NCBI GenBank assembly: GCA_964547465.1
Contig: CAZJNI010000002.1
Location: 6,043-70,042, forward strand
DNA: 64,000 bases
Direction of reading: 5' to 3'
Source of the DNA: an uncultured Gammaproteobacteria bacterium
GTDB taxonomy: Bacteria > Patescibacteriota > Microgenomatia > Daviesbacterales > UBA10151
Shown: positions 1 to 64,000 of the stretch, one piece after another
How positions within the stretch are numbered: position 1 is the stretch's first letter
Layout of the letters: each line of letters begins with the position of its first letter
The notes under the pieces: generated by a model
What the model was told of the DNA's origin: nothing
Databases searched by the model: none
The model's input: only the letters and a program-made list of their open reading frames with translations
Program-made: the position numbers and the translations under genes

Positions 1-11
1 TGTGCAGACAG

Positions 12-680
12 TTGCTTCTTTGGAGTACACTATATAGATCTATGATTTACAACTTTGCAAAAAGATTCTTAGATATATTCGCATCAATGATAGGTTTAAT
101 TCTGCTTTTTCCGTTGTTTATAATGGTTGGGATAGCTATAATACTTGATTCTCCAGGGCCGATTTTTGCAGATACTCCCATGAGAGTTGGGAAAAACGGT
201 CGGCTTTTTAAGATGTATAAATTCCGTTCCATGATTGCTAATGCACATAAGCTTTTGCGAACTGACCCTTCTTTAAAAAAGCTTTATGAGAAGTATAAAA
301 AAAGCAGTTATAAATTAACTAAAGATCCCCGTATCACCATTGTGGGAAAATTTATCCGCAAATACTCTTTGGATGAACTGCCACAGCTTTTGAATGTTTT
401 AAGAGGTGAGATGAGTCTGGTTGGGCCAAGGGCTTATTATCCGGATGAGCTTAACGAACAACAGAAAAATTACCCCGAGACTACAAAATTTGTTAGAATT
501 ATTTTATCAGGCAAACCTGGAGTGACAGGAGTATGGCAGGTAACCGGCCGTTCTGAAATTCATTTTGACAAAAGAGTTGAAATGGATTCCCGATACGTTC
601 AAAGAAAATCTATTCTTTATGATTTTTGGATAATTTTAAAAACAATCCCCGCAGTTTTATCCGGAAAAGGAGCAGTTTAA
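12..680 (+). CDS. Bacterial sugar transferase (polyprenyl-phosphate hexose-1-phosphate transferase family); possibly 5'-partial at the window edge
   Basis: ORF track. Motifs KFRSM and [21 protein letters not shown] are typical of the Bac_transf domain. N-terminal TM helix. No in-frame stop between nt 1 and 12. Confidence 0.8.
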
Positions 681-682
681 GT

Positions 683-2545
683 ATGAAAATTGATTCAATA
701 AGCGCTAAATACAAAAAGCCAAAAAATAAATTCAGGAGAAGGTTTTTCGTAATTTTGGGTTTAATTTTACTTCTTTCTGCCATACCTTCATTTTTTACTT
801 ATATAAGTTTAAAAGGCACCCTAGCTCATGGGAAAGCATTAATTGCTGCCTATAACGGACAAGATTTTGATCTTTTAAAAAAAGAAGTAACATCAACCAA
901 AGGGGGGCTTGAAAGAGCAAACTTTTCACTTAACTTTCTGTTTTGGCTAAAGATAATACCAATTTTAGGCGGATATTACTCGGATGCTAAGGGATTTATG
1001 GGAGCAGGAGTTGAAGAATTAATTGCTTTAGATAAGTTATTAAATGAGTTGAGTCCGCATAAGGAGGAGCTTTTGTTTGATAATCATCCAAAAAAGGGAC
1101 CGGATAGGGTAACACAGGCTGTAAAAATACTGGATAAAAGTTTGCCATTTTTGGATAAAGTACAGGGGAATCTAACAAAGGCTGCAAATAATGTTAAGAA
1201 TATTAACGTTAATAAATACCCGGATACTTTTAAGGGAAAAGCAATTAGGAAAAATTTGGACGTTGCAAAAAATCTTATTATGGGAGCTTCCATTGCAGTG
1301 GGAGATGGGAGAGAGGCACTAATGGTGGCTCCACAAACTTTGGGTATACCGGCTGCTAAAAATTACCTGCTGCTTTTCCAGAATGATAAGGAAATTAGGC
1401 CAACAGGTGGATTTATAACAGCTTATGCCACACTGACTATAAATAACGGGCAAATTAGTGCCACTACTTCTGATGACATTTATAGACTTGATGAAAAATT
1501 ACTTAATGTTTGTTTAACAAAAATTTGCCCACTTACCCCCCCACCTCCTATTGTTAAATATTTGCCGGAAGTTTCCGGAAAACCTCGTTCAGCCTGGAGT
1601 ATGAGGGATTCTAATATTTCTCCAGATGTTCCAACCTCTGCAGCCCAATTTGAAAAAATGTATTCACTATTGGGAGAAGGCTTACCTTTTGATGGGATAA
1701 TTTTTATAGATTCCCAAGTGGTGGAAGAGTTAATTGAGGTAACAGGGCCAATAGATGTCTACGGCACCAAATATTCAGGAGAATTGGATAAAAGATGTAA
1801 TTGCCCGAATGTGATTTATGAGCTGGAATCATATGCGGAGATTGCTGCAAAAGGTGAGAAAGATAGAAAAGCAGTACTTGGGGTGTTAATGCAGCAAATT
1901 TTGGCACGCTCAATAGGTGCTGATATAGAAAAGATACCACAACTATTAGAAACTGTAGCAAGATTGGCGAATCACAAGCATGTGATATTTTATATGCATG
2001 ATAAATCAGCGCAAGATGCTTTTTCAGCTCTTAATTGGATAGGTCAGATCAAATCATATGACGCGGATTATCTGCACATTAATGATTCTAACTTTGCGGG
2101 AGGAAAATCTAATTTGTATGTTACCCAAACAGTAACTCAGGAAATAAGTAAACAGGGGGATAAAATAAAGAAAAAAATTACTATAGAGTATAAAAATGAC
2201 CAGCCATTTGGAGTTTGGTTAAATGGGATTAACAGAGACTATGTCAGATTTTATGTGCCAAAAGGAAGTAAGCTTATCTCTTCAAAAGGTTCAGAGGTGG
2301 CAGTTACAACAATAGAGGATGATTTAGGAAAAACCGTGTTTGAGGCATTTATACAAGTCAGGCCGCAAAATAGTAGAAAACTGGAGATAGAATATACGAT
2401 TCCTCACAAACCAAGTGGACAATATAAATTACTGATTCAAAAACAACCCGGAGCTAAGGATTTCCAGTATAAAATAAAACTAAACGGTTCCCAAAAGGCG
2501 GATTTTAAACTGGATTCTGATAAAGAATTTAAGTTCAGTATTTAG
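683..2545 (+). CDS. Membrane-anchored hypothetical protein, possibly DUF4012-like (family assignment from memory only)
   Basis: ORF 626..2545. First ATG after the upstream stop is at 683, with AAGGAG 10 nt upstream. N-terminal TM segment then a long extracytoplasmic region. Sits next to a sugar transferase. Confidence 0.5.
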   Translation: MKIDSISAKYKKPKNKFRRRFFVILGLILLLSAIPSFFTYISLKGTLAHGKALIAAYNGQDFDLLKKEVTSTKGGLERANFSLNFLFWLKIIPILGGYYSDAKGFMGAGVEELIALDKLLNELSPHKEELLFDNHPKKGPDRVTQAVKILDKSLPFLDKVQGNLTKAANNVKNINVNKYPDTFKGKAIRKNLDVAKNLIMGASIAVGDGREALMVAPQTLGIPAAKNYLLLFQNDKEIRPTGGFITAYATLTINNGQISATTSDDIYRLDEKLLNVCLTKICPLTPPPPIVKYLPEVSGKPRSAWSMRDSNISPDVPTSAAQFEKMYSLLGEGLPFDGIIFIDSQVVEELIEVTGPIDVYGTKYSGELDKRCNCPNVIYELESYAEIAAKGEKDRKAVLGVLMQQILARSIGADIEKIPQLLETVARLANHKHVIFYMHDKSAQDAFSALNWIGQIKSYDADYLHINDSNFAGGKSNLYVTQTVTQEISKQGDKIKKKITIEYKNDQPFGVWLNGINRDYVRFYVPKGSKLISSKGSEVAVTTIEDDLGKTVFEAFIQVRPQNSRKLEIEYTIPHKPSGQYKLLIQKQPGAKDFQYKIKLNGSQKADFKLDSDKEFKFSI

Positions 2546-2559
2546 TATAATCCCCAGAT

Positions 2560-3210
2560 ATGAGAGGGATAAAGGTAGAAGGAGTTATTTTAAAGAGAAG
2601 GAATTTGGGGGAGGCGGATCGGATTTTAACTGTTTTTTCGCTGCAAAAAGGTAAGATTTCTGTTTTGGCAAAAGGGGTTAGAAGAATAACTTCCAGAAGA
2701 TCAGGGAATGTGGAACTGCTTAATAGGTCTTTAATGTATCTTCATCAGGCTAAAACTTTTTTAATTTTAACAGAGGCTACAACACTAGATACTTTTTCAA
2801 AAATAAAGTCTGACCTTACTCTTTCTACTTATGCCTATCATATTTTGGAACTGGTTGATAAATTAACTGCAGAAAATCAGGAAAATAGGATTTTATATGA
2901 ACATTTAGTACAAGTTTTAAAAAGACTCGAGAAAAATCCCCGCCAGATTCTGATTCGGGCATTTGAGGCAAAGATTTTATCAAACTTGGGCTTTATTAGC
3001 TTCTTAGAGTCACACCCTGGAGTGTCAAAGGGAATACACCCCTGGGGTGTCCAATTACTGAAAAGTTTGGAGTTATCCTTGTGGGACGGGATTGAGAAAA
3101 TGGAAATTTCTCAAAAGCAGGCTATGGAACTGGAGCGTGTTTTAAGATATCATTTAGAGAGAGTGATTGAAGGATCACTTAAATCAAGAAGATTCCTAAA
3201 AAAGATTTAG
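2560..3210 (+). CDS. recO: DNA repair protein RecO-like (cysteine-free)
   Basis: N-terminal MRGIKVEGVILKRRNLGEADRILTVFS...VLAKGVRR matches the RecO N-terminal OB-fold pattern. Length 216 aa. Confidence 0.65.
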   Translation: MRGIKVEGVILKRRNLGEADRILTVFSLQKGKISVLAKGVRRITSRRSGNVELLNRSLMYLHQAKTFLILTEATTLDTFSKIKSDLTLSTYAYHILELVDKLTAENQENRILYEHLVQVLKRLEKNPRQILIRAFEAKILSNLGFISFLESHPGVSKGIHPWGVQLLKSLELSLWDGIEKMEISQKQAMELERVLRYHLERVIEGSLKSRRFLKKI

Positions 3211-3229
3211 GATTTATGATTTAAGATTT

Positions 3230-4564
3230 ATGAATAATAATTTAATGGATGAGCAAAGCTCCTCATCTTTGATGAGTAAGATAGTTGCTTTGTGTAAGCG
3301 CCGGGGATTTATATATCCCGGGTCTGAAATATATGGAGGACTTAGTGGAACTTGGGACTATGGACCTGCCGGAGCTCTTTTAAAGAAAAATATAAAAGAC
3401 CTTTGGTGGAAAGACATGGTGCAACTGCGAGAAGACATTGTAGGAGTTGATGCCGCAATCATGATGAATCCCAAAGCCTGGGAAGCATCAGGTCATGTGG
3501 AAGCTTTCAGCGACCCACTAGTTGAGTGTAAAATATGCCATGAGCGGTTTAGAGCTGATAAGGAAGATATAATTAAGAATCATGAAGCAACTCACAAAGA
3601 AAAGGTTGAATGGACAGAACCTCAACAGTTTAATCTGCTCGTTAAGGCTTATTTAGGCGTTTTGGAAGGTAAACAATCAGAAATATATTTAAGAGGAGAA
3701 ATTACCAATGGAGTTCATGTTAATTTTAAAAATGTTTTGGATTCTACCAGAGTTAAAATTCCTTTTGGAATTGCTCAAATTGGTAAGGCTTTTAGAAATG
3801 AAATAACCCCCGGCAATTTTACCTTTAGATCGAGGGAGTTTGAACAAATGGAAGTTCAATTTTACGTTAAAAATGAGAAATCAGAGGCTGAAAAGTGGTT
3901 TGAGTACTGGAAGCAAAACAGGATGGATTGGTATTTATCGCTGGGAATGAAGAAAGAAAACTTAAGGTTTAGAGAACACGCAGAAAAAGAAAGAGCACAT
4001 TATGCCAAAGCGGCATGTGACATTGAATATAATGCTCCGTTCGGCTGGTCAGAATTTATGGGGATTCATAATAGAGGTGATTGGGATTTATCCCGCCATC
4101 AAAAATACTCTGGGCAAGATATGACTTATAGAGATCCTGAATCTGGAGAGGAGTATACACCCTGGGATATTGAAACATCGGCTGGGGTAGATAGATCTGC
4201 GCTATTTATTTTGATTGATGCTTACAGTGAAGATAATGGAAGGGTTTATCTAAAACTTTCTCCAAAACTTGCTCCATACAAAGCTGCAGTATTTCCACTT
4301 CTTGCTAATAAACCGGAACTTATTAAAGTAGCCAAGAAAATTTATGATGATTTGAGAAAAGATTTTATGGTGGCTTGGGACGCCCGGGGTAATATTGGTA
4401 AAAGATATGCTAGTCAGGATGAAATCGGTACCCCTTTTTGTATAACAGTTGATTTTGATTCGCTAGGGGATGAAATGGTAACTGTCAGAGATAGGGATAG
4501 CGCCAAACAGGAAAGAGTTAAAATAGTTGACTTAAAAGATTATCTTAGTGATAGAATTAAATAA
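3230..4564 (+). CDS. glyQS: Glycine--tRNA ligase (alpha2 / GlyQS type)
   Basis: N-terminal RRGFIYPGSEIYGGLSGTWDYGPAG is characteristic of dimeric GlyRS. Class II aaRS core. 444 aa. Confidence 0.85.
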   Translation: MNNNLMDEQSSSSLMSKIVALCKRRGFIYPGSEIYGGLSGTWDYGPAGALLKKNIKDLWWKDMVQLREDIVGVDAAIMMNPKAWEASGHVEAFSDPLVECKICHERFRADKEDIIKNHEATHKEKVEWTEPQQFNLLVKAYLGVLEGKQSEIYLRGEITNGVHVNFKNVLDSTRVKIPFGIAQIGKAFRNEITPGNFTFRSREFEQMEVQFYVKNEKSEAEKWFEYWKQNRMDWYLSLGMKKENLRFREHAEKERAHYAKAACDIEYNAPFGWSEFMGIHNRGDWDLSRHQKYSGQDMTYRDPESGEEYTPWDIETSAGVDRSALFILIDAYSEDNGRVYLKLSPKLAPYKAAVFPLLANKPELIKVAKKIYDDLRKDFMVAWDARGNIGKRYASQDEIGTPFCITVDFDSLGDEMVTVRDRDSAKQERVKIVDLKDYLSDRIK

Positions 4565-5464
4565 GTGGATAAATTAAAAGTTTGGTTTGCTGCTCATAAA
4601 ACCACGGCTATCTTGGCTGTGGTATTAATATTGTTGGGGGGGTCGGGATTTTTAGGAATTCAAAAGTTTAGCTCTAAAGAAGATGGTTCAGTTGAAGAGG
4701 TTGATTTAGTTTTTGATGCAGAAGGCCCATACGCCTTAACCTTTCCCAGAAGGGATGGAAATGCTTTAATTTTAAATATTAAAAGAACAAGCTCTTATGA
4801 TTCTATATCCTATGACTTAGCATATACCTCTACTCCTGATGAAACTGTAGTTAAGGGCACTAAAGTGTTAGACGAGGGAGAAGGAGGACTAGCTGGAGGC
4901 AGTATCGATAGGGGAGTTTCAGGCCAACTAGATACGAAAGATAAAAAGGGTGAATATGAGCAGGAAATTTTGTTTGGGACTTGTTCTAAAAATGTCTGTA
5001 AATATGATAAGGGTGTTGAAAATGGAACGCTTACACTTCATATAAGAAAGGGAGATAAAGCGTATAGAATGATTACCCAGTGGCATTTGCAAAAACCAGA
5101 TGTGGCTTTGGGAAGCTTAACTTCAGGAGATAATCATTTAACTTACAAAGTGGATGGAGACAGGCAGACGCTTTCTAATATTGGATTTTCTATAATAAAT
5201 GATTTAACAGGAGTTCCAAAGTTGCCAAACGGTAAGCAAGTTTTAGGCAAAGTTTATGCCTTAAATGTGCCGATTGCCAAAGATTTAAAGAGTGGTCAGG
5301 TAAGTTTAGAGCTGGCCCAAAATCCATCTCCTGATGCCAAATTATATAGATATGATGGAAATAAGAGCAGTTGGGAGGAGTTGGATACAAAAATAGAAGG
5401 ATCTAAATTATCCTCCAAAGCCTCCGGCGCAGGTATATTTGCTGTTTTGACTTCCAAGAAATAA
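4565..5464 (+). CDS. Hypothetical membrane-anchored extracytoplasmic protein
   Basis: ORF track. Single N-terminal TM helix (TAILAVVLILLGGSGFLGI). No recognisable motif. Confidence 0.45.
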   Translation: MDKLKVWFAAHKTTAILAVVLILLGGSGFLGIQKFSSKEDGSVEEVDLVFDAEGPYALTFPRRDGNALILNIKRTSSYDSISYDLAYTSTPDETVVKGTKVLDEGEGGLAGGSIDRGVSGQLDTKDKKGEYEQEILFGTCSKNVCKYDKGVENGTLTLHIRKGDKAYRMITQWHLQKPDVALGSLTSGDNHLTYKVDGDRQTLSNIGFSIINDLTGVPKLPNGKQVLGKVYALNVPIAKDLKSGQVSLELAQNPSPDAKLYRYDGNKSSWEELDTKIEGSKLSSKASGAGIFAVLTSKK

Positions 5465-5468
5465 AAGT

Positions 5469-5903
5469 TTATAAATTTGATAAATTAGGTTGTAGTTGTG
5501 TGTTATTAACTAACCCAATATTAATATGATGTCTGTACATTAACCTATTAGCTATAATAACTCCTCCCACGAATCCTAGCATCATTGCTATGCCCCCGAG
5601 AGCACTCAAAGGACCTTTAGTTGGGAGCTCGTTTGTAAATGCTTTAGATGCTTCTGTAATTAAACCAGCCATTCCAATTGAACCTATGGTACCTCCAATT
5701 AAATTAGCAGTGAATCTACTAGTTCCCTCAACTAAGTTTTCCCAGAATCTTTTTGAACCTTTATGGCCTTGATAAATAATACTTAAGTGGCCGTTGTCTA
5801 CGAGGTCACCTCCGGATATTTCAAAGTATCTTTGTCCAATTATCTCTTCACTCATAATCAAAATTATATATGAATCTTGCGAAATGTAAATACCCCTTGA
5901 CAA
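5469..5903 (-). CDS. Hypothetical small membrane protein; the internal Met at 5855 may be the real start
   Basis: ORF track. Gly/Ala-rich hydrophobic segments. No motif recognised. Confidence 0.35.
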   Translation of the reverse strand: MSRGIYISQDSYIILIMSEEIIGQRYFEISGGDLVDNGHLSIIYQGHKGSKRFWENLVEGTSRFTANLIGGTIGSIGMAGLITEASKAFTNELPTKGPLSALGGIAMMLGFVGGVIIANRLMYRHHINIGLVNNTQLQPNLSNL

Positions 5904-5936
5904 ACAGTGTTAAAATGGCGGAAAATAGTAATAGAT

Positions 5937-5951
5937 GGTGATTTGAGGTGA
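5937..5951 (+). promoter_or_regulatory. Candidate MraZ operator: two GGTGA direct repeats at 10-nt spacing upstream of mraZ
   Basis: Sequence GGTGAtttgaGGTGA lies about 35 nt upstream of the mraZ start. MraZ proteins bind direct pentamer repeats with 10-bp periodicity in their own promoter (established for E. coli and Bacillus). Confidence 0.3.
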
Positions 5952-5986
5952 ATCAGCCATAGGCTGATAAATATTCTGCCCAGAAT

Positions 5987-6412
5987 ATGGATGTCCATAT
6001 GTTTTTGGGCGAATACAAAGTTAAATTTAGTGGTCACGGGAGAGTTATACTACCGAAAAAATTAAGAGAGGTAGTCTTTGGTGACGAGATTATATTAAGT
6101 AAAGGATTTGAAGGTTGTATTTGGGGATTTGATAAAAAGCTATGGGAAGAGCAAGCGCAAAAGCAACTTGAGATTTCGGCTGTGGAGGAAAAAGCACGGA
6201 ACTTGAGGAGATATTTATTTTCTTCGAGTATCCAGGTAGAGGTGGATGATCAAGGAAGGTTTGTTATACCAGGTAGTCTTTTGGGTTATGCGAGTCTTAC
6301 GCAAGAAGTGATAATAATTGGTGCCGGAGATCATTTTGAGGTTTGGGATAAGAATAAATGGGATAAAGAGGCAAAAAGATTGGAGAAAGAGTATGGAAGG
6401 GTATCACAGTAG
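5987..6412 (+). CDS. mraZ: Transcriptional regulator MraZ; alternative start ATG at 5999 (MFLGEY...)
   Basis: MFLGEYKVKFSGHGRVILPKKLRE plus a second repeat (QGRFVIP) give the duplicated MraZ fold. Position at the head of the dcw cluster. Confidence 0.8.
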   Translation: MDVHMFLGEYKVKFSGHGRVILPKKLREVVFGDEIILSKGFEGCIWGFDKKLWEEQAQKQLEISAVEEKARNLRRYLFSSSIQVEVDDQGRFVIPGSLLGYASLTQEVIIIGAGDHFEVWDKNKWDKEAKRLEKEYGRVSQ

Positions 6413-7319
6413 CGTTCTTTTAAAGGAGGCTTTGGGTGCACTCAATATCCGAGATGCCTGGTATATAGATTGTACTTTAGGCGACGGAGGGCATTCGATA
6501 GAAATTATAAAGCGGGGAGGGAAAGTAATCGGCATAGATGTAGACCCGCAGGCCCTTGGGCGAGTGCAAAAAAGATTTAAAGAATTGGGGTATTTGGGGA
6601 GTTTGGGGAAGAGAATAAAGCTAATTCAGGGCAATTTTAGAGATTTGAAAAAATTAATAAACCAGCAGACGGATACTGTAGGATTGAAATTTGCAGGGGC
6701 AATTTTTGATCTGGGGGTTTCCAGTTTGCAGCTTGAAACCCCGCAAAGGGGTTTTTCCTTTAGAAAAGTTGGCCCCTTGGACATGAGAATGGACCCTACA
6801 CTTGGAGTTAGGGCACTGGATTTAGTAAATGCATTATCAGGAAAGGAGCTATATGAATTATTTAAAAAATTGGGTGAGGAAAAATATTCTAAACGTCTGG
6901 CTGACTCTATTGTCAGCTCCCGTCAAGTAATTAAAACAACAAAAGACTTGGCTGGTTTGGCGGAGAAGGTGGTTGGCAAAAAGGGGAAAATACACCCGGC
7001 CACAAAAATCTTCCAGGCTTTAAGAATAGCTGTTAATGATGAGTTGGATGCATTGCAGGAGGGATTAGATCAAGTAATAGATTTAATAGAAAAAAATGGC
7101 ACAATTTTGGTTATTAGTTTTCATTCATTGGAAGATAGGATCATTAAATTTACTTTTAGAAAGTGGGAAGATGAAGGGTTGGGTGAGATTTTGACAAAAA
7201 AACCGATTGTGCCAAGAGATTATGAAGTAGCCGACAATCCCAGATCGCGTTCAGCAAAACTTAGGGTTTTTAGAGTGAATCATGGATCAAGTATCATGGG
7301 TCATATTGACATTTCTTGA
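6393..7319 (+). CDS. rsmH: 16S rRNA (cytosine1402-N4)-methyltransferase RsmH (MraW)
   Basis: YHSSVLLKEALGALNI..DCTLGDGGHS..GIDVDP is the RsmH SAM-binding region. ATG at 6393 has a GGAGAAAGAG RBS and overlaps the mraZ end. The longer ORF upstream is read-through. Confidence 0.85.
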   Translation: MEGYHSSVLLKEALGALNIRDAWYIDCTLGDGGHSIEIIKRGGKVIGIDVDPQALGRVQKRFKELGYLGSLGKRIKLIQGNFRDLKKLINQQTDTVGLKFAGAIFDLGVSSLQLETPQRGFSFRKVGPLDMRMDPTLGVRALDLVNALSGKELYELFKKLGEEKYSKRLADSIVSSRQVIKTTKDLAGLAEKVVGKKGKIHPATKIFQALRIAVNDELDALQEGLDQVIDLIEKNGTILVISFHSLEDRIIKFTFRKWEDEGLGEILTKKPIVPRDYEVADNPRSRSAKLRVFRVNHGSSIMGHIDIS

Positions 7320-7352
7320 TACCTGACACTTGATACCTTGACACATTAACTT

Positions 7353-7649
7353 ATGACAATTATTAAAAAATTTGAACCGGAGCTGCCTAAAAACGGATTT
7401 TCTAAAAAGTTAGTAATTTCTATTGGCGCATGTTTGTTTGTATTAATTCTGGCAGAGATTTGGGTTAGTAACACGGTCGTATCTTATGGTGATCAATTTG
7501 AGAAGCTCTCTTCTTTGCAAGGAGAATTAAATACTGAAAATCAAATTTTGGAAAACGAGATTGCGAAAAAATCTTCTATCATAAATGTTGCCACAAAATC
7601 CGGCGAACTTGGTTTTTCCAGAGGGAAAAGTATACAATATATTCGTTAA
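7353..7649 (+). CDS. FtsL-like small bitopic cell division protein
   Basis: 98 aa with a single TM (ISIGACLFVLILAEIWV) followed by a coiled-coil-like segment. Lies between rsmH and ftsI. Confidence 0.4.
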   Translation: MTIIKKFEPELPKNGFSKKLVISIGACLFVLILAEIWVSNTVVSYGDQFEKLSSLQGELNTENQILENEIAKKSSIINVATKSGELGFSRGKSIQYIR

Positions 7650-9353
7650 ATGCGAATTTATTGGGTAAAAATCTTCTTTGTCTTATTCTTTCTGTTAATA
7701 TCTTTGAGGCTTTTTTATTGGCAAATGATACAAGGAGAGTTTTTACAAGCCCAGGCTGAAAATCAACACTTCACCAATGTTTACGTCAAAGGAGTGAGAG
7801 GGAAGATATTCTTTAATGATGGATCCTTGCTTGTGTCAACTAGTCCTTCATATTCCATTTATGGATTACCGAAGGTTATAAAGCAGGATCAAAAATTAAA
7901 TACTGCTTACTCCATTGCCAAAGTTTTAAATGAGTCTGAATCAAAAGATGATACAGAATCTTTGGCAAAAGATATCCTGAATAAACTCTCACAGGACCTT
8001 TATTGGATACTTTTAAGTAAAAATGTAACTTTGGAACAAAGAAAAGCAATTGAACAGCTTAATTTATCCGGAATTGGTTTTGATGAGGGCAATATTAGAT
8101 TTTATCCGGAAGGTTCATCCTCTGCACACCTTTTAGGTTTTGTAGGACAAGATTCAAAGGGTGAGGATAAAGGTTATTTTGGTTTGGAAGGATTTTATGA
8201 TGGGGAATTGAAAGGAGCCTCCGGATTAATAAGACATGAAAAAGATGCTTTAGGTTTGCCAATCCTGATTGGAAATTTTCTCACATCTAACGCCAGGAAT
8301 GGTAAGGATTTGGTGCTAAATATTGACCAGACGGTTCAGTATGTTGTTGAACAAGCTTTAAAATCTGGCATGGAAAAGTACGATGCTAAAGCAGCATCAG
8401 CTGTGGTGATGGATCCAAAAACTGGCGCAATCCTTGCTTTGGCATCATTTCCAAATTATGATCCGCTAAAGTATTTTGATTACCCTAAAGAGTATTACAA
8501 AAACTCCTCTGTTGCAGATCAATATGAACCAGGGTCAACATTTAAGGTTTTGGTGATGGCAGCGGCAATAAATGAAAATGTTGTAAAGCCAGACACGAAA
8601 TGTGATATTTGCAGTGGCCCAATATCTTTGGGAGGTTTTGTTATTAGAACCTGGGATAATAAATATTTTCCTGATTCGTCCATGAAGGATGTGATTGTTC
8701 ATTCTGATAATACAGGTATGGTTTATGCCGGGAAAAAATTAGGTCTGGATAAATTCTATACGTATTTAGAAAATTTCGGATTCGGTAGCCCTACGAATAT
8801 TGATTTACAGGATGAATTTTCTCCTGATATAAGACAAAAAAGTAAGTGGGGAGAGATTGATTTAGCAACTGCTTCTTTTGGGCAGGGGATAGCTGTTACA
8901 CCTATTCAAATGGTTAAAGCAGTTTCAGCTATCGCTAATGGTGGAAATTTGATGGAGCCTCATGTTGTGAAAAAGATTGTAGATGATAGAAATAGTTTTG
9001 AAATAAAACCAAAAGTTATAAGACAAATCATAGAGGATTCAACAGCAGCGCAGATAAAAGAAATGATGGTAGCAGCGGTTAACGAGGGGGAAGCAAAATT
9101 TGCTAGACCTAAGGGTTTTAAGGTTGCCGGAAAAACAGGAACTGCTCAAATTCCAGTGGCAGGACATTATGATCCTAATAAAACTATTGCTTCATTTGTG
9201 GGATTTGCACCGGCTGATGATCCAAAATTTGTAATGCTTATACGATACGACCAACCAACTGCATCCATTTTTGGAGCAGAAACAGCAGCCCCGACTTTTT
9301 TTGAAATTGCCAAAGAATTATTTACATACTACAAAATTGCCCCAACAGAGTGA
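7650..9353 (+). CDS. ftsI: Peptidoglycan D,D-transpeptidase FtsI (class B PBP)
   Basis: Transpeptidase motifs STFK, SDN (HSDNTG) and KTGT. N-terminal TM. Confidence 0.85.
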   Translation: MRIYWVKIFFVLFFLLISLRLFYWQMIQGEFLQAQAENQHFTNVYVKGVRGKIFFNDGSLLVSTSPSYSIYGLPKVIKQDQKLNTAYSIAKVLNESESKDDTESLAKDILNKLSQDLYWILLSKNVTLEQRKAIEQLNLSGIGFDEGNIRFYPEGSSSAHLLGFVGQDSKGEDKGYFGLEGFYDGELKGASGLIRHEKDALGLPILIGNFLTSNARNGKDLVLNIDQTVQYVVEQALKSGMEKYDAKAASAVVMDPKTGAILALASFPNYDPLKYFDYPKEYYKNSSVADQYEPGSTFKVLVMAAAINENVVKPDTKCDICSGPISLGGFVIRTWDNKYFPDSSMKDVIVHSDNTGMVYAGKKLGLDKFYTYLENFGFGSPTNIDLQDEFSPDIRQKSKWGEIDLATASFGQGIAVTPIQMVKAVSAIANGGNLMEPHVVKKIVDDRNSFEIKPKVIRQIIEDSTAAQIKEMMVAAVNEGEAKFARPKGFKVAGKTGTAQIPVAGHYDPNKTIASFVGFAPADDPKFVMLIRYDQPTASIFGAETAAPTFFEIAKELFTYYKIAPTE

Positions 9354-9365
9354 TAACATTTAGTT

Positions 9366-10106
9366 ATGGACCTTAAGGGTAAAGTATTTATTTTAACCGG
9401 AGCAAAAAGAGTAGGGCAGGATGTGGCCAAAACTTTGGGTGAGAGAGGCGCCAATCTGGTTATCTCTTATAACAACTCTTTAGAAGATGCTCAAGTTTTA
9501 CAAAGGGAATGTGAATCTTCTGGTGCCAGAGCGATTATCGTTAAGGCAGATTTATCCCAAAATAAAGATATAGAATCCTTGGCGGATGAAGCATTAAAGC
9601 AGTTTGGCGCAATCGATGGACTGATCCATATGGCTGCCAATTATCCCAAAACTCCTGTTGGTGGGATTACACTGGAGGATTTTGATAAAACAATGCATAT
9701 AATTGCAGCTTCTACTTTACTTTTGGGGCAAAAAATAGGAGCGCAAATGCAAAAAAATGAGGGGGATGTTAAAGGAAAAATGATTTTTTTCTCTGACTGG
9801 TCGGTTTTGAGGAATCCTTATCCGGATTATATTGTTTATAATGGGGCCAAATCAGCGGTGGAATCTTTTACCAAAAGTTTAGCAAGACAATTTGCGCCAT
9901 CTATTACTGTTAATGCTATAGCTCCCGGGCCAATCCTTAGGCCCCCCGATTTATCAGAGGAGGATAATGAGGAAGTGATGAGTAAGACTCCTTTAAAAAA
10001 ATGGGGTGGAAGTAAGGAGATTGCCAAAGCTGTTTTATATTTACTTGATGCTGATTTTGTGACAGGGATTATTTTGCCAGTTGATGGTGGCCGGTCAATT
10101 GCTTGA
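9366..10106 (+). CDS. SDR family NAD(P)-dependent oxidoreductase
   Basis: N-terminal TGAKRVGQDVAKTL Rossmann motif. Catalytic YxxxK region (YNGAKSAVE). 246 aa. An unusual insertion in the dcw cluster. Confidence 0.75.
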   Translation: MDLKGKVFILTGAKRVGQDVAKTLGERGANLVISYNNSLEDAQVLQRECESSGARAIIVKADLSQNKDIESLADEALKQFGAIDGLIHMAANYPKTPVGGITLEDFDKTMHIIAASTLLLGQKIGAQMQKNEGDVKGKMIFFSDWSVLRNPYPDYIVYNGAKSAVESFTKSLARQFAPSITVNAIAPGPILRPPDLSEEDNEEVMSKTPLKKWGGSKEIAKAVLYLLDADFVTGIILPVDGGRSIA

Positions 10107-10234
10107 AGAAGATAGATTTATTTTTCTTTCAAGATACTTTTGTGCTTGCACATTAGCTATTGCATCAAACCTTATTAGCTCTAATTTATTTTATATCATC
10201 GACAAACTACTCACGATCGTGATAACCTTGAAAC

Positions 10235-10726
10235 ATGTATAAAAAGAAAAGTTTATCTAATTTAATTCTTTTAGTTCTGGAAAAGACGGCTGATGGTTAT
10301 GTGAGATTTGAAGATTTTACCACTCACTATTATAGATACCATTATGGTGCTCCTGAACTTAAAAAGTCTCAATTTTCCTTAACTTTGAAGAGATTAAGGG
10401 AGAATGGGTTAATTGATTTTGTTGATGATAATAAATTAATTCTTAAATTAACCGATAAGGGTAGAACGAAAGCATTGAAATCAAAAATATTATTAGAAGA
10501 TGAAAAATGGGATGGCAAATGGAGAATAGTTATCTGGGATATTCCAGAAAAAAGGAGGACAGTCAGAGATGTCTTGAGAAAACAATTAAAAAGCTGGAGT
10601 TTTACTCAATGGCAAAGAAGTGTATGGGCTACTAAGAAAAATTGCGCGAAGCCTTTAAGAGAATTCATAAATAAAACAGGAATAGACCGTTGGGTTAGGG
10701 TAATTGAATCAGATAATGTTGAATAA
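10235..10726 (+). CDS. PaaX-family-like transcriptional regulator (wHTH N-terminus plus PaaX_C-like C-terminus)
   Basis: C-terminal WDGKWRIVIWDIPEKRRTVRDVLRKQLKSWSFTQWQRSVW matches the PaaX C-terminal domain pattern. Confidence 0.5.
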   Translation: MYKKKSLSNLILLVLEKTADGYVRFEDFTTHYYRYHYGAPELKKSQFSLTLKRLRENGLIDFVDDNKLILKLTDKGRTKALKSKILLEDEKWDGKWRIVIWDIPEKRRTVRDVLRKQLKSWSFTQWQRSVWATKKNCAKPLREFINKTGIDRWVRVIESDNVE

Positions 10727-10782
10727 ATTTCAAAGTATATACGATCGTTATGAGTTTGAAACAATGTTATAATTAGCTTCAT

Positions 10783-11988
10783 ATGAAACAACTTATCAAA
10801 AAAGTTATTTCTCAAAAAATTATAAATATTTTTTATCATTTGCCAAAAGCAGTTTTAGCAAATATTTGGTATGGTTTCCCCACAAGAGGACTTAAGGTTA
10901 TTGGAGTAACCGGAACTGATGGTAAAACAACAACTGTTAATATGATTTATCAGATTTTAAAAGCTGCTGGTAAAAAGGTTTCCATGGTTTCAACTGTAAA
11001 TGCATTTGTAGCAGAAAAATCCTATGATACAGGTTTTCATGTTACCTCACCTGATCCATTCATGGTGCAAAGGTTTGCCAAGCGAGCACTTAATATTGGA
11101 GACGAGTATCTGGTGTTGGAGGTTACCTCGCATGCCCTAGATCAGTATAGATTTTGGGGAATAAAATTTGACGTAGGAATTATTACAAATATTACCCATG
11201 AACATTTGGATTACCATAAAACATTTGAAAATTATTTAAACACAAAGGTAAATTTATTGAAGAATGTAAGATTCGCAATGATTAATCAGAATTTAAGGGA
11301 AAAAATTAAAGAGAAAGTCAGAGGTAAGATTATTACTTTTGGAATAAATTCCGGGGATTTTAATCAAAAAAATGTAAAGTTAAATTTAAAAATACCAGGC
11401 GATTACAATATAGAAAATGCCTTAGCAGCTTTGGCTGTAGCTTTTAGTTTAAATATAGATAAAAAAATTGCCATAAAGAGTCTGGAGAATTTTGAGGGGG
11501 TTAAGGGTAGGATGGAATTTATAAAAAATAAAAAAGGAATTAAAATTGTGATTGATTTTGCCCATACTCCAAATGGTTTAGAGCAAGCTCTAAATTCCCT
11601 GCGTTCCCAAATTCAAAGTGGAAAATTGATTTCCCTGATAGGATGTGAGGGATACAGAGATGTGGGCAAAAGAGAGATGATGGGAGAGGTAGCTCAAAGG
11701 TTATCTGACATAGTAATTGTAACTGCAGTTGACCCAAGAGGACAGCTGGATACTATTAATAGACAGATTACTAAAGGAGCAGAAAAAAAAGGAGCAAAAA
11801 AAGAAATTAATTTTTTTATAATTAATGACCGGGAAAAAGCAATAGACTTGGCCATAAACAGTCTGGCAAAAAGAGGAGACATAGTTGGAATTTTCGGAAA
11901 AGGGCATGAAAATTCCATGAATTTGGATGGAAAAAAGGAAATTCCTTGGTCTGATGTTGAAGTAGTGCAAAAAGATTTGAATGGATAA
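10783..11988 (+). CDS. murE: Mur ligase, MurE-like (short form lacking the N-terminal domain)
   Basis: VIGVTGTDGKTTT P-loop of the Mur ligase central domain. Position after ftsI in the dcw cluster. Confidence 0.65.
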   Translation: MKQLIKKVISQKIINIFYHLPKAVLANIWYGFPTRGLKVIGVTGTDGKTTTVNMIYQILKAAGKKVSMVSTVNAFVAEKSYDTGFHVTSPDPFMVQRFAKRALNIGDEYLVLEVTSHALDQYRFWGIKFDVGIITNITHEHLDYHKTFENYLNTKVNLLKNVRFAMINQNLREKIKEKVRGKIITFGINSGDFNQKNVKLNLKIPGDYNIENALAALAVAFSLNIDKKIAIKSLENFEGVKGRMEFIKNKKGIKIVIDFAHTPNGLEQALNSLRSQIQSGKLISLIGCEGYRDVGKREMMGEVAQRLSDIVIVTAVDPRGQLDTINRQITKGAEKKGAKKEINFFIINDREKAIDLAINSLAKRGDIVGIFGKGHENSMNLDGKKEIPWSDVEVVQKDLNG

Positions 11989-12598
11989 TAAGCAAAGCTT
12001 GCCTTCGCATGGCGAAGGTAAATATAAACTAATTATAGATTCTTTTGGAAAGGAGAGATTTAAGTTTGATGAACCAATCAAAAATTATACTGCTTTTAAC
12101 ATCGGCGGGCCGGCAAAATTATTTTTTATAGCCTTCACAATACAAGAATTAATTAAAATTATATCTCAGTGCCGGGATTTAAACCTTCCTTATTTTTTAT
12201 TTGGTACTGGTAGCAAAATTATGATTTCAGATCAGGGATTTGATGGATTGGTAATAAAAAATAGGACTAAAAATATTCAAACAATTTCTGTTAAAGGTAA
12301 GGTGTCAAGACTGGGCATAGGGGTAGAGGAAGCATTAATAGAGGTAGAATCAGGGGTTAGTATGAATAAGTTAGCTGAAGATCTGGATACACAGAACCTT
12401 TTGTCTGATGGGCTTAAAGGCATATCCGGAAGCATAGGTGGGAATCTGTTTATTAGTGCATTTTTGCAAAATATGGCCAAAAGTATTAAAGTATTGGATC
12501 AAGACTCAAAAGTTGAGGAGATAGAACCTGGAACTTTAAGTCCTAAAAGGCATATAATTTTATCAGCAGTTTTTAAGGTTAAGGCAAAAAATTTATGA
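11981..12598 (+). CDS. murB: MurB-like UDP-N-acetylenolpyruvoylglucosamine reductase, short form (205 aa)
   Basis: FNIGGPAKLF..ELIKIISQCRDLNLPYFLFGTGSKIMISDQGFDGLVIKN resembles the MurB FAD-binding N-terminus. Protein is about 100 aa shorter than typical MurB. Confidence 0.45.
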   Translation: MDNKQSLPSHGEGKYKLIIDSFGKERFKFDEPIKNYTAFNIGGPAKLFFIAFTIQELIKIISQCRDLNLPYFLFGTGSKIMISDQGFDGLVIKNRTKNIQTISVKGKVSRLGIGVEEALIEVESGVSMNKLAEDLDTQNLLSDGLKGISGSIGGNLFISAFLQNMAKSIKVLDQDSKVEEIEPGTLSPKRHIILSAVFKVKAKNL

Positions 12599-12681
12599 AA
12601 TACGAAATTATTGGTGGAAAAAGACTATCTGGAGATATCATGGTCTCCGGAAATGAGCACAGCTCTTTCCTAGATTGTTAA
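12595..12681 (+). pseudogene. Duplicated 5' fragment of murA forming a 28-codon ORF (MKYEIIGGKRLSGDIMVSGNEHSSFLDC); its ATG overlaps the murB-like stop (ATGA)
   Basis: About 80% nt identity to the first ~66 nt of murA at 12692 (MKYQIIGGKKLSGEIMVSGNKNS). Seen directly in sequence. Confidence 0.5.
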
Positions 12682-12691
12682 TGGAGTAAGT

Positions 12692-13948
12692 ATGAAATAC
12701 CAAATTATTGGGGGTAAAAAGTTGTCAGGAGAAATCATGGTGTCCGGAAATAAAAACTCAATATTTCCAGCTATTGCTGCAGCTTTATTAACCAAAGATG
12801 AAGTTGTTTTAGAAAATATTTCTAAAATAAGTGATGTTGAAGTACTGGTGGAGATTTTAAAAAAATTAGGTGCTGATATAAAGAGAGAAGATTCAACTAT
12901 TATTATAAAGGCTGAAAATATTAAGATCAGCAGTTTATCTCAAAATTTGATGAGCAAGCTGCGAGGCTCGATTGTGCTAGTTGGGGCGATTTTGGCAAGA
13001 TTAGGCAAGGTTAATTTCTATCATCCTGGAGGAGATATTATTGGTCAAAGGAATATTAGCTCTCACCTGGAAGGATTTAAAAAACTTGGTGCAACTTTAA
13101 AAAAATCAGATTTGAAATTTTCGCTGCAGCTTTCAGATGATATTAAGGAAAATTGTACAATTTTTTTACGGGAGTCTTCTGTAACTGCTGCTGAAAACTT
13201 AATATTAGCGTCAGCTTTGGGTAAAAGAAAAGTAACTTTAAAAAATTGTCCGGTTGAACCTCACATTCAGGATCTTTGCAAACTACTTCTTCAAATGGGT
13301 GCAAAAATTAAGGGGATTGGATCTCACAGTCTTGAAATTGAGGGAGTGAGTGAGCTTTATGGAACCCACTTTAAAATAGGAATAGATTATATTGAAGTGG
13401 GTACATATGCAGTAGCAGCAGCAATAACAGGAGGTAAGATTAATATAAAAGGAGTTGATGAGACAGATTTGGATCCCATATTTGAACCTTTATCGAAATT
13501 CGGAATAAAGGTAGAAAAAAAAGAGGACGGAGTAATCGTTTGGACAGAAAAATTAAAATCTGTTCCAAAAATTATTACAAATATTTGGCCGGGTTTCCCG
13601 ACAGATTTAATGAGTGTTGTTATAGTGTTGGCAACACAGAGTAAAGGTGTAACGCTTTGTCATGATTGGATGTATGAATCCAGGATGTTTTTTGTTGATA
13701 AGTTAATTTCAATGGGAGCAAAAATTACTCTTGCTGATCCGCATCGTAGTTTGGTCTACGGACCTGCTAAACTTCATGGAAGGTCATTGGAAACCCCGGA
13801 TATCAGAGCAGGCATGGCGTTGGTTTTAGCAAGCTTGGTTGCTAGGGGTAAAAGTACTATCAATCAGGCAGAATTAATTGAAAGGGGTTACGAGGATGTT
13901 GTAGGGAAGCTAAAAAGTATCGGGGCAGATATAAGAAAAGAGACATAG
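12692..13948 (+). CDS. murA: UDP-N-acetylglucosamine 1-carboxyvinyltransferase MurA
   Basis: EPSP-synthase fold MurA N-terminus MKYQIIGGKKLSGEIMVSGNKNS. 418 aa. Confidence 0.9.
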   Translation: MKYQIIGGKKLSGEIMVSGNKNSIFPAIAAALLTKDEVVLENISKISDVEVLVEILKKLGADIKREDSTIIIKAENIKISSLSQNLMSKLRGSIVLVGAILARLGKVNFYHPGGDIIGQRNISSHLEGFKKLGATLKKSDLKFSLQLSDDIKENCTIFLRESSVTAAENLILASALGKRKVTLKNCPVEPHIQDLCKLLLQMGAKIKGIGSHSLEIEGVSELYGTHFKIGIDYIEVGTYAVAAAITGGKINIKGVDETDLDPIFEPLSKFGIKVEKKEDGVIVWTEKLKSVPKIITNIWPGFPTDLMSVVIVLATQSKGVTLCHDWMYESRMFFVDKLISMGAKITLADPHRSLVYGPAKLHGRSLETPDIRAGMALVLASLVARGKSTINQAELIERGYEDVVGKLKSIGADIRKET

Positions 13949-13963
13949 TGATATAATCATTTT

Positions 13964-15130
13964 GTGAATATTGAGCCGAATCTATCTGATACATCCAAAC
14001 ATAATAATAGACAGTTGCAACTTAAAAAGCCAACCTTTCTGCTTAAATATCACCTTTGCCGCCAATACGTTAAATTATATCCACAGGAAATGTTTATTGG
14101 TATCTGTGGATCATTAGGAAAAACTACAACTGTTGGATTGACTACAGCTGTTTTATCTCAAAAATTTAAAATATTAACCACTAAATCAAATAAAGATCAC
14201 GCGCTGGAAGTTCTTTCTACAATATTAAAAATAAATCCATCCTATAAGAAAATAATTTTGGAGTTAGGTATAAATATGGAAGGGGAGATGGATTTTTATA
14301 ACTCTATAATTTTGCCCAAAGTTGTAATAGTCACAAGAATTACCAATGATCAGGTTTTTAAAGAAACAACTAAACTTTTATCTGCACTTTCAAAAGACGC
14401 AGTCGCGATCTTGGACTTTGATGATATTAATAGTAAGAAACTTTCTCAATCAACTGAAGCTAGCGTGATTTATTATGGTTCGGATGCAAAAAATTGTACT
14501 GTTTGGGCAGGAAATATTCGGATTGAAAATTTTAAGACTACCTTTGAGCTAAATCTTGGAGTTGAGAGAGTAAAAGTAGAATTGGCTATGTTGGGTATAC
14601 ACCTAATTTATCCGGCATTGGCAGCAGCTGCTTTAGGGGTTGTTTATAATATTCCTTTAACAAAAATAAAAATTGCGCTGGAATCTGTTGAAGTACAAGA
14701 ACATAAACTACAACTGCTTTTTGGACCCAATAATTCTTTTATTTTAGATGACACATATGGTTCATCTCCGACTGAAATAGAGGCGGCGATTGATACTTTG
14801 ATACAAATTCCATCAAGAAGAAAGATATTAATTCTGGGGGACATGAATAATCCTATCGGGTATACCCCCAGTGATTACAGGAAAATAGCGGAGAAAATTT
14901 ACAAGGAGAAATTAGATTTTGTCTTTTTAGGACAGGGATTTATAAAGCAGGTTTCAGATGAGTTGAAGGATTTGGGTTTTTGGGAAGAAAGAATGGGAGA
15001 CAATTTAGCAAATTCTCAACTCGTTTCGAAGCTTTTAAAAACCCTGGGTAGGGGTGATGTTTGTTTGATTAAAGGATCTAAAGCAGTCAGATTGGATGAA
15101 GTAGTCAAAAGAATCGCAAAAAATAAATGA
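13964..15130 (+). CDS. murF: Mur ligase family, MurF-like (UDP-MurNAc-pentapeptide synthetase)
   Basis: GICGSLGKTTT P-loop. Lies immediately upstream of mraY, as murF does in canonical dcw clusters. The Met at 14092 may be the true start. Confidence 0.65.
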   Translation: MNIEPNLSDTSKHNNRQLQLKKPTFLLKYHLCRQYVKLYPQEMFIGICGSLGKTTTVGLTTAVLSQKFKILTTKSNKDHALEVLSTILKINPSYKKIILELGINMEGEMDFYNSIILPKVVIVTRITNDQVFKETTKLLSALSKDAVAILDFDDINSKKLSQSTEASVIYYGSDAKNCTVWAGNIRIENFKTTFELNLGVERVKVELAMLGIHLIYPALAAAALGVVYNIPLTKIKIALESVEVQEHKLQLLFGPNNSFILDDTYGSSPTEIEAAIDTLIQIPSRRKILILGDMNNPIGYTPSDYRKIAEKIYKEKLDFVFLGQGFIKQVSDELKDLGFWEERMGDNLANSQLVSKLLKTLGRGDVCLIKGSKAVRLDEVVKRIAKNK

Positions 15131-16134
15131 GTCAACTTCTGGGTTTAGTATTATTATCGTTTGTTTCAACCAGTATTTTTATGGTGCCTTTTATAGATTT
15201 TCTCTATTTTTTAAAAAGAAGGTTTGAAAGAAAAGAAAAAATTGTAAAAAGTTATGAAACTCCGATTCATGATAAATTGATGAAACAAGACGAATTAACT
15301 CCTTCAGGAGGAGGAATACTTTTAATTTTAGTTATGATAATTCTAAGTATTAGCTACACACTATTTAGTCCAATTGTGGATAGAATAAGTTTAAAAATTC
15401 TTCTTTTAACTCTGATATCTTTTGGGTCACTGGGATTGCTGGATGATATTAAACTTATTATTACCAGAAGAGAAGGTAAGTTTTTAGGATTGGGTAGAAA
15501 GAGAATGCTTTTTGTGCAACTAATTCTTGCACTGCTTATTTCCTCTTTACTTTACTTTATGGCCGGATTAAATAATCTTTATATTTCAGGACTTGGTAAT
15601 TTTGTTATTGGTTTTTGGTATATTCCGCTGGCTGCATTTGTGATAGTTTCATTTGCCAATGCCTATAATATCTCTGATGGTCTTGATGGCTTATCTGCAG
15701 GACTTCTACTGATTTGTTTATTTGCTTTTTTGGCATTGGCCTCGACCTCTTTGGATTTAACTCTGGCATCCTTTATTGGGATTTGGATAGGTGCACTTTT
15801 TGCATATCTTTATTTTAATGTATGGCCGGCCAGGATTTTTTTGGGAGACGGGGGGGCTTTTGGGTTTGGGGCAACTCTGGCAGTTGTTGGCCTTTTGACA
15901 GGAAAAATTTTGGCACTGGCGATAATTGGTGGGATGTTTGTAATTATTGTTGCCTCATCCTTTATTCAGATAATGTCAAAAAAATTTACAGGCAAAAAAG
16001 TCTTACCGGTTGCACCTATCCATATGTATTTTAAATATATTGGCTGGCAGGAACCAAAAATAGTAACCAGATTTTGGTTGGCCCAAGGATTATTTGCTAT
16101 TTTGGGACTTTGGATAGCCCTACTATCTAAATAA
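15127..16134 (+). CDS. mraY: Phospho-N-acetylmuramoyl-pentapeptide transferase MraY
   Basis: NAYNISDGLDGLSAGL and multi-TM topology. Confidence 0.9.
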   Translation: MSQLLGLVLLSFVSTSIFMVPFIDFLYFLKRRFERKEKIVKSYETPIHDKLMKQDELTPSGGGILLILVMIILSISYTLFSPIVDRISLKILLLTLISFGSLGLLDDIKLIITRREGKFLGLGRKRMLFVQLILALLISSLLYFMAGLNNLYISGLGNFVIGFWYIPLAAFVIVSFANAYNISDGLDGLSAGLLLICLFAFLALASTSLDLTLASFIGIWIGALFAYLYFNVWPARIFLGDGGAFGFGATLAVVGLLTGKILALAIIGGMFVIIVASSFIQIMSKKFTGKKVLPVAPIHMYFKYIGWQEPKIVTRFWLAQGLFAILGLWIALLSK

Positions 16135-17231
16135 TGAATCAATTAAGAGTAAGCTTGCAATTACAAAAGAGACAATTTGATCTGATACTTATTTCTGTAG
16201 TTGGAATTTTAGTCATATTTGGTCTTGTAATGGTATATGATGCTTCAGCAATTCAGGGGTTGCGGGATTTTAAGGACAGCTATTATTACATAAGACAGCA
16301 GTTAATTTGGGTCGTGTTAGGGTTATTTTCTCTTTTTTTCTTCTCTTTTTTTAAATACACCAAATTTAAAAAAATAGCCTTTCCTTTACTTTTAATTTCA
16401 CTTGGGCTTCTAGTGGCAGTTTTCATTCCAGGCCTCGGGATTTCTGGAGGAGGAGCACATAGATGGTTAAAGTTGGGTCCTGGAACTATTCAGCCAGCTG
16501 AAATAATAAAACTTACCGGAGTAATTTTTCTCTCTGCCATATTTGAGAAAAGAACCAGGATATTACCATTTTTAATTCTCTTGGGAATCGTTACGCTAAC
16601 TACAGCTGTTCTACAGAAAGATTTAGGTTCAACTATAGTCTTTGTGTTAACATCTTTAATTATATATTTCGGAAGCGGTGGCGCAATTTGGCATCTCCTT
16701 GCAATTTTACCAATAGGAGTTGTTGGGTTTTTAGGGTTAGTTCTTACTTCAAGTTATAGAAGCAAAAGAATCTTAGCTTTCTTAGATCCATTTTCTGATA
16801 CTCAAGGTTTCACTTATCATATCTCACAGGTTTTAATTGCTTTGGGATCTGGAGGTTTTCTAGGGTTAGGTTTAGGTCATTCCAGACAAAAATTTGAATA
16901 TATTCCAGAGGTGACAACTGATTCCATTTTTGGAATAGTGGGAGAGGAGTTAGGTTTTCTTGGGTCTATATTTTTAATTACCCTATTTGTAATTTTAATT
17001 TTAAGAGGACTTAGGATTTCCAAAGAATGTCCAGACAGGTTCGGTAAAATTCTCTCATTAGGTTTGACAACCTGGTTAGGCTTACAAGCGGCAATTAATC
17101 TTTCATCAATGATTGCTCTGCTGCCTTTAACTGGGGTACCTCTTCCCTTTATCTCATATGGAGGTTCAGCACTTTTGGTAAATCTGACTGCTGTTGGAAT
17201 ATTAATTAACATTTCCAAGCAATCTGCCTGA
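16134..17231 (+). CDS. ftsW: SEDS-family peptidoglycan glycosyltransferase FtsW
   Basis: Ten-TM SEDS pattern with a conserved end (PLPFISYGGSALL). Position between mraY and murG. Confidence 0.8.
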   Translation: MNQLRVSLQLQKRQFDLILISVVGILVIFGLVMVYDASAIQGLRDFKDSYYYIRQQLIWVVLGLFSLFFFSFFKYTKFKKIAFPLLLISLGLLVAVFIPGLGISGGGAHRWLKLGPGTIQPAEIIKLTGVIFLSAIFEKRTRILPFLILLGIVTLTTAVLQKDLGSTIVFVLTSLIIYFGSGGAIWHLLAILPIGVVGFLGLVLTSSYRSKRILAFLDPFSDTQGFTYHISQVLIALGSGGFLGLGLGHSRQKFEYIPEVTTDSIFGIVGEELGFLGSIFLITLFVILILRGLRISKECPDRFGKILSLGLTTWLGLQAAINLSSMIALLPLTGVPLPFISYGGSALLVNLTAVGILINISKQSA

Positions 17232-17252
17232 TTTTTTGAGTATAATCAAAAT

Positions 17253-17987
17253 ATGAAGATATTTTTGACGGGACATAAGGGTTATTTGGGAAGTGAATTC
17301 GTAAAACGTTATGGTAATAAGTATGAAATAGTAGGTTATGATCGTAAGGAAGGTGATGAACTGCTAGATTATGATAATCTGAAAAAGAAAATAAAAGGCT
17401 GTCAGCAAGTTGTTCATCTGGCTGCTATCCCTAAGCCTATGGAAGGTAAAGTATTTGAAGAATACTTTGATAATAATGTTAGGACCGTATTAAATATTGT
17501 AAAAGCTGCTGTTGAAAGTAATCTTAAAAGGATAATTTATGCAAGTTCGACAACTATATATGGAATAGAGAAAGGTATCCCATTTAAAATTCCTATCAAC
17601 GAAGACCAACTTTTTGTATCCCAGTATATTTCGGTAGATCAATTAACGTGTCGGGATGTTGACCTTTCTTATCATATTAGTAAAGTAATGGCAGAACAAA
17701 TTATGGCCTGGTATGGTTTAAATAAGAAGATTCAAACCATAGCTTTACGCTTTGGTCCTATTAATAAAGTATTTTTAGGAACGAGTGTTAGCATTAATAA
17801 TGCAACTCAAGCTATAAAATTAGCAATAGATTATACTGGTGAACTTTGGTATGAACCGTTTAGTATTGTGGATGAGCTTCTGCACATTAGCATAAGGAAA
17901 GCCAGAGACATCTTAGGATATAGCCCGAAAAAAACTAATTATACTCCTGAGCAAATTCATTCAACTCTGGAAGAGAGAACAAGGTAA
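17253..17987 (+). CDS. NAD-dependent epimerase/dehydratase family protein (short)
   Basis: N-terminal GHKGYLGSEF (GxxGxxG) Rossmann motif. YxxxK (YHISK). 244 aa. Confidence 0.6.
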   Translation: MKIFLTGHKGYLGSEFVKRYGNKYEIVGYDRKEGDELLDYDNLKKKIKGCQQVVHLAAIPKPMEGKVFEEYFDNNVRTVLNIVKAAVESNLKRIIYASSTTIYGIEKGIPFKIPINEDQLFVSQYISVDQLTCRDVDLSYHISKVMAEQIMAWYGLNKKIQTIALRFGPINKVFLGTSVSINNATQAIKLAIDYTGELWYEPFSIVDELLHISIRKARDILGYSPKKTNYTPEQIHSTLEERTR

Positions 17988-18003
17988 GTTGGGGGATAAA
18001 CCA

Positions 18004-18754
18004 GTAAGGTCAGACCTTACGAATCTAATCTTCCAATATTTTATTTTCTATCACTGAAAAATCATCATTTTCTTCTACGAATGCTTTATATGTAAGTTTA
18101 GGATTAGTTTTAGAAAAATTACTTAAAACCTCTTCTGGATGAACCCACTGCGTTTTTCTTTTGCCTAAATACTCATAATATGAGCATGGTTGAGTTTGCA
18201 AGGAGTCTCCTTGCAAAGCTAGTGCTTGTTTATGTATATAGCGGGACAGATGAAGAAATTGATTTTCATGGGTTACTAAAACTGCTTTGTATACATCTTG
18301 AAATAATGAACCTACTCTTTTGTATTTACGGTTAAAATACATGGTATACCTTGTGCATAATGATCTCATAAATTTATTAATTGTTTGGGCTGATTTTTGT
18401 TTAATAAAGAAATGAAAGTGATTAGGCATTAAACAATAGGCAATTAAAGATACTTCATCAGCAAAATTATTTAATCGAAGTATTTTTAGTATTTTATCCT
18501 TTTCTCTGTAAGAAACATTTGGATCTCCAAGTCTTTTTCTTAAAGTTTCCTCATCTTTAGGTAATAAATATTCTCTTAAATAGCCTAGTAATACTCCATA
18601 ATCTTGTTCATCTAGAAAAATTGTCCTCTTCTCAACTCCACGATTGTATAAGTGGTAATAACTATTATCCACATATAGCTTCAGAGAATTACGTGCCGGC
18701 ATAGTTTCAGTTTACCAGACTTTCGTTAAGCACACAAGGAGTCTCCTGGTGTGC
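18004..18754. mobile_element. IS200/RayT-like unit: Y1 HUH transposase gene bracketed by near-perfect palindromes (18004-18020 GTAAGGTCaGACCTTAC; 18730-18754 GCACACAAGGAgtcTCCTGGTGTGC), inserted between dcw genes
   Basis: Palindromes seen directly. An internal copy of the AAGGAGTCTCCTTG motif is at 18198-18214. REP-associated tyrosine transposases are known to be flanked by palindromic REPs. Confidence 0.4.
18025..18702 (-). CDS. IS200/IS605-family Y1 (HUH) transposase, REP-associated RayT-like
   Basis: HUH motif MPNHFHFFI and a catalytic Tyr region (RYTMYFNRKYKRVGSLFQ). N-terminal YHLYNRGVEKRTIFLDEQDY is typical of COG1943. Confidence 0.75.
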   Translation of the reverse strand: MPARNSLKLYVDNSYYHLYNRGVEKRTIFLDEQDYGVLLGYLREYLLPKDEETLRKRLGDPNVSYREKDKILKILRLNNFADEVSLIAYCLMPNHFHFFIKQKSAQTINKFMRSLCTRYTMYFNRKYKRVGSLFQDVYKAVLVTHENQFLHLSRYIHKQALALQGDSLQTQPCSYYEYLGKRKTQWVHPEEVLSNFSKTNPKLTYKAFVEENDDFSVIENKILED

Positions 18755-18796
18755 CTGTGGTTGAATCAGGTTCAGGTATAACGTATTATTACCTAT

Positions 18797-19912
18797 ATGA
18801 AGATTTTAATTACCGGGGCTCATTTTACACCTGCTGTAGCAGTTATTGAGCAGTTAAAAAAGAATTATCAGGCAGAGATTGTCTATGTTGGAAGAAAAAC
18901 TACTTTGGAAGGAGATAATACCCCTTCTCAAGAATCTCAAGTACTTCCAAAAATGGGAATAAAGTTTATTACAATTACAACCGGAAGGTTGCAGAGAGAA
19001 TTTACCATTTATACAATTCCTTCACTTCTTAAAATTCCAATAGGATTAATCCAATCACTATTTATTATTTTATTTGAAAAACCCAATGTAATATTGTCTT
19101 TTGGCGGGTATGTAGCTTTGCCGACAGTCTTTATAGGATGGCTTTTTTCAATACCTATTATTGTTCATGAGCAGACATTAGTATCCGGACTTGCCAATCA
19201 AATAAGTGCTCTATTGGCAGATAAAATTGCTTTGTCTTTTGATAAAGGCTATCAGATTAACAATACAAAAACTGTTCTAACTGGAAACCCAATCAGGGAG
19301 GAAATCAAGTCCCCTCAAAAATTTTCATTAGGCTCTGATTATAGGAAAATATTTGATTTAGCTAAAAAGAGTAATTCCCCTGTAATATTAGTTATTGGAG
19401 GTAATCAAGGTTCCCATACTATTAATTTAGTAATTGAGAACTCGTTGTCTAAATTATTAAAAATAGGGTACGTAATCCATCAAACAGGGGACACAAAATT
19501 TAGCGATTTTGAAAGATTAGAGGAAAAACAGAATGAGAAATATTTAGTGAAAAAGTGGATTGATAAGGATATAGGAATTGTTTTATCAGGTGTTGATTTT
19601 GTAATTTCAAGGGCTGGTGCAAATACTTTGGTAGAACTTGCATATTTAGGGAAACCAGTATTAACAATTCCATTCGAGCCGCTCTATAATGATGAACAGA
19701 ACAAAAACGCAAAGTATTTTGAAGATTTAGGCTTAGCGAGAATTCTACCTCAAGTTAGATTATCCTCTAAAAGTTTGTTGGAAAATATAAAAATTATGCT
19801 TAAGGATTTAGATAATCTAAAAGAAAAAGCCAGAAAAATTAGAGAAACTATAAATACAGATGCAGCAAATAGATTAGCTTTGGAGACAACGCTTTTGGGT
19901 AAAAGAAATTAG
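18797..19912 (+). CDS. murG: Undecaprenyldiphospho-muramoylpentapeptide beta-N-acetylglucosaminyltransferase MurG
   Basis: MKILITGAHFTPAVAV N-terminus and a GT28 C-terminal region (VISRAGANTLVELAYLGKP). Confidence 0.85.
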   Translation: MKILITGAHFTPAVAVIEQLKKNYQAEIVYVGRKTTLEGDNTPSQESQVLPKMGIKFITITTGRLQREFTIYTIPSLLKIPIGLIQSLFIILFEKPNVILSFGGYVALPTVFIGWLFSIPIIVHEQTLVSGLANQISALLADKIALSFDKGYQINNTKTVLTGNPIREEIKSPQKFSLGSDYRKIFDLAKKSNSPVILVIGGNQGSHTINLVIENSLSKLLKIGYVIHQTGDTKFSDFERLEEKQNEKYLVKKWIDKDIGIVLSGVDFVISRAGANTLVELAYLGKPVLTIPFEPLYNDEQNKNAKYFEDLGLARILPQVRLSSKSLLENIKIMLKDLDNLKEKARKIRETINTDAANRLALETTLLGKRN

Positions 19913-19915
19913 AAT

Positions 19916-20704
19916 ATGTTTTCTAAAAGATTAAAACGAAATACAGGATTTTTTAATAAGATCCTGATTTTTTTCACGGCAATTTTATTTTTAGTTCTTG
20001 TTTTTCTGGTTATAAAATCTTCAATTTTCGTCATTAAAAATATAGATATTGAAAAACAAAATGTGGATTGTGTTGATGATTTAAAAATCAAAGATTCTTC
20101 CCGAATTTTGGGTCAAAATTTTTTCTTAGTAGACACTCAAAAAATAGAGGGAAATCTAAAACTTAAGTTTTTTTGTATAAAAAAAGTTTTAACTAAAAAG
20201 GAATTTCCGAATAAAATAAAGCTAACATTACTGGGAAGAGAAGCAAAAGTTCTAGTTGCTCCTTTAAAAAATAAGGAAGCGACAACAGCAGCACTTTTAG
20301 AAAATATTGCCACCCCTTCTGCCCAAGATTTTTCAGATAATTTTTTTGTGGATGATGAAGGTGTTTCCTTCGGTAAAGCAAGTACCGGAAATGACCTGCC
20401 CAAGATTTTTCTTTATGGTAAGGGAATACCTTTGGGGGAGCAAAATTTACAAATTAAAGATACGATAAGAATTTTAGAAAAAATTAAGTCATTTAATATT
20501 GACATTAAAACAATGACTATTCAGGGTGATTTTCTAATTACTGAAACGCAACCTAAAATAGTATTTAATTTAGCGGGTAAGATAGACACCCAAATTGCAT
20601 CTTTACAATTAATCCTGCAGCAAGCTAAAATAGACTCAAATACTTTGGAGTTTATCGATTTAAGATTTGATAAGCCAATTGTTAAATTTGCCCCAAAGAA
20701 ATAG
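19916..20704 (+). CDS. ftsQ: FtsQ-like cell division protein (bitopic, POTRA-like)
   Basis: N-terminal TM (ILIFFTAILFLVLVFLVI). Position between murG and ftsA. Confidence 0.5.
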   Translation: MFSKRLKRNTGFFNKILIFFTAILFLVLVFLVIKSSIFVIKNIDIEKQNVDCVDDLKIKDSSRILGQNFFLVDTQKIEGNLKLKFFCIKKVLTKKEFPNKIKLTLLGREAKVLVAPLKNKEATTAALLENIATPSAQDFSDNFFVDDEGVSFGKASTGNDLPKIFLYGKGIPLGEQNLQIKDTIRILEKIKSFNIDIKTMTIQGDFLITETQPKIVFNLAGKIDTQIASLQLILQQAKIDSNTLEFIDLRFDKPIVKFAPKK

Positions 20705-20706
20705 TT

Positions 20707-22005
20707 ATGGCTAAGGATAAAGTAATCTGTGGTATAGATGTTGGATCATCAAAAATAGCAACTCTTATAGCTTCAGTTGATGAAGACGGAAAAATAAATC
20801 TTATCGGTGTTTCCTCAACTATTTCCAGGGGAGTAAGAAAAAATCAGGTTGTTGATATAGACGAAGCCGTTGCTGCAATTACTGAATCAGTTGAGGCAGC
20901 AGAGAGAATGGCAGGATATTCGATTTCTTCGGCATTCGTTTCTTTGGGTGGTCCACAAATAGAAAGTGTAAATCAACATGCAGTTGTTGCTGTTTCAGAA
21001 CCAGAAGGTGAAATAAAAGAATCTGATATACAAAGAGTAAATGATGCGGCAAGAGCACTCCCGCTTCCCTCTTCAAGAGAAATCCTGCACGTTATCCCCA
21101 GGACTTTTACAGTTGATGGACAAGAGGGGATTAAGGATCCAATTGGGATGACTGGGGTGAGACTGGAAACAGAAACACATATTATCACAGGTTCCTCGAC
21201 TTCAATGAGAAACCTGGTTAAGTGTGTTTCGCAAGTTGGCATTGATGTTTTAGAGTTAGTATTTTCAGGAATTGCCTCATCTATTGCCGTTTTAACTGAT
21301 ACTGAAAAAGAGCTGGGGGTAGTTTTGGTTGATATTGGCGGAGAGACTACTGATGTGGTGATATTTATTGACGGATCAGTCTCTTATTCCTCTGTTATCC
21401 CGATTGGTGCCCGTCATATTACATCTGATATGGCGGTAGGACTTCGGATTTCTTTGGAATCAGCAGAGAAAATAAAATTATCTTTAGCTAAAGTGGTAAA
21501 TACTCCGGCATTGGCAGATGAGAAAGAAGAAGAAAGTAAAAACGGTGCTGCCAGGAAAAAGGAAGACGGAATGCTTGATATAAAATCCCTGGGAATCACA
21601 GAGGATATACAAAAAATCTCCAGAAAAGCAGTAGTTGATGGAATAATTAGACCAAGACTCCAGGAAATATTTAAATATGTTGGCAAAGAGATTAAAAAAA
21701 GCGGTTTTGGGACTCAAATTCCTTCAGGACTTGTAATTTGTGGTGGGGGAGCGCAAACTGTTGGAATTTTAGATCAGGCAAAATATGTTTTGGGATTTCC
21801 TGCCAGGATTGGTCAAATTGAAGGATTATTTGGAATGATTGAGGAAATTGATTCTCCAACTTTTGCATCTGCCGCAGGCTTGATTCTTTATGGAGCAAGC
21901 CAGGGAACAAGAGGAGAAATACATTTACCGGTTCTCTCCGGAAACTTACCACTTAAAGGAATGATACAAAAGGGAATTTCTCTCATAAAGTCATTCCTGC
22001 CCTGA
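20707..22005 (+). CDS. ftsA: Cell division protein FtsA
   Basis: Actin-like ATPase N-terminus ICGIDVGSSKIATLIA. Immediately precedes ftsZ. Confidence 0.85.
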   Translation: MAKDKVICGIDVGSSKIATLIASVDEDGKINLIGVSSTISRGVRKNQVVDIDEAVAAITESVEAAERMAGYSISSAFVSLGGPQIESVNQHAVVAVSEPEGEIKESDIQRVNDAARALPLPSSREILHVIPRTFTVDGQEGIKDPIGMTGVRLETETHIITGSSTSMRNLVKCVSQVGIDVLELVFSGIASSIAVLTDTEKELGVVLVDIGGETTDVVIFIDGSVSYSSVIPIGARHITSDMAVGLRISLESAEKIKLSLAKVVNTPALADEKEEESKNGAARKKEDGMLDIKSLGITEDIQKISRKAVVDGIIRPRLQEIFKYVGKEIKKSGFGTQIPSGLVICGGGAQTVGILDQAKYVLGFPARIGQIEGLFGMIEEIDSPTFASAAGLILYGASQGTRGEIHLPVLSGNLPLKGMIQKGISLIKSFLP

Positions 22006-22087
22006 TGTTTGATGTTCCTTATTTAGGTACTTGATATCATTAAGTACAATCTGCTATATTCGGAGCGAAGTCTGTCCAAGAAGTATT

Positions 22088-23233
22088 ATGTTGATCAAAC
22101 CTGATGTTCAGAGATTTGCCAAGATTAAAGTCGTAGGACTTGGTGGCGGTGGTTCTAATTCTATAAGCTCCATGATTGCTCTTCAGCAAATTCAAGGGGT
22201 GGAATTTGTGGCTATAAATACCGATGCGCAAGCTTTAATGAATAATCAATCCCCCACCAAAGTACAAATTGGTGAAAGTTTAACTAAGGGTTTAGGTTCT
22301 GGTGGAGATCCGGAAATTGGCAAACAGGCAGCTGAAGAATCGACCCAAAAGTTAGAAGATGTATTGCAAGATGCTGATATGGTCTTCCTGACAGCCGGAA
22401 TGGGTGGAGGAACTGGAACAGGCTCAATTCCAATAGTTGCACAAATTGCCAAAAACGTGGGAGCTTTGACAGTAGCAGTTGTAACAAAGCCATTTTCTTT
22501 TGAAGGAACAAAAAGGATGGTGGTGGCAGAAGAAGGACTGGAGAAACTTAAGGATAAGGTTGATGCATTAATTATTATCCCCAACCAAAGGTTGCTTGAA
22601 ACCGTTGACAAAAATATCACTTTGCAGGACGCATTTAGGTTGGCAGATTCTGTCTTGGGCCAAGGGGTTCAAGGTATTTCTGATTTGATTACCATGCCAG
22701 GACTTATTAATGTTGATTTTGCAGATGTTAAAACAATCATGTCTAATGCCGGTTCTGCTTTAATGGGAATTGGTGTGGCAGGCGGGGAAAACAGGGCTGC
22801 TGCAGCAGCCAGAATGGCTATTGCCTCGCCCCTCTTGGAGGTTTCAATTGAGGGTGCCAAAGGGGTTTTGTTTAATATTGTAGGAGGATCAGATCTATCC
22901 ATGGCAGAGGTTAATGAGGCGGCACAAATTATTGCTCAAGCCGCAGATCCTGATGCTAATATTATTTTTGGTGCAACTATAAAAGAGGATCAATTGGATC
23001 AGGTTAAACTTTCTGTGATTGCCACAGGATTTGATGAAACAAGAAGAAGGCTCCGGGAATATATAGGTAGTGGAATTGGTTCATCATCCCTGCAAAATAC
23101 AGCAACACCATGGCAGGAAGAGGCTGAAGAAACTCCCGCTTCTCAAACAGTTTCTGAAGCAGAAGTGGCAGAAGAAGAGACCAAAGAGGAAGACGACTTA
23201 GAAATACCTGCTTTCTTACGTAGTAACCGCTAG
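22088..23233 (+). CDS. ftsZ: Cell division GTPase FtsZ
   Basis: Tubulin signature GGGTGTG. IKVVGLGGGGSN. Acidic C-terminal tail with DDLEIPAFLR. Confidence 0.9.
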   Translation: MLIKPDVQRFAKIKVVGLGGGGSNSISSMIALQQIQGVEFVAINTDAQALMNNQSPTKVQIGESLTKGLGSGGDPEIGKQAAEESTQKLEDVLQDADMVFLTAGMGGGTGTGSIPIVAQIAKNVGALTVAVVTKPFSFEGTKRMVVAEEGLEKLKDKVDALIIIPNQRLLETVDKNITLQDAFRLADSVLGQGVQGISDLITMPGLINVDFADVKTIMSNAGSALMGIGVAGGENRAAAAARMAIASPLLEVSIEGAKGVLFNIVGGSDLSMAEVNEAAQIIAQAADPDANIIFGATIKEDQLDQVKLSVIATGFDETRRRLREYIGSGIGSSSLQNTATPWQEEAEETPASQTVSEAEVAEEETKEEDDLEIPAFLRSNR

Positions 23234-23268
23234 AGTTAAGTCCAAAATTCTGTTAAAATTCTTTCATT

Positions 23269-26190
23269 ATGGCTAAATTGAAGAACTCGCTTCGCGAGAC
23301 CTTGCGACCCTTTCAGGGTCTAAAAAGCGTTTCTTCGCAAGTTGATTTTCCAGCTCTGGAGAGGGAACTCCTAGACTATTGGTACAAAGAGGGAATTATT
23401 GAGAAATATCTAAAAAAGAACCAGGAGGCTGAAGAAAAATTTTCTTTTCTGGATGGGCCGATTACTGCCAATAATCCAATGGGGGTTCATCATGCCTGGG
23501 GAAGAACTTATAAGGATCTTTGGCAAAGATTTTTTAACATGAAGGGTTATGCGCAGAGGTTTCAGAATGGATTTGATGAGCAAGGACTCTGGGTAGAAGT
23601 TGAAGTAGAAAAAGAACTAGGACTACATAGTAAAAAAGATATCGAAAATTTAATACCAGGAGATAAATTTAAAAGTTTGGAAAAATTTATTAATCTTTGT
23701 AAAGAGAGGGTAAAGAAATTTTCTGAAATTCAAACTGACCAAAGTAAAAGACTAGGCTATTTTATGGATTGGGATAATTCTTACCATACTTCCTCTGATG
23801 AAAACAATTTCGCAATCTGGAATTTCTTAAAAGTTGTTAATGATAAAGGCTGGCTTTATAAAGGGCATGATAGTGTTCCATGGTGTCCAAGATGCGGAAC
23901 AGCAATTTCCCAGCATGAAATTTTGACAGAGGATTATAAAGAAATTGATCATGAATCAGTATATTTCAAGTTACCCATTAGAGATAGAAAAAATGAATAC
24001 TTAGTTGTTTGGACAACTACTCCATGGACTATACCAGCCAATGTTGCTGTGGCCGTGGATCCAAAAATAAAGTATGTAAAAATAGAGGAAAATGGTGAAA
24101 TTTATTACCTAGCTGAATCAAGACTGGGCATTATAGGAAAGGGTGTAGTCATCAGTAATGCTGTATCAGCTAAAGATTTAGTGGGACTTGAATATGAAGC
24201 TCCATTTGATCATCTGCCTAGAGTTTCAGAAGCTTTGGGCGAATATATCCATAGGGTGGTAGAAACTGATGACTTAATTTTACCCATTACAACTGAAGAG
24301 GGAACTGGATTAGTCCATGTAGCTCCAGGTGCCGGGTCAGAAGATTTTAAATTGGGAAAAAAATTAGGTCTTCCAGTAATTGAGCTCATTGATGAGGAAG
24401 CAAATTATATGGACAAAATGGAGGATTTCTCTAATCAGAATGCTAAAAAACATCCGGAATTAATAATAGATTTTCTAAACAAAAAAGATGGCGGGAAATT
24501 TTTGTTTAAGACTGAAAGAATAAAACATAGATATCCAAATTGCTGGAGATGTAAATCCGAACTTGTTTGGAGAGTTGTTGATGAGTGGTACATAGCAATG
24601 GATCGTGATGACGAATCAGGAAAAACTTATCGGGAACAAATGGTGGAAGTTGTTAAAAACATAAACTGGATACCGAAGTGGGGATTAGAGCGAGAATTAG
24701 ATTGGCTTAAAAACATGCATGATTGGTTAATTTCCAAAAAAAGATATTGGGGTTTAAGCTTACCGGTTTGGGAATGTAGTAAATGTGGTAATTTTGAAGT
24801 AATTGGTAGTAAAGAGGAGCTTAAAGAAAGAGCTGTTGAAGGTTGGGATAAGTTTGAGGGACATTCTCCGCATAGGCCCTGGATTGATCAAGTCAGGATT
24901 AAATGCTCAAATTGTTCAGAAATAATTTCAAGGATTCCAGATGTGGGGAATCCCTGGCTTGATGCTGGAATCGTACCATTCTCTACCTTGCCAGAAGACT
25001 TTTTTCCAGCAGATTTTATAACAGAAAGCTTTCCGGGTCAGTTTAAAAATTGGTTTTATTCACTTATAGCTATGAGTACAGCTTTAAAAAGAGAAGCTCC
25101 ATTTAAAAACATTTTAGGTTTTGCTTCTTTACTTGATGAAAAAGGTGAACCAATGCATAAGTCTAGGGGTAATGCCATTGAGTTTAATGAAGCAGCAGAT
25201 AAAATCGGTGCAGATGTAATGAGATGGATGTACGTTACTCAAAACCCAGAATTCAATTTACTTTTTGGATATACTCCGGCTGCTGAAGTTAAGAGAAGGT
25301 TTTATCTTATTCTATGGAATAGTTATAAGTTTTTCATAGATTATGCACTTTTGAATAAGTGGGATTGCAAAGAAGAGATTGATAATCTGACAGTTTTAGA
25401 TAAATGGGTATTAGCACGCCTTACAGAAGTTGTTTTAGCGGTTAATAAGAATTTGGAGAATTTTGATGCTGCCTCATCTACCAGGGCAATTGAGGATTTT
25501 GTAGTGAATGACTTTTCAACCTGGTACATCAGACGATCAAGGGATAGAGTCGGACTTGATGTTGATAAATCCGATCGCAGCGCAGCTTTATCAGTTATGT
25601 ACGGAGTGTTAGTCACGTTATCAAAACTTTTAGCTCCCTTTATTCCGTTTATAACTGAAGAGATGTATCAAAATTTAACTGGTGATATATCTGTACACTT
25701 AAGTGATTATCCACTGGGGGACAAAACTCTACTTGATGAAAAATTAATTGAGCAAATGAAAATAGTCAGAAAAATAGCAGAAGCAGCACATGCTAAAAGA
25801 AAAGAAGCAGGAATTAAGCTCAGACAACCCTTAGCTAGTTTAACTTATAAATCCTTAGTTCAGTTAAGGCAAGATTTAGAAAAGATTTTATCAGAGGAGC
25901 TTAATGTTAAGAAGATTGAATACCAAAAATCCTCAAAGACTGAGCCTGAAGTAGAGTTGGATACAAAAATTACTCCCGCTCTTAAAGAAGAAGGTGAGGC
26001 TAGAGATTTAATCAGGCAGGTTCAGCAACTTAGAAAGGAACAAAATCTAACTTTGGTAGATAAAACAAAAATAACTGCCCCAAGTTGGCCAAAAGATTTT
26101 GAGAAACAAATTCTTGTTGGGACAGCTTCTGTCTCTATTCAAAAAGGCAATGAGCTTTCTGTTATCAAAGTAGAAGATGTTAAATCTTAA
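23269..26190 (+). CDS. ileS: Isoleucine--tRNA ligase with divergent signature motifs
   Basis: [25 protein letters not shown] matches IleS [35 protein letters not shown] matches DWCISRQRYWG.PIP. KMSKS-like PMHKS. HIGH region is atypical (GVHHAWG). Confidence 0.8.
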   Translation: [973 protein letters not shown]

Positions 26191-27241
26191 GCTTATTAAT
26201 TGGCAAATCACCCTGGCAAGTTTTTTACTTGTTTGTATTGGAATTTTAATTATTTTTTCATCATCCAGGGAACTTGCCATACAGCAGATAATCTTTAGCA
26301 TTTTAGGACTTACTTTTTTCCTGATAGTTTCACAGCTTGATTTTCATGCTTTAGTGAGCTTCATAAAGCCTGCTTATTTTTTAATAATTTTTTTACTTAT
26401 TGCAGTTTTAATCTTGGGAGTAGAAACCAGGGGAACTTTGAGATGGATACCTTTAGGGATTTTCAATATTCAACCATCCGAGTTTGCAAAACCAATATTA
26501 ATTTTATTTTTAGCAAGATTCTGGTCAAATAATATTCCCTCCTGGAGAAATATTTTTAAATGCTTGCTTTGGGTTTTACCTATTTTTATTCTAATATTTA
26601 AGCAACCAGACTTGGGTTCTGCCTTAACTATTGCAGCAATCTGGTTAGGTATGTTATTTGCAGCAAAAGTTTCCCTTAAAAAAATAATTGTTATTATATT
26701 AATTAGCGCATTTATTCTTCCCTTAGGTTGGCATCTTTTGCATGATTATCAAAGACAAAGGATTATCAGCTTTTTAGCTCCTCAAAGCGACCCATTAGGT
26801 AGGGGATATAATTTAATTCAATCAACCATTGCTGTTGGATCAGGACAGTTTTTAGGAAGAGGTTTAGGAAGAGGGACTCAATCCAGGCTTCAATTTTTGC
26901 CTGAATTTAGAACTGATTTTATTTTTGCCTCAATTGCGGAGGAGATGGGACTTTTAGGTTCAGCTGTTATTTTGAGTTTATATCTTTTTATAATTGTTTA
27001 TAGTTTATTTCTTGCCAATAAAATTTCGGATCCGGCAAATTTACTCCTAATTGTTGGGGTTGTATCAATGCTTCTTTTCCAGACTTTTGTTAATATTGGA
27101 ATGAATATGGGTCTTTTACCAATTACAGGTATTACTCTGCCTTTGATTTCTTATGGCGGCAGTTCTTTAATAGCTACTTTTATATGTTTGGGACTTATCT
27201 CATCAGCCTGGAAATTTGGGAAAAGAATTGACCACGATTAG
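26177..27241 (+). CDS. rodA: SEDS-family protein, RodA-like (second SEDS copy)
   Basis: Multi-TM protein with a SEDS C-terminal region (LLPITGITLPLISYGGSSL). Confidence 0.7.
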   Translation: MLNLKLINWQITLASFLLVCIGILIIFSSSRELAIQQIIFSILGLTFFLIVSQLDFHALVSFIKPAYFLIIFLLIAVLILGVETRGTLRWIPLGIFNIQPSEFAKPILILFLARFWSNNIPSWRNIFKCLLWVLPIFILIFKQPDLGSALTIAAIWLGMLFAAKVSLKKIIVIILISAFILPLGWHLLHDYQRQRIISFLAPQSDPLGRGYNLIQSTIAVGSGQFLGRGLGRGTQSRLQFLPEFRTDFIFASIAEEMGLLGSAVILSLYLFIIVYSLFLANKISDPANLLLIVGVVSMLLFQTFVNIGMNMGLLPITGITLPLISYGGSSLIATFICLGLISSAWKFGKRIDHD

Positions 27242-27262
27242 TTTACATGTTAAAATCTCTCC

Positions 27263-27568
27263 ATGTTAAATTATGCAATCTGTGAAATAAACGGTAAACA
27301 ATATAAGATTTTCCCTAATATTCCTTTGTTGATTGATTATCAAGGCGAAAAAAATAAGGATATAGAGGCTAATGTTTTGCTAATGGAGGATGGTAAGCTG
27401 CATTTGGGAAAGCCGTATCTTAAGGAAAAATTAAATTTAAAATTTGTTGAGAATACTCAAGGAGAGAAAGTCAGAGTATCTAAATTTCATGCCAAGGCAA
27501 ATTATAGAAAAATAACAGGTAAAAGAGCAAAATTTACCAAAGTTGTTCTGAATGTGAAAAGGGCTTGA
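27263..27568 (+). CDS. rplU: 50S ribosomal protein L21
   Basis: MLNYAICEINGKQYKI... Confidence 0.85.
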   Translation: MLNYAICEINGKQYKIFPNIPLLIDYQGEKNKDIEANVLLMEDGKLHLGKPYLKEKLNLKFVENTQGEKVRVSKFHAKANYRKITGKRAKFTKVVLNVKRA

Positions 27569-27592
27569 TACGTTCATGAGACTGAACGTATC
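27567..27592. repeat. Hairpin element GATACGTTCA-tgagac-TGAACGTATC in the L21-L27 spacer
   Basis: Perfect 10-bp inverted repeat seen directly. Related to elements at 43331 and 56724. Confidence 0.6.
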
Positions 27593-27638
27593 TTGACAAT
27601 AGTTTTCACGGAGTGTATCTTACAATTGTCTTAATGTT

Positions 27639-27884
27639 ATGGCGCATAAAGCAGGTGGTGGAAGTACCAGAAAAAATAGAGATTCGATATCAAAGCGTTT
27701 AGGCGTTAAAATTTATGGTGGAGCAAAAGTAATTTCAGGCAACATTATTGTCCGTCAAAAAGGAAATAAATTTTATCCGGGAGTTGGGACAAAGCAGGGT
27801 AATGACTACACAATATTCGCAGTGACGAGTGGAAAAATAGAATTTAAGAAAAAGTTGGGAAAAAGTTTAATTAATGTTGTTTAA
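27639..27884 (+). CDS. rpmA: 50S ribosomal protein L27
   Basis: [16 protein letters not shown]... Confidence 0.9.
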
Positions 27885-27890
27885 ATAAAA

Positions 27891-28736
27891 ATGGATGAAT
27901 CTATCTATGAGTTGGAAATAGACCTGCTGCAGCCAAATCCCCTGCAGCCAAGAGGATTGATCACACCGGAATCTTTATCTGAACTGGCAGAATCTATCAG
28001 GGCGCATGGAATTTTAGAGCCTATTGTGGTTGCTAAAACTCCTGCCGGTTATCAAATTATTGCAGGGGAGCGAAGATGGAGAGCTTCCAAAGTTGTGGGT
28101 ATTCCTAAGGTTCCGGTGATAATCCGGGAAACCACTCCGCAGGGTATGCTGGAGATGGCTATTGTAGAAAATGTTCAAAGGATAGATTTAAATCCGCTGG
28201 AGAGGGCCCAAGCTTACAAAAGATTAATGGATGAATTTACGCTAACTAATGCAGAAATTTCAGAAAGAGTTTCAAAAAGTCCATCCTATATTTCCAACAC
28301 AATAAGACTGCTGACCCTGCCTGATGCGCTTAAGGATGCCTTAATGTCCGGGGCCACCACAGAAGGTCATGCCAGAGCTTTAGCAGCCCTGGAGGATCCA
28401 CACCTTATTATAGAGGCTTATAAAGAAGTATTAAAAAGAAATCTATCTGTCAGGGGTACAGAGGATTTGGTTAGAAGGTTTAGGGCAAAGGAAGGAATCG
28501 GGCCTAAGAGGGCAGCTACTATTGAGACAATGCATATACTTTCAGAAGAATTGGATCGGGTGCAAAATGATTTAAGTTCTGCCTTGTCTAAAAAAGTAGA
28601 TAGGGCAGAAGTAAAGTGTTCACAAACCGGTCAAAAGGCAAAAGTGGAGTTATTATTGGAAGGAAATCCGGAAAAAACTACACCTGCCTTGGAAGATATA
28701 AGAGCGGCAATAGTTGGTTATTTTAATCTTTCGTAG
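27891..28736 (+). CDS. parB: ParB/Spo0J-family partition protein
   Basis: ParB box GILEPIVVAKTPAGYQIIAGERRWRAS. Confidence 0.85.
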   Translation: MDESIYELEIDLLQPNPLQPRGLITPESLSELAESIRAHGILEPIVVAKTPAGYQIIAGERRWRASKVVGIPKVPVIIRETTPQGMLEMAIVENVQRIDLNPLERAQAYKRLMDEFTLTNAEISERVSKSPSYISNTIRLLTLPDALKDALMSGATTEGHARALAALEDPHLIIEAYKEVLKRNLSVRGTEDLVRRFRAKEGIGPKRAATIETMHILSEELDRVQNDLSSALSKKVDRAEVKCSQTGQKAKVELLLEGNPEKTTPALEDIRAAIVGYFNLS

Positions 28737-28742
28737 AACTGA

Positions 28743-29336
28743 TTATTTGTTAGTTAAAAGTCCAACGCTCGGAGGTGGCCAGTATCTAAAAAAAGCTCTT
28801 CCCACAATCTCTTCTTTGGTTACCGCTCCCCATTCTCTTGAATCAGATGAGTGTTCTCTATTATCCCCAAAAACAAAATATTGATTAGGCCCGGCTTTAA
28901 CTGTTGAACCTTCCAGAAGAAATGACCCTCCATTTGTATGGATCCCTGCAGGTAAAAATGGTTGAGAGATTATCTCATCATTTACAGAAACCGTGTTATC
29001 TGCCACTTTTATTGTATCCCCGGGGACTGCCATTATTCTTTTGATAAAATCTTGAGATTCATCCCTGGGGTTTTTTAAAACAATGATGTCTCCCTTCTTC
29101 GGTGAACCAAATCTATAACTTATTTTTTCGGTAATAATATAATCCCCATTTTGCAGGGTCGGGATCATGGAGCTTCCGGAAACTTTATGAAATTGGGCAA
29201 TAAATAAATAAATAATGAAAAAAATTGCGACACAAACAACAACAGTCTCAATAATTTCTATAAAATAGCCGCCTAATTTATTAAAAAAGCCTTTTTCTTC
29301 CCCATACCCATAACTTGTATAACCTTCAGGATCCAT
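28743..29336 (-). CDS. lepB: Signal peptidase I (S26)
   Basis: SGSSMIPTL catalytic Ser box. N-terminal TM. Confidence 0.85.
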   Translation of the reverse strand: MDPEGYTSYGYGEEKGFFNKLGGYFIEIIETVVVCVAIFFIIYLFIAQFHKVSGSSMIPTLQNGDYIITEKISYRFGSPKKGDIIVLKNPRDESQDFIKRIMAVPGDTIKVADNTVSVNDEIISQPFLPAGIHTNGGSFLLEGSTVKAGPNQYFVFGDNREHSSDSREWGAVTKEEIVGRAFFRYWPPPSVGLLTNK

Positions 29337-29401
29337 TCTTAAGATTATCGCAAAATTTCAGGTTGTGATGCAAGTACTACGGTGCTAAAATGACTTCTAA
29401 T

Positions 29402-29487
29402 GGAGTCATAGCTCAGTTGGTTTACCCGTTCAAATTTTTGCAGAGCAAAAACTTGCGCGGGTAAAGAGCGCCGCATTCATCCGCGCG
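29402..29487 (+). pseudogene. Degenerate tRNA-Val-like 5' fragment (acceptor 5' arm plus D-arm) with a ~43-nt hairpin inserted in the D-loop; not a functional tRNA
   Basis: GGAGTCATAGCTCAGTTGGTT matches the start of tRNA-Val at 29778 (GGACAAGTAGCTCAGTTGGTT). An inserted imperfect hairpin at 29422-29464 is followed by a non-pairing anticodon-arm-like stretch. No 3' acceptor complement. Confidence 0.35.
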
Positions 29488-29523
29488 AATCTTAACAGAT
29501 TCGATCGGATTCACATATAAAAT

Positions 29524-29787
29524 ATGTATTATGTATACGTTCTTAGGAGCTTAAAGGATGGAAAGTTATATTCTGGGTATACATCCAATTTGAAGCAAAG
29601 ATTGGAATACCATAATAATGGTAAGGTAGAATCTACTAAATGGAGAAAACCTTTTGAGTTGATCTATTTTGAAGGGTATAATCATCATCAAGATGCAACT
29701 GCAAGAGAAAAGTTCTTTAAGACGCAATGGGGTAGGAATTATATAAGGAGGGTGTTAAAGAATTATTGGAAAGAAATGGACAAGTAG
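29524..29787 (+). CDS. Small GIY-YIG nuclease-domain protein (YhbQ/UPF0213-like); stop codon overlaps the first 10 nt of tRNA-Val
   Basis: YVYVLRS..DGKLYSGYTSNLKQRLEYHNNG is a GIY-YIG motif. 87 aa. Confidence 0.75.
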   Translation: MYYVYVLRSLKDGKLYSGYTSNLKQRLEYHNNGKVESTKWRKPFELIYFEGYNHHQDATAREKFFKTQWGRNYIRRVLKNYWKEMDK

Positions 29788-29851
29788 CTCAGTTGGTTAG
29801 AGCGTCGCATTCACATTGCGAAGGCCACAGGTCCGAGTCCTGTCTTGTCCA
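29778..29851 (+). tRNA. tRNA-Val (anticodon CAC)
   Basis: Manual fold: acceptor GGACAAG/CTTGTCC, D-arm GCTC..GAGC, anticodon stem TCGCA/TGCGA with loop TTCACAT, T-arm ACAGG-TCCGAGT-CCTGT. No encoded CCA. Confidence 0.8.
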
Positions 29852-29852
29852 C

Positions 29853-31502
29853 TTACAGGGATTTTGTTCGATTATTGTAGTATTCAGCAACTTTTTCATC
29901 AGTTGTGTACCATCTTCCTAAAAACCAAACAGCATCCAGTCTACCTCCATGTGCATGCGGGACAAGTGATTTATCAAAACTTGCAACCCTTTTGATTCCT
30001 GCTGGATAAATAATTTTATTCTCAATAGCTTTTCTAGCGATTGATAAAGCACCTGTAATACTATCTTCAGATTTGTCTAACCCCTTTTCTATATCAGTAC
30101 TTTTTTTGCCCTGCAGCTTTAAATTAACAATTTCTAATATGTAGGGAGACAAATTTACCTCTCTGATTTTCAGCCATTCATTAAATTGTCTTAGAAAAAT
30201 ATCAACTGCCAACTCAAAGTTATCTGGTTGAGGTAAATGACGTCTTTTTTTCCGAGGTAGCCTATGATCAGAAATGGCTTTAGCAGTCTTAAAAAACCAA
30301 TTCCGAAAATTCTCATGAGAATCATTTTCTGGCATATTCTCTAACTCAACTGCAGAAAAAAGTTCAATCTGTCTTTGTGATATTGAATTGATTACTTCAA
30401 TAGGTCTAATATTATTTTGTGACGCTGTGTAAGTAGTTAAAAATTCTTTCGCATCTTCTGGTTTAATAAACCACCAGCTACCTTTTTTAACTCCTGGTAA
30501 ATATCCGCTTGCTAGTGCCTCTGTTAATCTATTTTTCACAGCAGGAGTAGCTGGAAAATCACTTACTTGTTGATATTCTTTTCCGGGAGATTTTATTCTT
30601 CTTTTCGCTCTAATTCTTTTACTTCTAAATTCATTCAACCCTTCTTGGGTGATATAGATCCTTCCTTGAGTTCGGGTTAAAAGATGTTTATATCTAAATC
30701 CTAATAGGGTTCCATACTCATCTGACGTTGTTTGTTCAGCAAGAGGTAAAAATCCTTGTTCCAGCATTGATGTACTTAGTGTAACTCTTTTATAATGATA
30801 TCTTTGCACCCATTCATCCGTTGTATACCAGCGTCCTAGAAATTTTACTGCTTCTAAACCACCTCTGCTAGCTGCTGTTGCTAGGGAGCCATCTTGATAA
30901 TCAGCTAGTAGTCTAAATCCAGCTGGATAGAATAGATTTCCTTCAATTTTGTCTCTTGCCCTATACATTAAATTAAGTACTGCCCGTTGGGTAGATCCTA
31001 ACTCGTCTATAATTTCAGATATTCCTTTACCCGCTGTTCTTAGTTCTACAGCTTTTAATTGGGCGGGGGTTAGTAATTCGGTAAGTCTATCTTTAAACCT
31101 TGGCATCAAATCTATGAAAGTAGTCTCTGTTCTCTCTTTTGGTTGCCTAACAAAAGTATCCTCAAAAGATACACCACGTGTCCTGATAATTCTCCTTAAC
31201 TCCATATTTATATTTGCTCTAGCTATAGTAAATGTCCACTTGATAAATGTCTTTGTTGGATCCTTACCTTTCAGATCAAACTCAAAAGACGGAAGAGCAG
31301 CATACATTTCTGAAAGAGTATCTTGGGTAAGGTCTTCAGCTTCGTTTGGAAGACGACGTACTAAATATCTAAATAATTCTGGTCTTAAAAAACCATCTAA
31401 TTCAGCAAAAGCCCGCTCATCTCCAGCTTTTATTCTCTTAACCACCAATGGTATATCAATTGAAGGTTTTGGTGTCCCTCTGCCTTCTGCTTCTAAAGTC
31501 AT
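29853..31502 (-). CDS. ECF-type sigma-70 family factor (regions 2 and 4) fused to a ~350-aa extension. The extension carries a second region-4-like HTH, and each HTH is followed by a repeated YPAG[FI]..GG.L.AV.FLGRWYTTDE module
   Basis: Region 2: AGDERAFAEL..LFRYLVRRLPNEAEDLTQDT..WTFTIARAN. Region 4: LTPAQLKAVELRTAGKGISEIIDELGSTQRAVLNLMYRARDKI. Internal duplication seen directly in the translation. Confidence 0.6.
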   Translation of the reverse strand: MTLEAEGRGTPKPSIDIPLVVKRIKAGDERAFAELDGFLRPELFRYLVRRLPNEAEDLTQDTLSEMYAALPSFEFDLKGKDPTKTFIKWTFTIARANINMELRRIIRTRGVSFEDTFVRQPKERTETTFIDLMPRFKDRLTELLTPAQLKAVELRTAGKGISEIIDELGSTQRAVLNLMYRARDKIEGNLFYPAGFRLLADYQDGSLATAASRGGLEAVKFLGRWYTTDEWVQRYHYKRVTLSTSMLEQGFLPLAEQTTSDEYGTLLGFRYKHLLTRTQGRIYITQEGLNEFRSKRIRAKRRIKSPGKEYQQVSDFPATPAVKNRLTEALASGYLPGVKKGSWWFIKPEDAKEFLTTYTASQNNIRPIEVINSISQRQIELFSAVELENMPENDSHENFRNWFFKTAKAISDHRLPRKKRRHLPQPDNFELAVDIFLRQFNEWLKIREVNLSPYILEIVNLKLQGKKSTDIEKGLDKSEDSITGALSIARKAIENKIIYPAGIKRVASFDKSLVPHAHGGRLDAVWFLGRWYTTDEKVAEYYNNRTKSL

Positions 31503-31518
31503 GAGATCATTATATAAA

Positions 31519-31641
31519 ATGCCTATTTATAGTCAAATTAATTACATAAATCATTACGGTAAACCTCAAGATATAGAGTGGGCAATTGATGATCAGGGGA
31601 AAATTTGGATTCTTCAGTCAAGGCCAATAACTACGCTTTAA
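31519..31641 (+). pseudogene. Relic of a PEP-utilizing enzyme ATP-grasp (PPDK_N-type) gene: only the domain's C-terminal signature survives
   Basis: GKPQDIEWAIDDQGKIWILQSRPITTL matches the conserved DIEWA...G.LYILQ.RPIT end of the PPDK_N domain. Compare YEWMVDGGVKLIGIKPYTP in the 59525 ORF. The upstream part of the ORF is antisense to the sigma-like gene. Confidence 0.45.
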
Positions 31642-31696
31642 ATTTTTATATATCTACTTATCCCATATCAGGTATGAGGATAAAGATTGAGAGATA

Positions 31697-32524
31697 TTAT
31701 TTCAATTTCTTTATTGATGCACTTCCAACAAGCGATTGCATTTGTGTAATAGCAACCTCATTTAGTTGTATTAAACGCTTACTTTGGGATAGACCAAGCC
31801 GGATAAGTTCGGCATTTATACCTTCCAAATTTGCCAATACCACCAATTGAGTTACATCTGCCCAGTCGCGGATATTGCCGTTTTTATTATGATTTTCATC
31901 TCGCCACTCCTTAGCTGTTTTTCCAAACAGCGCCATGTTGAGTACGTCTGCTTCACTGGCATAGATTACATTGGTTGATTGCTTTGATAGTTGGGGAGGG
32001 ATCAAGTACGCTTTAACCGCATCAGTTTGAATCTTGTAGTTAATTTTTGCCAAAGTCCGTTTTATATCCCAACCCAAGGCTAAGCGTTGATTTTCTTCCT
32101 CTTTTAATCGTTGAAACTCTTTAATGAGAAACAGCTTGAATTCAGCGCTAATCCAACTAGCAAACTCAAAAGCAATATCTTTATGAGCGAAAGTGCCGCC
32201 GCCATATCTACCTGATTTAGAAGTCATACCTGTCGCAGCAGTAGAATCTATCCATTTTTGGGGAGAAAGGACAAATGAATTGCTTCCTGATTCATTTTTA
32301 AACCCGTCGAATTCGACCAGTTTAAAATTTGGGTTGTTTATCTTCTCCCATAAACCAAGAAATTCAATAGTACTATGGGTTCTCATCCAATTTTTTACAA
32401 CATCTGCAGGCGCATCTTTGTTTTTCAGCTTGGCAATATCAGTGAGAGAAATGAAGTCTCCCTGATCCTTTTTTAGTATATAGATCTGTATGCCCTTGGT
32501 AATTATCTTTTTCATTTTAGGCAT
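31697..32524 (-). CDS. KilA-N domain protein (phage/mobile-element-associated DNA-binding family)
   Basis: N-terminal YILKKDQGDFISLTDIAK...THSTIEFLGLWE. Central GGGTFAHKDIAFEFASWISAEFKLFLIKEFQRLKEEE is typical of KilA-N/DinD-like proteins. Confidence 0.6.
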   Translation of the reverse strand: MPKMKKIITKGIQIYILKKDQGDFISLTDIAKLKNKDAPADVVKNWMRTHSTIEFLGLWEKINNPNFKLVEFDGFKNESGSNSFVLSPQKWIDSTAATGMTSKSGRYGGGTFAHKDIAFEFASWISAEFKLFLIKEFQRLKEEENQRLALGWDIKRTLAKINYKIQTDAVKAYLIPPQLSKQSTNVIYASEADVLNMALFGKTAKEWRDENHNKNGNIRDWADVTQLVVLANLEGINAELIRLGLSQSKRLIQLNEVAITQMQSLVGSASIKKLK

Positions 32525-32664
32525 ATCTATACTTTATAACCAAATAATACCCGAAGTCAATAGAGAAAGTAGACCCACAAAAGCTAAAACTACTACAAAA
32601 GTTAATATGAAATTGTGCTAATTATTGTTAAAATAGTTGTCTAGAGATAATTTCTTCTAGGCCA

Positions 32665-34185
32665 ATGTATAAAATTTCAAAAAATATCCTTTATAATTTT
32701 TCGGGGCAAGTAACTCTACTAATTTTAACTATAGTTACAGCTCCCTTTATTATAAATTCCCTGGGTCATGATAAATATGGTATTTTTACTTTGGCTATTA
32801 CAGTTGTGGGTTATTTTTCTATTTTGGACTTAGGATTAGGTACCTCAATCATTAAATTTATATCAGATTCCCATTCAAGGCAGGATAAAGAGTCTTTAGA
32901 AAAAATTATCAACACCTCTTTAACTTCTTATACGGTAATTGGATTTTTGGGGGCAGTTTTGATTATATTATCTACTCAATTTATTGTAAGAGGGGCTCTG
33001 CATATTCCTTTAACCTTAATTCCCTTGGCCTTATCGGTTTTCTATATTAGTTCATTAGGTTTTTTTGTAAATATGATTTTGACAGTTTTTAATAGCATAC
33101 CTATTGCTTTAGAACGGATGGATATTACAAATAGCAGAAATATTATCTTTGGTCTTTTAAATACTTTAGGTATTGTTATACTTTTGATCCTTGGTCAGGA
33201 TCTTCTGACAGTAATTATATGGAGTATTTTAGTTTCAGTAGTCGCAACAGTAAGTTTTCTAAAGATAATTTTTGACCTTTTACCAAATATTAAGATAAAG
33301 TTTGGTTTTGATAAAGAAATATTTGTTAGGTTAATAAAATTTGGACTGTTTAAATCTATAGTTAATATAAGCGGTCAAATTGTTTTTCAGTTAGACAGAC
33401 TACTAATTGGTATTTTCCTTCCTATTGCATCTGTTACCTTTTATACTGTCCCTGCTATTTTGGCCCAAAGAGGTTTTTCAATACTCTTTAATGTTACAAG
33501 CGCTTTCTTTCCGGCTATTAGCTTCTCTCAAGCTAAGGATGATAAACAAAGAGTAAAAGATTTATATCTCCGTATGACAAAAATAATCATTTTGCTGATC
33601 TCCCCCCTTATGGCAATTATTTTTCTCCTTGCAGAAGATATTTTAGAGATTTGGTTAGGGTCTCAGTTTGCGTACCAAAGTACCTCAACCCTAAAAATAT
33701 TAACATTAGCTTATTTTCTAGCAGCTTTTTCTGCTCCGGGAGTAATTGTTTCAGATGCATCTAACAAACCTCAAATTCCAGCTATTTTTTCGATATTTAG
33801 TGCTGCGATAAACTTGATAGCAGCATTAATTTTAATACCGGTATTAGGCATAGAAGGTGCCGCTTGGGCACTCGTTATAAATTTTGCGGTTCAAGTTCCT
33901 GTATTTTTAATGATTGTTCATAAAAAAGTTCTAGGGATATCTCATCTTACTGTTATTGCTCAGTCAATAATAAAACCATTATTATCCGGGATTACTACAG
34001 CAGTAATTTTATATACCGCACTTAACTTCATTGATAGTCCAATCCAGCGTTTAGTAGCTATACCTATTCTTTTTGGTTTATTGTATATAGTTATAAACTA
34101 TCTTATTGGTACATTTGATGAGAGAGATAAGTTAATGGTTTTATTTTTTATAAACAGGTTTAAATTAATATTTCAAAGAAAATAA
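32665..34185 (+). CDS. Oligosaccharide flippase (Wzx/MOP superfamily, polysaccharide biosynthesis protein)
   Basis: About 14 predicted TM helices over 506 aa. Sits in a glycan-synthesis neighbourhood. Confidence 0.65.
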   Translation: MYKISKNILYNFSGQVTLLILTIVTAPFIINSLGHDKYGIFTLAITVVGYFSILDLGLGTSIIKFISDSHSRQDKESLEKIINTSLTSYTVIGFLGAVLIILSTQFIVRGALHIPLTLIPLALSVFYISSLGFFVNMILTVFNSIPIALERMDITNSRNIIFGLLNTLGIVILLILGQDLLTVIIWSILVSVVATVSFLKIIFDLLPNIKIKFGFDKEIFVRLIKFGLFKSIVNISGQIVFQLDRLLIGIFLPIASVTFYTVPAILAQRGFSILFNVTSAFFPAISFSQAKDDKQRVKDLYLRMTKIIILLISPLMAIIFLLAEDILEIWLGSQFAYQSTSTLKILTLAYFLAAFSAPGVIVSDASNKPQIPAIFSIFSAAINLIAALILIPVLGIEGAAWALVINFAVQVPVFLMIVHKKVLGISHLTVIAQSIIKPLLSGITTAVILYTALNFIDSPIQRLVAIPILFGLLYIVINYLIGTFDERDKLMVLFFINRFKLIFQRK

Positions 34186-34186
34186 A

Positions 34187-34789
34187 ATGGCAAAAAACTG
34201 GGCAACTTTTTACTCAAAATCCTTTGATTTTGAATTTTTGATCAGAAATACATATGTTCATCTTGATATGTTTAAGTCAATTTATAATGAACGCCCTAAA
34301 AGATTGCTTGAGGTTGGCGTTGGCAGCGGATCAATGTCCATCTTTTGGTCTTATTTAGGACTTAAATTATTTGCTTTGGATAATGATCCAAGAGTTTTGG
34401 AAAAAGCAAAATATATGTCAAAGAGTTTAAATGGTAATGTGAAATTTGTTTATGGGGATGCTTTTAAACTTCCATTTAAAGATAATTCTTTTGATGTGAT
34501 ATTTCATCAGGGACTCTTAGAACATTTTTCAGATGAAGAAATTATAAGACTCCTTAATGAGCAACTTAGAGTTGGAAAAGTAGCAGTTTTTAGTGTGCCC
34601 AATAATTTTTATAAGGAAAAAGATTTTGGTGATGAAAGATTATTATCTAAAAAAAATTGGGATAAATTTTTGAAAACAAATTTCAATTTAATTGAGAGTA
34701 AAAACTATAATCCTGTAAGAGAGAAGATCTTTAAAAAAATTCCATATAAAGTTGTAAATACGATGTACTATGCAAAAATAAAAAGATGA
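34187..34789 (+). CDS. Class I SAM-dependent methyltransferase
   Basis: LEVGVGSGSMS motif I. DVIFHQGLLEHF motif. Confidence 0.75.
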   Translation: MAKNWATFYSKSFDFEFLIRNTYVHLDMFKSIYNERPKRLLEVGVGSGSMSIFWSYLGLKLFALDNDPRVLEKAKYMSKSLNGNVKFVYGDAFKLPFKDNSFDVIFHQGLLEHFSDEEIIRLLNEQLRVGKVAVFSVPNNFYKEKDFGDERLLSKKNWDKFLKTNFNLIESKNYNPVREKIFKKIPYKVVNTMYYAKIKR

Positions 34790-35970
34790 AAAATATAGTT
34801 CTAGATTTAAGATCTCTGGAGAGCCCAACCGGCAAAAGAGGAATAGGTTATTTTAACAAACATCTTTTTGAGGCTTTACTTTCAAATCCCCATCCTGATT
34901 TTAAATTTAATTTATTAACTTTTCCCGGGAGCAGTTTACCCAGTAAGTTTAAGGTAGGGCCGGAAGATAAATTTAGGTCAGTACCGGCTTTATTTTGGCC
35001 AAAAAAAGGGCTGCGCAAACTTGACCCTTTTTTTTCCCTATTTTGGCAGCGAACACTAAATCAGCTTAAGAGTGAACTTGTACATATACCATCCCTTTTT
35101 GAAACATATTACCTAAATGTGCCAAATAATATTAAATCTATTGTGACGCTTTATGATCTTATCCCTCTGCTTTTTCCAAAGCAATATTTTCAAAATGAAA
35201 AAGCTCATGTTTGGTATAAACAAAGATTAGAACAAGCAAAAAATGCTTCAAAAATTATCACCATTTCGCAATCATCTAAAAGAGATATTGCGGAATTTTT
35301 AAAAATTCCATCTGAAAAAATTGAAGTTGTTTATGGTGGAGTAGATGCGCGGTTTAAACCAATAGATAAGCAAAAAGTATCAAAAATTATCCAAAAATAT
35401 AAAATTAAGCGGCCTTATATCTTAACAGTCAGCACTCACAGTTTTCATAAAAATATTTCCAGGATTTTTCAAGCGTTTAAAGAATATATTAATACATCTT
35501 TAAATAATGATTTAAATTTAGCAGTTGTTTGTAAATTAATTCCCACAGAGCTGAAAGACTGGCAAAGAGAGCTTAAACAGCTGGGAATAGAAAAAAGAGT
35601 TATCTTAACTAATTTTGTTGAAGATGAGGATTTAGCCGCCATTTATTGTGGAGCTGAAGTCTTTCTGTTTCCATCATTATACGAGGGTTTAGGGTTACCG
35701 GTTTTGGAAGCTTTTGCTTGTGGTACTGTTGTGATTACCTCAAATGTTGCATCAATGCCGGAGGTGGGGGGTGATGCTGCTTTGTATGTAAATCCGGAAA
35801 GTGTGGAAAATATTAAATCTGCGATTGCTCAACTTTTAAACGATCAAATCTTAAAGCAGCAGCTAATCAAAAAAGGTTTCAGCCAGGTTAAGAAATTTAG
35901 CTGGAATAAAGCATCCAAACAAGTAATGCAAATTTATAAAGAAATAATCCAAAATAAAATTGGGGGATAA
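34786..35970 (+). CDS. Glycosyltransferase family 1 (GT4-type)
   Basis: EGLGLPVLEAFACGTVVITSNVASMPEV is the canonical GT1 C-terminal motif. Confidence 0.85.
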   Translation: MKNIVLDLRSLESPTGKRGIGYFNKHLFEALLSNPHPDFKFNLLTFPGSSLPSKFKVGPEDKFRSVPALFWPKKGLRKLDPFFSLFWQRTLNQLKSELVHIPSLFETYYLNVPNNIKSIVTLYDLIPLLFPKQYFQNEKAHVWYKQRLEQAKNASKIITISQSSKRDIAEFLKIPSEKIEVVYGGVDARFKPIDKQKVSKIIQKYKIKRPYILTVSTHSFHKNISRIFQAFKEYINTSLNNDLNLAVVCKLIPTELKDWQRELKQLGIEKRVILTNFVEDEDLAAIYCGAEVFLFPSLYEGLGLPVLEAFACGTVVITSNVASMPEVGGDAALYVNPESVENIKSAIAQLLNDQILKQQLIKKGFSQVKKFSWNKASKQVMQIYKEIIQNKIGG

Positions 35971-37058
35971 AATAAGCTGTTAGCAAAAAAGGAATGGATT
36001 AAAAGTCCAACAATGGCGGAAATCAAAGCAGGATTTTTAGGATATGAATATTTTAAGAGACTTATCAGAAATATAAAATAGATACTAAGCCCAACTATTC
36101 CTGTAGTTGATGCAATGAATAAAAGACTGGAATCATTACCGGTTGAGCCGTGACCTTTGATGAATTCCTCGTCCCCTAAATTATATTCTTTTAAAGCATA
36201 TCTGTATGCATTAAACCCTACCCCTAAAATTGGGGATTTTTGAAAAATAGTAAAACCCTGCTGCCAGGTATCAACACGGGATGCGGCTGACTGGGTTCTG
36301 TCTATATATCTTGGTCTTGCTACTAATTCTGTATAAATTTGAAATCCGAGTAACAGAACAAAAAATAAAATAATTACTGATAAGAAAAATATTCTTGATT
36401 TTTTTAAAAAAGAAAAGGTTACACCACTGATTAAAAACATTAAATAACTTGAACGGGAAAAAGTAGCTAATAGAGCTATATATACTATTGCCATTACTGA
36501 CAGTCTAATATTGTGGAGATTCTTAAATGACATCAGTAGTAGAAATGTTAAAACAAAATAAGCACCTGCAAAATTTGGATCCAAAAATGTGGAGACCACT
36601 CTAAAATAATGCGGATCCCACCCGCTGATTGTCAAAAATTGTAAATCCGGTAAAAAAATAAACTGTAATAATCCTAAAATAGCTAAGCCAACTCCGCTGG
36701 TTAAAAATGTATTAGTAAGATTTTTTTTAAAGTCTGCAAAGGCGCCTGAATAAATTATCCAGCCGCTCAATATGTATGAAGAAAATCTGATGGTGTAAAA
36801 AAAGCTTAACAGGTATTCAGTTTTAGTTAAATGAAGTGGCGTTAAGATAAGTGATATTGTACTGCTAGTCAAAAATAATCCTGCAATTTTAATAAAAAGG
36901 GGTGGGTTTTTTAACCTGAACCTTAATTTAAAAATTCCCATAAGACAAAAGCAAATAACAAAAAAATCAAGCAGGGTAGGACCAAGATTTCCAAGAAGTG
37001 GAAACTTTATTAACTGACCTGCTAAAATCGAAAGTAGTAAACTTAAGTTAAGTAACAT
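35934..37058 (-). CDS. O-antigen ligase/polymerase-like (Wzy_C-type) integral membrane protein
   Basis: About 10 TM helices with a large periplasmic loop region. Neighbours are glycosyltransferases and a flippase. Confidence 0.45.
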   Translation of the reverse strand: MLLNLSLLLSILAGQLIKFPLLGNLGPTLLDFFVICFCLMGIFKLRFRLKNPPLFIKIAGLFLTSSTISLILTPLHLTKTEYLLSFFYTIRFSSYILSGWIIYSGAFADFKKNLTNTFLTSGVGLAILGLLQFIFLPDLQFLTISGWDPHYFRVVSTFLDPNFAGAYFVLTFLLLMSFKNLHNIRLSVMAIVYIALLATFSRSSYLMFLISGVTFSFLKKSRIFFLSVIILFFVLLLGFQIYTELVARPRYIDRTQSAASRVDTWQQGFTIFQKSPILGVGFNAYRYALKEYNLGDEEFIKGHGSTGNDSSLLFIASTTGIVGLSIYFIFLISLLKYSYPKNPALISAIVGLLIHSFFANSLFYPPILFWIISL

Positions 37059-37075
37059 GACCTAAATTATAGACT

Positions 37076-38137
37076 ATGAAACTATATCCTAACATAAGTT
37101 TAATTTTTTGTATCTGGACTTTATCGCTTTTAATGATATCTTTTTTTGGCTATTCTCTGCTTCCCCATTCTGAAAAAGCGGCTGCTGATTTTGTAAGCAA
37201 TTTATCAATTTGGGATGGAGGACATTATTTAAATATAGCAAAATATGGATACAGCGAAAAAATTCAATATGCTTTTTTCCCAATGTATCCTTTGCTAATT
37301 AGGGTTATTAATTTAGTTTTCCAAAATTACTTAATTTCAGGACTTTTAATAAGTGTAGTCAGTTCATTTTTAGCAATTCAAATACTTTATAAACTTGTCA
37401 TTTTGGATTTTGACAAAAAAATTGCTGAAAAAGTAATTCTATCTTTATTACTGTTTCCAACAGCTTTTTATTTTTTAATTGTTTACTCGGAAGGACTTTT
37501 TTTCCTTTTGACTGTTTCATCGTTCTACTTCTTAAGGAGGAATAAGCTTTTACTTGCAGTAATTTTTGCCAGTTTGGCATCTGCAACCAGGCTTTCGGGT
37601 TTAGCAGTAGTTTTGGCTATCTTAATAGATGTTCAAATAAATTATGGAATAAATAAAAAGAATTGGTTTGTTTTATTATCACCACTGGGATTTATTCTTT
37701 ATTGTTGGTTTCTTTTTCAACAAACTAATGATCCATTATATTTTCTTACAGCCGAAAACAATTGGCAAAGATATTTAACACTTCCCGGAATAAGTTTTTG
37801 GGAGTCAATAAGAAATATCTCTTCGGGTAATTTAAATTTGAATAATTTTAATATCTTTTTAGATCTTGTATTTTCTATATTTGGTTTAGGTTTTGTAATA
37901 AGAAGTTTTAGATTTTTACCATCAGTATATTCTTTTTATGGTACAATTTCTTTGGCTTTTCCGCTGTTCACTTCTACATTAATATCAATACCGAGATTTC
38001 TAGTAGTTTTATTCCCAATCTTTATTTTAATAGCGTTAATAAAAAATAAATATGTATCTTTGACTTATCAGGTAATCTCTTTAATGCTACTTTCACTTTT
38101 TGTAAGCCTTTTCATCAACGGATATTGGGTAAGTTAA
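37076..38137 (+). CDS. GT-C-type integral membrane glycosyltransferase-like protein (PIG-V/DUF2029-like)
   Basis: Multi-TM protein with WDGGHYLNIAKYGY near the N-terminus, resembling the conserved motif of GT-C mannosyltransferase-like families. Confidence 0.4.
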   Translation: MKLYPNISLIFCIWTLSLLMISFFGYSLLPHSEKAAADFVSNLSIWDGGHYLNIAKYGYSEKIQYAFFPMYPLLIRVINLVFQNYLISGLLISVVSSFLAIQILYKLVILDFDKKIAEKVILSLLLFPTAFYFLIVYSEGLFFLLTVSSFYFLRRNKLLLAVIFASLASATRLSGLAVVLAILIDVQINYGINKKNWFVLLSPLGFILYCWFLFQQTNDPLYFLTAENNWQRYLTLPGISFWESIRNISSGNLNLNNFNIFLDLVFSIFGLGFVIRSFRFLPSVYSFYGTISLAFPLFTSTLISIPRFLVVLFPIFILIALIKNKYVSLTYQVISLMLLSLFVSLFINGYWVS

Positions 38138-38865
38138 GGGGTGAAATTAATATTGCGGGAAATTTCCGTTGAATTTTGAGCGCTGTCCAAAGCCTTAATG
38201 GTAAAATTATTATCCCCATCATTTAAGGATTGATCAGAGGAAAAACTTCCATCTTGGTCAACAATTATTTGATTGCCGTTTATGAAAACTTTAGCACCTG
38301 CTTCTGTTTTACCGACAAACTTTATTTTTCTCTCACCCTGAATTTTCTTACTATCTTCAGGCTCACTTAAATCCAGAATAGGTTTTTCATTATCAAAAAT
38401 TATTTTAATTGTTTTAGAAGGTAGACTTTCATTACCCTTATCATCAACAGTTTTTCCATATATATTATTTGTGCCCAAACTTAAATCAATATTTTGAAAA
38501 TTGAATGAGCCATCAGAAGTGACATCTGCTGTTTGTTTTTCCTCATCATCCATAAAAAGTTTTACTTTCAAATCAGGTGTGGAATAGCCCTGGATATCAA
38601 TTTGGGTGCTACTGGTTGCCTCATACGGAATGTTTAAGACAGGAGGTGCCAGAGTTATTTGATTTTCTAAATTTAGTTTTTTGACAGTTGGATGAATAAA
38701 ATCCTTTACAGAACCAATTATTCCAATAAAATTTGGCAGAATCCAAAGTAAGGCGAGATAAGAAAAAATGATAACAAGTATTAAACTAATAATGAAATTG
38801 CGTTTGCTTTTGCCGGCTGCCCTTCTGATAGCACGGGGCCTATATTTATATGATCTGTAAGCCAT
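38134..38865 (-). CDS. Membrane-anchored protein with Ig-like extracellular repeats
   Basis: N-terminal TM helix then a beta-rich repetitive segment (NFQNIDLSLGTNNIYGKTVDDKGNES..). Confidence 0.4.
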   Translation of the reverse strand: MAYRSYKYRPRAIRRAAGKSKRNFIISLILVIIFSYLALLWILPNFIGIIGSVKDFIHPTVKKLNLENQITLAPPVLNIPYEATSSTQIDIQGYSTPDLKVKLFMDDEEKQTADVTSDGSFNFQNIDLSLGTNNIYGKTVDDKGNESLPSKTIKIIFDNEKPILDLSEPEDSKKIQGERKIKFVGKTEAGAKVFINGNQIIVDQDGSFSSDQSLNDGDNNFTIKALDSAQNSTEISRNINFTP

Positions 38866-38892
38866 TTGTAAATAGTATATAATAATCCAGCT

Positions 38893-38964
38893 TGCGGTGG
38901 TAGTTCAGCAGCAGAATGTCTCCTTCCCAAGGAGAAGGTCGGGGGTGCAAATCCCCTCCACCGC
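38893..38964 (+). tRNA. tRNA-Gly (anticodon CCC)
   Basis: Manual fold: acceptor GCGGTGG/CCACCGC, anticodon stem TCTCC/GGAGA with loop TTCCCAA, T-arm GGGGG-TGCAAAT-CCCCT. Confidence 0.75.
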
Positions 38965-38976
38965 TCAGCGAGATCA

Positions 38977-40524
38977 ATGCCTAAGTTTTCTTGGCTCATT
39001 CTAATTTTCTTTTTGGCTTACTTTCTGCTGGGTCTTTTTATCTTTAGAGATTACGGATCTTATTGGGATGAACCAAGGGATAGACTTACAGGTATAGTTG
39101 CCTTAAAATTTGTGCTATTTAAAGACCCGGAGCTATTTTCTTACAGGGACCGCTACTATGGAACTGCTTTTCAGCTGCCGTTGGTTGCTTTGGAAAAATG
39201 GTTGAGAATTGATAGTCCTCCTGAAATTTATTTTTTAAGACACTTTTCCACCTTTTTATTATTTTTTATAGCGGTTTTTATTTTTTACCTGCTTTGTAAA
39301 GACTATTTCAAAAACTTTTGGATTGGGGTTTTGGGTGCAACTTTTTTGATTTTAAGTCCCAGAATTTTTGCTGATAGTTTTTATAATTCAAAGGATCTAG
39401 TGTTGCTTTCTGCTTTTATCATTAGCTCTTATACAATGTATCGCTTTATCAAAAGTCCCAATATCCTTTGGTCCACCCTTCATGCAGCAGCCTGTGCCTT
39501 TGCTGTTGACGTCAGATTAGTAGGATTACTTATCCCGGGATTTACGGCTCTGTTTATATTATTTGATGTTATAGTCTCACCTGCTTTTGGTGGTTTCTTA
39601 AAAACAAAAGTAATTCCTCTTGGTATCTTCATTCTATTTTTTTGGCTATTTGTCATTCTTTTCTGGCCCTTTCTCTGGAGAAATTCCCTTACAAACTTTA
39701 TTGACGCTATCGGTTTTATGAGTAAGTTTGAAGCTTATGGAGGAACAGTTTTGTACCTTGGTCAATTTATAAAGGCAAATCAAGTTCCCTGGCATTACAT
39801 TCCTGTCTGGATCTTTTTTACTACCCCGTTGCTTTATACATTGCTATTTCTTGTGGGGATGCTGAAAACACTTATAAGACTTAGGTACCATTTGAGAGCC
39901 ACTTACCGTAAAGAAAAGATCCTCCTGCTATCACTTCTTTGGCTACTAATTCCCTGGGTTTTAGTTATTAACTCTCATAATGAGCTCTATGACGGCTGGA
40001 GACATTTTTATTTTATCTATCCGGCCTTTTTATTAATAGCTCTTTATGGTTTTTACGCTATCTGGGAATTATTTAAAAATGTAAAATTTGCAAAGGTTGC
40101 GGCCGTTATAGTTATTTTGGGTAATTTTGCCTGGGTTGGGCGCTTCATGGTTATTAATCATCCTTATCAATATCTTTATTTTAATGAGGCTATTGGGGGA
40201 ATGGAAAATGCCAAAAAGAATTTTGATCTTGATTATTGGGGTTTAACTTTTAAAAAGGGGTTAGAATTTATAGCACAAGAGGATCAGGGTAGCGCCATAC
40301 CTTATATGCTTGAATTTGGATCAGCAGGGAATGTACAAATTTTACCAAAAAAGGATTGGGAACGCTTTGTATTCATTTATGATTTCCAAAAGATGGATCA
40401 AGCTAAATATATCTTAAGCAATTATCGTTGGCATCCGCAGGATTATCAAGGTCAGAACGAGATTTATAGCCTTAAGATAGATAAGACTAAAGTTATGAGT
40501 GTATTTAAGGCTCCATTTAAATAA
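38977..40524 (+). CDS. GT-C family membrane glycosyltransferase, ArnT/PMT (GT39/GT83)-like
   Basis: N-terminal FRDYGSYWDEPRDRLTGIV is like the ArnT/PMT DE motif region. About 12 TM helices. 515 aa. Confidence 0.5.
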   Translation: MPKFSWLILIFFLAYFLLGLFIFRDYGSYWDEPRDRLTGIVALKFVLFKDPELFSYRDRYYGTAFQLPLVALEKWLRIDSPPEIYFLRHFSTFLLFFIAVFIFYLLCKDYFKNFWIGVLGATFLILSPRIFADSFYNSKDLVLLSAFIISSYTMYRFIKSPNILWSTLHAAACAFAVDVRLVGLLIPGFTALFILFDVIVSPAFGGFLKTKVIPLGIFILFFWLFVILFWPFLWRNSLTNFIDAIGFMSKFEAYGGTVLYLGQFIKANQVPWHYIPVWIFFTTPLLYTLLFLVGMLKTLIRLRYHLRATYRKEKILLLSLLWLLIPWVLVINSHNELYDGWRHFYFIYPAFLLIALYGFYAIWELFKNVKFAKVAAVIVILGNFAWVGRFMVINHPYQYLYFNEAIGGMENAKKNFDLDYWGLTFKKGLEFIAQEDQGSAIPYMLEFGSAGNVQILPKKDWERFVFIYDFQKMDQAKYILSNYRWHPQDYQGQNEIYSLKIDKTKVMSVFKAPFK

Positions 40525-40591
40525 ATTACCCAAATTTCTACATATCTACTTAATTTCTTGTATAATTTTATCTGTGCCATGGAGATTGTAG

Positions 40592-40663
40592 GCCGACTTG
40601 GCTCAATGGTAGAGCAGCTGTTTCGTAAACAGCAGGTCACTGGTTCGATTCCAGTAGTCGGCT
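40592..40663 (+). tRNA. tRNA-Thr (anticodon CGT)
   Basis: Manual fold: acceptor GCCGACT/AGTCGGC, D-arm GCTC-AATGGTA-GAGC, anticodon stem GCTGT/ACAGC with loop TTCGTAA, T-arm ACTGG-TTCGATT-CCAGT. Confidence 0.85.
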
Positions 40664-40679
40664 CAAAAATACCGTATCG

Positions 40680-42497
40680 TTATTTACTCGCCTCAATTAG
40701 GCCTTGTCTGGCAAATTGATTTTGAGGATCCAAAGATAGAACTTGATTAAAAATTTGTTTTGCTTTTTCTTTATCACTTTTAGCCAGATAAACTATCCCT
40801 AAATTATTTACTAAATTTAAATTTTTAGGATTAACCATAATGGCTTTTTGAATATATTGCAGTGCTAAATCATATTGTTTTTGGTCAAAATATAAAGCGG
40901 CTATATTTTGAAAGGACTGCCAGAGGTTTGGATTTATTTTGGCTGCCATTTGGTAACTTTCCATTGCCTTGTCCATTTGACCCATTTCCCTGTAGGTATT
41001 TCCCAGGTTATGATAAGCATCAGCATAGTTTGGTTTTAGCTCAATTGCCCTGCTAAATTCCCTCAAAGCTCCTTCCTTATCGCCGCGTCGTCCGTACACA
41101 TCCCCTAAATTATTGTGTGTATTAGGAGAAGAAGGGGAGGTTTTGCCTGTTGCTATCCAGAGATTATCTTCGTTTTGCCAGTCTATCCCTCTAAAAAAGG
41201 TTCTGACAGACAAGGCCAGAATTATTAAAACAAAAATAATATAAAGTGTATTAGTAAACTTTTTCCTAAGTAAAATTAACTTGTCCAATCCTAAAGCCAG
41301 AAGAGTGAAAATACCTATACTCGGTAAATAAATATACCTTTCTGCTACTATCCAGTTTAACCTGAATGGGGTGAGAGTTGGGGATAGAGCAATTATAAAA
41401 AAGGATAACCAGAAGAAAGTAGATTTATCTTTTTTGAATCCAACAAGAATAAGTCCAAAAAATGCCAGAGTTAATAAAGCTCTCATGGCAAATGAAAAAT
41501 TACCAAAAGCAAGTTCAGAATGATAAAGGGTTAAAATTTTGGGGAAAAATATTAATTCTGCATAAGATGAGATAGCAATTGGAATTTGAATTAAGGGATT
41601 ATCTACACCTTTTTCCTGATAATGGACAGTCTGCAAAGTTGTTTCTCTTTCAGGTAAAGCAGCAAGGTTCACAAAAACATAAACAAGAGCAAGTATTAAA
41701 AAGGGGATAAATTTAAACCAGTTCTTCTTAAGGCTTCTAAAGCAAAAATCATACAAAGGATAGATTACAAAAAGCGCTGCAGGCATCACAGGGTGCGACA
41801 TTAAAGATAGAAGATAGAAGATAGAAGATAGAATATAGAAAAGCTTTTTTTCTGAAGATAAAATATAAAACAGAAATGATAAAAGGAAAAAGAAGCTATA
41901 TTGTGCATACATGCCTCCGGAAATCCAAAGCACAGCTTCTGCGATAGCCGGATGCACTGCAAACAAGGCGGAGGCAAAAAGAGCAATTCTTTTTGATTTG
42001 TATATTAGAAAAATAATAAAGTAGACAAGATAAGAAGACAAAAGATGGAAAATTAAATTAGTAAGCCTGAACGTAAAAGGATTAACTCCTCCAATGTGTA
42101 CAGATGCCCAATAAATAAAATGTCTGATTGGCCCAAAGGGATATTGCAATATGCGGGAAAAGTCTGCTATTTCAGGTTTTTGAGCAATTTCTGCAATATC
42201 ATCAGATATAAAGGCATTATTTAGAAAATATGTATAAGTAAAAATTACCAGTAGGCTTAAGATTAAAAGGTTGATCCAGTGATTTTTAATCCAGGATTTT
42301 TTATCAATATGATTTGGAGGGGTGCGATTATTTTTGTGTCTTTTTAAGAAAATATTCAATTTTTCCTTACCCCATTTTTTGCCTAAATAACTTAAAATTT
42401 CTTCTCTGGGGAGCGTTAAATTACCGGCAATTTCCTCTATAGTTTGCTCCTTGAGGTGTTTTTTTAGATAACTTTTTTGACTATGGGTAAGTTGCAT
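40680..42497 (-). CDS. Membrane protein with a PMT/ArnT-like multi-TM N-domain fused to C-terminal TPR repeats (TMTC-like architecture)
   Basis: C-terminal TPRs (NLGDVYGRRGDKEGALREF..AIELKPNYADAYHNLGNTYREMGQMDKA..). More than 10 TM helices. Confidence 0.6.
   Translation of the reverse strand: MQLTHSQKSYLKKHLKEQTIEEIAGNLTLPREEILSYLGKKWGKEKLNIFLKRHKNNRTPPNHIDKKSWIKNHWINLLILSLLVIFTYTYFLNNAFISDDIAEIAQKPEIADFSRILQYPFGPIRHFIYWASVHIGGVNPFTFRLTNLIFHLLSSYLVYFIIFLIYKSKRIALFASALFAVHPAIAEAVLWISGGMYAQYSFFFLLSFLFYILSSEKKLFYILSSIFYLLSLMSHPVMPAALFVIYPLYDFCFRSLKKNWFKFIPFLILALVYVFVNLAALPERETTLQTVHYQEKGVDNPLIQIPIAISSYAELIFFPKILTLYHSELAFGNFSFAMRALLTLAFFGLILVGFKKDKSTFFWLSFFIIALSPTLTPFRLNWIVAERYIYLPSIGIFTLLALGLDKLILLRKKFTNTLYIIFVLIILALSVRTFFRGIDWQNEDNLWIATGKTSPSSPNTHNNLGDVYGRRGDKEGALREFSRAIELKPNYADAYHNLGNTYREMGQMDKAMESYQMAAKINPNLWQSFQNIAALYFDQKQYDLALQYIQKAIMVNPKNLNLVNNLGIVYLAKSDKEKAKQIFNQVLSLDPQNQFARQGLIEASK
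41806..41840. repeat. Tandem heptanucleotide repeat (GATAGAA x4 plus TATAGAA) inside the TPR-membrane protein coding sequence
   Basis: Seen directly in sequence. The unit length is not a multiple of 3. Confidence 0.85.
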
Positions 42498-42546
42498 GCA
42501 TTATAGATATTAAATCTTTCTTTTTTGGATGAAAAGAGTGGAAAAG

Positions 42547-43212
42547 TTATCTGGGTATAGTTAGAACCTGGCCGGGTTCAATAAGATCAGGATTTGCAAT
42601 ATTATTTGCTTTGGCAATCCGATCATAGGCGTAAATATTACCATAAGCTCTGCCTGCAATCTTTGATAGCCAGTCACCTTCGACTACGGTGTAGGTATTA
42701 GATGTAATTTCAGGACCCCAACTCTGTTGCATCATAGTGACATCCGGAGCCCCTTTTGATCCGGGTGCAGCATTAGATGGTTCCTCTATTGCAGGAGCTT
42801 CAGATAAGACTGGTACCTCTTCTATTTTTGGTATTTCCAAAACCTGACCTACCTCAATCTGATCAGGATTTGAGATATTGTTAGCTTTGGCAATTTCTGT
42901 GAATTTATATCCGTCTTTGTAATATTTTTCAGCGACAGTAAATAAGGTGTCATCTTCTTTAACAGTATATTTTCCGGGTAAATTTTCAGGGGAAACATCT
43001 TCTTCCATTTGGGTTTGTTGGGCCGGACCTAAATCTGCACTATTTTTGTTAAAGTAATTAAAAACTAAAATCCCCACAACTAAAACAATCAAAGCACCTA
43101 AAATCATGCTCAACCTTGATTGATTAGACTCAACTTGACCTTCCAGTTTTTCAACATAACTTTCATAAACTGGAGTTGCCCCATTTTTTTTATTTGAAGT
43201 TTTTCTTGCCAT
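42547..43212 (-). CDS. LysM-domain protein (two LysM repeats, N-terminal TM anchor)
   Basis: Two copies of the YTV.E.D.L..IA...Y.....IA.AN.I.NPD.I..GQVL.IP LysM pattern. Confidence 0.8.
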   Translation of the reverse strand: MARKTSNKKNGATPVYESYVEKLEGQVESNQSRLSMILGALIVLVVGILVFNYFNKNSADLGPAQQTQMEEDVSPENLPGKYTVKEDDTLFTVAEKYYKDGYKFTEIAKANNISNPDQIEVGQVLEIPKIEEVPVLSEAPAIEEPSNAAPGSKGAPDVTMMQQSWGPEITSNTYTVVEGDWLSKIAGRAYGNIYAYDRIAKANNIANPDLIEPGQVLTIPR

Positions 43213-43330
43213 TTTTTTTGGAGCAGTTTAGTTTAAGGAGCAGAATTACAAAGCATTTTTATCCTATAAACGAAAGTTTGTCAAGGGGCAATTATGTAAA
43301 CTAATTGCCTCAAGGGGGCAAATCTGCGGG

Positions 43331-43355
43331 CCACGTTCATGTAAACTGAACGTGG
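43331..43355 (-). terminator. Hairpin CCACGTTCA-tgtaaac-TGAACGTGG directly abutting and including the encoded CCA of tRNA-Asp (no U tract)
   Basis: Perfect 9-bp inverted repeat seen directly. Core ACGTTCA..TGAACGT is shared with the 27567 and 56724 elements. Confidence 0.35.
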
Positions 43356-43428
43356 CGGGGCCGACGGGAATCGAACCCGCTATCTTCTCCGTGACAGGGA
43401 GACGTGATGACCGGTTCACTACGGCCCC
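43353..43428 (-). tRNA. tRNA-Asp (anticodon GTC), CCA encoded
   Basis: Manual fold of the reverse complement: acceptor GGGGCCG/CGGCCCC, D-arm GTGA-ACCGGTCA-TCAC, anticodon stem TCTCC/GGAGA with loop CTGTCAC, T-arm GCGGG-TTCGATT-CCCGT, then GCCA. Confidence 0.85.
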
Positions 43429-43449
43429 AACTTCTGATATATTAGCATC

Positions 43450-45216
43450 ATGGAGTATTCTAATCAACGTCTGGCTAAGATGCTTAGGAGTGTGGCTGCT
43501 GCCTACACTATCAAGAAAATTGGTAATATTTTTCAAATCAGGGCTTATGAAAATGCAGCTGATTCTATAGAGAATTCAACAGTTGAAGTTTCGGATCTGT
43601 GGCAGGAAGGTAAGCTGGATCAGGTTCCTGGTGTGGGGGAAAGCCTTAAAGGATATTTGGATGAGCTTTTTAAAACAGGTCAGGTTAAACATTTTGAAGC
43701 AGTAAAAAAAGGTATACCTGATGTGGTTTTTGACCTGTTGGATGTTTCCGGTGTTGGACCCAAGACTGCTCAAAACTTAGCAAATTTGGGGGTTTCCAGC
43801 CTGGATGAGTTAAAAAGATGGATAAAGAGTGGAGAATTGGTACGAAAAGGTTTTTCTTCCAAGCTGGCCCAAAATATCATGGGTGGTTTGCATGAGTTGA
43901 ATCAGCGGGATAACAGGATGCTTTTGCCTTATGCTGCAGTCCAGGCTGAAAAGATTTTGGATTACCTTAAAAAATCAAAGGATGTTTTGGATGCTCACCC
44001 GCTAGGATCACTCCGTAGAATGGTAGCAACAGTTGGAGATTTAGATTTTTCCGCTTCCTCAAAAAATCCCAAAGTTGTGGTTGATTATTTTTGTAAAATG
44101 CCTGCTATTGCCAGAATTTTAGATCAGGGTATAAACAAGGCTACAATTGTACTTAAAAGCGGTGTTCAGGCAGATTTATTAGTTGGTGAGCCTGATTCTT
44201 ACGGAGCCCTTCTACAGCATTTTACAGGCTCTAAAGCCCACAATATTAAGTTAAGGACACTGGCAATTGGGAAAGGGTACTCTTTATCAGAACATGGAGT
44301 TAGACGAACTGAAGGTGGAAGATTGAAGGTGGAAGATGGAAAGCTCATAAAAACAGAAACAGAGGAGGAGTTTTATAAATTATTGGGTATGGATGTGCCT
44401 GCTCCGGAGTTAAGAGAAGATACTGGGGAGATTGAGGCCTCATTAGAGCATAAACTACCCCGGCTGGTAAGTTCAGATGATATTAAGGGAGATCTTCATC
44501 TTCATTCCAATTTCCCAATCGAGAAGCCATCACATGCTCCTGGAGTTGATTCCATCGAAGAAATCATTAGAAAAGCAATGAAGTTAGGCTATATGTATGT
44601 GGGCATCTCAGACCATTCTCCCAGTTTTAATTTAAGTAAGGATAAAATAGTAGCAACAATTGAAAAGAGGACAAAATTTATTCAACAATTAAAACAGAGG
44701 ACAAAAAGTATTCGAGTACTAAATGGACTCGAAATAGATATATTACCCAATGGAGCATTGAGTATTCCAGATGAGGCTTTGGAAACTTTAGATTATTGTA
44801 TTGCCGGCATTCACTCCGGGCACAGAGGCGAGAAAGATGTAATTACTAAAAGATTAATCTCTGCCTTAAATTCTCCTCATGTTGATATTATTTCTCATCC
44901 AACTAATCGATTATTAAATGAAAGAGATTCATCTGATGCAGATTGGGAAGAGATTTTTAAACTGGCAGCCAAAAATGGAAAGATTTTGGAAATTAATGCA
45001 TACCCAAACAGGTTGGATTTAAGGGATGATCTGGTAAGAATGGCCAAAAATTATGGGGTGAAATTTATTATCAACACAGATGCTCATCGAATAGAACAAA
45101 TGGATAATATGAAATTTGGGGTGGCTGTTGCCAGGCGTGGCTGGGCTGAAAAAAAAGATATTGTAAATAGCTGGAACTGGACAGATTTTGCAAAATGGTT
45201 TAAGATACAACTATGA
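43450..45216 (+). CDS. polX: DNA polymerase X family protein with C-terminal PHP phosphoesterase domain (PolX)
   Basis: N-terminal Pol-beta-like HhH/NT domain ([10 protein letters not shown]). PHP motifs LHLHSNFP and GISDHS. 588 aa. Confidence 0.8.
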
Positions 45217-45761
45217 TAACTTACATTATTGTGGGGGTTATTGTACTTTTAGCTTTCTGGTTACTCGCAACTTACAATTCTTTGATAACTTTAAGAAATA
45301 GAGTCAGGGAAGCCTGGTCTCAAATTGATGTTCAACTTAAAAGAAGGTCTTCTCTAATTCCAAATTTGGTTGAAGCTGTAAAAGGTTATGTTAAGCACGA
45401 GAAAGGTGTGTTGGAGGAAGTAACAAAGGCCCGTACATCTTTGATGAGCGCTAAAAGTCCGCATGAGGCTGCTGATGCGGATAATATGCTTACTGGTGCT
45501 TTAAAATCCCTTTTTGCTGTGGCGGAGAATTATCCAAATCTTAAAGCATCGGAAAATTTTATTAAGCTTCAGGATGAACTTTCGGATACGGAAACAAAAG
45601 TTGCTGCTTCCAGGCAATTCTATAATACTAATGTTTTAGATTTAAATAATTCTTTGGAAACTATCCCTTCAGCTTGGGTAGGATCTATGTTTGGTTTTAC
45701 TAAAGAGGATTTCTTTAAAGCCTCTGACGAAGAAAAAGCCGATATTAAGGTTAAATTCTAA
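45213..45761 (+). CDS. lemA: LemA family protein
   Basis: N-terminal TM then [35 protein letters not shown], a LemA signature. Adjacent to htpX, a common gene pairing. Confidence 0.8.
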
Positions 45762-45819
45762 ATAGATTGCTTCGTTTCGCTCGCAATGACAAGTCAGATT
45801 TGGTAAAATACATCCACAT

Positions 45820-46743
45820 ATGGCAACTATTAATACTGCATGGGATCAAGTTGGGGCAAATACTTTTAAAACATGGTTGATCATGTTTTTCTTTTCAGTC
45901 TTTACTGTAGCTGTGGTATATGTGCTAGCCAGAGGTTTTGGATATGGAGAAGTAGGGGGATTGGGAATAGTGGGATTTGCTCTGATTATGGCTGGGGTGA
46001 TGAATTTTGTATCTTACTTTTACTCAGATAAAATTGTCTTAGGAATTTCCGGAGCTAAACCAATTAAGAAAGAAGATAACCCGGAAATTTACAGAATTGT
46101 GGAGAATCTTTGTATTGCTGGGGGACTACCTTTACCTAAAGTTTATATAATTGATGACACTGCTACCAATGCTTTTGCTACAGGCAGGGATCCAAAACAT
46201 GCAGCTATTGCTTTTACTAAAGGAATTTTACAGAAATTAAATAAACAAGAGTTAGAGGGAGTTACCGCACACGAGCTTTCCCATGTTGGAAATAGAGATA
46301 CTTTGGTGATGGCTGTAGTTTCTATCTTGGTAGGGACAATTGCCCTGTTATCAGATTTTTTTATGAGGAGCATGTGGTATGGATCGCGAGACAGGGAAGG
46401 TAGAGGTAACCAGCTGTTTGTAATTTTGGCTATAGTAGCAGCTATTCTGGCTCCCCTGGTGGCAACCTTGATACAACTGGCAGTTTCAAGAAGAAGAGAA
46501 CTTTTGGCAGATGCATCAGGAGTACTTTTGACACGTTATCCGCAGGGTTTAGCATCAGCCCTGCAAAAGATTTCATCTGATAAAGAGCCTTTAGAAGTAG
46601 CAAATCGTGGCACTGCCCACCTTTACATAATTAATCCTTTAAAAGGACAGGAAGCAAAAGCCTGGTTAGCAGGACTTTTTAACACTCATCCTCCGATTGA
46701 AGCCCGTATAAAAGCCCTGCGCGAAATGGAAGGTAAGGTCTAA
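45820..46743 (+). CDS. htpX: Zinc metalloprotease HtpX (M48)
   Basis: HELSHV (HExxH). Four TM segments. Confidence 0.85.
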   Translation: MATINTAWDQVGANTFKTWLIMFFFSVFTVAVVYVLARGFGYGEVGGLGIVGFALIMAGVMNFVSYFYSDKIVLGISGAKPIKKEDNPEIYRIVENLCIAGGLPLPKVYIIDDTATNAFATGRDPKHAAIAFTKGILQKLNKQELEGVTAHELSHVGNRDTLVMAVVSILVGTIALLSDFFMRSMWYGSRDREGRGNQLFVILAIVAAILAPLVATLIQLAVSRRRELLADASGVLLTRYPQGLASALQKISSDKEPLEVANRGTAHLYIINPLKGQEAKAWLAGLFNTHPPIEARIKALREMEGKV

Positions 46744-47282
46744 GGGTTTTTTTGTCTTTCAATGAATTTTATATTTGTAACTTCATAATCTGGTTCTAGT
46801 AAATAGATAACTATCATAGCGTCTCGATTCTTAATATTTTTGTAAGTTATTATTCTTTTATCCTTTTCATTAAAAAAGGGACGGGGAAAATCATTCGGAT
46901 TAGCTGTCAAGATTACAGATTTGGAAATAAATGCTGTTGCTGCAATTATTTTATCGCAATCTGAAATTTGTGTATCTGATATTCTTTCAGCTCTATATAA
47001 ATCGGCAAGCCAAGCAGCCATAATTAAAACTTGCTTACCGGCATCTAATTGTGTAAATAAGTTAAGAGTTTTAAAAGCTTCGTCTTCTTTGGCTTCGTTG
47101 CATCTTTGGATTGCTTCGTATATGGTAACTTGAGATATTGCTCCAATGAAATTTTGATTACTTGTTAATTCTAAAATATATTTGACAATTTGACTTGATC
47201 TGTTTTGCGGAGAAGTACCTGCAAATTGAATAATATTTGTGTCAATGATAAGGTAGGATTGTTGTGGGGTTGTTTCACTCAT
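46740..47282 (-). CDS. PIN-domain protein (VapC-like nuclease with a ~45-aa C-terminal extension)
   Basis: N-terminal LIIDTNIIQ. Acidic residues in IYEA, DCDKIIAATA and TANPNDF match the PIN catalytic quartet. Confidence 0.6.
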   Translation of the reverse strand: MSETTPQQSYLIIDTNIIQFAGTSPQNRSSQIVKYILELTSNQNFIGAISQVTIYEAIQRCNEAKEDEAFKTLNLFTQLDAGKQVLIMAAWLADLYRAERISDTQISDCDKIIAATAFISKSVILTANPNDFPRPFFNEKDKRIITYKNIKNRDAMIVIYLLEPDYEVTNIKFIERQKNP

Positions 47283-47484
47283 TTAAAGATGGGGGTATAA
47301 ATGTGTCTTTATCTGCAGCCTTTTTGAAAGCATCAAGTATTTGTCTTGGGGATGAGGTTGAAGTAGAGCTTGTACCCACGCTGCTAGCACCTACCTTAAT
47401 AGTTCCAGAGGGTAAATAAATGGAGTTTGTAGAAACAAAGGGTTTTTTAGAGAGTTTTGTTTTGGAAAATTTCTTTTTACTCAT
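47275..47484 (-). CDS. Small ORF (69 aa from MSKKKF...) overlapping the PIN gene start by 8 nt; candidate antitoxin-like partner
   Basis: ORF 47275..47598 trimmed to the internal Met. Lys-rich N-terminus. No recognisable domain. Confidence 0.3.
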   Translation of the reverse strand: MSKKKFSKTKLSKKPFVSTNSIYLPSGTIKVGASSVGTSSTSTSSPRQILDAFKKAADKDTFIPPSLNE

Positions 47485-47551
47485 AGAATCATTATATATC
47501 AAATATTCAATTATTAACAGAGTGGATAAATTAAAGTATAATCCTCTTAAG

Positions 47552-47848
47552 ATGAAATTAACTAAAGATGCTGTTAAACATGTGGCCAAGTTGGCCAACT
47601 TACCTCTGACCGAAGAGGAGGAAGAAAAATATTCAAAGCAGCTTTCTGAAATTTTAGAATATATTGATCAGCTAAATTCTGTTAATACTAAAAATGTAGA
47701 GCCAACTTTTAACGTTTCAGGGCAAGAAAATGTCATGAGTAAAGATGAACTAGGGGACTGTACTATACCTTCTGATGATGCTTTATCAAATGCTTCTAAA
47801 AAGGAAAATGGATTTTTTGTAACTAAAGGAGTTTTTCAAGAGGAGTAA
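47552..47848 (+). CDS. gatC: Asp/Glu-tRNA amidotransferase subunit C
   Basis: MKLTKDAVKHVAKLANLPLTEEE..LSEILEYIDQLNSVNT..VEPT. The ORF's upstream extension is not credible. Confidence 0.8.
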   Translation: MKLTKDAVKHVAKLANLPLTEEEEEKYSKQLSEILEYIDQLNSVNTKNVEPTFNVSGQENVMSKDELGDCTIPSDDALSNASKKENGFFVTKGVFQEE

Positions 47849-47852
47849 TTAC

Positions 47853-47902
47853 TAGGTCGCACCTTAGTTCAGGTGCGTCCTAGGTTAAGGTGCGACCTGA
47901 AC
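47853..47902. repeat. Structured gatC-gatA spacer: arm AGGTCGCACCT (47854-64) is complementary to two downstream direct repeats, AGGTGCGtCCT (47871-81) and AGGTGCGACCT (47888-98); further GTTCAGG/CCTGAAC pairing
   Basis: Seen directly. Geometry permits two mutually exclusive hairpins. Confidence 0.6.
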
Positions 47903-47911
47903 AGATAAGAT

Positions 47912-49252
47912 ATGGATATTACGGGACTAACATTAACAAAGACTCTAGAAGCTCTTAAAAAAAAAGAGTTTTCTTTGAGAGAGTTAAATAAAGCTTACTT
48001 AGAAAGAATTAAAAGATATAATCGACTGCTTAATGCTTATCTTTTTATAAATGATGAAAATAATAAAATTCCGGCTGCTTTTAAAGATGTAATTTCAACA
48101 AAGGGAATTCCTACTACTGCTTCTTCTAAAATTTTAGAAGGGTATATTCCGCCATATAATGCAACAGTTATTAATTTATTATCCAGCCAAAATGTGGGAA
48201 TAATTGGCAAAACAAATAATGACGAGTTTGCCATGGGATCTTCAAATGAAAATTCAGCTTATGGGGTGGTTAAAAATCCATGGAATCTAGACAAGGTTCC
48301 TGGAGGATCATCTGGTGGATCTGCTGCTGCAGTTTCAGCTGATCTTTGTACATTTGCTCTGGGTTCTGATACAGGTGGATCTATAAGACAACCGGCCTCT
48401 ATTTGTGGAATAGTTGGTTTTAAACCTTCCTATGGAACAGTATCCAGGTATGGACTGATTGCCATGGCCTCATCTTTGGACCAGATTGGACCCATGACAA
48501 AATCTGTGGAAGACGCAGCTTTAGTATTGGAATGGATCTCAGGAGCAGATGGAATGGATAGTAATTCTAAAGGTGGTAAGTGGAAGATGGGGGGAATGGG
48601 GGAAATTAGGGGGATGAGGGTAGGAGTGCCTAAGGAATATTTTGGGGAAGGATTGAACTCAAAAGTAAAAGCAGTTATTCAGGATGCAATTAAAAAATTA
48701 GAAGAGATGGGAGCAGAAATAGTTGAAATAAACCTGCCACACAGTAAATATGCTGTTGCTGTTTATTATATTTTGATGGCTTCTGAAGTTTCCTCAAATT
48801 TAGCCCGATTTGATGGGATAAGATATGGAAAAGATAGAAATCAGTTTGGAGCTGAAGTAAAAAGAAGAATAATGCTTGGAACTTATTCCCTATCTTCAGG
48901 TTACTGGGATGACTACTACGCCCAGGCAGCTAAGGTTCGGACTTTAATAAAGGGGGATTTTGAAAAAGCCTTTGAGAAAGTGGATGCAATGGTTGGTCCA
49001 GTCTCCCCCACCACAGCATGGAATTTGGGAGAAAAAATTGATGATCCTTTAGCTATGTATTTATCTGATGTTTATACTATTCCAGCTAATTTAGCAGGAA
49101 TTCCAGCAATATCGGTGCCTTGTGGTTTTTCTGAAGGGTTACCAGTTGGGCTACATATTCAGGGAAAATTTGGTGACGATAATACTGTTTTACAAACAGC
49201 TTACGCATATGAGCAAGCAACAAATTGGAAAAAGGAAAAACCCAAATTATGA
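47912..49252 (+). CDS. gatA: Glu-tRNA(Gln)/Asp-tRNA(Asn) amidotransferase subunit A
   Basis: Amidase signature GGSSGGSAAAV. 446 aa. Confidence 0.9.
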   Translation: MDITGLTLTKTLEALKKKEFSLRELNKAYLERIKRYNRLLNAYLFINDENNKIPAAFKDVISTKGIPTTASSKILEGYIPPYNATVINLLSSQNVGIIGKTNNDEFAMGSSNENSAYGVVKNPWNLDKVPGGSSGGSAAAVSADLCTFALGSDTGGSIRQPASICGIVGFKPSYGTVSRYGLIAMASSLDQIGPMTKSVEDAALVLEWISGADGMDSNSKGGKWKMGGMGEIRGMRVGVPKEYFGEGLNSKVKAVIQDAIKKLEEMGAEIVEINLPHSKYAVAVYYILMASEVSSNLARFDGIRYGKDRNQFGAEVKRRIMLGTYSLSSGYWDDYYAQAAKVRTLIKGDFEKAFEKVDAMVGPVSPTTAWNLGEKIDDPLAMYLSDVYTIPANLAGIPAISVPCGFSEGLPVGLHIQGKFGDDNTVLQTAYAYEQATNWKKEKPKL

Positions 49253-49569
49253 TTATTGAAGCTAGGGCAGATGGGTTGAGTCAACCGATAGATGATACTG
49301 AACAGTTGGGGCATTTAGTGGTAAGAAGGTTAGATCGGTTTACCAGAGGATACATAGAACTCTCCGGTATAGTTCCTATAATAAGTGGGTATAATTATAG
49401 TAGAGAAGATGGTGAATTAACCTTTTTTAAATACTCTATAGATACAACTAACCCAGCCGAAGTAGCCTTGGCTGTAAACCAGGTAAATATCATAAGAAGG
49501 TTGCTTACAAATGGTAGGGCTAATAAAGAATTGGAGGATACTCTGAAATGGGTACTAAATATCCAATGA
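49249..49569 (+). CDS. Small hypothetical protein (~106 aa) translationally coupled between gatA and gatB (ATGA overlap with the gatA stop; its 3' end overlaps the gatB start)
   Basis: ORF 49225..49569. ATG at 49249 overlaps the gatA TGA. No recognisable motif. Confidence 0.4.
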   Translation: MIIEARADGLSQPIDDTEQLGHLVVRRLDRFTRGYIELSGIVPIISGYNYSREDGELTFFKYSIDTTNPAEVALAVNQVNIIRRLLTNGRANKELEDTLKWVLNIQ

Positions 49570-50909
49570 AATACGAACCTGTAATTGGACTAGAAGTTCA
49601 TGTGGAACTAAATACAAAATCCAAAATGTTTTGCAGATGCAGCGCTGACTATTTTGGCAAGGAACCAAATACGCACACATGCCCGGTATGCTTGGGGCTT
49701 CCTGGGGCCTTGCCTTATATTAACGAGCAGGCTATAGATGATTGTATAAAAATAGGTTTGGCCTTAAACTGCAAGATTTCTGAAAAATCCCTTTTTGAGA
49801 GAAAAAATTATTTTTATCCGGATTTACCCAAAGGTTATCAGATTTCCCAATACAGATGGCCTTTGTGTATCAATGGCTCAATTGAAGTAGAAGAATTAGA
49901 AGGAAGTAGAAGGATTAGAATAAATAGGGCTCATCAGGAAGAGGATACAGGAAAACTAACTCATCGCGGCAGCGAAACTCTAATAGATTTTAACAGATCC
50001 GGAGTGCCTTTAGTGGAAATCGTAACCGAACCTGATTTTAATAATGTAGAACAAATCAGGGATTATGCAAAAAAACTTCAGCAACTCTTTAGATATTTAG
50101 GAGTATCTAATGCCGACATGGAGCGTGGTGATATGCGACTTGAGGCGAACGTATCCGTTCGTCAGATTTCACCTAGGAGGAGTCCAAAGGCCACCTCCGA
50201 GGTGTTGCCTAATTATAGAGTGGAACTTAAAAATATTAATTCTTTTAGGTTCATGGTGGCTGCTGTTGAATATGAAATTAAGCGCCAAATTGCCGCATTA
50301 GAAAAAGGAGAAAAACTTTCTCAAGAAACCAGAGGATGGAATGAGGACAAAAAGTGTACATATCTTCAAAGAAGCAAAGAAGAGGCCCATGATTACCGCT
50401 ATTTTCCCGAACCTGATTTATCTGAATTAATTTTGAGTACAAAAAAAATCCAATCAATCAAAGAATCTCTCCCGGAATTACCATGGAATAAAGCTAAAAG
50501 GTATATATCTGAACTGGGGATTAAAAATTCGGATGCGAAAATACTTTCTGATAACAAAAATTTAGCAGAATTTTTTGAAAGTGCAGTTGAGCATGGAAAA
50601 GAACATAAAATTTCTGCTCAAGATATAGCAAACTACATAATTAACAAAAAAATCGATATAAAAAAAGCCTTACCTTTGCAGGTAGTGGAAGATGTTAAAA
50701 ATAGGGGGATAGGGGTAATTGGGGAGATTGGGGAGATAGAAAAGTTAGCCAAACAAGCCATTAAAGAAAACCAAAAAGCAGCAGAAGATTTTAGAAGCGG
50801 CAAGGAAGCTGCCTTGCAGGTATTAGTAGGAGCAGTAATGAGATTATCAAAAGGTAAAGCTGAAGCCGCTAAAGTTAAAGAAATACTACTTGAAAAACTT
50901 AAAAGTTAG
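49548..50909 (+). CDS. gatB: Asp/Glu-tRNA amidotransferase subunit B
   Basis: PVIGLEVHVELNTKSKMFC..C..C zinc-binding N-terminus. GatB/YqeY C-terminal domain. Confidence 0.9.
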   Translation: MGTKYPMKYEPVIGLEVHVELNTKSKMFCRCSADYFGKEPNTHTCPVCLGLPGALPYINEQAIDDCIKIGLALNCKISEKSLFERKNYFYPDLPKGYQISQYRWPLCINGSIEVEELEGSRRIRINRAHQEEDTGKLTHRGSETLIDFNRSGVPLVEIVTEPDFNNVEQIRDYAKKLQQLFRYLGVSNADMERGDMRLEANVSVRQISPRRSPKATSEVLPNYRVELKNINSFRFMVAAVEYEIKRQIAALEKGEKLSQETRGWNEDKKCTYLQRSKEEAHDYRYFPEPDLSELILSTKKIQSIKESLPELPWNKAKRYISELGIKNSDAKILSDNKNLAEFFESAVEHGKEHKISAQDIANYIINKKIDIKKALPLQVVEDVKNRGIGVIGEIGEIEKLAKQAIKENQKAAEDFRSGKEAALQVLVGAVMRLSKGKAEAAKVKEILLEKLKS

Positions 50910-50977
50910 CTGTTTAATTAGTTAGTCGTATATATGCTGGTGATCTTTCGAATAGCCCGGCGTAATAGGACAAAAAT

Positions 50978-53900
50978 ATGGCTAATTTTGTTCACCTTCA
51001 CGGTCACAGCGAATATTCTCTTTTAGACGGTCTTTCAAAAATTCCGGGTTTGGTAAAAACTGTTAAAGATTTAGGCATGGATGCAATAGCAATAACAGAT
51101 CATGGGGTGATGTATGGAGCAATAGAATTTTATAAAGCATGCAAAGAAGCAGAAATAAAACCAATCATAGGTGTTGAGATGTACGTGGCTAAAAGATCTC
51201 ATACAGACAAAGAGGGAAAACTGGATTCAGAGCCGTATCATTTAACAGTTTTAGCAAAGAATTACCAGGGCTATTTAAACTTAATGAAGCTAACTTCCAT
51301 TGCTCATATTGAGGGTTATTATTACAGACCAAGGGTAGATAAAAAACTCTTAAAGCAGTTTAGTGAAGGGTTAATTGCCCTGTCAGGATGTCCAACTGGT
51401 GAATTTATCCGCTCACTGGGTAATCAGGACTTAATAAAAGCGGAAGAAGTGATAAAAAGCTATTTAGAGATTTTCGGTGAAGAGAATTTTTATCTGGAGC
51501 TGCAAAACCATCCATATCAGCAATCAATAGATTTGGCTGTAGATGAAACCATTAGGCGTGATATGCAAAGACTGCTGCAGATTCAAAATAAAACTAAAGA
51601 GGCAGTTAAAGAACTATCTTCCAAGCTGGGAGTAAAAATAGTTGCCACAAATGATTATCACTATATAAAAAAGGAAGATGCGGAGGCTCAAGATGTACTT
51701 TTGTGCATACAAACAGGAAAGCTGTTATCTGAAACAGACAGACTGCGTATGATAGACACGCCAGATTATTTTGTGAAATCCCCGGAAGAAATGGAAGAAA
51801 ACTTTAGGGATTTACCAGAAGCACTGGAGAATACAGTGAAGATTGCGGAGTCAATTGATTTGGAAATACCCCTGGGTATCGCCAGATTTCCAGTATTTAA
51901 AACAGAGGGAAAAACATCGATGGAGTATTTAAGAGAGCTTACCTATAAAAAAGGTGCCGAGAGAGTAAAGATAACCGGAAAGATTAAGGAAAGGATTGAA
52001 TACGAATTAGGCGTAATTGAAAAGAAAAAATATGCAGATTATTTTTTGGTTGTAGCAGATTTTATGGAATGGGCGCATGAGAGGGGAATTATAACTAACA
52101 CCAGAGGTTCAGCTGCCGGGTCTTTAGTTTTGTATTGTTTGGATGTGACTAATTTAAATCCTTTGGATTATCTGCTGCCGTTTGAGAGATTTTTAACAAT
52201 TTATAGACCCACCTTGCCTGATATTGATGCTGATATTGCAGATGATAGACGGGACGAGGTTATTGATTATGTGATGAAAAAGTATGGAGAAGATAGAGTT
52301 GCGCACATTGTCACTTTTGGAACAATGATGGGGCGGGCAGCTGTGAGGGATGTGGGTAGGGTTTTAGGTATGGCATATGGGGAAGTAGATAGAATTGCAA
52401 AATTAATTCCCCCACCTCATCAGGGATTTCATAAACCATTGTCAGAAGCAATGAAAGATGTGCCCGAACTGGCCCAAATGTATAAAGATAATCCTCAAGT
52501 AAAAAATTTACTCAATTTGGCAGTCAAGGTTGAAGGTACTGTCAGGCATGCATCTGTTCATGCTGCCGGTATTGTTATCGCGCCTGATGATATAACCAGA
52601 TTCACTCCGCTCCAAAAAGAGGCAGATGGAGAAAGACTGGTATCCCAATATGACATGTTTGCAGTTGAAGATGCAGGCTTGGTAAAAATGGATCTTTTAG
52701 GGATCAGAAATTTATCAATTTTAGGAAAAGCTGTGGAGTTTGTCAGGGAAAATCAATACATTGCTGTCAATTTAAACAAAATTCCTCTGGAAGATAAAAA
52801 AGCCTTCAGCCTTTTAGCAAAAGGAGATACCATGGGTATTTTTCAGCTGTCTTCCTCCGGTATGACCAGATATTTAGTGGATTTAAAGCCATCCAGAATA
52901 GCAGATTTAGCGGCTATGGTGGCACTATATCGTCCAGGCCCATTATCTGTTATCCCTGACTATATCCAAAGAAAGCATAATCCAAAATTAATTAAATACC
53001 TGGATCCGAGAATGAAAGAATATATGGAGCAATCTTTGGGGCTTTTGGTTTATCAGGAAGATGTTTTATATACGGCAATTAATTTAGCAGGCTATTCCTG
53101 GGAAGAGGCTGATAAATTTAGAAAAGCTATGGGGAAGAAAAATCCCAGCGAGATGGCAAAACAAAAAGGGCATTTTGTGGAGGGTTGTATTGCAAATGGG
53201 ATAAGGAGAGAAAAAGCTGAAAAATTATTTGCATTAATTGCCCCATTTGCGGCTTATGGATTTAATAAAGCCCATGCTGCCAGCTACGCAATGGTGGCTT
53301 ATCAAACAGCCTTTATGAAAGCCAATTTTCCGGTGGAATTTATGGCGGCTGTAATGACAGCTGAATCTGATGATACAGATAAGATCGCCGCGGCGATCGA
53401 GGAGTGTAAACGTTTAGGAATTGTAGTTTTACCACCGGATATAAATAAATCAGAAGTTGGCTTTTCTTTAGAAAAGCTTACAGATTTAAGGAAAGAAGAT
53501 TTAGAAAGGAGTTTGAGTGTATCTGCTGCCTCCAAGGTAAAACAAGGTATCAGGTTTGGTTTATCTGCAGTTAAAAATGTGGGTCTTTTAGCGATTGAGT
53601 CTATTATCAAAGCCAGGACTAATGGCGAATTTAAAAGTCTGGTTGATTTAGTGTCAAGGGTTGATACAAGGTTGGTTAATAGAAAAACTTTGGAGAGTTT
53701 AATTAAGGCCGGGGCACTGGATCAACTGGGACTTAGGTCTGCTCAACTTTTGATTTTGGATCAAGTACTTGAAGAAGGTCATAAAACAGCTAAAAGTAAG
53801 TTATCCGGACAGTTTTCGTTATTTGATTCAGAGGAAGATTTGGGAGGATTGGCCATAAAATTGCCTAATGTTGAGGAGCTACCACTGGAGCAATTACTTA

Positions 53901-54523
53901 TTTTTGAAAAAGATCTGCTTGGTTTTTATTTGCATGAGCCGCCATACCTGGCAGCTTTACAAAAAATCAGTCAGTTTGTAAATTTTAAGATTTCAGATTT
54001 GCTGGATGAACATATAGGTCAAAGACTTGTTTTAGGAGGAGTGATAAGTCAGATTAAGAGAGTGTTTACTAAAAAAAGTAATGCCGAAATGGCCTTTGTC
54101 AGAATTTCTGATGGAGTATCCAGTATTGAAAGTGTAATATTTCCCGCAAACTTTGAATCAAGTAAGCATTTTCTTTTGAAGGATCAGGTAGTAATAGCAA
54201 CCGGAAGAATTGACAAAAGAGAAGAGGAGTTATCTTTTGTTGTAGATAAGATTAGCCTTTTTGAACCAGAGGGTACGAATGAACTTTTTCAAGCCCGGAA
54301 TTCTATTGAGATTTATATCCCCTTTGGAACAGATATAAGCATTTTACAAAATATCAACAGAACTTTAAGGACTTTCCCGGGAAAAGTACCGGTGGTTTTG
54401 CTTTTACCCAGTGGCAGTAGTGAACTGCGAAGAATGAATCTGCCTTTTTCCATTGACCCCAGTCCGGTTTTGGAGGGAGAAGTAAAGAAAATTTTAGGTG
54501 AAGGGGCTTTCAAAAAGGTATAG
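50978..54523 (+). CDS. dnaE: DNA polymerase III alpha subunit
   Basis: PHP N-terminus [15 protein letters not shown]. 1181 aa. Polymerase core motifs and an OB-fold C-terminus. Confidence 0.9.
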
Positions 54524-54543
54524 TTTATGTTAACATTACAGCC

Positions 54544-54858
54544 ATGATTTCGGTTAAAGTAGGGGAAACAAATTTACACACAGGGGACACCTTAAGGGTA
54601 CATGCCCAAATTGTTGAAGGCGGGAAAGTAAGGGTGCAGGTTTTTGAGGGAATTTTAATAAGGCTTAAGGGACGGGACGTAAATAAAACATTCACTGTTA
54701 GAAAAATCGGAGCAGCCGGGATAGGGGTAGAGAGAACCTGGCCATTGGATGCAAAAAATATAGTTAAAATTGAGGTAAAGAAGAAAAATTCCGGGGTTAG
54801 AAGATCTAAGCTTTATTATTTAAGAGATTTAACAGGTAAATCAGCTGTTAGAGTTTAA
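54544..54858 (+). CDS. rplS: 50S ribosomal protein L19
   Basis: [30 protein letters not shown]... Confidence 0.85.
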
Positions 54859-54876
54859 TGCAATCTATCTGCACCT

Positions 54877-55452
54877 ATGGATATTTTTCTGTTCAATTTT
54901 GTATGGATGGGAGAAAATGTTGGACTTGCATTACTCGGATTATTATTCTGTATCCTTTTTTTGCGGACAAAAAATAGTTTCTTTAAAATAATATTTTTTA
55001 TTTCCTGGGTACTTTTCGTTCCAAATACAATTTATCTTGTTACAGATATACACTATCTGCCAGAGCAACTGATAAAAGCAGATATTTTATTTAAGATTAT
55101 TTTAATCATTCAATATTTAGTATTAATTGGACTTGGGGTTGCAATTTATATTGCCTCGGTTTATCCGGTAGAGATTTTTTTTCAAAAAAATAAACGGGAT
55201 AAGGCATATACAGGACTTTTGATATTTCTTTTTAATTTTCTTATAGCATTTGCTGTGGCGATTGGAAAAATACAAAGAACCGAATCCTGGGATATAATTA
55301 TAAATCCTACCAGGGCTTTTTTTGATTTTTATAAATCTGCCTCCTCCTCGCCATTAATGCTCTTTGTAATTGTTTTTGGGTTGGTTTTAAATATTTTATA
55401 TTTTTATATTATCAGGACATTCAAAAAAGATTTGGATAAAATTTTTAAATAG
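54877..55452 (+). CDS. Hypothetical integral membrane protein (about 5 TM helices)
   Basis: ORF track. Hydrophobic profile only. Confidence 0.4.
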   Translation: MDIFLFNFVWMGENVGLALLGLLFCILFLRTKNSFFKIIFFISWVLFVPNTIYLVTDIHYLPEQLIKADILFKIILIIQYLVLIGLGVAIYIASVYPVEIFFQKNKRDKAYTGLLIFLFNFLIAFAVAIGKIQRTESWDIIINPTRAFFDFYKSASSSPLMLFVIVFGLVLNILYFYIIRTFKKDLDKIFK

Positions 55453-55456
55453 TTTT

Positions 55457-55822
55457 TTGAACATGAATTCAAAACAGTTTGGAGATTATGGGGAGGATTT
55501 GGCAGTTTGGTATTTAAAGAAGCAAGGGTATGAGATTCTGGAAAGAAATTACCGGATTAGTGGTGGGGAGATAGATATTGTGGCAATGGATGGGGAGACT
55601 TTGGTGTTTGTGGAAGTAAAGAGTAGATGGTCACATGAATTTGGCCCGCCTGCCGAATCTATGACTCCCTGGAAAATTAAATATTTAGTAAAAACCGCTC
55701 AATTTTATGTTTTAAAAATAAACTGGGAAGACAAAGAATATAGATTAGATTTTATTTCTATTGATTTTGCAGATGATCCCGAAAATCCCAAGATTGAGCT
55801 AATCAAAAATATTACTTCTTAG
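55457..55822 (+). CDS. yraN: YraN-family (UPF0102) endonuclease-like protein
   Basis: GDYGEDLAVWYLKKQGYEILERNYR..GEIDIVAMDGETLVFVEVKSR is the classic UPF0102 pattern. Confidence 0.75.
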   Translation: MNMNSKQFGDYGEDLAVWYLKKQGYEILERNYRISGGEIDIVAMDGETLVFVEVKSRWSHEFGPPAESMTPWKIKYLVKTAQFYVLKINWEDKEYRLDFISIDFADDPENPKIELIKNITS

Positions 55823-56687
55823 AGTTTCCTTCAACCGCGAATGGAATCTCTTTCCAGTCATGTACTTTCCTGATTTTTTTATCATACTTCCACATTGTTT
55901 CCAGTAAGCTATTGTCTACGCCCATTTTTTTAAACTCTCCCATTATTGCCACCAGGTCTTTGGGAAAACATTTACCTCCAAAGCCTCGCTGCGTGGTAAC
56001 TTCCAGATGATAATCTCCGATTCTGTGATCAAATGCCGCCATTTCTTTTACTTCCTCATATTTAATACCCAGCTTTTGACAGTAATCATAAAAATAATTG
56101 GCAAAAGTAACTTTCATTGACAAAAAAGCATTGGCAAAATATTTAACGCATTCTGCAGTGGTAGGGTCTGTAAAAAATATTTTTTGTTTGGGAAATCTTT
56201 GCCTGAAAATTATTCCAACACTTCTTAAAACCCAATCAGAATCTGCTCCCAAAACAGTTCTTTCCGCATTTAAAAAATCCTCCAGATAATTTGCTTCAGT
56301 TAAAAATTCCGGGTTAAAACAGAATTTAGATTTGGGATATTTCTTTTGAAATTTAGCGGTTGTCCCGGGAATTACTGTAGATTTGATGATGATTATTTTA
56401 TCTGTGTTATCTGTTAATTTGGTTATTTGGGGAATCATATCCTCAAAAATTGATAAATCTATGCCTGATTCATCAGCTTTCATAGGGGTGGGAAGACAGA
56501 CAAAAATAAAATCTGAATTCTTTATTACATTCTCCAGTGGTTCTCCGTCCTTAAATTTGTCATACCATTTTATGGTATCCAGGCCGTTTGAGACAGTTTT
56601 AAAGCCGTTGGCCACAGCCTGGCCCACAAAGCCATACCCGATGATGCCGATTTTGATGGGAATTAATAATGCATCAGTAGTATCCAT
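55812..56687 (-). CDS. Nucleotide-sugar dehydrogenase (UDP-glucose/GDP-mannose dehydrogenase family), short form
   Basis: N-terminal GIIGYGFVGQAV Rossmann motif. Active-site-like GFGGKCFPKDL resembles the UDPG-DH catalytic Cys motif GFGGSCFPKD. Confidence 0.6.
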   Translation of the reverse strand: MDTTDALLIPIKIGIIGYGFVGQAVANGFKTVSNGLDTIKWYDKFKDGEPLENVIKNSDFIFVCLPTPMKADESGIDLSIFEDMIPQITKLTDNTDKIIIIKSTVIPGTTAKFQKKYPKSKFCFNPEFLTEANYLEDFLNAERTVLGADSDWVLRSVGIIFRQRFPKQKIFFTDPTTAECVKYFANAFLSMKVTFANYFYDYCQKLGIKYEEVKEMAAFDHRIGDYHLEVTTQRGFGGKCFPKDLVAIMGEFKKMGVDNSLLETMWKYDKKIRKVHDWKEIPFAVEGNSKK

Positions 56688-56714
56688 GGCAAATAGTATA
56701 AAGTATCATGTATC

Positions 56715-57155
56715 ATGTATCAAGATACGTTTATGAAGCTAAACGTATCAAGTGTCATGAAAGTAATCCAAAAAGTAGCTTTGGCTTTTTTTAAAAATGG
56801 GAAAATGCTGCAGGTAAGAACCAAAAAGCAGAATGAGATATTTTATACCCTGGGAGGGAAAATAGAAAAAGGGGAATCTGATTTAGAGTGTTTAAAAAGA
56901 GAGGTAAAAGAGGAAATAGGTTGTGGAATTGATGATGGATCATTAAAGTTCTTAAAAGAATTTGAGGACGTGGCACATGGGGGCGGAATTTTAAATCTTA
57001 AGTTATATGAAGGGAAAATAATCGGGGAGCCAAAAGCTTCTTCAGAAATTGTAGAAATTGGATATTTTGATACTCAATCAGATCCTAAAAAATTATCTGT
57101 TATTGCACAAAGAACAATCTTTCCCTGGCTTAAGATGCATGGATACATAAATTAA
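56715..57155 (+). CDS. NUDIX hydrolase; alternative start at 56757 (MKVIQK...) would place the hairpin in the 5' leader
   Basis: Nudix box GGKIEKGESDLECLKREVKEEIG. Confidence 0.75.
   Translation: MYQDTFMKLNVSSVMKVIQKVALAFFKNGKMLQVRTKKQNEIFYTLGGKIEKGESDLECLKREVKEEIGCGIDDGSLKFLKEFEDVAHGGGILNLKLYEGKIIGEPKASSEIVEIGYFDTQSDPKKLSVIAQRTIFPWLKMHGYIN
56724..56749. promoter_or_regulatory. Hairpin GATACGTTTA-tgaagc-TAAACGTATC plus GTATCAT direct repeats in the divergent dehydrogenase/Nudix control region
   Basis: Perfect 10-bp inverted repeat seen directly. Sister of the 27567 element, with a compensatory C/T change. Confidence 0.5.
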
Positions 57156-57173
57156 GGTATAATTTCAAGGTTT

Positions 57174-57247
57174 GGCGCCATCGTCTAGTGGCCTAGGACG
57201 CTGGGTTTTCATCCCAGAAATCACGGGTTCGACTCCCGTTGGCGCTA
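57174..57247 (+). tRNA. tRNA-Glu (anticodon TTC)
   Basis: Manual fold: acceptor GGCGCCA/TGGCGCT, D-arm GTCT-AGTGGCCTA-GGAC, anticodon stem CTGGG/CCCAG with loop TTTTCAT, T-arm ACGGG-TTCGACT-CCCGT. Confidence 0.85.
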
Positions 57248-57258
57248 CACTTAAAGTT

Positions 57259-57330
57259 GGTCCGGTAGCTCAGCGGTAGAGCAGGAGCCTTTTAAGCTCT
57301 TGGTCCTCGGTTCGAATCCGAGCCGGATCA
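57259..57330 (+). tRNA. tRNA-Lys (anticodon TTT)
   Basis: Manual fold: acceptor GGTCCGG/CCGGATC, D-arm GCTC-AGCGGTA-GAGC, anticodon stem GGAGC/GCTCT with loop CTTTTAA, T-arm CTCGG-TTCGAAT-CCGAG. Confidence 0.85.
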
Positions 57331-57331
57331 C

Positions 57332-58291
57332 ATGAATCAGCTAAATTGGGTTGATTTGGTGATTTTAGGAACCCTGGTTCTCTTTGCACTGGAGGCAATA
57401 GGCAGACCTTTTATTGTTGAAGTGCTGGATTTGGCAAGCTTTCTGGTAGCTTTTGTTTTTTCTTTTAACTTTTATAATCTTCCTGCCAAATTTTTTGAAA
57501 CTCAATTTAGAATTCCTCACGGGCTGTCTTTAGTTTTGGGATTCATGAGTATGTGGTTTATTTCAGAATTTATTTTTTATTTCATAGTGAGGATATTTAT
57601 TCCCAGGATTCCAAAAATTAAGATACCCTGGGGAGGAACATTATCTGTTATTCCTGCCCTTTTGAGATCTTTAATTTTTATCGCTTTATTTTTGGTTATG
57701 GTTGCCACTTTTCCAATACAGCCTACTATTAAAAAAGCTGTTTTGGATTCTAAATTAGGGAGTGAAATCCTAAAGTATGCTTACGGGTTGGAAAAGCCTG
57801 TAAAGAATGTTTTTGGTGGAGTGGCAAACGATTCCTTAACTTTTCTAACAATTAAGCCAAAAACAGATGAAAGAGTAGATTTAGGATTTCAAACAGCTAA
57901 ATTTTCAGTGGACGAGACATCAGAAAATACCATGATTACTTTGGTTAATAAAGAAAGAGAAAGCAGGGGAATAAAGGCTTTAGTATTTGATGTAAGGCTA
58001 AGAGAGGTGGCAAGGGGCCATAGCGAAGATATGTTCAAAAGAGGTTATTTTTCCCATTATTCCCCGGAAGGTAACTCTGTTGCAGATAGGGCTACTGCTG
58101 CCGGAGTAGATTTTCTGGTAATTGGAGAAAATTTAGCATATGCTCCGGATGTAAATCTTGCACACAGCGGGTTAATGAATTCACAGGGGCATAGAGAAAA
58201 TATTTTATCAAAAGATTATGGCAAAATTGGAATCGGGATAATTGATGGTGGTATTTATGGCAGGATGTTTACCCAGGTATTTAGCAATTAG
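57332..58291 (+). CDS. CvpA-family membrane protein fused to a C-terminal CAP (SCP/PR-1-like) domain
   Basis: N-terminal CvpA-like TM region (MNQLNWVDLVILGTLVLFALEA). C-terminal GHSEDMFKRGYFSHYSPEG...GHRENIL has CAP-domain motifs. Confidence 0.55.
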   Translation: MNQLNWVDLVILGTLVLFALEAIGRPFIVEVLDLASFLVAFVFSFNFYNLPAKFFETQFRIPHGLSLVLGFMSMWFISEFIFYFIVRIFIPRIPKIKIPWGGTLSVIPALLRSLIFIALFLVMVATFPIQPTIKKAVLDSKLGSEILKYAYGLEKPVKNVFGGVANDSLTFLTIKPKTDERVDLGFQTAKFSVDETSENTMITLVNKERESRGIKALVFDVRLREVARGHSEDMFKRGYFSHYSPEGNSVADRATAAGVDFLVIGENLAYAPDVNLAHSGLMNSQGHRENILSKDYGKIGIGIIDGGIYGRMFTQVFSN

Positions 58292-58365
58292 TAGTAAGTA
58301 TTAAGTAGTATGTATTATGGTGAGTCGCATAATACTTAATAAATGATACATAATACAAATTCTGA

Positions 58366-58953
58366 ATGATTAATAATACTAAATTACTAGTAATAGCAAG
58401 TTTATTGATCATAATTTCAGGTTTTAGTTTTCTTTGGTTTGGCCTGAAACCTTCGACTACTTCTCTTTCTACTTCACTCTTCAGCCCATCTCCTGTTGTG
58501 GAATCTGTTGAAGTTGCCACAAGCTCTGTGGTAGCCGGGCTGGATGGAGAAAGAGCCCGGGTTACAAAAGTTGTGGACGGGGACACATTTCAAATTAACG
58601 GGGAATTAACTGTCAGGTTTATTGGCATAGATACTCCGGAAACTGTTGACCCAAGGCGGCCGGTTGGTTGTTTTGGCAAAGAGGCCAGCAGTGAAACAAA
58701 AAGTCTGCTTTTCGGCAAAACTGTGATTTTACAAAAAGACATTTCAGATAAGGATAAATATGGAAGATTACTGCGGTATGTTTTTTTACCACTTGATGAC
58801 GGGAGGATCCTTTTTGTGGATGATTATTTAGTGAGAGAAGGATTTGCAAAAGTTTTAACTTATCCTCCGGATGTAAAATATAATGAGCAGTTAAGGGAAG
58901 CGGAAAAAGAAGCTAAGGAAAATGAGCGGGGGCTTTGGAAAGCATGCCAGTAA
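58366..58953 (+). CDS. Secreted/membrane-anchored thermonuclease (SNase-like) family nuclease
   Basis: VVDGDTFQINGELTVRFIGIDTPE...YGRLLRYVF...GLW is the staphylococcal-nuclease fold signature. N-terminal signal anchor. Confidence 0.8.
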   Translation: MINNTKLLVIASLLIIISGFSFLWFGLKPSTTSLSTSLFSPSPVVESVEVATSSVVAGLDGERARVTKVVDGDTFQINGELTVRFIGIDTPETVDPRRPVGCFGKEASSETKSLLFGKTVILQKDISDKDKYGRLLRYVFLPLDDGRILFVDDYLVREGFAKVLTYPPDVKYNEQLREAEKEAKENERGLWKACQ

Positions 58954-58983
58954 ATTTAAGGATATGATAAACTAAATTTAGTA

Positions 58984-59475
58984 ATGAAAAAGTTTATAGT
59001 TCAGTTTGTTTTTTTAATAATTGTAATAGGTATAGCTTTAGTTTTCTTTGGTCCCACAGGCGGAGGTAAAAATTTTGAGATCCCTTTCATACCTCAAAGA
59101 ACAACTTTGCAAACTCTGGAAATTGGGGCAAATAAAATTCAGGTAGAGGTTGCAGATACACAGGGTGAAAGAAGCAAAGGTTTGGGAGGCAGACAAAATT
59201 TAGCGCAAGATCAGGGAATGCTATTTATTTTCGATCATCCTGATAAATACCCATTTTGGATGAAGGGCTTAAGTTTTTCACTGGATTTTATTTGGATAAA
59301 AGGAAACCTGGTGGTTGATATTTTGCCAAATGTTCCACCACCGGTTGAAGGACAAGCAGACTCATCCTTACCTATTTACCAGCCAAAAGTTGAGATAGAT
59401 AAGGTTTTAGAGGTAAATGCAGGTACTGCTCAAAGATTAAATATAAAAGTGGGGGACACAATAAGTATAAAGTAA
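58984..59475 (+). CDS. DUF192 (COG1430) family secreted protein
   Basis: GLGGRQNLAQDQGMLFIFD...PFWMKGLSFSLDFIWI matches the DUF192 pattern. N-terminal signal peptide. Confidence 0.65.
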   Translation: MKKFIVQFVFLIIVIGIALVFFGPTGGGKNFEIPFIPQRTTLQTLEIGANKIQVEVADTQGERSKGLGGRQNLAQDQGMLFIFDHPDKYPFWMKGLSFSLDFIWIKGNLVVDILPNVPPPVEGQADSSLPIYQPKVEIDKVLEVNAGTAQRLNIKVGDTISIK

Positions 59476-59524
59476 AAAATTCTAAGTAGAAAATTTTTTT
59501 CTTTTTACTTTTGACTTTGAACTT

Positions 59525-61048
59525 ATGATCGAAATACTGCCTATAAGATTACTGATTCCGGAAGACAGCCAAATTTTTGGTAAAATGGCTGTTTCTTTGG
59601 GGAAACTTCACAGAGCTGGATTGGCTGTGGCTTCTGGTGTGGTGGTGACTCCCCCGCTTTTAAAGCTGAAAACTGTTTTGGAACATTATGATTTTAAATC
59701 TAAAGAAGTTTTTGAACAGTCCTTAACTTTAGTAAAAAAAGAGATCAAGTCAATTCCTATACCTGATCTTTTAACTCGCGAGCTAGGCAAACATCACCAT
59801 TTTTTAGTTAATGAAAAGATTTTCAAATCTGTTAAGGAAGTTTGGATTGCTCTTTTAGATACCTGGTTGGAAGAAATTAAAGACAGACTTTGGAAAGAAG
59901 GGTTTCAGCAGGGGATGACTGAAAACCTGGAACCCCAGATTATTATTTTTATAAAAAAGATGGAAAGTTTAGGTTTAGCATATTTTGATAATCTGGCAGA
60001 TGACACAGTGATAAATGTTAAAGAAGGTAAGCTACATCCAAATGATTTAAAAAAATTGGATGAGTTGGTTAGGGAAGCGAATAAAAAATTATTTATCCCC
60101 CACCAGTATGAGTGGATGGTAGATGGAGGAGTAAAGTTGATTGGGATAAAGCCTTATACTCCAAGTCCGGATATGTCTACCTATCCCATACCAAACGTGG
60201 ACTCATCGCCCAAGGGCATGGGTAAAGAAATATATAAAGAGCTTTTGCCAAACGAAGCGAGAAGTACTATTAAAGTCTTCTTAGATTTATCATCAGGGTT
60301 AGTAGTAGAAAGAGAGGTTGACGGGGTTTATATTGCTTCTGAAAAAATATTTGATTTAAATAAAACTCAAGATTCTTTTGAAAATTTGGTTTTTAAAATT
60401 GTGGAAGCTGCCATAACTTTTCCAGACTCTCCGGTTTTGGTAAAGCTGGCAGATAAATCTGAAGGAATGGGTAAGGTAAGAGGAACTTTGCGGCTTTTGC
60501 ATCAGAAAAATTTATTTGATCCAATTGTCGATGCTCTGGATTTTGCCAGACACAAAAAAGCTCTGACCAATGTTCACATTGTGGTGCCATTTATCAGAGG
60601 AGTAAATGAGTTACTTCAGATCAAACGCGAGCTGGCAGTGAAAAAGTTATCAAGAAAAAATTCTTTGCAGCTTTGGATGGAAGTTTGCACCCCGGAAAAT
60701 ATAATAAATCTGGAAGATTATTTAATGGTAGGACTGGATGGGGTAGTCCTAAACTTAGATGAGCTAGTGTCTTTCTTAAATGGTTTTGACAATAGTGAAG
60801 GGGAATTAATTGCTTATAAAAATGAACTAAGTGGTTTATTAAAATTTTTGGAGGATGGATTAAAGTTGCTTCATAAATCCAAGATTCCTTTTATAGCCTA
60901 CGGAAGTTTAAGTTTATATCCACAGGTTCTGGAATTTTTAGTGGAAAAGGGAGTTTATGGAGTGGTGGTAGAGCGCTATGAAGCTCCTTCTGCAAAAGAG
61001 TTCTTACATCAGGTAGAGAGAAGATTAATTTTACGAAGAGTATCCTAG
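59525..61048 (+). CDS. Protein with an N-terminal PPDK_N-like ATP-grasp (PEP-utilizer N-domain) and no obvious phosphohistidine domain
   Basis: FGKMAVSLGKLHRAGLAVASGVVVTP start and YEWMVDGGVKLIGIKPYTP end-motif of the PPDK_N type. The remaining ~290 aa are unassigned. Confidence 0.4.
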   Translation: MIEILPIRLLIPEDSQIFGKMAVSLGKLHRAGLAVASGVVVTPPLLKLKTVLEHYDFKSKEVFEQSLTLVKKEIKSIPIPDLLTRELGKHHHFLVNEKIFKSVKEVWIALLDTWLEEIKDRLWKEGFQQGMTENLEPQIIIFIKKMESLGLAYFDNLADDTVINVKEGKLHPNDLKKLDELVREANKKLFIPHQYEWMVDGGVKLIGIKPYTPSPDMSTYPIPNVDSSPKGMGKEIYKELLPNEARSTIKVFLDLSSGLVVEREVDGVYIASEKIFDLNKTQDSFENLVFKIVEAAITFPDSPVLVKLADKSEGMGKVRGTLRLLHQKNLFDPIVDALDFARHKKALTNVHIVVPFIRGVNELLQIKRELAVKKLSRKNSLQLWMEVCTPENIINLEDYLMVGLDGVVLNLDELVSFLNGFDNSEGELIAYKNELSGLLKFLEDGLKLLHKSKIPFIAYGSLSLYPQVLEFLVEKGVYGVVVERYEAPSAKEFLHQVERRLILRRVS

Positions 61049-61063
61049 GGTGTCAATCTATAT

Positions 61064-61813
61064 TCACCCCAGGGGTGTCCAAATTACAGGGGTGTCCAAA
61101 TTAAATAGTAGGGTATATTCTCCTTTGGGTCTGCCAGCTGGCAGATTTAGGGTTTCCAGCCAGTTACTAATAGTTTTCTTTTCCACACTTTGGTGAATTT
61201 TAGTTAATTCTTTTGCCAAAACTACTTCTATATCCCCAAAAACTTCTTTCATATTTTCCAGGGTTCTGAAAAGTTTATGTGGTGAAACAAACATTATATA
61301 TGTAGCTTTCATATTTTCATTATCTTCGCGGTCGCGAATAATTTGAAATAATTTTAATCTGTGGCCTGGTTTTTCCGGAGGATAACCTAGAAAGAAAAAT
61401 TTATCAGGTGGAAGACCGGAAAGTGTGAGGGCTGTAATAACAGAAGATGGGCCAGGAAGAGAGTCTACCTCAATCCCCTGGTGGATACACTCTCTGACTA
61501 ATTTATATCCAGGATCAGAGATAAGTGGAGTACCAGCATCAGAAACTAGAGCCAGGTTTTCACCAGACTTAAGTCTTTCTATAATTGCTGGAAAAGATTT
61601 AAATTCGTTGTAGTCATTTAGCACGATGAGCTGTTTATTAATTGGATTCCCGCCTTCGCGGGAATGACGGGAGAAAATTTTGTAATGATTTAAAAGGAGA
61701 GATGTCCTTCTGGTATCTTCACAAATTATTCCGTCCACGTTTTTTAAAACTTCAAGCGCTCTTAAGGTAATATCCCCTAAATTACCAATTGGGGTTGCAA
61801 TAATGTATAGCAT
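61064..61813 (-). CDS. rsmI: 16S rRNA (cytidine1402-2'-O)-methyltransferase RsmI
   Basis: MLYIIATPIGNLGDITLRALEVLKNVDGIICEDTRRT is the tetrapyrrole-methylase-like RsmI N-terminus. Confidence 0.8.
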   Translation of the reverse strand: MLYIIATPIGNLGDITLRALEVLKNVDGIICEDTRRTSLLLNHYKIFSRHSREGGNPINKQLIVLNDYNEFKSFPAIIERLKSGENLALVSDAGTPLISDPGYKLVRECIHQGIEVDSLPGPSSVITALTLSGLPPDKFFFLGYPPEKPGHRLKLFQIIRDREDNENMKATYIMFVSPHKLFRTLENMKEVFGDIEVVLAKELTKIHQSVEKKTISNWLETLNLPAGRPKGEYTLLFNLDTPVIWTPLG

Positions 61814-61833
61814 ACGCTAAAAAATGAAGAAGC

Positions 61834-62313
61834 TTATCTTGTGACTGAAACTGGAGGAGTAATCATGCTTGGGGCTGTCACAGTTACTCTTCCACTTGAG
61901 TCCTTTTTAATGTTATATCCGGTTACATTAAGCGCCGGATCTTCATTACAAGTAGTAATTTCTGTGCCATTATTTACCCCTGGGTCTACTGGTAAAGCAG
62001 ATATATAAGTTGTCACAAGATCTGTACAAATCATTCCAGCATCTTTATCTGTGTCTGTAATTCCTGGAAGACTTCCTCTGTTATTTGCGGCGAATGCTCC
62101 GACTGCATTTAAAATTGCATTAATGTCATTTCGTCTTTTGGTATCATCTGCTTGACCGAATTGTTTAGATGGATTAATGGCAATTAAGACAATTGAAAGA
62201 AGTACTGCTAAAATTCCAATAACAACCAGCAGTTCAATTAATGTAAAACCTTTTTGTTTTATTTTCGGTACTAAATTTAGCATATTCTGACCCTTATTAT
62301 GCCATAAAAACAT
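61834..62313 (-). CDS. Type IV pilin / pseudopilin (prepilin N-terminal methylation domain)
   Basis: KGFTLIELLVVIGILAVLLSIV is the class III signal and hydrophobic alpha-1 helix. Confidence 0.8.
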   Translation of the reverse strand: MFLWHNKGQNMLNLVPKIKQKGFTLIELLVVIGILAVLLSIVLIAINPSKQFGQADDTKRRNDINAILNAVGAFAANNRGSLPGITDTDKDAGMICTDLVTTYISALPVDPGVNNGTEITTCNEDPALNVTGYNIKKDSSGRVTVTAPSMITPPVSVTR

Positions 62314-62326
62314 TACTTGTCAAGAA

Positions 62327-63118
62327 CTATTTTGTTGGAGTAATTTTTGCCGAAGGGGTAGCTGACTCCGATGCTTGCGGGTTGGGTGTAACTGCTTGTT
62401 GGCGAGTGTAAACTGTGGGAGTTAATGAGGGTTTTGATTGTGGACCTAGAAATCTATTGTATGAAAAAATAAAAAGGATTATTAGTAAGATTACAAAAAT
62501 ACCTGTTAGTATAACCAGCCTGGTATTTTTAAAAGAAGACATATAATTGGTATAGGATCTTTCCCGGTTTTCTGAACTAGAAATAAGACTATACTGTTTT
62601 ATTATATTAGTTTTATTAAGAAGTGCAAGCAGGGAAAATTCATCCTTGAGTTTGGGAATTATTTCCTCAAGTGTAGATACAGAAGTTATTGCTAAAACGC
62701 TAAATCCTTCTTCTTCAAATATATTATTGATTTCCTGGCAGAAGTTTTTATTTACTACTATAATTTTTTCTTTTTTTTGGATCTTGAAAGTTTTACTCTG
62801 TGTTTCTTCAAAAGGGACAATATCTAAAAACTTATTGATTTCGCTGTGTCGATCAGAGGCAGGTATACCTGAAATATCTTTTTCAAAGGTGGTATTTTTG
62901 CCAAGCAAAATAAAGACATTCATAGGCTCTATCTTTTTATTTTTTAAAAATTCCCGGATAAATTCTGTTAATTTTTCTGTACTAACTATTTCCAAATGAG
63001 AAAAAGCATTTTTCGGGATATCCAGCTCTAAGGATTTGGATTTCGGGACATTTGTTAAAAATAGTCCTTTATTTTTATCTATATAAAACAAAGCTTCGCT
63101 CTTTTTAGAAAAATTCAT
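62327..63118 (-). CDS. Hypothetical bitopic protein in the pilin cluster (cytoplasmic N-domain, one TM near the C-terminus, Pro/Thr-rich tail)
   Basis: ORF track. TM segment LVILTGIFVILLIILFIF. Genomic context only. Confidence 0.35.
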   Translation of the reverse strand: MNFSKKSEALFYIDKNKGLFLTNVPKSKSLELDIPKNAFSHLEIVSTEKLTEFIREFLKNKKIEPMNVFILLGKNTTFEKDISGIPASDRHSEINKFLDIVPFEETQSKTFKIQKKEKIIVVNKNFCQEINNIFEEEGFSVLAITSVSTLEEIIPKLKDEFSLLALLNKTNIIKQYSLISSSENRERSYTNYMSSFKNTRLVILTGIFVILLIILFIFSYNRFLGPQSKPSLTPTVYTRQQAVTPNPQASESATPSAKITPTK

Positions 63119-63120
63119 TA

Positions 63121-63504
63121 TTAGATTTCCTTCCAGGAGGAAATAGTGATCTTACCATCAGTATACACTGTTTGAATACGGATTTTCCTGTTGGCAGTCA
63201 CGGCAGTCCCGGCTCTACCAGTAGATACTATAGTTCCAGCTACACTGTCTATTTCAACTGTTGCATCAATTCCTTCTGTGATATCATATGAACCTGAATA
63301 GTTTGGGTCACGCAAACGGCGCAAAAGTCCATCTTCTGCCCCAGCTTCGCCGGCGTAGTAAGCCTCAAGGCCCAGTTCACTGTTTGTTGTTGAAAGATTA
63401 TTTGTAAAAACCACAGATACAGCAGCAGTGATAATTATTACAGCAATTACTGTAAAAAATATTAATGTTATTAAAGCTTGTCCTTTTTCAGTATTTTTTT
63501 TCAT
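63121..63504 (-). CDS. Minor pilin-like protein (PilX-N-like hydrophobic N-terminus)
   Basis: MKKNTEKGQALITLIFFTVIAVIIITAAV resembles the PilX/pseudopilin N-terminus. Lies between two pilin genes. Confidence 0.45.
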   Translation of the reverse strand: MKKNTEKGQALITLIFFTVIAVIIITAAVSVVFTNNLSTTNSELGLEAYYAGEAGAEDGLLRRLRDPNYSGSYDITEGIDATVEIDSVAGTIVSTGRAGTAVTANRKIRIQTVYTDGKITISSWKEI

Positions 63505-63510
63505 AAAACG

Positions 63511-64000
63511 CTACCTTGTACCGATTGTTGTCTGGAATGTTTCAGTCTGATTGTTCCCGCCTGTTTTTATAACTTTACTTTTAATAATAAAGCTGACTTG
63601 AACTGTATTATTTGTACCTCCGGAAATGCCGAGTGTTGTAAAGTTGAGATTAGAAATTGTGGTATCTGCGCTATTTAATTGATCAACTGTGGGGTTTGTA
63701 ATCAGCAAATTATTATTCCCATCAAGTGAATAAGTATAGTTTGTTCCGTCAACAATAATTTGTAGAGAAGCAGCTGAATTGCCAATAGCTGGACTAACAA
63801 TTGAGCTAGCCCGGTGAATATCATAGGAAAGTCTGGAGGTAATAAATCTGCCATCCTGGGTGACACTGGAAGTGGCTTCAGACTCCAGTTTTACATCCAA
63901 AATAGAACCAAAAAACCGCATTAAGGTAACCAGCAAAATAGAAAAAATTCCCATATACAAAAGCATTTCTACAAGACTGAAGCCACGTTCATGTGATAAA
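63511..64000 (-). CDS. Type IV pilin-like protein, 5'-partial (start lies beyond the window end)
   Basis: Extending the frame past the annotated Met gives ...HERGFSLVEMLLYMGIFSILLVTL, i.e. a G/FSLVE prepilin cleavage motif. No stop before nt 64000. Confidence 0.7.
   Translation of the reverse strand, partial: LSHERGFSLVEMLLYMGIFSILLVTLMRFFGSILDVKLESEATSSVTQDGRFITSRLSYDIHRASSIVSPAIGNSAASLQIIVDGTNYTYSLDGNNNLLITNPTVDQLNSADTTISNLNFTTLGISGGTNNTVQVSFIIKSKVIKTGGNNQTETFQTTIGTR

Follow-up and report, generated by a model that had tools for sequence, protein, structure and literature searches.

What is a gene for a Y1 HUH enzyme, with a palindrome on either side and a third one inside it, doing in a dcw cluster, and how long has it been there? 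The gene lies in a stretch of DNA of 64 kb that was analysed as a whole and is called the window here. A first-pass annotation had read it as a RayT/IS200-like unit inserted among the dcw genes, which might be active or have been so recently. RAYT/REP is the best-known case of a host-kept transposase. To our knowledge, work on it has been limited almost entirely to Proteobacteria and Cyanobacteria, and our literature search found no paper that connects RAYT or TnpA-REP with CPR/Patescibacteria. The arrangement described below is of a known kind; its lineage and its layout are new.

The Y1 gene and its three palindromes

The gene occupies positions 18025–18702 of the minus strand and encodes a protein of 225 aa. 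On one side it is neighboured by ftsW (16134–17231) and a plus-strand gene of the NAD-dependent epimerase/dehydratase family (17253–17987; Pfam Epimerase), on the other by murG (18797–19912). This was the position given in the first-pass annotation, and open reading frame, Pfam and fold confirm a Y1 HUH enzyme there. Pfam Y1_Tnp (PF01797) matches the ORF with 46.9 bits against a gathering cut-off of 23. The motif NHFHFFI spans residues 94–100, and H95, H97 and Y155 are invariant in a 22-sequence alignment of the family, in which 81 of 83 genes carry an [ND]H.H motif and 77 of 83 the Tyr motif. On the minus strand, the HUH codons (His95-Phe96-His97) lie at 18412–18420 and the codon of the catalytic tyrosine (Tyr155, motif YIHKQ) at 18238–18240. 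An alignment profile puts H95, H97 and Y155 on the HUH motif and the catalytic-Tyr region KYIESQ of ISDra2 TnpA, although the match is weak (E = 0.14). Since the sequence-only search of the PDB was that weak, the fold was checked by structure. The AlphaFold2 (AF2) model (pLDDT 73, pTM 0.71) has its elements in the expected order, namely beta1, alphaA, beta2, beta3 (HUH), alphaC, beta4 and alphaD, with the tyrosine in a helix of residues 146–162. Two extra helices are found at residues 51–76, and the loop 163–174, where the hairpin-encoded residues 161–173 fall, is of low confidence. The top PDB matches by Foldseek are IS608 TnpA, E. coli TnpA-REP, ISDra2 TnpA and the IS200 transposase (entries 2A6O, 4ER8, 2XO6 and 2F4F; probability about 1.0). 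The 225-aa protein is a Y1 HUH enzyme of the RayT/IS200 superfamily, with fold and catalytic residues that we regard as established. Given a dN/dS of 0.15 against its closest relative, the gene at locus L007, and of 0.12 against a second relative, the gene is intact and under purifying selection.

The reading as a RayT unit held for the superfamily and for the cognate palindromes, but not for the narrower class: the NCBIfam RayT equivalog REP_Tyr_transpos (NF047646) scores 36.3 bits, under its curated cut-off of 80, and the canonical GTAG tag of REPs is absent. Pfam gave no HTH domain in the protein, the neighbouring ORFs contain no tnpB partner, and the gene is present as a single copy, with no further Y1 gene in the 64-kb window.

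Both palindromes said to bracket the gene were found, GTAAGGTCAGACCTTAC at 18004–18020 and GCACACAAGGAGTCTCCTGGTGTGC at 18730–18754. The latter belongs to an upstream cognate palindrome at 18728–18756 (minus strand), 26–54 nt 5' of the ATG. The third, reported at 18198–18214, is present and larger than reported: a perfect palindrome of 11+1+11 nt at 18195–18217 (minus strand), or 18191–18221 with its TAGC foot unit. It is in frame and encodes LQGDSLQ directly after the catalytic-Tyr helix. AT-only palindromes aside, it is also the best in the 64 kb, and block shuffles yielded 0.2 stems of at least 11. The exact 13-mer CAAGGAGTCTCCT is common to the internal and upstream palindromes and occurs nowhere else in the 64 kb; we calculate that a 23-nt and a 94-nt stretch would share 13 nt by chance with a probability of about 3e-5. 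Exact matches to the 11-mer core in the window are likewise confined to these two sites.

The downstream palindrome is a degenerate one of the family type at 17997–18027 (minus strand, core 18004–18020), and its first three bases are the TAG stop codon. On the gene strand it reads TAGATTCGTAAGG-TCTGA-CCTTACTGGTTTA, with a centre unlike that of the other two. It fits the consensus of the family, TAGCTTCGCAAGG-N5-CCTTGCGAAGCTA, and supplies the TAG at which the gene ends; we therefore regard it as a third copy that has diverged, and not as a hairpin unrelated to the others. It scores terminator-like on the minus strand. Folded as ssDNA, the upstream, internal and downstream hairpins reach -8.5, -9.5 and -4.7 kcal/mol (z-scores of -3.0, -4.2 and -2.3), and no Rfam match was found between 17000 and 20000 at E up to 1. 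A near-match to the 3' palindrome at 2803–2819 lies inside the ORF 2560–3210 and was taken as chance. The pattern AAGG-N5-CCTT occurs five times in the window against 2.25 expected; the other sites, at 11935, 20358 and 20420, are without extended stems and were rejected as hairpin copies.

Gene and hairpins across related Microgenomates

A search of a set of 5.8 billion proteins returned more than 7,800 relatives of the Y1 protein. The top ones, at ~70% identity, belong to Daviesbacteria, Levybacteria and other Microgenomates, and nearly all of them were seen on one contig each; none were found in viral contigs. Closer relatives, with proteins 74–79% identical, stem from short contigs. Family members share NHFH, FQ and a PSSY tail and are about 225–235 aa long, as compared with the motif table of PMC6006769. 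Among 83 family genes the Tyr motif reads YIHKQA in 32, YIHRNP in 21 and YIHLNP in 8. The window's clade has YIHKQ(A) and lacks the class-2 signature Y-x-x-x-N-P, which is present in distant members as YIHRNP or YIHLNP. By published motif signatures, and set beside motif descriptions only, the family looks most like subclass 2.1.

For the comparison of hairpins, 80 related loci were taken from species-representative genomes, 71 of which were usable. At each locus we compared the 75 nt after the Tyr codon, the 150 nt upstream of the ATG and the 150 nt after the stop codon, scoring the longest stretch of exact identity and counting those of 12 nt or more; pairs across loci served as control (permutation). 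A match between the internal and upstream stretches was found within 54% of loci and in 2% of cross-locus pairs. For upstream against downstream the figures are 63% and 4%, for internal against downstream 30% and 2% (71 loci throughout). Hairpins are alike within a locus and unlike between loci, and therefore gene and hairpins co-evolve, as in REPtrons.

The three-site layout recurs across these Microgenomates loci. An identical 29-nt unit stands at three of three sites in L014, CCAAGCCAGGCTTGG occurs three times in L027, CAGGGCCTCGCCCTG three times in L033 and a 26-nt unit three times in L068. The common unit is (T)TAGCYTCGCAAGG-N3-5-CCTTGCGARGCTA(A), with the feet (T)TAGC...GCTA(A). Its upstream copy usually lies 25–100 nt 5' of the ATG, in many loci directly before a TTGACA box, and the downstream copy begins at the stop codon or a few nt beyond it, in many cases with its TAG serving as the stop codon. 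The loop is frequently flipped from one copy to the next. Hairpin matches on the same strand have no mismatches, those on the reverse strand 1–2. Where the linker that follows the Tyr helix is short, the internal copy is missing and the flanks still match. The peptides encoded by internal copies vary widely (LQGDSLQ, PSQAWM, HPFKGS, SQDTLLQ). As these peptides are diverse and the corresponding loop is disordered in the model, the constraint acts on the DNA and not on the protein. Judged by these sequence comparisons, the bracketing by palindromes together with the internal copy is a systematic, co-evolving arrangement and not a product of chance.

Seven genomes carry two or three Y1 paralogues, which are 52–67% identical within one genome and have their own hairpin variant each. 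In REPtrons there is one REP family per tnpA-REP gene, whereas a genome with IS200 holds many copies of it, about 99% identical to each other (PMC6006769). The intragenomic pattern is RAYT-like (class-2 TnpA-REP) and not IS200-like.

The locus-specific hairpins are not confined to the surroundings of the gene: 917 kb of flanking sequence contained 14 dispersed sites and one tandem array (L053), and in these relatives the density away from the gene is roughly 1 per 50–65 kb. No free copy of the window's own variant was found elsewhere in the 64 kb, a result that is uninformative at this density. REP proliferation in the window's genome is therefore without support. In a metagenome scan with a strict 31-nt consensus, at least 120 contigs matched. 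Among the matches listed, 96 sites could be classified. Of these, 31 belong to a Y1 gene (upstream of it in 8 cases, internal in 4 and at its stop codon in 19) and 65 do not adjoin one. Likewise among the matches listed, 74 sites had 900 nt or more of sequence to either side; 32 of them fall within a reading frame that runs for at least 150 codons without a stop, where the hairpin is read as SFARxxLAKL or LASQGxALRSY. Genes with such in-frame hairpins are topA (topoisomerase I), copA (copper P-type ATPase), thrS (threonyl-tRNA synthetase, ThrRS), those of an M16 peptidase and those of membrane proteins. A reading of these intragenic hairpins as simple insertions fails in some cases. In CopA the net gain at the palindrome is five residues, and in TopA the palindrome is within a variable, insertion-rich region. 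The palindrome-encoded stretch of ThrRS is as long as the E. coli sequence at that place.

Age of the locus and the mosaic Y1 gene

A recent insertion into the dcw cluster is not borne out. Two related genomes (L007 and L024) carry a Y1 gene in the same ftsW–murG gap. At five other loci the gene adjoins ftsZ or lies between murG and ftsA. In total, it is found in or beside the dcw cluster at 8 of 76 loci, in three positions, and in more distant relatives it stands in many other contexts. What stands between ftsW and the 3' end of the Y1 gene varies: nothing in L024, the epimerase gene in the window and a HAD-like hydrolase in L007. In L024, a duplicated piece of the ftsW 3' end, roughly 20 nt long, flanks the unit. 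Between window and L007, the dcw genes are saturated at synonymous sites (pS 0.66–0.78). Because L007 and L024 share the position in the gap while the flanking genes are synonymously saturated, the insertion was not recent. The Y1 unit is an old resident of the ftsW–murG gap, which the window shares with two related genomes. The opposite case, that of a domesticated gene fixed at one position, does not describe the family either: distant relatives vary in gene context and free hairpins are found in related genomes.

Within this old locus, part of the sequence is young. A block at 18190–18870 takes in the start of murG (~70 nt), the spacer with the upstream hairpin and codons 1–173 of the Y1 gene; it is 83–100% identical to L007 at the nucleotide level and ends at the internal palindrome. 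By sliding identity, the similarity has dropped to background by the stop codon of the Y1 gene. Between window and L007, pS is 0.30 for codons 1–173 and 0.70 for codons 174–225 (Fisher p = 2e-4). Among codons for identical amino acids, the fraction differing synonymously is 0.17 before the palindrome and 0.41 after it, compared with 0.49–0.62 in neighbouring genes. At the protein level, identity to L007 is 93% in the N-terminal part and 63% in the C-terminal tail; other members reach about 75% in the former and up to 77% in the latter. In 13 other, more diverged gene pairs the contrast between N- and C-terminal parts is mostly absent, one pair giving p = 0.03.

As an aside on the family, the Y1 tail evolves faster throughout it, and a contrast between N- and C-terminal parts at the protein level is weak when taken alone. 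For this reason the case for a mosaic is based on synonymous sites.

The Y1 gene is a mosaic with its junction at the internal palindrome, and its 5' two-thirds were exchanged recently with a relative. Together with the upstream spacer, this part is much younger than the surrounding genome. We considered a cassette reaching from the upstream to the internal hairpin as the exchanged unit and rejected it: the block of high identity passes the upstream hairpin by about 100–150 nt into murG. Since the young block has its left end within murG and not at the upstream hairpin, ordinary homologous recombination in a conserved island suffices to account for the junction. As to whether the unit is active or was so recently, the young 5' block and its junction at the internal palindrome point to recent activity of a kind, but the 64 kb contain no further hairpins.

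Function of the unit and comparison with known systems

The locus probably represents a REPtron-like unit, composed of a class-2 Y1 HUH enzyme, predicted to be an ssDNA endonuclease of the RAYT/TnpA-REP kind, and three cognate double-foot palindromes. In such a unit, hairpins extruding from single-stranded DNA, for example from the lagging-strand template, would be bound by the Y1 enzyme, which would cut and rejoin the DNA at the hairpin feet. This reaction could copy, move or homogenise the hairpins (REP-type mobilisation), and they would thereby become preferred junctions for DNA exchange. Occasionally, hairpins might be copied to new sites, permissive in-frame ones included. The unit in the window was partly overwritten recently from a related lineage. 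That the enzyme binds the hairpins, cleaves them and transfers strands is what we infer. One might speculate further, though we think this rather doubtful, that a distinct Y1/palindrome partnership of Microgenomates (CPR) has spread its 31–33-nt double-foot hairpins in frame into permissive sites of essential genes, topA, copA and thrS among them, and of its own, as enzyme-made junctions that swap modules between lineages. If this were true, the Y1 catalytic module and the C-terminal tail would be two cassettes that can be exchanged independently, with the internal hairpin as the joint.

Alternatively, the unit could be an autonomous insertion sequence of the IS200 type, with the outer hairpins as its ends, that transposes whole as a roughly 780-bp element and was inserted into dcw. 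Several observations are in line with this: the fold is nearest to IS200/IS605 transposases by Foldseek, the window's clade has the IS200-like Y-x-x-x-Q in YIHKQ (motif table of PMC6006769), hairpins stand on both sides in the same orientation, the Y1 gene is found in many genomic contexts, and the L024 unit has the duplicated ftsW 3' end (roughly 20 nt) on its flanks. However, the window holds a single Y1 copy in 64 kb, copies within one genome are 52–67% identical where those of IS200 are about 99% identical (PMC6006769), and the ftsW–murG position is common to three genomes whose housekeeping genes are synonymously saturated. In addition, most hairpins among the matches listed are solo, without a gene, no tnpB lies beside the gene and no relatives were found in viral contigs. 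As copies are single or diverged and most hairpins solo, an autonomous IS200-like element is unlikely.

We also deem it unlikely that the Y1 protein is fully domesticated, serving for example ssDNA processing at replication or division, with hairpins that act as operator, promoter insulator or terminator only. A purely regulatory role would leave unexplained the in-frame internal copy, the solo copies elsewhere and inside other genes, and the separate hairpin variant of each paralogue, even though strong purifying selection, a wide and vertical-looking distribution and the linkage to dcw at 8 of 76 loci in three positions would suit a domesticated enzyme, as would an upstream hairpin directly before the TTGACA box in many loci and a terminator-like downstream hairpin. 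Almost no credence can be given to mere coincidence, in which conservation of an LQGxxLQ peptide would have produced the internal palindrome as a side effect and the outer palindromes would be ordinary terminators. The peptide Q-G-x-x-L-Q/R is indeed common in the family and the 3' hairpin is terminator-like, but the permutation control contradicts this reading, with matches within loci far above those between loci. Moreover, palindromy and the match to the flanks persist while the peptides vary (PSQAWM, HPFKGS, SQDTLLQ), and the hairpin-encoding stretch is indel-prone and absent from some members.

The locus belongs to a family widespread in ultra-small CPR genomes, in which a cognate hairpin is read as protein within the gene of its own enzyme, another supplies the stop codon and others are found in frame in essential genes. 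With three sequence-defined sites per gene, it offers a compact system for the recognition and propagation of hairpins by a Y1 enzyme. The same system could reveal whether hairpins drive gene mosaicism in streamlined genomes.

Among known systems, Rickettsia palindromic elements (RPEs) are longer than the 31–33-nt units found here, and we know of no transposase that has been identified with them, whereas the present units are linked to a Y1 gene. What both have in common are in-frame palindromic repeats that are tolerated in essential protein-coding genes (PMC3733652). With IS200 (IS200/IS605, subclass 1.1) the unit shares the Y1 fold, a small size of about 0.7–0.8 kb, a subterminal hairpin at either end, both of them on the same strand, and, in the window's clade, Y-x-x-x-Q. 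In contrast to IS200, copies are single or 52–67% identical and, among the matches listed, solo hairpins outnumber gene-linked ones.

Subclass 2.1 (TnpA-Y1/TIRYT, Bertels group 1; PMC6006769, PMC3733652) resembles the present family in NH[YF]H, FQ, the Y[IV]HLNP found here in distant members, an SS tail motif, a length of about 230–240 aa and diverged paralogues of low copy number. In that subclass, however, either no REP-like sequences are reported or GGGGWSAS terminal inverted repeats together with an HTH-like C-terminal domain, whereas cognate hairpins are clear here and Pfam gives no HTH. Subclass 2.4 TnpA-REP (Bertels group 4; Cyanobacteria and Bacteroidetes; PMC6006769) is alike in its double-foot palindromes and in REPs inserted in frame into a peripheral loop of its own tnpA-REP genes. 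It differs in phylum and in having WQ and YIxNNP where FQ and YIHKQ or YIHRNP are found here. Placement of repeats in and at genes is not new as such: REPs inside genes are known, as are RAYT/TIRYT flanking repeats that overlap gene ends (PMC3733652).

The last comparison is with the REPtron of E. coli (RAYT/TnpA-REP YafM, 4ER8, subclass 2.2; PMC6006769). In contrast to it, the hairpins have no GT[AG]G tag and their feet are TAGC...GCTA; untagged atypical structures are known for subclasses 2.6 and 3 (PMC6006769). Copies per genome number tens and not hundreds and are often inside coding sequence, with one in frame within the gene and one supplying its stop codon. The protein has a helical insertion of roughly 35 aa after helix A and a C-terminal tail of 50 aa, and its NCBIfam equivalog score is below the cut-off. 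Both systems nevertheless combine a Y1 HUH fold, a gene of low copy number and cognate palindromes on its flanks, and in both the palindromes also occur elsewhere in the genome (here in relatives and at low density), with one family per gene copy and diverged paralogues.

Linkage of Y1 genes to the dcw cluster

In the window, the RAYT/TnpA-REP-like Y1 gene (18025-18702, minus strand) lies among the cell-division genes of the dcw cluster (16134-23233), and it shares this neighborhood with seven of the related loci fetched for comparison (L007, L024, L082, L020, L048, L065, and L078). In all, 8 of 76 loci carry a Y1 gene within or adjoining the dcw cluster, which is far above what the cluster's genome share of about 1.4% predicts, though these loci are not phylogenetically independent. 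Three different positions are occupied: between ftsW and murG, between murG and ftsA, and beside ftsZ.

Many contigs (L008, L012, L013, L017, and others) are titled 'uncultured Gammaproteobacteria' or 'Dehalococcoidia' in their records. Their Y1 gene is nevertheless of the Microgenomates type, and their dcw genes, where checked, are Microgenomates-like; the taxonomy labels or the binning are probably wrong.

Palindromes outside the Y1 genes

The 31-nt palindrome of the Y1 genes was also found in frame within other genes of metagenome contigs (L112, L132, L087, L096, L100, L135, and others), namely topA, copA, thrS, an M16 peptidase gene, and genes for membrane proteins; in L135, a single ORF holds it twice. 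At L053, the Y1-type hairpin TAAGGTCTCACCTTA recurs in every unit of a tandem array (8500-8850) that repeats about every 68 nt and is located about 1 kb downstream of the Y1 gene of that locus.

The window comprises a second palindrome family, unrelated to the Y1-type hairpins (for example GATACGTTCATGAGACTGAACGTATC and GCCACGTTCATGTAAACTGAACGTGGC), with sites at 27567-27592, 43287-43309, 43330-43356, and 56724-56749. The promoter regions that carry it belong to a NUDIX gene, a parB-like gene, and a PolX/PHP polymerase gene that is divergent from a LysM gene. This family looks like an operator common to these promoters, and the regulon under the putative operator is possibly of a DNA-damage type.

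The interval between ftsW and the Y1 gene

The slot from ftsW to the Y1 gene's 3' end differs in cargo among three related genomes: it holds an epimerase gene in the window (17253-17987) and a HAD-like hydrolase gene in L007 (corresponding to L001 6831-7604), and is empty of cargo in L024 (10709-10720). In L024, a sequence of about 20 nt that is identical to the final codons of ftsW, CCTAAAnCTAAGCTGATTGT, flanks the Y1 unit on both sides as direct repeats (9920-9945 and 10712-10735). Target duplication is not an expected outcome of Y1 transposition.

Follow-up and report, generated by a model that had tools for sequence, protein, structure and literature searches.

A palindrome of 25-28 bp dispersed in the intergenic DNA of Microgenomates bacteria is probably a very small non-autonomous mobile element

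Three palindromes in the window – the whole 64-kb stretch of DNA analysed here, which comes from a Daviesbacteria-like genome – probably belong to a mobile DNA element that is very small, non-autonomous and found in Microgenomates (CPR) bacteria. Its copies are dispersed, intergenic, missing at orthologous sites and flanked by 2-nt direct repeats, and we therefore regard it as an insertion element. It is a nano-element of terminal inverted repeats (TIRs) plus a target duplication (TSD), REP/MITE-like and below known MITE size, and is selfish DNA rather than an operator or a classical terminator. Among the explanations offered in the initial annotation, that of a dispersed REP-like element is the one supported, by dispersal in Microgenomates, intergenic location, empty orthologous sites and the 2-nt repeats. 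The three copies (arm, centre and arm lengths as sums) are:

27567-27592: copy 1, GATACGTTCA tgagac TGAACGTATC, a perfect 10+6+10, with TT at 27565-27566 and at 27593-27594
56724-56749: copy 2, GATACGTTTA tgaagc TAAACGTATC, 10+6+10, with AA/AA flanks (TT/TT on the minus strand)
43330-43356: copy 3, GCCACGTTCA tgtaaac TGAACGTGGC, 10+7+10, with GG/GG flanks (CC/CC on the tRNA strand)

The letters of these sites are exactly as annotated, and all three are perfect palindromes, the third being one pair longer on each side than the 43331-43355 given for it. All three lie inside the 3.7% of the window that is intergenic. The pattern ACGTTYA-N4-10-TRAACGT matches three times in the 64-kb window and in none of 100 dinucleotide shuffles, and the full 26-mer pattern has the same outcome (0/100 shuffles with any match). 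Perfect hairpins with a stem of at least 10 bp number seven in the window versus 0-3 (mean ~0.7) in 20 shuffles. When folded as RNA, copy 1 gives −13.6 kcal/mol (z = −4.1), and the stability of the hairpin stems ranges from −13 to −20 kcal/mol (z = −3.4 to −5.7). Four sites had been listed as sharing a core; three are real palindromes, and the fourth, at 63983-63993, is a half-site in the pilin leader coding sequence, a single arm whose partner is absent downstream. On the minus strand this arm codes for ..HERGF.. in the prepilin leader, the full ORF of which is visible in locus L121; its resemblance to the family is best put down to a coincidence of coding rather than to membership.

A related hairpin that had been missed lies close to copy 3:

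43287-43309: hairpin, GGCAATTA tgtaaac TAATTGCC, with the loop of copy 3 and a different stem

An 8-nt direct repeat, TCAAGGGG, brackets this hairpin, which adjoins the -35 box of the LysM gene promoter on the minus strand and is an insertion in comparison with relatives, where the sequence reads TTGTCAAG(A/G)GGGCAAAT. Whether it belongs to the same family as copies 1-3 is uncertain, because its stem differs and it has no 2-nt repeat. Another related hairpin lies 3′ of tRNA-Thr in L120.

The family was scanned for in 185,579 species genomes, with the source genome represented by the 64-kb window. The exact palindrome occurs in 32 loci, about 23 of which are in MAGs labelled as Patescibacteria/Microgenomates (Amesbacteria, Daviesbacteria, Levybacteria, and MAGs syntenic with them), and no nucleotide homology was seen between the scan loci and the window beyond the palindrome itself. 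At least 14 copies are present in the fetched parts of one MAG (CAZTFV), compared with three per 64 kb in the window, and all 29 copies checked are intergenic. An identical 26-mer is found at sites as unrelated as L21/L27, UGDH/Nudix, gltX and secE. Matches of a relaxed pattern in the viral collection are at chance level, with the exception of one true copy in L225. Searches with Rfam 15 returned only tRNAs in the window at the gathering score, and nothing relevant at E <= 1 in five hairpin loci.

The anatomy of the element was compared over 30 distinct copies or contexts. The arms are exactly 10 bp and perfect in 28 of the 30, with the consensus [G/A][A/C][T/C]ACGTT[C/T]A, and a 2-nt direct repeat flanks 27, versus 0.19 expected from re-paired flanks; three are without one. 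Four kinds of dinucleotide are duplicated: TT, CT, CC and TG. The centre is 5-8 nt long (14 nt in one copy) and occurs in both orientations, so that copies nearly always measure 25-28 bp; its orientation can differ even at an orthologous site, being TTTAA in L005 and TTAAA in L008 and L023. Every arm variant is compensated (GAT/ATC, GCC/GGC, GCT/AGC and ACT/AGT, together with C-G versus T-A at arm position 9), and no G·T (G·U) pair occurs among the roughly 300 stem pairs. The arms of copy 2 are the compensated T/A variant of those of copy 1; this C/G to T/A change, first noted between these two sites, is real and recurs in L012 and L021, always compensated. The proposal that such compensation reflects selection on pairing holds in substance, with the amendment that the constraint looks DNA-level rather than RNA-level.

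Two copies are conserved between genomes: that at tRNA-Asp is 100% identical in the window and L120 (PolX is 78% identical), and that at gltX, between divergent genes, is kept in three species (L005, L008 and L023). Either could reflect function rather than neutrality. In the CAZTFV MAG the 26-mer forms the invariant core of a composite repeat of 147-170 nt, which begins TTGA and ends TCAA and whose arms have diverged by ~20%; a purely neutral selfish element does not predict such a pattern.

Close relatives have empty sites at all three window positions, where the resident features are:

27593-27621, plus strand: sigma-70-like promoter of L27, TTGACA-17-TATCTT, adjoining copy 1; a 10/12 consensus match only
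56695-56723, minus strand: sigma-70-like promoter of the UGDH-like gene, TTGATA-17-TATACT followed by 7 nt and ATG, adjoining copy 2; likewise a 10/12 consensus match only
43353-43428, minus strand: tRNA-Asp(GTC), Rfam end at 43356; its last four bases, G-CCA (43353-43356), are the first four of copy 3

Copy 1 sits in a TTGA in which the stop codon of L21 (TGA) overlaps the beginning of the L27 -35 box. In L038 and L035 this site (L21 stop and L27 -35 box, cTTGAC) is empty and reads GTGAAAAnnnnTTGACT..., without exactly the 28 nt that make up the element and one TT (a 27-28-column gap in the alignment). The L27 -35 box is older than the insertion of copy 1, because a homologous box (TTGACT-N-TATACT) is found in L038, L035 and L037. 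A 9-mer, AGTTTACAT, occurs in the L21 promoter at chance level. Copy 2 lies between the divergent UGDH-like gene (55812-56687, minus strand) and Nudix gene (56757-57155, plus strand), in a spacer of 69 nt; in L114, L115 and L118, whose UGDH is 81-89% identical to the window gene, the spacer is 29-30 nt and has no hairpin.

Copy 3 was inserted immediately before the discriminator position of tRNA-Asp and supplies that gene with its G-CCA. The same position is filled in L120 by a hairpin identical to copy 3 and is empty in L242, where the gene ends ..GAGCCCG|CAGATATC, and in L244, where it ends ..TCGGCCCCG|CAGAAATC (GGCCCCG|CAGA). The palindrome is indeed fused to the CCA end of tRNA-Asp, as annotated, with the qualification that GCCA belongs to the insert, because the identical tRNA-Asp in L244 has neither CCA nor hairpin; the window's five further tRNA genes are likewise without CCA. 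At each of the three window sites the resident signals were left intact, the stop codon and TTGACA box being regenerated and the tRNA given G-CCA. In the two exact empty sites (sites 1 and 3; empty-site sequences cTTGAC and GGCCCCGCAGA) the target dinucleotide is present once.

The flanks were also considered as TTGA-type duplications of 5-8 nt or as an IS200/IS605-style tetranucleotide, the target motifs of ISDra2 and IS608 being TTGAT and TCAA, respectively. Both were dropped for 10-bp arms with a 2-nt duplication, which we prefer because this is simpler and fits 27 of the 30 copies and both exact empty sites. The element inserts into scarce intergenic DNA, plausibly through a 2-nt staggered break, fill-in of which would give the 2-nt duplication. 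A DNA-level constraint – a hairpin or cruciform, or one arm templating the other – would keep the arms Watson-Crick and flip the centre. The enzyme would act in trans, the best candidate being an Slx1-like stand-alone GIY-YIG protein with upstream hairpins near tRNA genes. Effects on the host would be secondary, arising from a stable stem in which the L21 message and the tRNA-Asp precursor end, just 5′ of -35 boxes.

Could the hairpins be functional RNA elements – factor-dependent or U-tract-less terminators, 3′-end stabilisers or processing signals, standing behind genes and tRNAs in a genome lacking canonical intrinsic terminators – with their spread secondary to that function? Several positions would suit this: copy 1 begins 2 nt within the L21 stop codon, copy 3 stands at the tRNA-Asp 3′ end as it does in L120, the related hairpin of L120 follows tRNA-Thr, and the copies in L016a and L012 overlap a stop codon and lie 28 nt past one, respectively. 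The stems are stable, and canonical terminators are not enriched in the window (11 versus 14.7 expected). Yet a U-tract is absent at the three sites, none of which is called in a terminator scan (no T-run follows), and copy 2 and the gltX copy lie between divergent genes, where there is nothing to terminate. Orthologous genes of close relatives do without the hairpin, loop orientation is inconstant with respect to transcription, the 2-nt repeats have no RNA rationale, and G·U pairs, which RNA would tolerate, do not occur. We consider this explanation unlikely, and the suggestion of a terminator-like RNA motif is unsupported as the primary nature of the sites, given the missing U-tract, the divergent contexts and the lack of G·U; the hairpins may nonetheless have a secondary RNA effect.

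In all five contexts analysed, family hairpins precede a stand-alone gene for an Slx1-like GIY-YIG protein; three of the contexts (L245, L255 and L256) were retrieved through the protein alone, blind to hairpins. One to three hairpins, mostly directly 3′ of a tRNA, lie 6-94 nt upstream of the ORF (PF01541; L120, L003, L245-254, L255 and L256), and between candidate phyla these ORFs share 70-88% identity. Structural matches of the protein are 1zg2 and 1ywl, of the bacterial Slx1 family; it is a catalytic domain alone (~85 aa, with no DNA-binding domain) of the Slx1-like/UPF0213 branch (PMC1564403). The L120-type gene is absent from the 64-kb window, in which a distant paralogue of the hairpin-linked subfamily (49% identity) is found:

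29524-29787, plus strand: stand-alone GIY-YIG nuclease gene, 87 aa; context only, with no family hairpin directly upstream

A tRNA-like fragment upstream of this gene was considered as an intron-bearing tRNA and rejected by ARAGORN -i and by Rfam (29300-29900, E <= 1). No GIY-YIG gene was found within ~4 kb at the remaining hairpin loci, including the cores of the CAZTFV MAG, and no GIY-YIG relative was found in the viral collection.

These associations bear on a second alternative, that the palindromes do not move on their own but are what a larger element, such as a tRNA-adjacent GIY-YIG cassette, left behind on insertion and excision, as footprints or solo ends. GIY-YIG genes do have hairpins at their upstream edge, with an accumulation of degenerate and nested copies 5′ of the gene in L255 and L256, and in the window no GIY-YIG gene follows the tRNA-Asp and hairpin, whereas one comes after the identical hairpin of L120. 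Such remnants would not be expected to have constant 10-bp arms or to present the same 26-mer at L21/L27, UGDH/Nudix, gltX and secE, however, and no matching hairpin with a 2-nt repeat was found downstream of the GIY-YIG ORFs; at least 14 identical cores of one MAG also have no GIY-YIG gene nearby. We judge this quite unlikely.

We tentatively raise the somewhat doubtful possibility that the palindromes are non-autonomous partners of a domesticated or selfish stand-alone Slx1-like GIY-YIG nuclease, in an analogue of REP/RAYT built on another nuclease fold. Cuts by other GIY-YIG nucleases have a 2-nt 3′ stagger, and one such enzyme, T4 SegB, resides among tRNA genes (PMC2330249). Under this proposal the structure-specific nuclease would recognise the extruded hairpin or cruciform, its 2-nt staggered cuts in the target might drive insertion, flip-flop of the loop and homogenisation of copies, and its home base would be the 3′ end of tRNA genes. 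The proximity of hairpin and nuclease gene might simply come from two selfish elements accumulating in the same permissive tRNA-adjacent spacers.

A protein operator was another of the original suggestions; in the form of a site at which a dimeric transcription factor controls L27, UGDH/Nudix and other promoters from directly 5′ of their -35 boxes, it is very improbable. Copies 1 and 2 do adjoin TTGACA/TTGATA boxes with 17-nt spacers, and similar abutment is seen at gltX (L005, L008 and L023) and at two promoters in L021; we attribute it to insertion into the TTGA of the box with duplication of TT. Arm spacings of 5, 6, 7, 8 and 14 nt, however, would not be tolerated by a dimer on duplex DNA, a protein has no need of symmetric compensated changes, the element is missing at the orthologous L27 and UGDH/Nudix promoters of relatives, and copies also lie after tRNAs and within a composite repeat. 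LexA, Rex, CRP and ArgR boxes do not fit, having the opposite half-site orientation and fixed spacing. The palindrome was also considered as a promoter itself (TTGATA-18-TATCTT) and rejected: the -35 match is lost in the CT and CC variants, and there is no gene downstream. Finally, chance similarity of unrelated hairpins is compatible with the fourth site (63983) and with the 9-mer AGTTTACAT of the L21 promoter, and is refuted for sites 1-3 by the shuffles (0/100) and by identical 26-mers in unrelated genomes.

As probable copies of a mobile element, these hairpins should not be annotated as operators or terminators, and what reads as an 'encoded CCA' in tRNA-Asp is an artefact of insertion. 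The elements also mark points of recent rearrangement, for example the inversion of tRNA-Asp relative to L120. CPR/Patescibacteria genomes are among the most compact known (in the window 96% of the DNA is coding and promoters crowd up to start codons), and active selfish DNA is unexpected in them. A 26-bp element that enters -35 boxes, stop codons and tRNA ends while regenerating their signals would illustrate how mobile DNA persists under streamlining. If the link to GIY-YIG is true, it would give a role to the widespread bacterial Slx1-like/UPF0213 proteins, for which we know of no function, and add a third nuclease class, beside DDE and HUH, that mobilises miniature repeats; the palindromes would then be prokaryotic mobile DNA of a new class, smaller than any other known TIR/TSD element and at work in ultra-streamlined CPR genomes.

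Comparison with known systems shows a variety of likenesses. T4 SegB, a GIY-YIG enzyme encoded among tRNA genes, recognises a motif in a tRNA stem-loop and leaves 3′ overhangs of 2 nt (PMC2330249). The CPR GIY-YIG genes similarly lie directly 3′ of tRNA genes, with associated repeats that carry 2-nt duplications, but their ~85-aa product lacks a DNA-binding domain, and what homing endonucleases spread is their own gene rather than a 26-bp palindrome. PATE elements derived from IS200/IS605 share DNA hairpin recognition and small non-autonomous derivatives, and the CAZTFV composite has the form TTGA...TCAA. IS200/IS605 elements are not known to make a target duplication and need Y1 TnpA, whereas a 2-nt duplication is the rule here and a search of the window and 32 loci revealed no TnpA. 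The SDRs of heterocystous cyanobacteria (Elhai et al. 2008, Genome Res 18:1484) are reportedly 21-27 nt long, some hairpin-forming and often nested in repeats, with mobility said to have been shown via orthologous sites and a mechanism that is unknown; they differ from the present element in sequence and phylum.

REPs are ~20-60 bp long, and a single-copy nuclease gene that is itself bordered by the repeats is assumed to move them in trans (PMC3116915). Like REPs and REPINs, the palindromes are short, strictly extragenic and dispersed, can form hairpins in ssDNA or mRNA, and occur as singlets or in composite repeats (PMC3116915). They differ in being perfect, in having no GTAG-type head, in their flanking 2-nt repeats, and in observed copy numbers of tens, not hundreds. 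The neighbouring gene, moreover, encodes a GIY-YIG nuclease and not an HUH enzyme. A tblastn search of the window and 32 loci (~240 kb) for RAYT/IS200 TnpA, with IS608 TnpA and E. coli RAYT as queries, gave nothing below E = 0.4. The literature searched describes neither REP nor MITE elements in CPR/Patescibacteria.

With MITEs such as Neisseria Correia/NEMIS the element shares terminal inverted repeats, a short target duplication of fixed length, non-coding and intergenic nature, presence or absence between relatives, and frequent location against promoters. No parent IS is known for the palindromes, and the target dinucleotide is not the TA of Correia. At 25-28 bp, versus ~100-150 bp or more for MITEs, the element consists of essentially two 10-bp TIRs only; it nevertheless shares with MITEs TIRs (28/30 copies), a TSD of fixed length (27/30), and empty and filled orthologous sites (three sites).

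Three perfect-palindrome hairpins (sites 1, 2 and 3) are present in the window where the initial annotation had placed them, with the exception that site 3, itself real, extends one base pair further on each side. The hairpins are as follows, with L numbers used below for comparison loci from other genomes or metagenomes.

27567-27592, site 1 hairpin: GATACGTTCA tgagac TGAACGTATC
56724-56749, site 2 hairpin: GATACGTTTA tgaagc TAAACGTATC
43330-43356, site 3 hairpin: GCCACGTTCA tgtaaac TGAACGTGGC
43287-43309, further hairpin, with the loop of site 3: GGCAATTA tgtaaac TAATTGCC

The observation is real for these three sites and for the one related hairpin (43287-43309). Chance had been thought unlikely for the first two sites, and sites 1-3 are not explained by it: the pattern ACGTTYA-N4-10-TRAACGT has 3 matches in the window and 0 in 100 dinucleotide-preserving shuffles. 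With the full 26-mer pattern and up to 3 mismatches, sites 1 and 2 are the only window matches. In all, the window has 7 perfect hairpins with stems of at least 10 bp, compared with 0-3 in shuffles. The proposed fourth site (63983-63993) consists of one arm within a prepilin leader, with the partner arm absent, and is not counted as a family member; it codes on the minus strand for ..HERGFSLVEML.., and the full open reading frame (ORF) is visible in L121. A 9-mer, AGTTTACAT, that makes up loop and closing bases in both the 43287 and the 43330 hairpin recurs at chance level at 27239-27247, in the L21 promoter spacer and overlapping the FtsW stop codon.

Site 1 lies among the genes for FtsW/RodA, L21, L27 and ParB, site 2 between a minus-strand gene resembling that of UDP-glucose dehydrogenase and a Nudix gene, and site 3 among LysM and tRNA-Asp (both minus strand) and PolX. 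Sigma-70-like promoters, recognised by consensus match only, adjoin site 1 (TTGACA-17-TATCTT, for L27) and site 2 (TTGATA-17-TATACT, minus strand, for the dehydrogenase). Directly beside the site 2 copy, three tandem 7-mers, GTATCAT GTATCAT GTATCAA (56703-56723), make up the spacer of this dehydrogenase promoter; they are missing from relatives. The window has ~36% G+C, and its best named protein matches are to Candidatus Daviesbacteria. The genome is extremely compact, with gaps of at least 15 nt totalling 2,340 nt (3.7% of the window), and looks largely leaderless; for many genes a -10 box sits 5-9 nt ahead of the ATG and a Shine-Dalgarno sequence is lacking, the TATAAT/TAAAAT boxes at 13949-13963, 17232-17252, 27242-27262 and 37059-37075 being examples. 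Canonical intrinsic terminators are not enriched in the window (11 found, 14.7 expected).

Each of the sites was compared with relatives. The site 1 hairpin is found at 0 of the 80 L27 loci recovered in a metagenome scan with L27. The nearest relatives read GTGAAAAcctcTTGACTtcgGTTTTCAC..TATACT..ATG at the L21/L27 junction (L038; L035 is similar), and the window reads GTGAAAAgggcTT[GATACGTTCATGAGACTGAACGTATC]TTGACAataGTTTTCAC (insert in inner brackets), a surplus of 28 nt that comprises the 26-mer and a second TT; the insertion point is the TTGA serving both as L21 stop codon and as start of the L27 -35 box. Another small hairpin, CCCC gaatgtaattga GGGG, is inserted at this junction in L037 (~2945-2975), between TTAA and TTGA, and is unrelated to the site 1 palindrome. 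The Nudix-dehydrogenase spacer is 69 nt in the window compared with 29-30 nt, without hairpin, in the syntenic L114, L115 and L118, whose dehydrogenases are 81-89% identical to that of the window.

Site 3 reads ..TCGGCC CC[GCCACGTTCAGTTTACATGAACGTGGC]CC GCAGATTTG in the window (insert in inner brackets) and is filled by an identical hairpin in L120. It is empty in L244, where an identical tRNA-Asp is followed directly by CAGAAATC (..TCGGCCCCG/CAGA), and in L242 (..GAGCCCG/CAGATATC). From these empty sites we conclude that the G-CCA of the tRNA-Asp gene is part of the insert; the hairpin had been described as fused to the CCA end of tRNA-Asp, and it does include G-CCA, but as its own sequence rather than that of the tRNA gene. 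CCA is encoded in 0 of the 5 other tRNA genes of the window. The 43287-43309 hairpin is likewise missing from relatives, where the sequence is TTGTCAAG(A/G)GGGCAAAT; its 8-nt flanking repeat and different stem make its family membership uncertain. By these comparisons, the three window hairpins are insertions. The tRNA-Asp spot (43213-43449) is a hot spot of local rearrangement: relative to L120 (8669-10000), tRNA-Asp and its hairpin are inverted as a unit, and L119 (9855-10043) has a different tRNA-Asp gene there, without hairpin.

A scan for GATACGTTYA-N5-7-TRAACGTATC in 185,579 genomes, each representing one species, yielded 32 loci. About 23 of these are in Patescibacteria/Microgenomates MAGs, among them Amesbacteria (L003), Daviesbacteria (L021), Levybacteria (L023, L027) and a 'Patescibacteria group' MAG (L005), and at least 14 copies occur in the CAZTFV01 MAG. 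Others are in TPA MAGs labelled 'uncultured Gammaproteobacteria', including L008, which is plainly orthologous to L005 and L023, so that these labels are not reliable. The remaining matches, in Bacteroidales and Clostridia, often have uncompensated Y/R positions and look like chance or coding sequence. No further nucleotide similarity is seen between the window and the scan loci. Relaxing the outer three positions gives more members, with other outer pairs (ACTACGTTCA, GCTACGTTCA and GCCACGTTCA) that are complementary in every case, and all 29 of the copies checked are intergenic.

Several further occurrences were recorded. An IMG/VR contig (L225, 5857-5883) has a full copy, CT GATACGTTCA tgtaaac TGAACGTATC CT; the other hits of the relaxed pattern in the viral collection appear to be due to chance. 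L120 has a related imperfect hairpin at 6343-6370, ACTACGATTTG gtttaca CAAACGTAGT, ~20 nt past tRNA-Thr. In L021 a ~140-nt block (hairpin, TTGACA-18-TAAACT promoter and leader) is duplicated (4876-5010 and 5870-6010) and brackets a two-gene cassette resembling a toxin-antitoxin pair.

The palindromes of 30 distinct copies were extended maximally and the two bases on each side compared. Arm length is exactly 10 bp in 28 of the 30, and in 27 the two flanking bases are identical on the two sides, compared with 0.19 expected with re-paired flanks; the flanking dinucleotides are of four kinds (TT, CT, CC and TG). The centre measures 5, 6, 7 or 8 nt (14 in one copy) and lies in either orientation relative to the flanks, even at orthologous sites (TTTAA in L005, TTAAA in L008 and L023). 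The sole arm polymorphisms, C/T at position 9 and the outer triplets, are all compensated, and no G·T pair occurs in the arms of any copy, which bears out the earlier reading of a compensatory change as a sign of constraint on pairing; that constraint appears to be of a Watson-Crick DNA type rather than an RNA type. Together with the empty sites, this anatomy is the signature of an element with terminal inverted arms and a target duplication, and we consider it probable that the three hairpins are copies of a mobile element. The suggestion of a dispersed REP-like element is the right one: the family is scattered and intergenic, with empty sites in relatives. The abutment to -35 boxes would follow from insertion at TT/CT before GA in nearly all-promoter DNA, where an insertion would land in TTGACA and regenerate it.

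A composite repeat of 147-170 nt in the CAZTFV and CAZSQB MAGs has the 26-mer with its TT repeats at its core; it begins TTGA.. and terminates ..TCAA, with at least 15 copies across the two MAGs (loci L002, L004, L006, L010, L011, L013, L014, L018, L019, L022, L025, L029, L032 and L033). Folding gives a three-way junction (-62 kcal/mol, z = -7.3). The composite arms differ by ~20% among 15 copies, with changes that are partly G-U-compatible, on one strand; the core is invariant, one possibility being homogenisation by a mobilising activity. Four copies hold a nested 20-nt GC palindrome, CCTGCCTGCCGGCAGGCAGG.

An 86-aa ORF encoding a GIY-YIG domain (PF01541) begins 13 nt beyond the tRNA-Asp hairpin of L120, the one identical to site 3, and in L003 a hairpin lies 9 nt before the ATG of a homologue. 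Proteins of this kind numbered 693 in a profile search; they share 70-88% identity among Daviesbacteria, Levybacteria, Woesebacteria and Roizmanbacteria. Two were traced blind, via the protein alone, to three distinct contexts, and family hairpins just after a tRNA precede the ORF in all three, for example:

tRNA-Trp/CTACGTTCA..TGAACGTAG
tRNA-Asp ..GATC CC[GCTACGTTCA tgtaaac TGAACGTAGC]CC GCCA, then a second, degenerate copy

The window homologue (29524-29787; 49% identity) has no family hairpin upstream. It ends inside tRNA-Val (29778-29852), and upstream of it a tRNA-like 5' fragment (GGAGTCATAGCTCAGTTGGTT...) is broken by a long hairpin (region 29402-29852); ARAGORN with introns and Rfam call no tRNA for this fragment. 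Members of this 83-90 aa Slx1-like family (L120 8883-9140; L003 3908-4159; L245-L264) lie directly after tRNA genes and hairpin arrays, and the Woesebacteria gene shares the LysM..tRNA-Asp..PolX neighbourhood with the window's lineage. The protein matches NMR structures 1zg2 and 1ywl, minimal stand-alone GIY-YIG domains of the bacterial branch of the Slx1 family, of which eukaryotic Slx1 is a structure-specific endonuclease (PMC1564403). Cleavage by other GIY-YIG nucleases leaves a 2-nt 3' stagger, and one of them, T4 SegB, is encoded in the midst of tRNA genes and has a tRNA stem-loop as its recognition motif (PMC2330249). The 2-nt duplications of the element fit such a stagger. From this and the co-location of hairpins and GIY-YIG genes we infer, tentatively, that the nuclease might be the mover of the palindromes; equally, two selfish elements could be collecting in the same permissive spacers.

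The hairpins would form stable RNA stems (-13.6, -14.2/-12.9 and -20.4 kcal/mol; z = -3.4 to -5.7), so a secondary effect on transcript ends is possible, but a primary role as terminator-like RNA motif or protein operator, both proposed initially, is not right, since the U-tract is absent, two contexts lie between divergent genes, arm-to-arm spacing varies and orthologous genes are without the hairpin. The hairpins match no Rfam family. A separate inverted pair, GTGAAAA/(G)TTTTCAC, lies up to 110 nt upstream of the L27 start (27552-27558 and 27602-27609 in the window; elsewhere L034-L054 and L068) and is a candidate for a conserved rpmA operator or leader hairpin in Microgenomates. Of 47 L27 loci, 16 have it, among them 13 of the 17 closest relatives, against a background of 0.05 per 110 nt, with one member usually 3-4 nt past the -35 box. 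The 28-nt insertion splits its loop in the window.

No account of repeats of this kind in CPR bacteria turned up in the literature searched. In size, the nearest analogue is the cyanobacterial SDR family reported by Elhai (2008; ref. 43 of PMC3116915). The mobile element proposed here shares with REP/REPIN sequences (as defined in PMC3116915) and MITEs its shortness, palindromic form, extragenic and dispersed placement and variable presence. A search of the window and the first 32 loci for a RAYT or IS200-type transposase detected none. Unlike REPs, the element has no GTAG head, its arms are perfect and it has a 2-nt duplication; unlike MITEs, it is far smaller than those known and has no known parent. 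The element behaves like both classes and fails defining features of each.

Follow-up and report, generated by a model that had tools for sequence, protein, structure and literature searches.

A minimal GIY-YIG gene joined to tRNA-Val in a Candidatus Daviesbacteria genome: a putative tRNA-targeting selfish cassette

Introduction

SegB is a full-size enzyme with a DNA-binding region, and it was reportedly described by Brok-Volchanskaya in 2008 as a free-standing GIY-YIG homing endonuclease of phages T4 and T6. It cuts inside tRNA genes, co-localises with phage tRNAs and drives tRNA-segB amplification; the 3' end of segB has been reported to share microhomology with the 5' end of a tRNA, and the enzyme makes tandem units of tRNA and nuclease (PMC13096335). 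Stand-alone, Slx1-like minimal GIY-YIG proteins are described as a cellular, ancestral family, with no tRNA-linked or mobile arrangement described for them (PMC1564403). Further systems to be compared are group I introns, which insert in the tRNA loops of CPR bacteria, and islands or prophages that target tRNA genes by means of an integrase and att sites.

The locus analysed here lies in a 64-kb stretch (the window) of a Candidatus Daviesbacteria (CPR) contig. As with SegB, a GIY-YIG nuclease gene is found among tRNA genes, with a statistical association to tRNAs. Whereas SegB is full-size and belongs to phage genomes, the enzyme here consists of a bare catalytic domain of 87 aa and is encoded in a cellular CPR genome; its ORF runs in frame into the tRNA and takes U8-A9-G10 as stop. 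Upstream of the ORF lies a tRNA 5' fragment that carries hairpins, and resident tRNA genes have been split. Size and catalytic-domain-only content are those of the Slx1-like proteins. Insertion in CPR tRNA loops and a tRNA-linked homing-endonuclease gene are shared with group I introns, but Rfam gave no group I intron signal here, and tRNA function comes from a second, complete gene and not from splicing; nothing can splice at the interrupted copy because it has no 3' half. Accessory genes beside a tRNA and a partial tRNA copy recall tRNA-targeting islands, whereas the patch has neither an integrase nor a 3'-end repeat, and its partial copy is the 5' part of another allele.

Results

Inserted material at a conserved tRNA-Val anchor

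Synteny comparison showed that the order ParB, LepB and, after 48-155 nt, tRNA-Val(CAC) is kept in about 57 relatives. In L019, lepB is followed by tRNA-Val and, after only 22 nt, by the start of the flippase, so the patch in the window is inserted material. The original prediction had proposed a search for this uninterrupted order, which was seen without insert in L019, L014 and L046; the five objects that it placed in about 3 kb between lepB and the glycan cluster are all real (Table 1). Nor is the arrangement an assembly artefact, since the stretch from lepB to the GIY-YIG start and the 549-aa gene are 100% identical in L164 and L001, two Logan assemblies made independently from other runs. 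The patch is at least two unrelated things, a left module (29402-29852) and a right module (29853-32524).

Table 1 Features of the patch and its borders (positions in the window)
Feature	Position	Strand	Evidence
lepB (signal peptidase I), conserved left anchor	28743..29336	-	Pfam Peptidase_S26 E = 8e-48; ParB-LepB-tRNA-Val synteny, ~57 loci
Promoter-like TTGTGA-17-TAAAAT, extended -10, upstream of copy A	29363..29391	+	GGTTGTGA..TAAAAT motif also precedes tRNA-Val in relatives
Copy A, remnant of resident tRNA-Val(CAC), positions 1-38	29402..29516	+	Match to L040 tRNA-Val; spacing to lepB
HP1, 41-nt palindromic hairpin in copy A D loop (position 20/21)	29423..29463	+	Fold z = -5.6
HP2, 30-nt hairpin in copy A anticodon loop	29480..29509	+	Flanked by TTCA direct repeats
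87-aa minimal GIY-YIG nuclease ORF	29524..29787	+	Pfam PF01541 E = 5.7e-16
Copy B, intact tRNA-Val(CAC)	29778..29852	+	ARAGORN and Rfam, 71 bits; complete cloverleaf
549-aa protein: ECF-sigma-like N-terminus, repeated small helix/strand modules, C-terminal partial duplication	29853..31502	-	Pfam, AlphaFold, internal comparison
Near-consensus promoter TTGACT-16-TATAAT of the 549-aa gene, at relic junction	31509..31536	-	Motif
PPDK_N (PEP-utilising, ATP-grasp) 3' stump, last ~33 codons and stop	31540..31641	+	Pfam E = 2.9e-11
KilA-N protein, 275 aa, phage-type regulator	31697..32524	-	Pfam E = 1.9e-19; phrog_2657 E = 8e-56; PDC-S22 E = 3e-130
Polysaccharide flippase, first glycan-cluster gene, right patch boundary	32665..34185	+	Pfam Polysacc_synt

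One explanation for the whole patch is a single degraded integrative island, brought in by a site-specific recombinase at tRNA-Val, the pseudo-tRNA being its displaced att copy and its cargo the genes for the GIY-YIG, sigma-like and KilA-N proteins. KilA-N genes are typical of phages and satellites, the patch genes are accessory and a tRNA is a classical integration target, as this would require. However, the ORF list contains no integrase or recombinase in 29.3-32.7 kb, the tRNA 3' end (last 23 nt) has no second copy in the 64-kb window with up to three mismatches allowed, no meaningful direct repeats flank the patch, and there is no break in GC or skew; two checks attached to the original prediction, for att-like repeats and for a GC-skew discontinuity, thus came out negative. 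Furthermore, the partial copy lies upstream, represents the 5' portion of another tRNA-Val allele (acceptor GGAGTCA in copy A vs GGACAAG in copy B) and belongs to a separate recurring cassette, which contradicts the suggestion that the pseudo-tRNA is an att-type duplicate of the intact gene. Many loci carry the GIY-YIG/tRNA module alone, without the 549-aa, KilA-N or other patch genes. We consider a single island highly improbable and already largely refuted. Of the predicted insertion scar at a tRNA locus, accessory material inserted in more than one event is retained, and the classical tRNA-integrating island is not. The patch rather likely grew by independent events that accumulated in a hypervariable slot after the ParB-LepB-tRNA-Val anchor of Microgenomates, with a selfish cassette on the left and island turnover on the right.

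Copy A is an interrupted remnant of the resident tRNA-Val

Copy A retains tRNA positions 1-21 (29402-29422), 21-35 (29464-29479) and 32-38 (29510-29516). With both hairpins deleted, 38 of 39 aligned positions match positions 1-38 of the L040 tRNA-Val, and the 65 nt that separate it from lepB equal the tRNA-Val spacing in three relatives (L009, L024 and L026). The 3' half is absent and the copy does not form a complete cloverleaf; over 29402-29516 there is neither an ARAGORN call nor an Rfam RF00005 match at E up to 10. The partial tRNA-Val pseudo-copy of the original prediction was therefore correctly recognised, and only its single hairpin insertion needs amending to two, since HP1 lies in the D loop and HP2, at separate coordinates, in the anticodon loop. 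The promoter-like site upstream is predicted from its motif to be the ancestral tRNA-Val promoter, now in front of a pseudo-tRNA.

HP1 belongs to a repeat family of the form ACCCG..CAAATTTTG..CAAAATTTG..CGGGT, and the same hairpin occupies the same D-loop slot in L085, L086, L087, L089, L095 and L055. The family is also found away from tRNAs, since L055 has it in a 5' UTR, that of a LysM gene, and therefore may be an independent small repeat.

Two further candidates were rejected. For a group I intron in copy A, the Rfam scan of 28500-33500 (E up to 10) returned only the intact tRNA and chance matches, and there is no 3' exon. For a 3' remnant of the resident tRNA downstream of copy B (29853-29900, inspected by eye), only a chance GTTCGATT was seen, which is not a T arm.

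A GIY-YIG ORF that stops inside copy B

The 87-aa ORF is a member of the GIY-YIG superfamily (59 bits against PF01541, cut-off 22.6). The match covers residues 1-70, and residues Y16, G18, T20, R26 and E62 are invariant across seven cassette GIY-YIG ORFs; Pfam recognised the catalytic domain only and no DNA-binding or specificity domain. The ORF reads through positions 1-7 of copy B, and its TAG stop is U8-A9-G10 of the tRNA, giving an overlap of 10 nt between CDS and tRNA, which bears out the predicted small GIY-YIG gene with its stop overlapping the start of the intact tRNA-Val. Copy B is 95% identical to the tRNA of L033, whose ParB is 73% identical, and only 71-77% identical to those of L006 and L007, whose ParB is 85% identical. 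Copy B was probably imported together with the ORF, as these sequence comparisons suggest.

The module recurs at six tRNA isotypes

An identical -9 junction of ORF and tRNA, with the stop on tRNA positions 8-10, is present in the window and in L055, L022, L006, L044, L085, L086 and L158; in L089, a TAA stands at the matching place if, by our reading of the sequence, the tRNA starts one base after ARAGORN's call. The tRNAs concerned are of six isotypes (Val, Gly-CCC, Gly-GCC, Asp, Ile and Lys). A metagenome scan started from a three-sequence alignment yielded 79 metagenomic homologues; in 13 of them a tRNA on the same strand follows within 120 nt, where 0.54 would be expected (p = 1e-14). The other 66 members of this wider family are not beside a tRNA, and no Rfam RNA was found near 20 such homologues. 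Of 19 GIY-adjacent tRNAs, 7 are preceded by a copy of their own 5' end, vs 5 of 159 others (p = 3e-5). Val, Ile and Lys cassettes share a common design (tRNA positions 1-20, hairpin, 3' strand of the D-stem, ATG), and the junction between copy A and ORF ranges from tRNA position 26 to 55 among loci.

At the lepB/tRNA-Val locus, the ORF is present in four of about 57 cases (the window, L022, L055 and, as a decayed copy, L072). L022 and L020, whose ParB proteins are 99% identical and whose flanks are near-identical, differ by a 297-nt segment of hairpin plus ORF, and L020 retains an 11-nt tRNA footprint. Decayed GIY-YIG ORFs were found in L072, L087 and L019. The ORF thus shows the sporadic spread, presence or absence at a fixed site and degenerate copies of free-standing homing endonucleases.

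Could the GIY-YIG gene instead be a host gene, for example in repair or in RNA or tRNA metabolism, that is co-transcribed with tRNAs, the fragments being products of local tandem duplication and decay without mobility? Stand-alone GIY-YIG proteins of the Slx1-like type are common among bacteria, and a case of fusion with the tRNA Gm18 methyltransferase TrmH is on record (PMC1564403); the 5' ends of A and B are identical in L085, L147, L150, L044 and L022, as tandem duplication would give, and in L016 a complete tRNA is followed by the ORF. Nevertheless, patchiness over the 57 syntenic loci, presence and absence between genomes with 99% identical ParB, the decayed copies and the six isotypes argue against a host gene, as do A and B being different alleles in the window and in L086 and L087, and the matching 3' half of A that sits beyond B in the latter two. 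We therefore judge a host-gene origin to be unlikely.

Split tRNA genes and hairpins in relatives

The resident tRNA is split by an insert in three relatives. In L087, A and the fragment labelled C rejoin into tRNA-Ile(GAT); in L086, A and C fold as a cloverleaf; and in L048, the sequence labelled R becomes tRNA-Val(CAC) once a 106-nt insert is removed. An intron reading of such loci was rejected, as the intron mode of ARAGORN mostly joins adjacent tRNAs and L048 alone is convincing. At the tRNA-Val locus, identity of the tRNA is uncoupled from identity of ParB (rho = 0.10), and pairs with at least 85% identical ParB have a median tRNA-Val identity of 76%.

The hairpins themselves might be the primary mobile agents, as small palindromic elements or as the CPR 'small introns with defined secondary structure', inserting into tRNA loops and so inactivating the genes, with the GIY-YIG ORF and the extra tRNAs as passengers or compensations. 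Many tRNA fragments carry hairpins, be it in the D loop, the anticodon loop or the T loop; one hairpin family keeps its sequence over six or more loci and also occurs off tRNAs; and in L048, L051 and L057 a nested tRNA is flanked by inverted repeats where no ORF is present; such repeats were seen in these nested cases only, not as a normal flank of tRNA-Val genes. Small structured tRNA introns have been reported in CPR bacteria (Castelle et al. 2018, as cited in 10.1101/2025.07.03.662931). However, no transposase is associated with the hairpins, which in our data set are confined to dead tRNA copies and never occur in a sole intact copy, and the phase-exact junction of ORF and tRNA would be left unexplained. 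Hairpins as the driving element are, in our estimation, quite improbable.

The right module is ordinary island content

The right module is a variable slot with ordinary island content and matters little. The predicted 549-aa gene on the opposite strand does end at the tRNA 3' end, with 0 nt rather than the supposed 2 nt between its stop codon and the last base that ARAGORN assigns to the tRNA. Its Sigma70_r2 score of 24.0 is exactly at the Pfam cut-off of 24, r4_2 is under its cut-off, and TIGR02937 scores 40.9 (cut-off 42.9); the fold of the AlphaFold model (pLDDT 76) matches sigma-E, SigW, AlgU and other ECF sigma structures. The 360 extra residues are atypical for an ECF sigma factor, and the internal duplication was confirmed. 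Only five close homologues exist, all in variable contexts, with no flanks in common and none adjoining a tRNA.

The signature of a PEP-utiliser C-terminus without gene body was also borne out: the stump spans PPDK_N profile positions 282-311 of 328, not the full domain, and is a truncated copy of a gene whose intact form occurs in L026 (247 aa, 13417-14160); identity to the 3' end of that gene amounts to 90% for DNA and 93% for protein. The sequence upstream of the stump is antisense to the 549-aa gene. As predicted, the KilA-N protein is of a phage kind, being 57% identical to ORF014 of Staphylococcus phage EW; it matches phrog_2657 and PADLOC PDC-S22, a candidate phage defence, over the full length, and an exact-protein look-up returned no record. 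No relative of the 549-aa or KilA-N gene occurs in the 80 syntenic loci, and elsewhere both stand in unrelated contexts, in line with their predicted accessory nature. The ECF-sigma-like gene, with its own promoter, and the PDC-S22-type gene would have arrived by ordinary island turnover, and the event or events may have deleted a PPDK_N gene that had earlier filled the slot, leaving its last 33 codons. A phage origin was considered and set aside, as IMG/VR gave no relatives for either the GIY clade or the 549-aa family; KilA-N does have phage relatives.

Discussion

We read the left module as a tRNA-targeting selfish cassette, closest to SegB of phages T4 and T6. The cassette would consist of a minimal GIY-YIG ORF without its own stop, which continues in frame into the start of a complete tRNA-Val (B), and would have landed in the resident tRNA-Val gene, of which only the first 38 nt (A) survive. 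The native promoter ahead of A now probably drives A, ORF and B as a single transcript. Disruption of the resident gene would cost nothing, because B would keep the cell supplied with tRNA-Val. The nuclease may cut tRNA genes that lack the cassette, with the D loop or its vicinity as the likeliest site, and repair may then copy hairpin, ORF and tRNA from a cassette-bearing donor, with conserved tRNA sequence as homology arm, which would resemble intronless homing by SegB. Later decay or deletion of the ORF would leave tRNA fragments and hairpins. Indirect evidence for such cleavage of the cassette-free allele and gene conversion comes from the split resident tRNAs and from tRNA alleles uncoupled from host relatedness.

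Some observations sit less easily with a selfish cassette. Site-specific cleavage is unexplained, because the 87-aa protein is a bare catalytic domain; copy B has an intact D loop and would be open to cutting too, unless sequence upstream is required for recognition; and nesting at this locus is deduced from other loci, because in the window B is not followed by any 3' fragment of the resident tRNA. The 66 of 79 wider family members away from tRNAs, the occurrence of the hairpin family off tRNAs and the shifting A/ORF junction also count against the cassette reading.

We found no description of a GIY-YIG/tRNA cassette in the literature, and it is apparently a recurrent, undescribed kind. Tentatively, and as a possibility more than an expectation, we propose that CPR bacteria harbour an undescribed class of selfish elements parasitising tRNA genes, in which a stop-less minimal GIY-YIG ORF would borrow the near-universal U8-A9-G10 as stop, enter at a loop, typically the D loop at 20/21, beside a characteristic palindromic hairpin, and offset the damage with a full replacement tRNA instead of splicing.

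For annotation, the consequences are a 10-nt overlap of CDS and tRNA, hairpin-bearing tRNA fragments that escape tRNA finders, and contigs that break at cassettes. Should this reading of the cassette hold, it would be a third way for a homing element to spare its target gene: introns and inteins splice, whereas the cassette brings a spare copy. On the tentative proposal above, with the stop inside the tRNA, full-length translation would be possible only from transcripts uncut by RNase P, which could be a built-in throttle on the nuclease. SegB-like, tRNA-directed GIY-YIG activity would reach beyond phages into cellular genomes whose gene sets are very small. Repeated invasion followed by decay would explain both the tRNA-Val alleles unrelated to host phylogeny at a syntenic locus and the tRNA halves and hairpins that litter these loci, and with them the rapid turnover of tRNA alleles in CPR bacteria.

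Organization and authenticity of the locus

The window lies on a contig of Candidatus Daviesbacteria (Microgenomates, CPR). All five objects placed between lepB and the glycan cluster by the original prediction exist. They fall into a left module (29402-29852) and a right module (29853-32524), and their coordinates are collected in the table.

Features of the lepB-flippase interval and their main attributes
Feature	Position	Strand	Remarks
lepB	28743-29336	-	left anchor
Copy A, pseudo-tRNA	29402-29516		5' part of the resident tRNA-Val
HP1, hairpin	29423-29463		D loop of copy A, at 20/21; strong fold, z about -5.6
HP2, hairpin	29480-29509		anticodon loop of copy A, TTCA on both sides; strong fold, z about -5.6
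GIY-YIG ORF, 87 aa	29524-29787	+	domain E = 5.7e-16; TAG = tRNA positions 8-10
Copy B, intact tRNA-Val(CAC)	29778-29852	+	71 bits
549-aa ORF	29853-31502	-	N-terminal ECF-sigma-like module
Promoter of 549-aa gene	31536-31509	-	near-consensus, TTGACT-16-TATAAT
PPDK_N stump	31540-31641	+	last ~33 residues of domain, E = 2.9e-11
KilA-N protein	31697-32524	-	E = 1.9e-19
Flippase gene	32665-34185	+	right boundary

The arrangement is real, because two Logan assemblies of the same genome, made independently from other runs, match it at 100% identity, namely L164 over about 28150-29530 (lepB up to the GIY start) and L001 over 29827-31599 (the 549-aa gene and both its junctions). These short-read contigs end within the PPDK_N stump, within tRNA-Val and at the start of the GIY ORF, i.e., at cassette boundaries, which hints at repeated or strain-polymorphic sequence there in the sample.

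For comparison, we used 80 ParB-anchored loci from related genomes (L-numbers denote fetched loci or contigs); ParB of the window is 87% identical to that of MFCV01000048. The order ParB (+), LepB (-) and, at 48-155 nt, tRNA-Val(CAC) (+) was found at about 57 loci of Daviesbacteria, Curtissbacteria, Amesbacteria and relatives. In the window, 441 nt separate lepB from the intact tRNA-Val. Copy A starts 65 nt from lepB, a position identical to that of the tRNA start in L009, L024 and L026, and is preceded by a conserved promoter (TTGTGA-17-TAAAAT). Relatives carry 0-7 kb of variable genes 3' of the tRNA, followed by a conserved O-antigen-ligase-like gene. The uninterrupted state that the prediction proposed to look for exists in L019 (lepB, tRNA-Val, 22 nt, flippase, methyltransferase, glycosyltransferase). 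In the closest relative, L005 (ParB 87%), a flippase gene directly follows lepB (10852-12708) and the locus has no tRNA-Val.

A recurrent GIY-YIG/tRNA cassette

Copy A was called by none of the tools run. With both hairpins removed, it corresponds to positions 1-38 of the L040 tRNA-Val (38 of 39 aligned positions match), so that the predicted partial tRNA-Val stands, with two hairpin insertions in place of one. Copy B has its best match in L033 (95%; L033 ParB 73%). The predicted overlap of the GIY-YIG stop with the intact tRNA was also borne out. Within the ORF, some 95 nt 5' of the intact tRNA, a promoter-like TTGAGT-17-TATAAT (10/12; 29654-29682, plus strand) could serve copy B as a separate transcription start; this site is not preserved in L055.

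The fusion recurs among relatives. Of eight GIY-YIG ORFs (family search, 85 sequences), five end exactly 9 nt into a same-strand tRNA, those of the window, L055 and L022 (Val), L006 (Gly-CCC) and L044 (Asp), and one extends past its locus end. The remaining two, in L016 and L019, are described below. In all phase-exact cases, the ORF crosses tRNA positions 1-7 and terminates at U8-A9-G10, the cassette ORFs having no stop of their own. By our reading of the sequence, the stop in L089 is a TAA at the matching place if its tRNA starts one base after ARAGORN's call. Furthermore, the three closest of 79 metagenomic homologues are tRNA-fused as well (L085, 76% identical, Val; L086, 77%, and L087, 71%, both Ile-GAT), the ORF of L087 bearing a premature stop, and a same-strand tRNA lies at most 120 nt away in 13 of the 79 versus 0.54 expected (p = 1e-14). 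Decayed GIY-YIG fragments abut tRNA-Gly in L019 and end on tRNA-Val in L072 (residues 46-85; tblastn, outside the family search that gave the eight ORFs). L016 (20510-20843) has a complete tRNA-Asp, a hairpin, a second tRNA 3'-end fragment (GGCCCGCCA) and a GIY-YIG ORF running past the locus end, an order suggestive of a tandem tRNA-ORF(-tRNA?) form of the cassette.

The tRNA piece 5' of the ORF belongs to the cassette design: 7/19 GIY-adjacent tRNAs versus 5/159 other tRNAs have 12 nt or more of their 5' end repeated within 400 nt upstream (Fisher p = 3e-5). Three isotypes in the window's clade share a layout of four parts in fixed order, namely isotype-specific tRNA positions 1-20; GGTT and a hairpin, (T/C)ACCCG..CAAATTTTG..CAAAATTTG..CGGGT(A/G); AAGA(G/A)C, the D-stem 3' strand; and a few to 50 nt before the ATG. 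The window departs from this layout only by its longer copy A (to position 38) and second hairpin. In other GIY subfamilies, the D-loop slot is filled by hairpins of other kinds (L147, Gln; L150, Thr; L044, Asp; L022, Val).

Gain, loss and split resident tRNA genes

ParB is 99% identical between L020 and L022, and the flanks are nearly so; 5' of the same tRNA, L022 carries a tRNA fragment of 12 nt together with hairpins and the ORF, and L020 only GGGTGCTTAGC+T, a presence/absence difference of 297 nt that leaves a footprint. In L086 and L087, the acceptor strand reads GGATCGG in copy A and GGGCAGC in copy B, and a tRNA 3' fragment beyond copy B (C) ends in CCGATCC. Since positions 1-19 of copy A joined to C rebuild a tRNA (a cloverleaf in L086, tRNA-Ile(GAT) in L087), hairpin, ORF and copy B interrupted the resident gene near position 20.

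Nested tRNAs also occur with no ORF: in L048 (6158-6337), L051 (11454-11613) and L057 (11406-11565), a complete tRNA-Val(CAC) with 8-13-bp inverted repeats on both sides sits in the anticodon loop of another tRNA-Val, and taking out the 106-nt insert at position 37/38 leaves an intact outer gene in L048. In L055, copy B is followed by positions 8-76 of a tRNA-Val that bears the window's D-loop hairpin and shares 89% identity with window 29409-29479; behind it comes a further tRNA 3' half from about position 36-37. By our own count, about a fifth of loci have tRNA debris near tRNA-Val.

Across 55 syntenic loci plus the window, tRNA-Val identity hardly follows ParB identity (Spearman 0.10). Pairs with at least 85% identical ParB have a median tRNA-Val identity of 76%, L022 and L055 have 97% identical tRNAs versus 67% identical ParB, and acceptor stems and D-loop types differ among close relatives. 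This suggests repeated replacement of tRNA-Val alleles at the locus.

Accessory genes of the right module

The 549-aa protein scored at threshold for Sigma70_r2 and 40.9 for TIGR02937 (cut-off 42.9), and its AlphaFold model (pLDDT 76) has structural matches in sigma-E, SigW and AlgU. Only five close homologues were found among 5.8 billion clusters, with a type I restriction-modification system, a glycan cluster and a YafQ toxin as neighbours. A profile search gave a wider family: 68 representatives score below 1e-30, and most are about 365 aa long, comprising the sigma module and three small ones. Residues 76-239 are duplicated at the C-terminus (32% identity, E = 1e-20), and the window protein is a family variant with this duplication. 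Four small repeated modules (residues about 196-357 and 503-548) each end in G(R/S)(W/I)(Y/W)..(T/K).E (e.g., GRWYTTDE, GRIYITQE and GSWWFIKPE); we take them to resemble excisionase/MerR-type winged helices.

At the DNA level, the PPDK_N stump shares 90% identity with the final 89 nt of a 247-aa gene that is intact in L026 and lies there after tRNA-Val, an HD-like gene and a PEP-utiliser gene. The homology is bounded by the stop codon on one side and by about 31540-31551, adjoining the 549-aa gene promoter, on the other; the gene body was deleted by at least one event. The KilA-N protein is unusually well conserved, with thousands of homologues at 70-88% identity in distant CPR lineages and phyla, and the close ones lie in unrelated genomic contexts. 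Phage relatives are ORF014 of Staphylococcus phage EW (57% identity) and genes of Streptococcus satellite phages. The protein also matches phrog_2657 and the PADLOC phage-defence candidate PDC-S22 (E = 3e-130) over its full length.

Neither the 549-aa nor the KilA-N gene has a relative at any syntenic locus. The original prediction read the patch as a scar left where a tRNA locus had received one or more insertions, which holds in outline. A tRNA-island model is rejected: the right module has no integrase, no att-like repeat of the tRNA 3' end and no compositional break, and the pseudo-tRNA and GIY-YIG gene belong to a separate recurrent cassette. The right module represents routine gene turnover in a slot that is variable and island-like.

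Possible origin and meaning of the cassette

The pseudo-tRNA and GIY-YIG gene belong to one distinct, recurrent tRNA-associated cassette, which combines a phase-exact ORF/tRNA fusion with an upstream structured tRNA 5' fragment, recurs at six isotypes, is polymorphic for presence/absence, and occurs in decayed form and inside split resident genes. We found no published description of it in the literature searched. Its closest precedent is SegB, which cleaves within tRNA genes and is enriched beside tRNAs in phages, tRNA-segB tandem units arising via tRNA/segB microhomology (PMC13096335). In the mechanism we propose, the nuclease would cut cassette-free tRNA genes, repair would then copy the cassette with conserved tRNA segments as homology arms, and copy B would make up for the lost resident gene.

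Several points weaken this mechanism. The 87-aa protein consists of a catalytic domain alone, as do stand-alone Slx1-like proteins (PMC1564403), copy B would be expected to be cleavable too, and the junction between copy A and the ORF ranges over tRNA positions 26 to 55. Members of the hairpin family are also present in a LysM gene leader of L055, and small structured insertions in CPR tRNAs are reported as an intron class (Castelle 2018, cited in 10.1101/2025.07.03.662931). In this part of L055 (16904-16992, minus strand, and 17152-17892), two HP1-family hairpins lie in the leader, far from any GIY-YIG ORF, and are neighboured by the 3'-end fragment of a tRNA and by an ORF showing LAGLIDADG-like motifs; the L055 genome seems rich in selfish elements.

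The GIY-YIG/tRNA cassette is SegB-like biology in a new form. It is the interesting part of the patch, the 549-aa gene, PPDK_N stump and KilA-N gene being routine accessory content.
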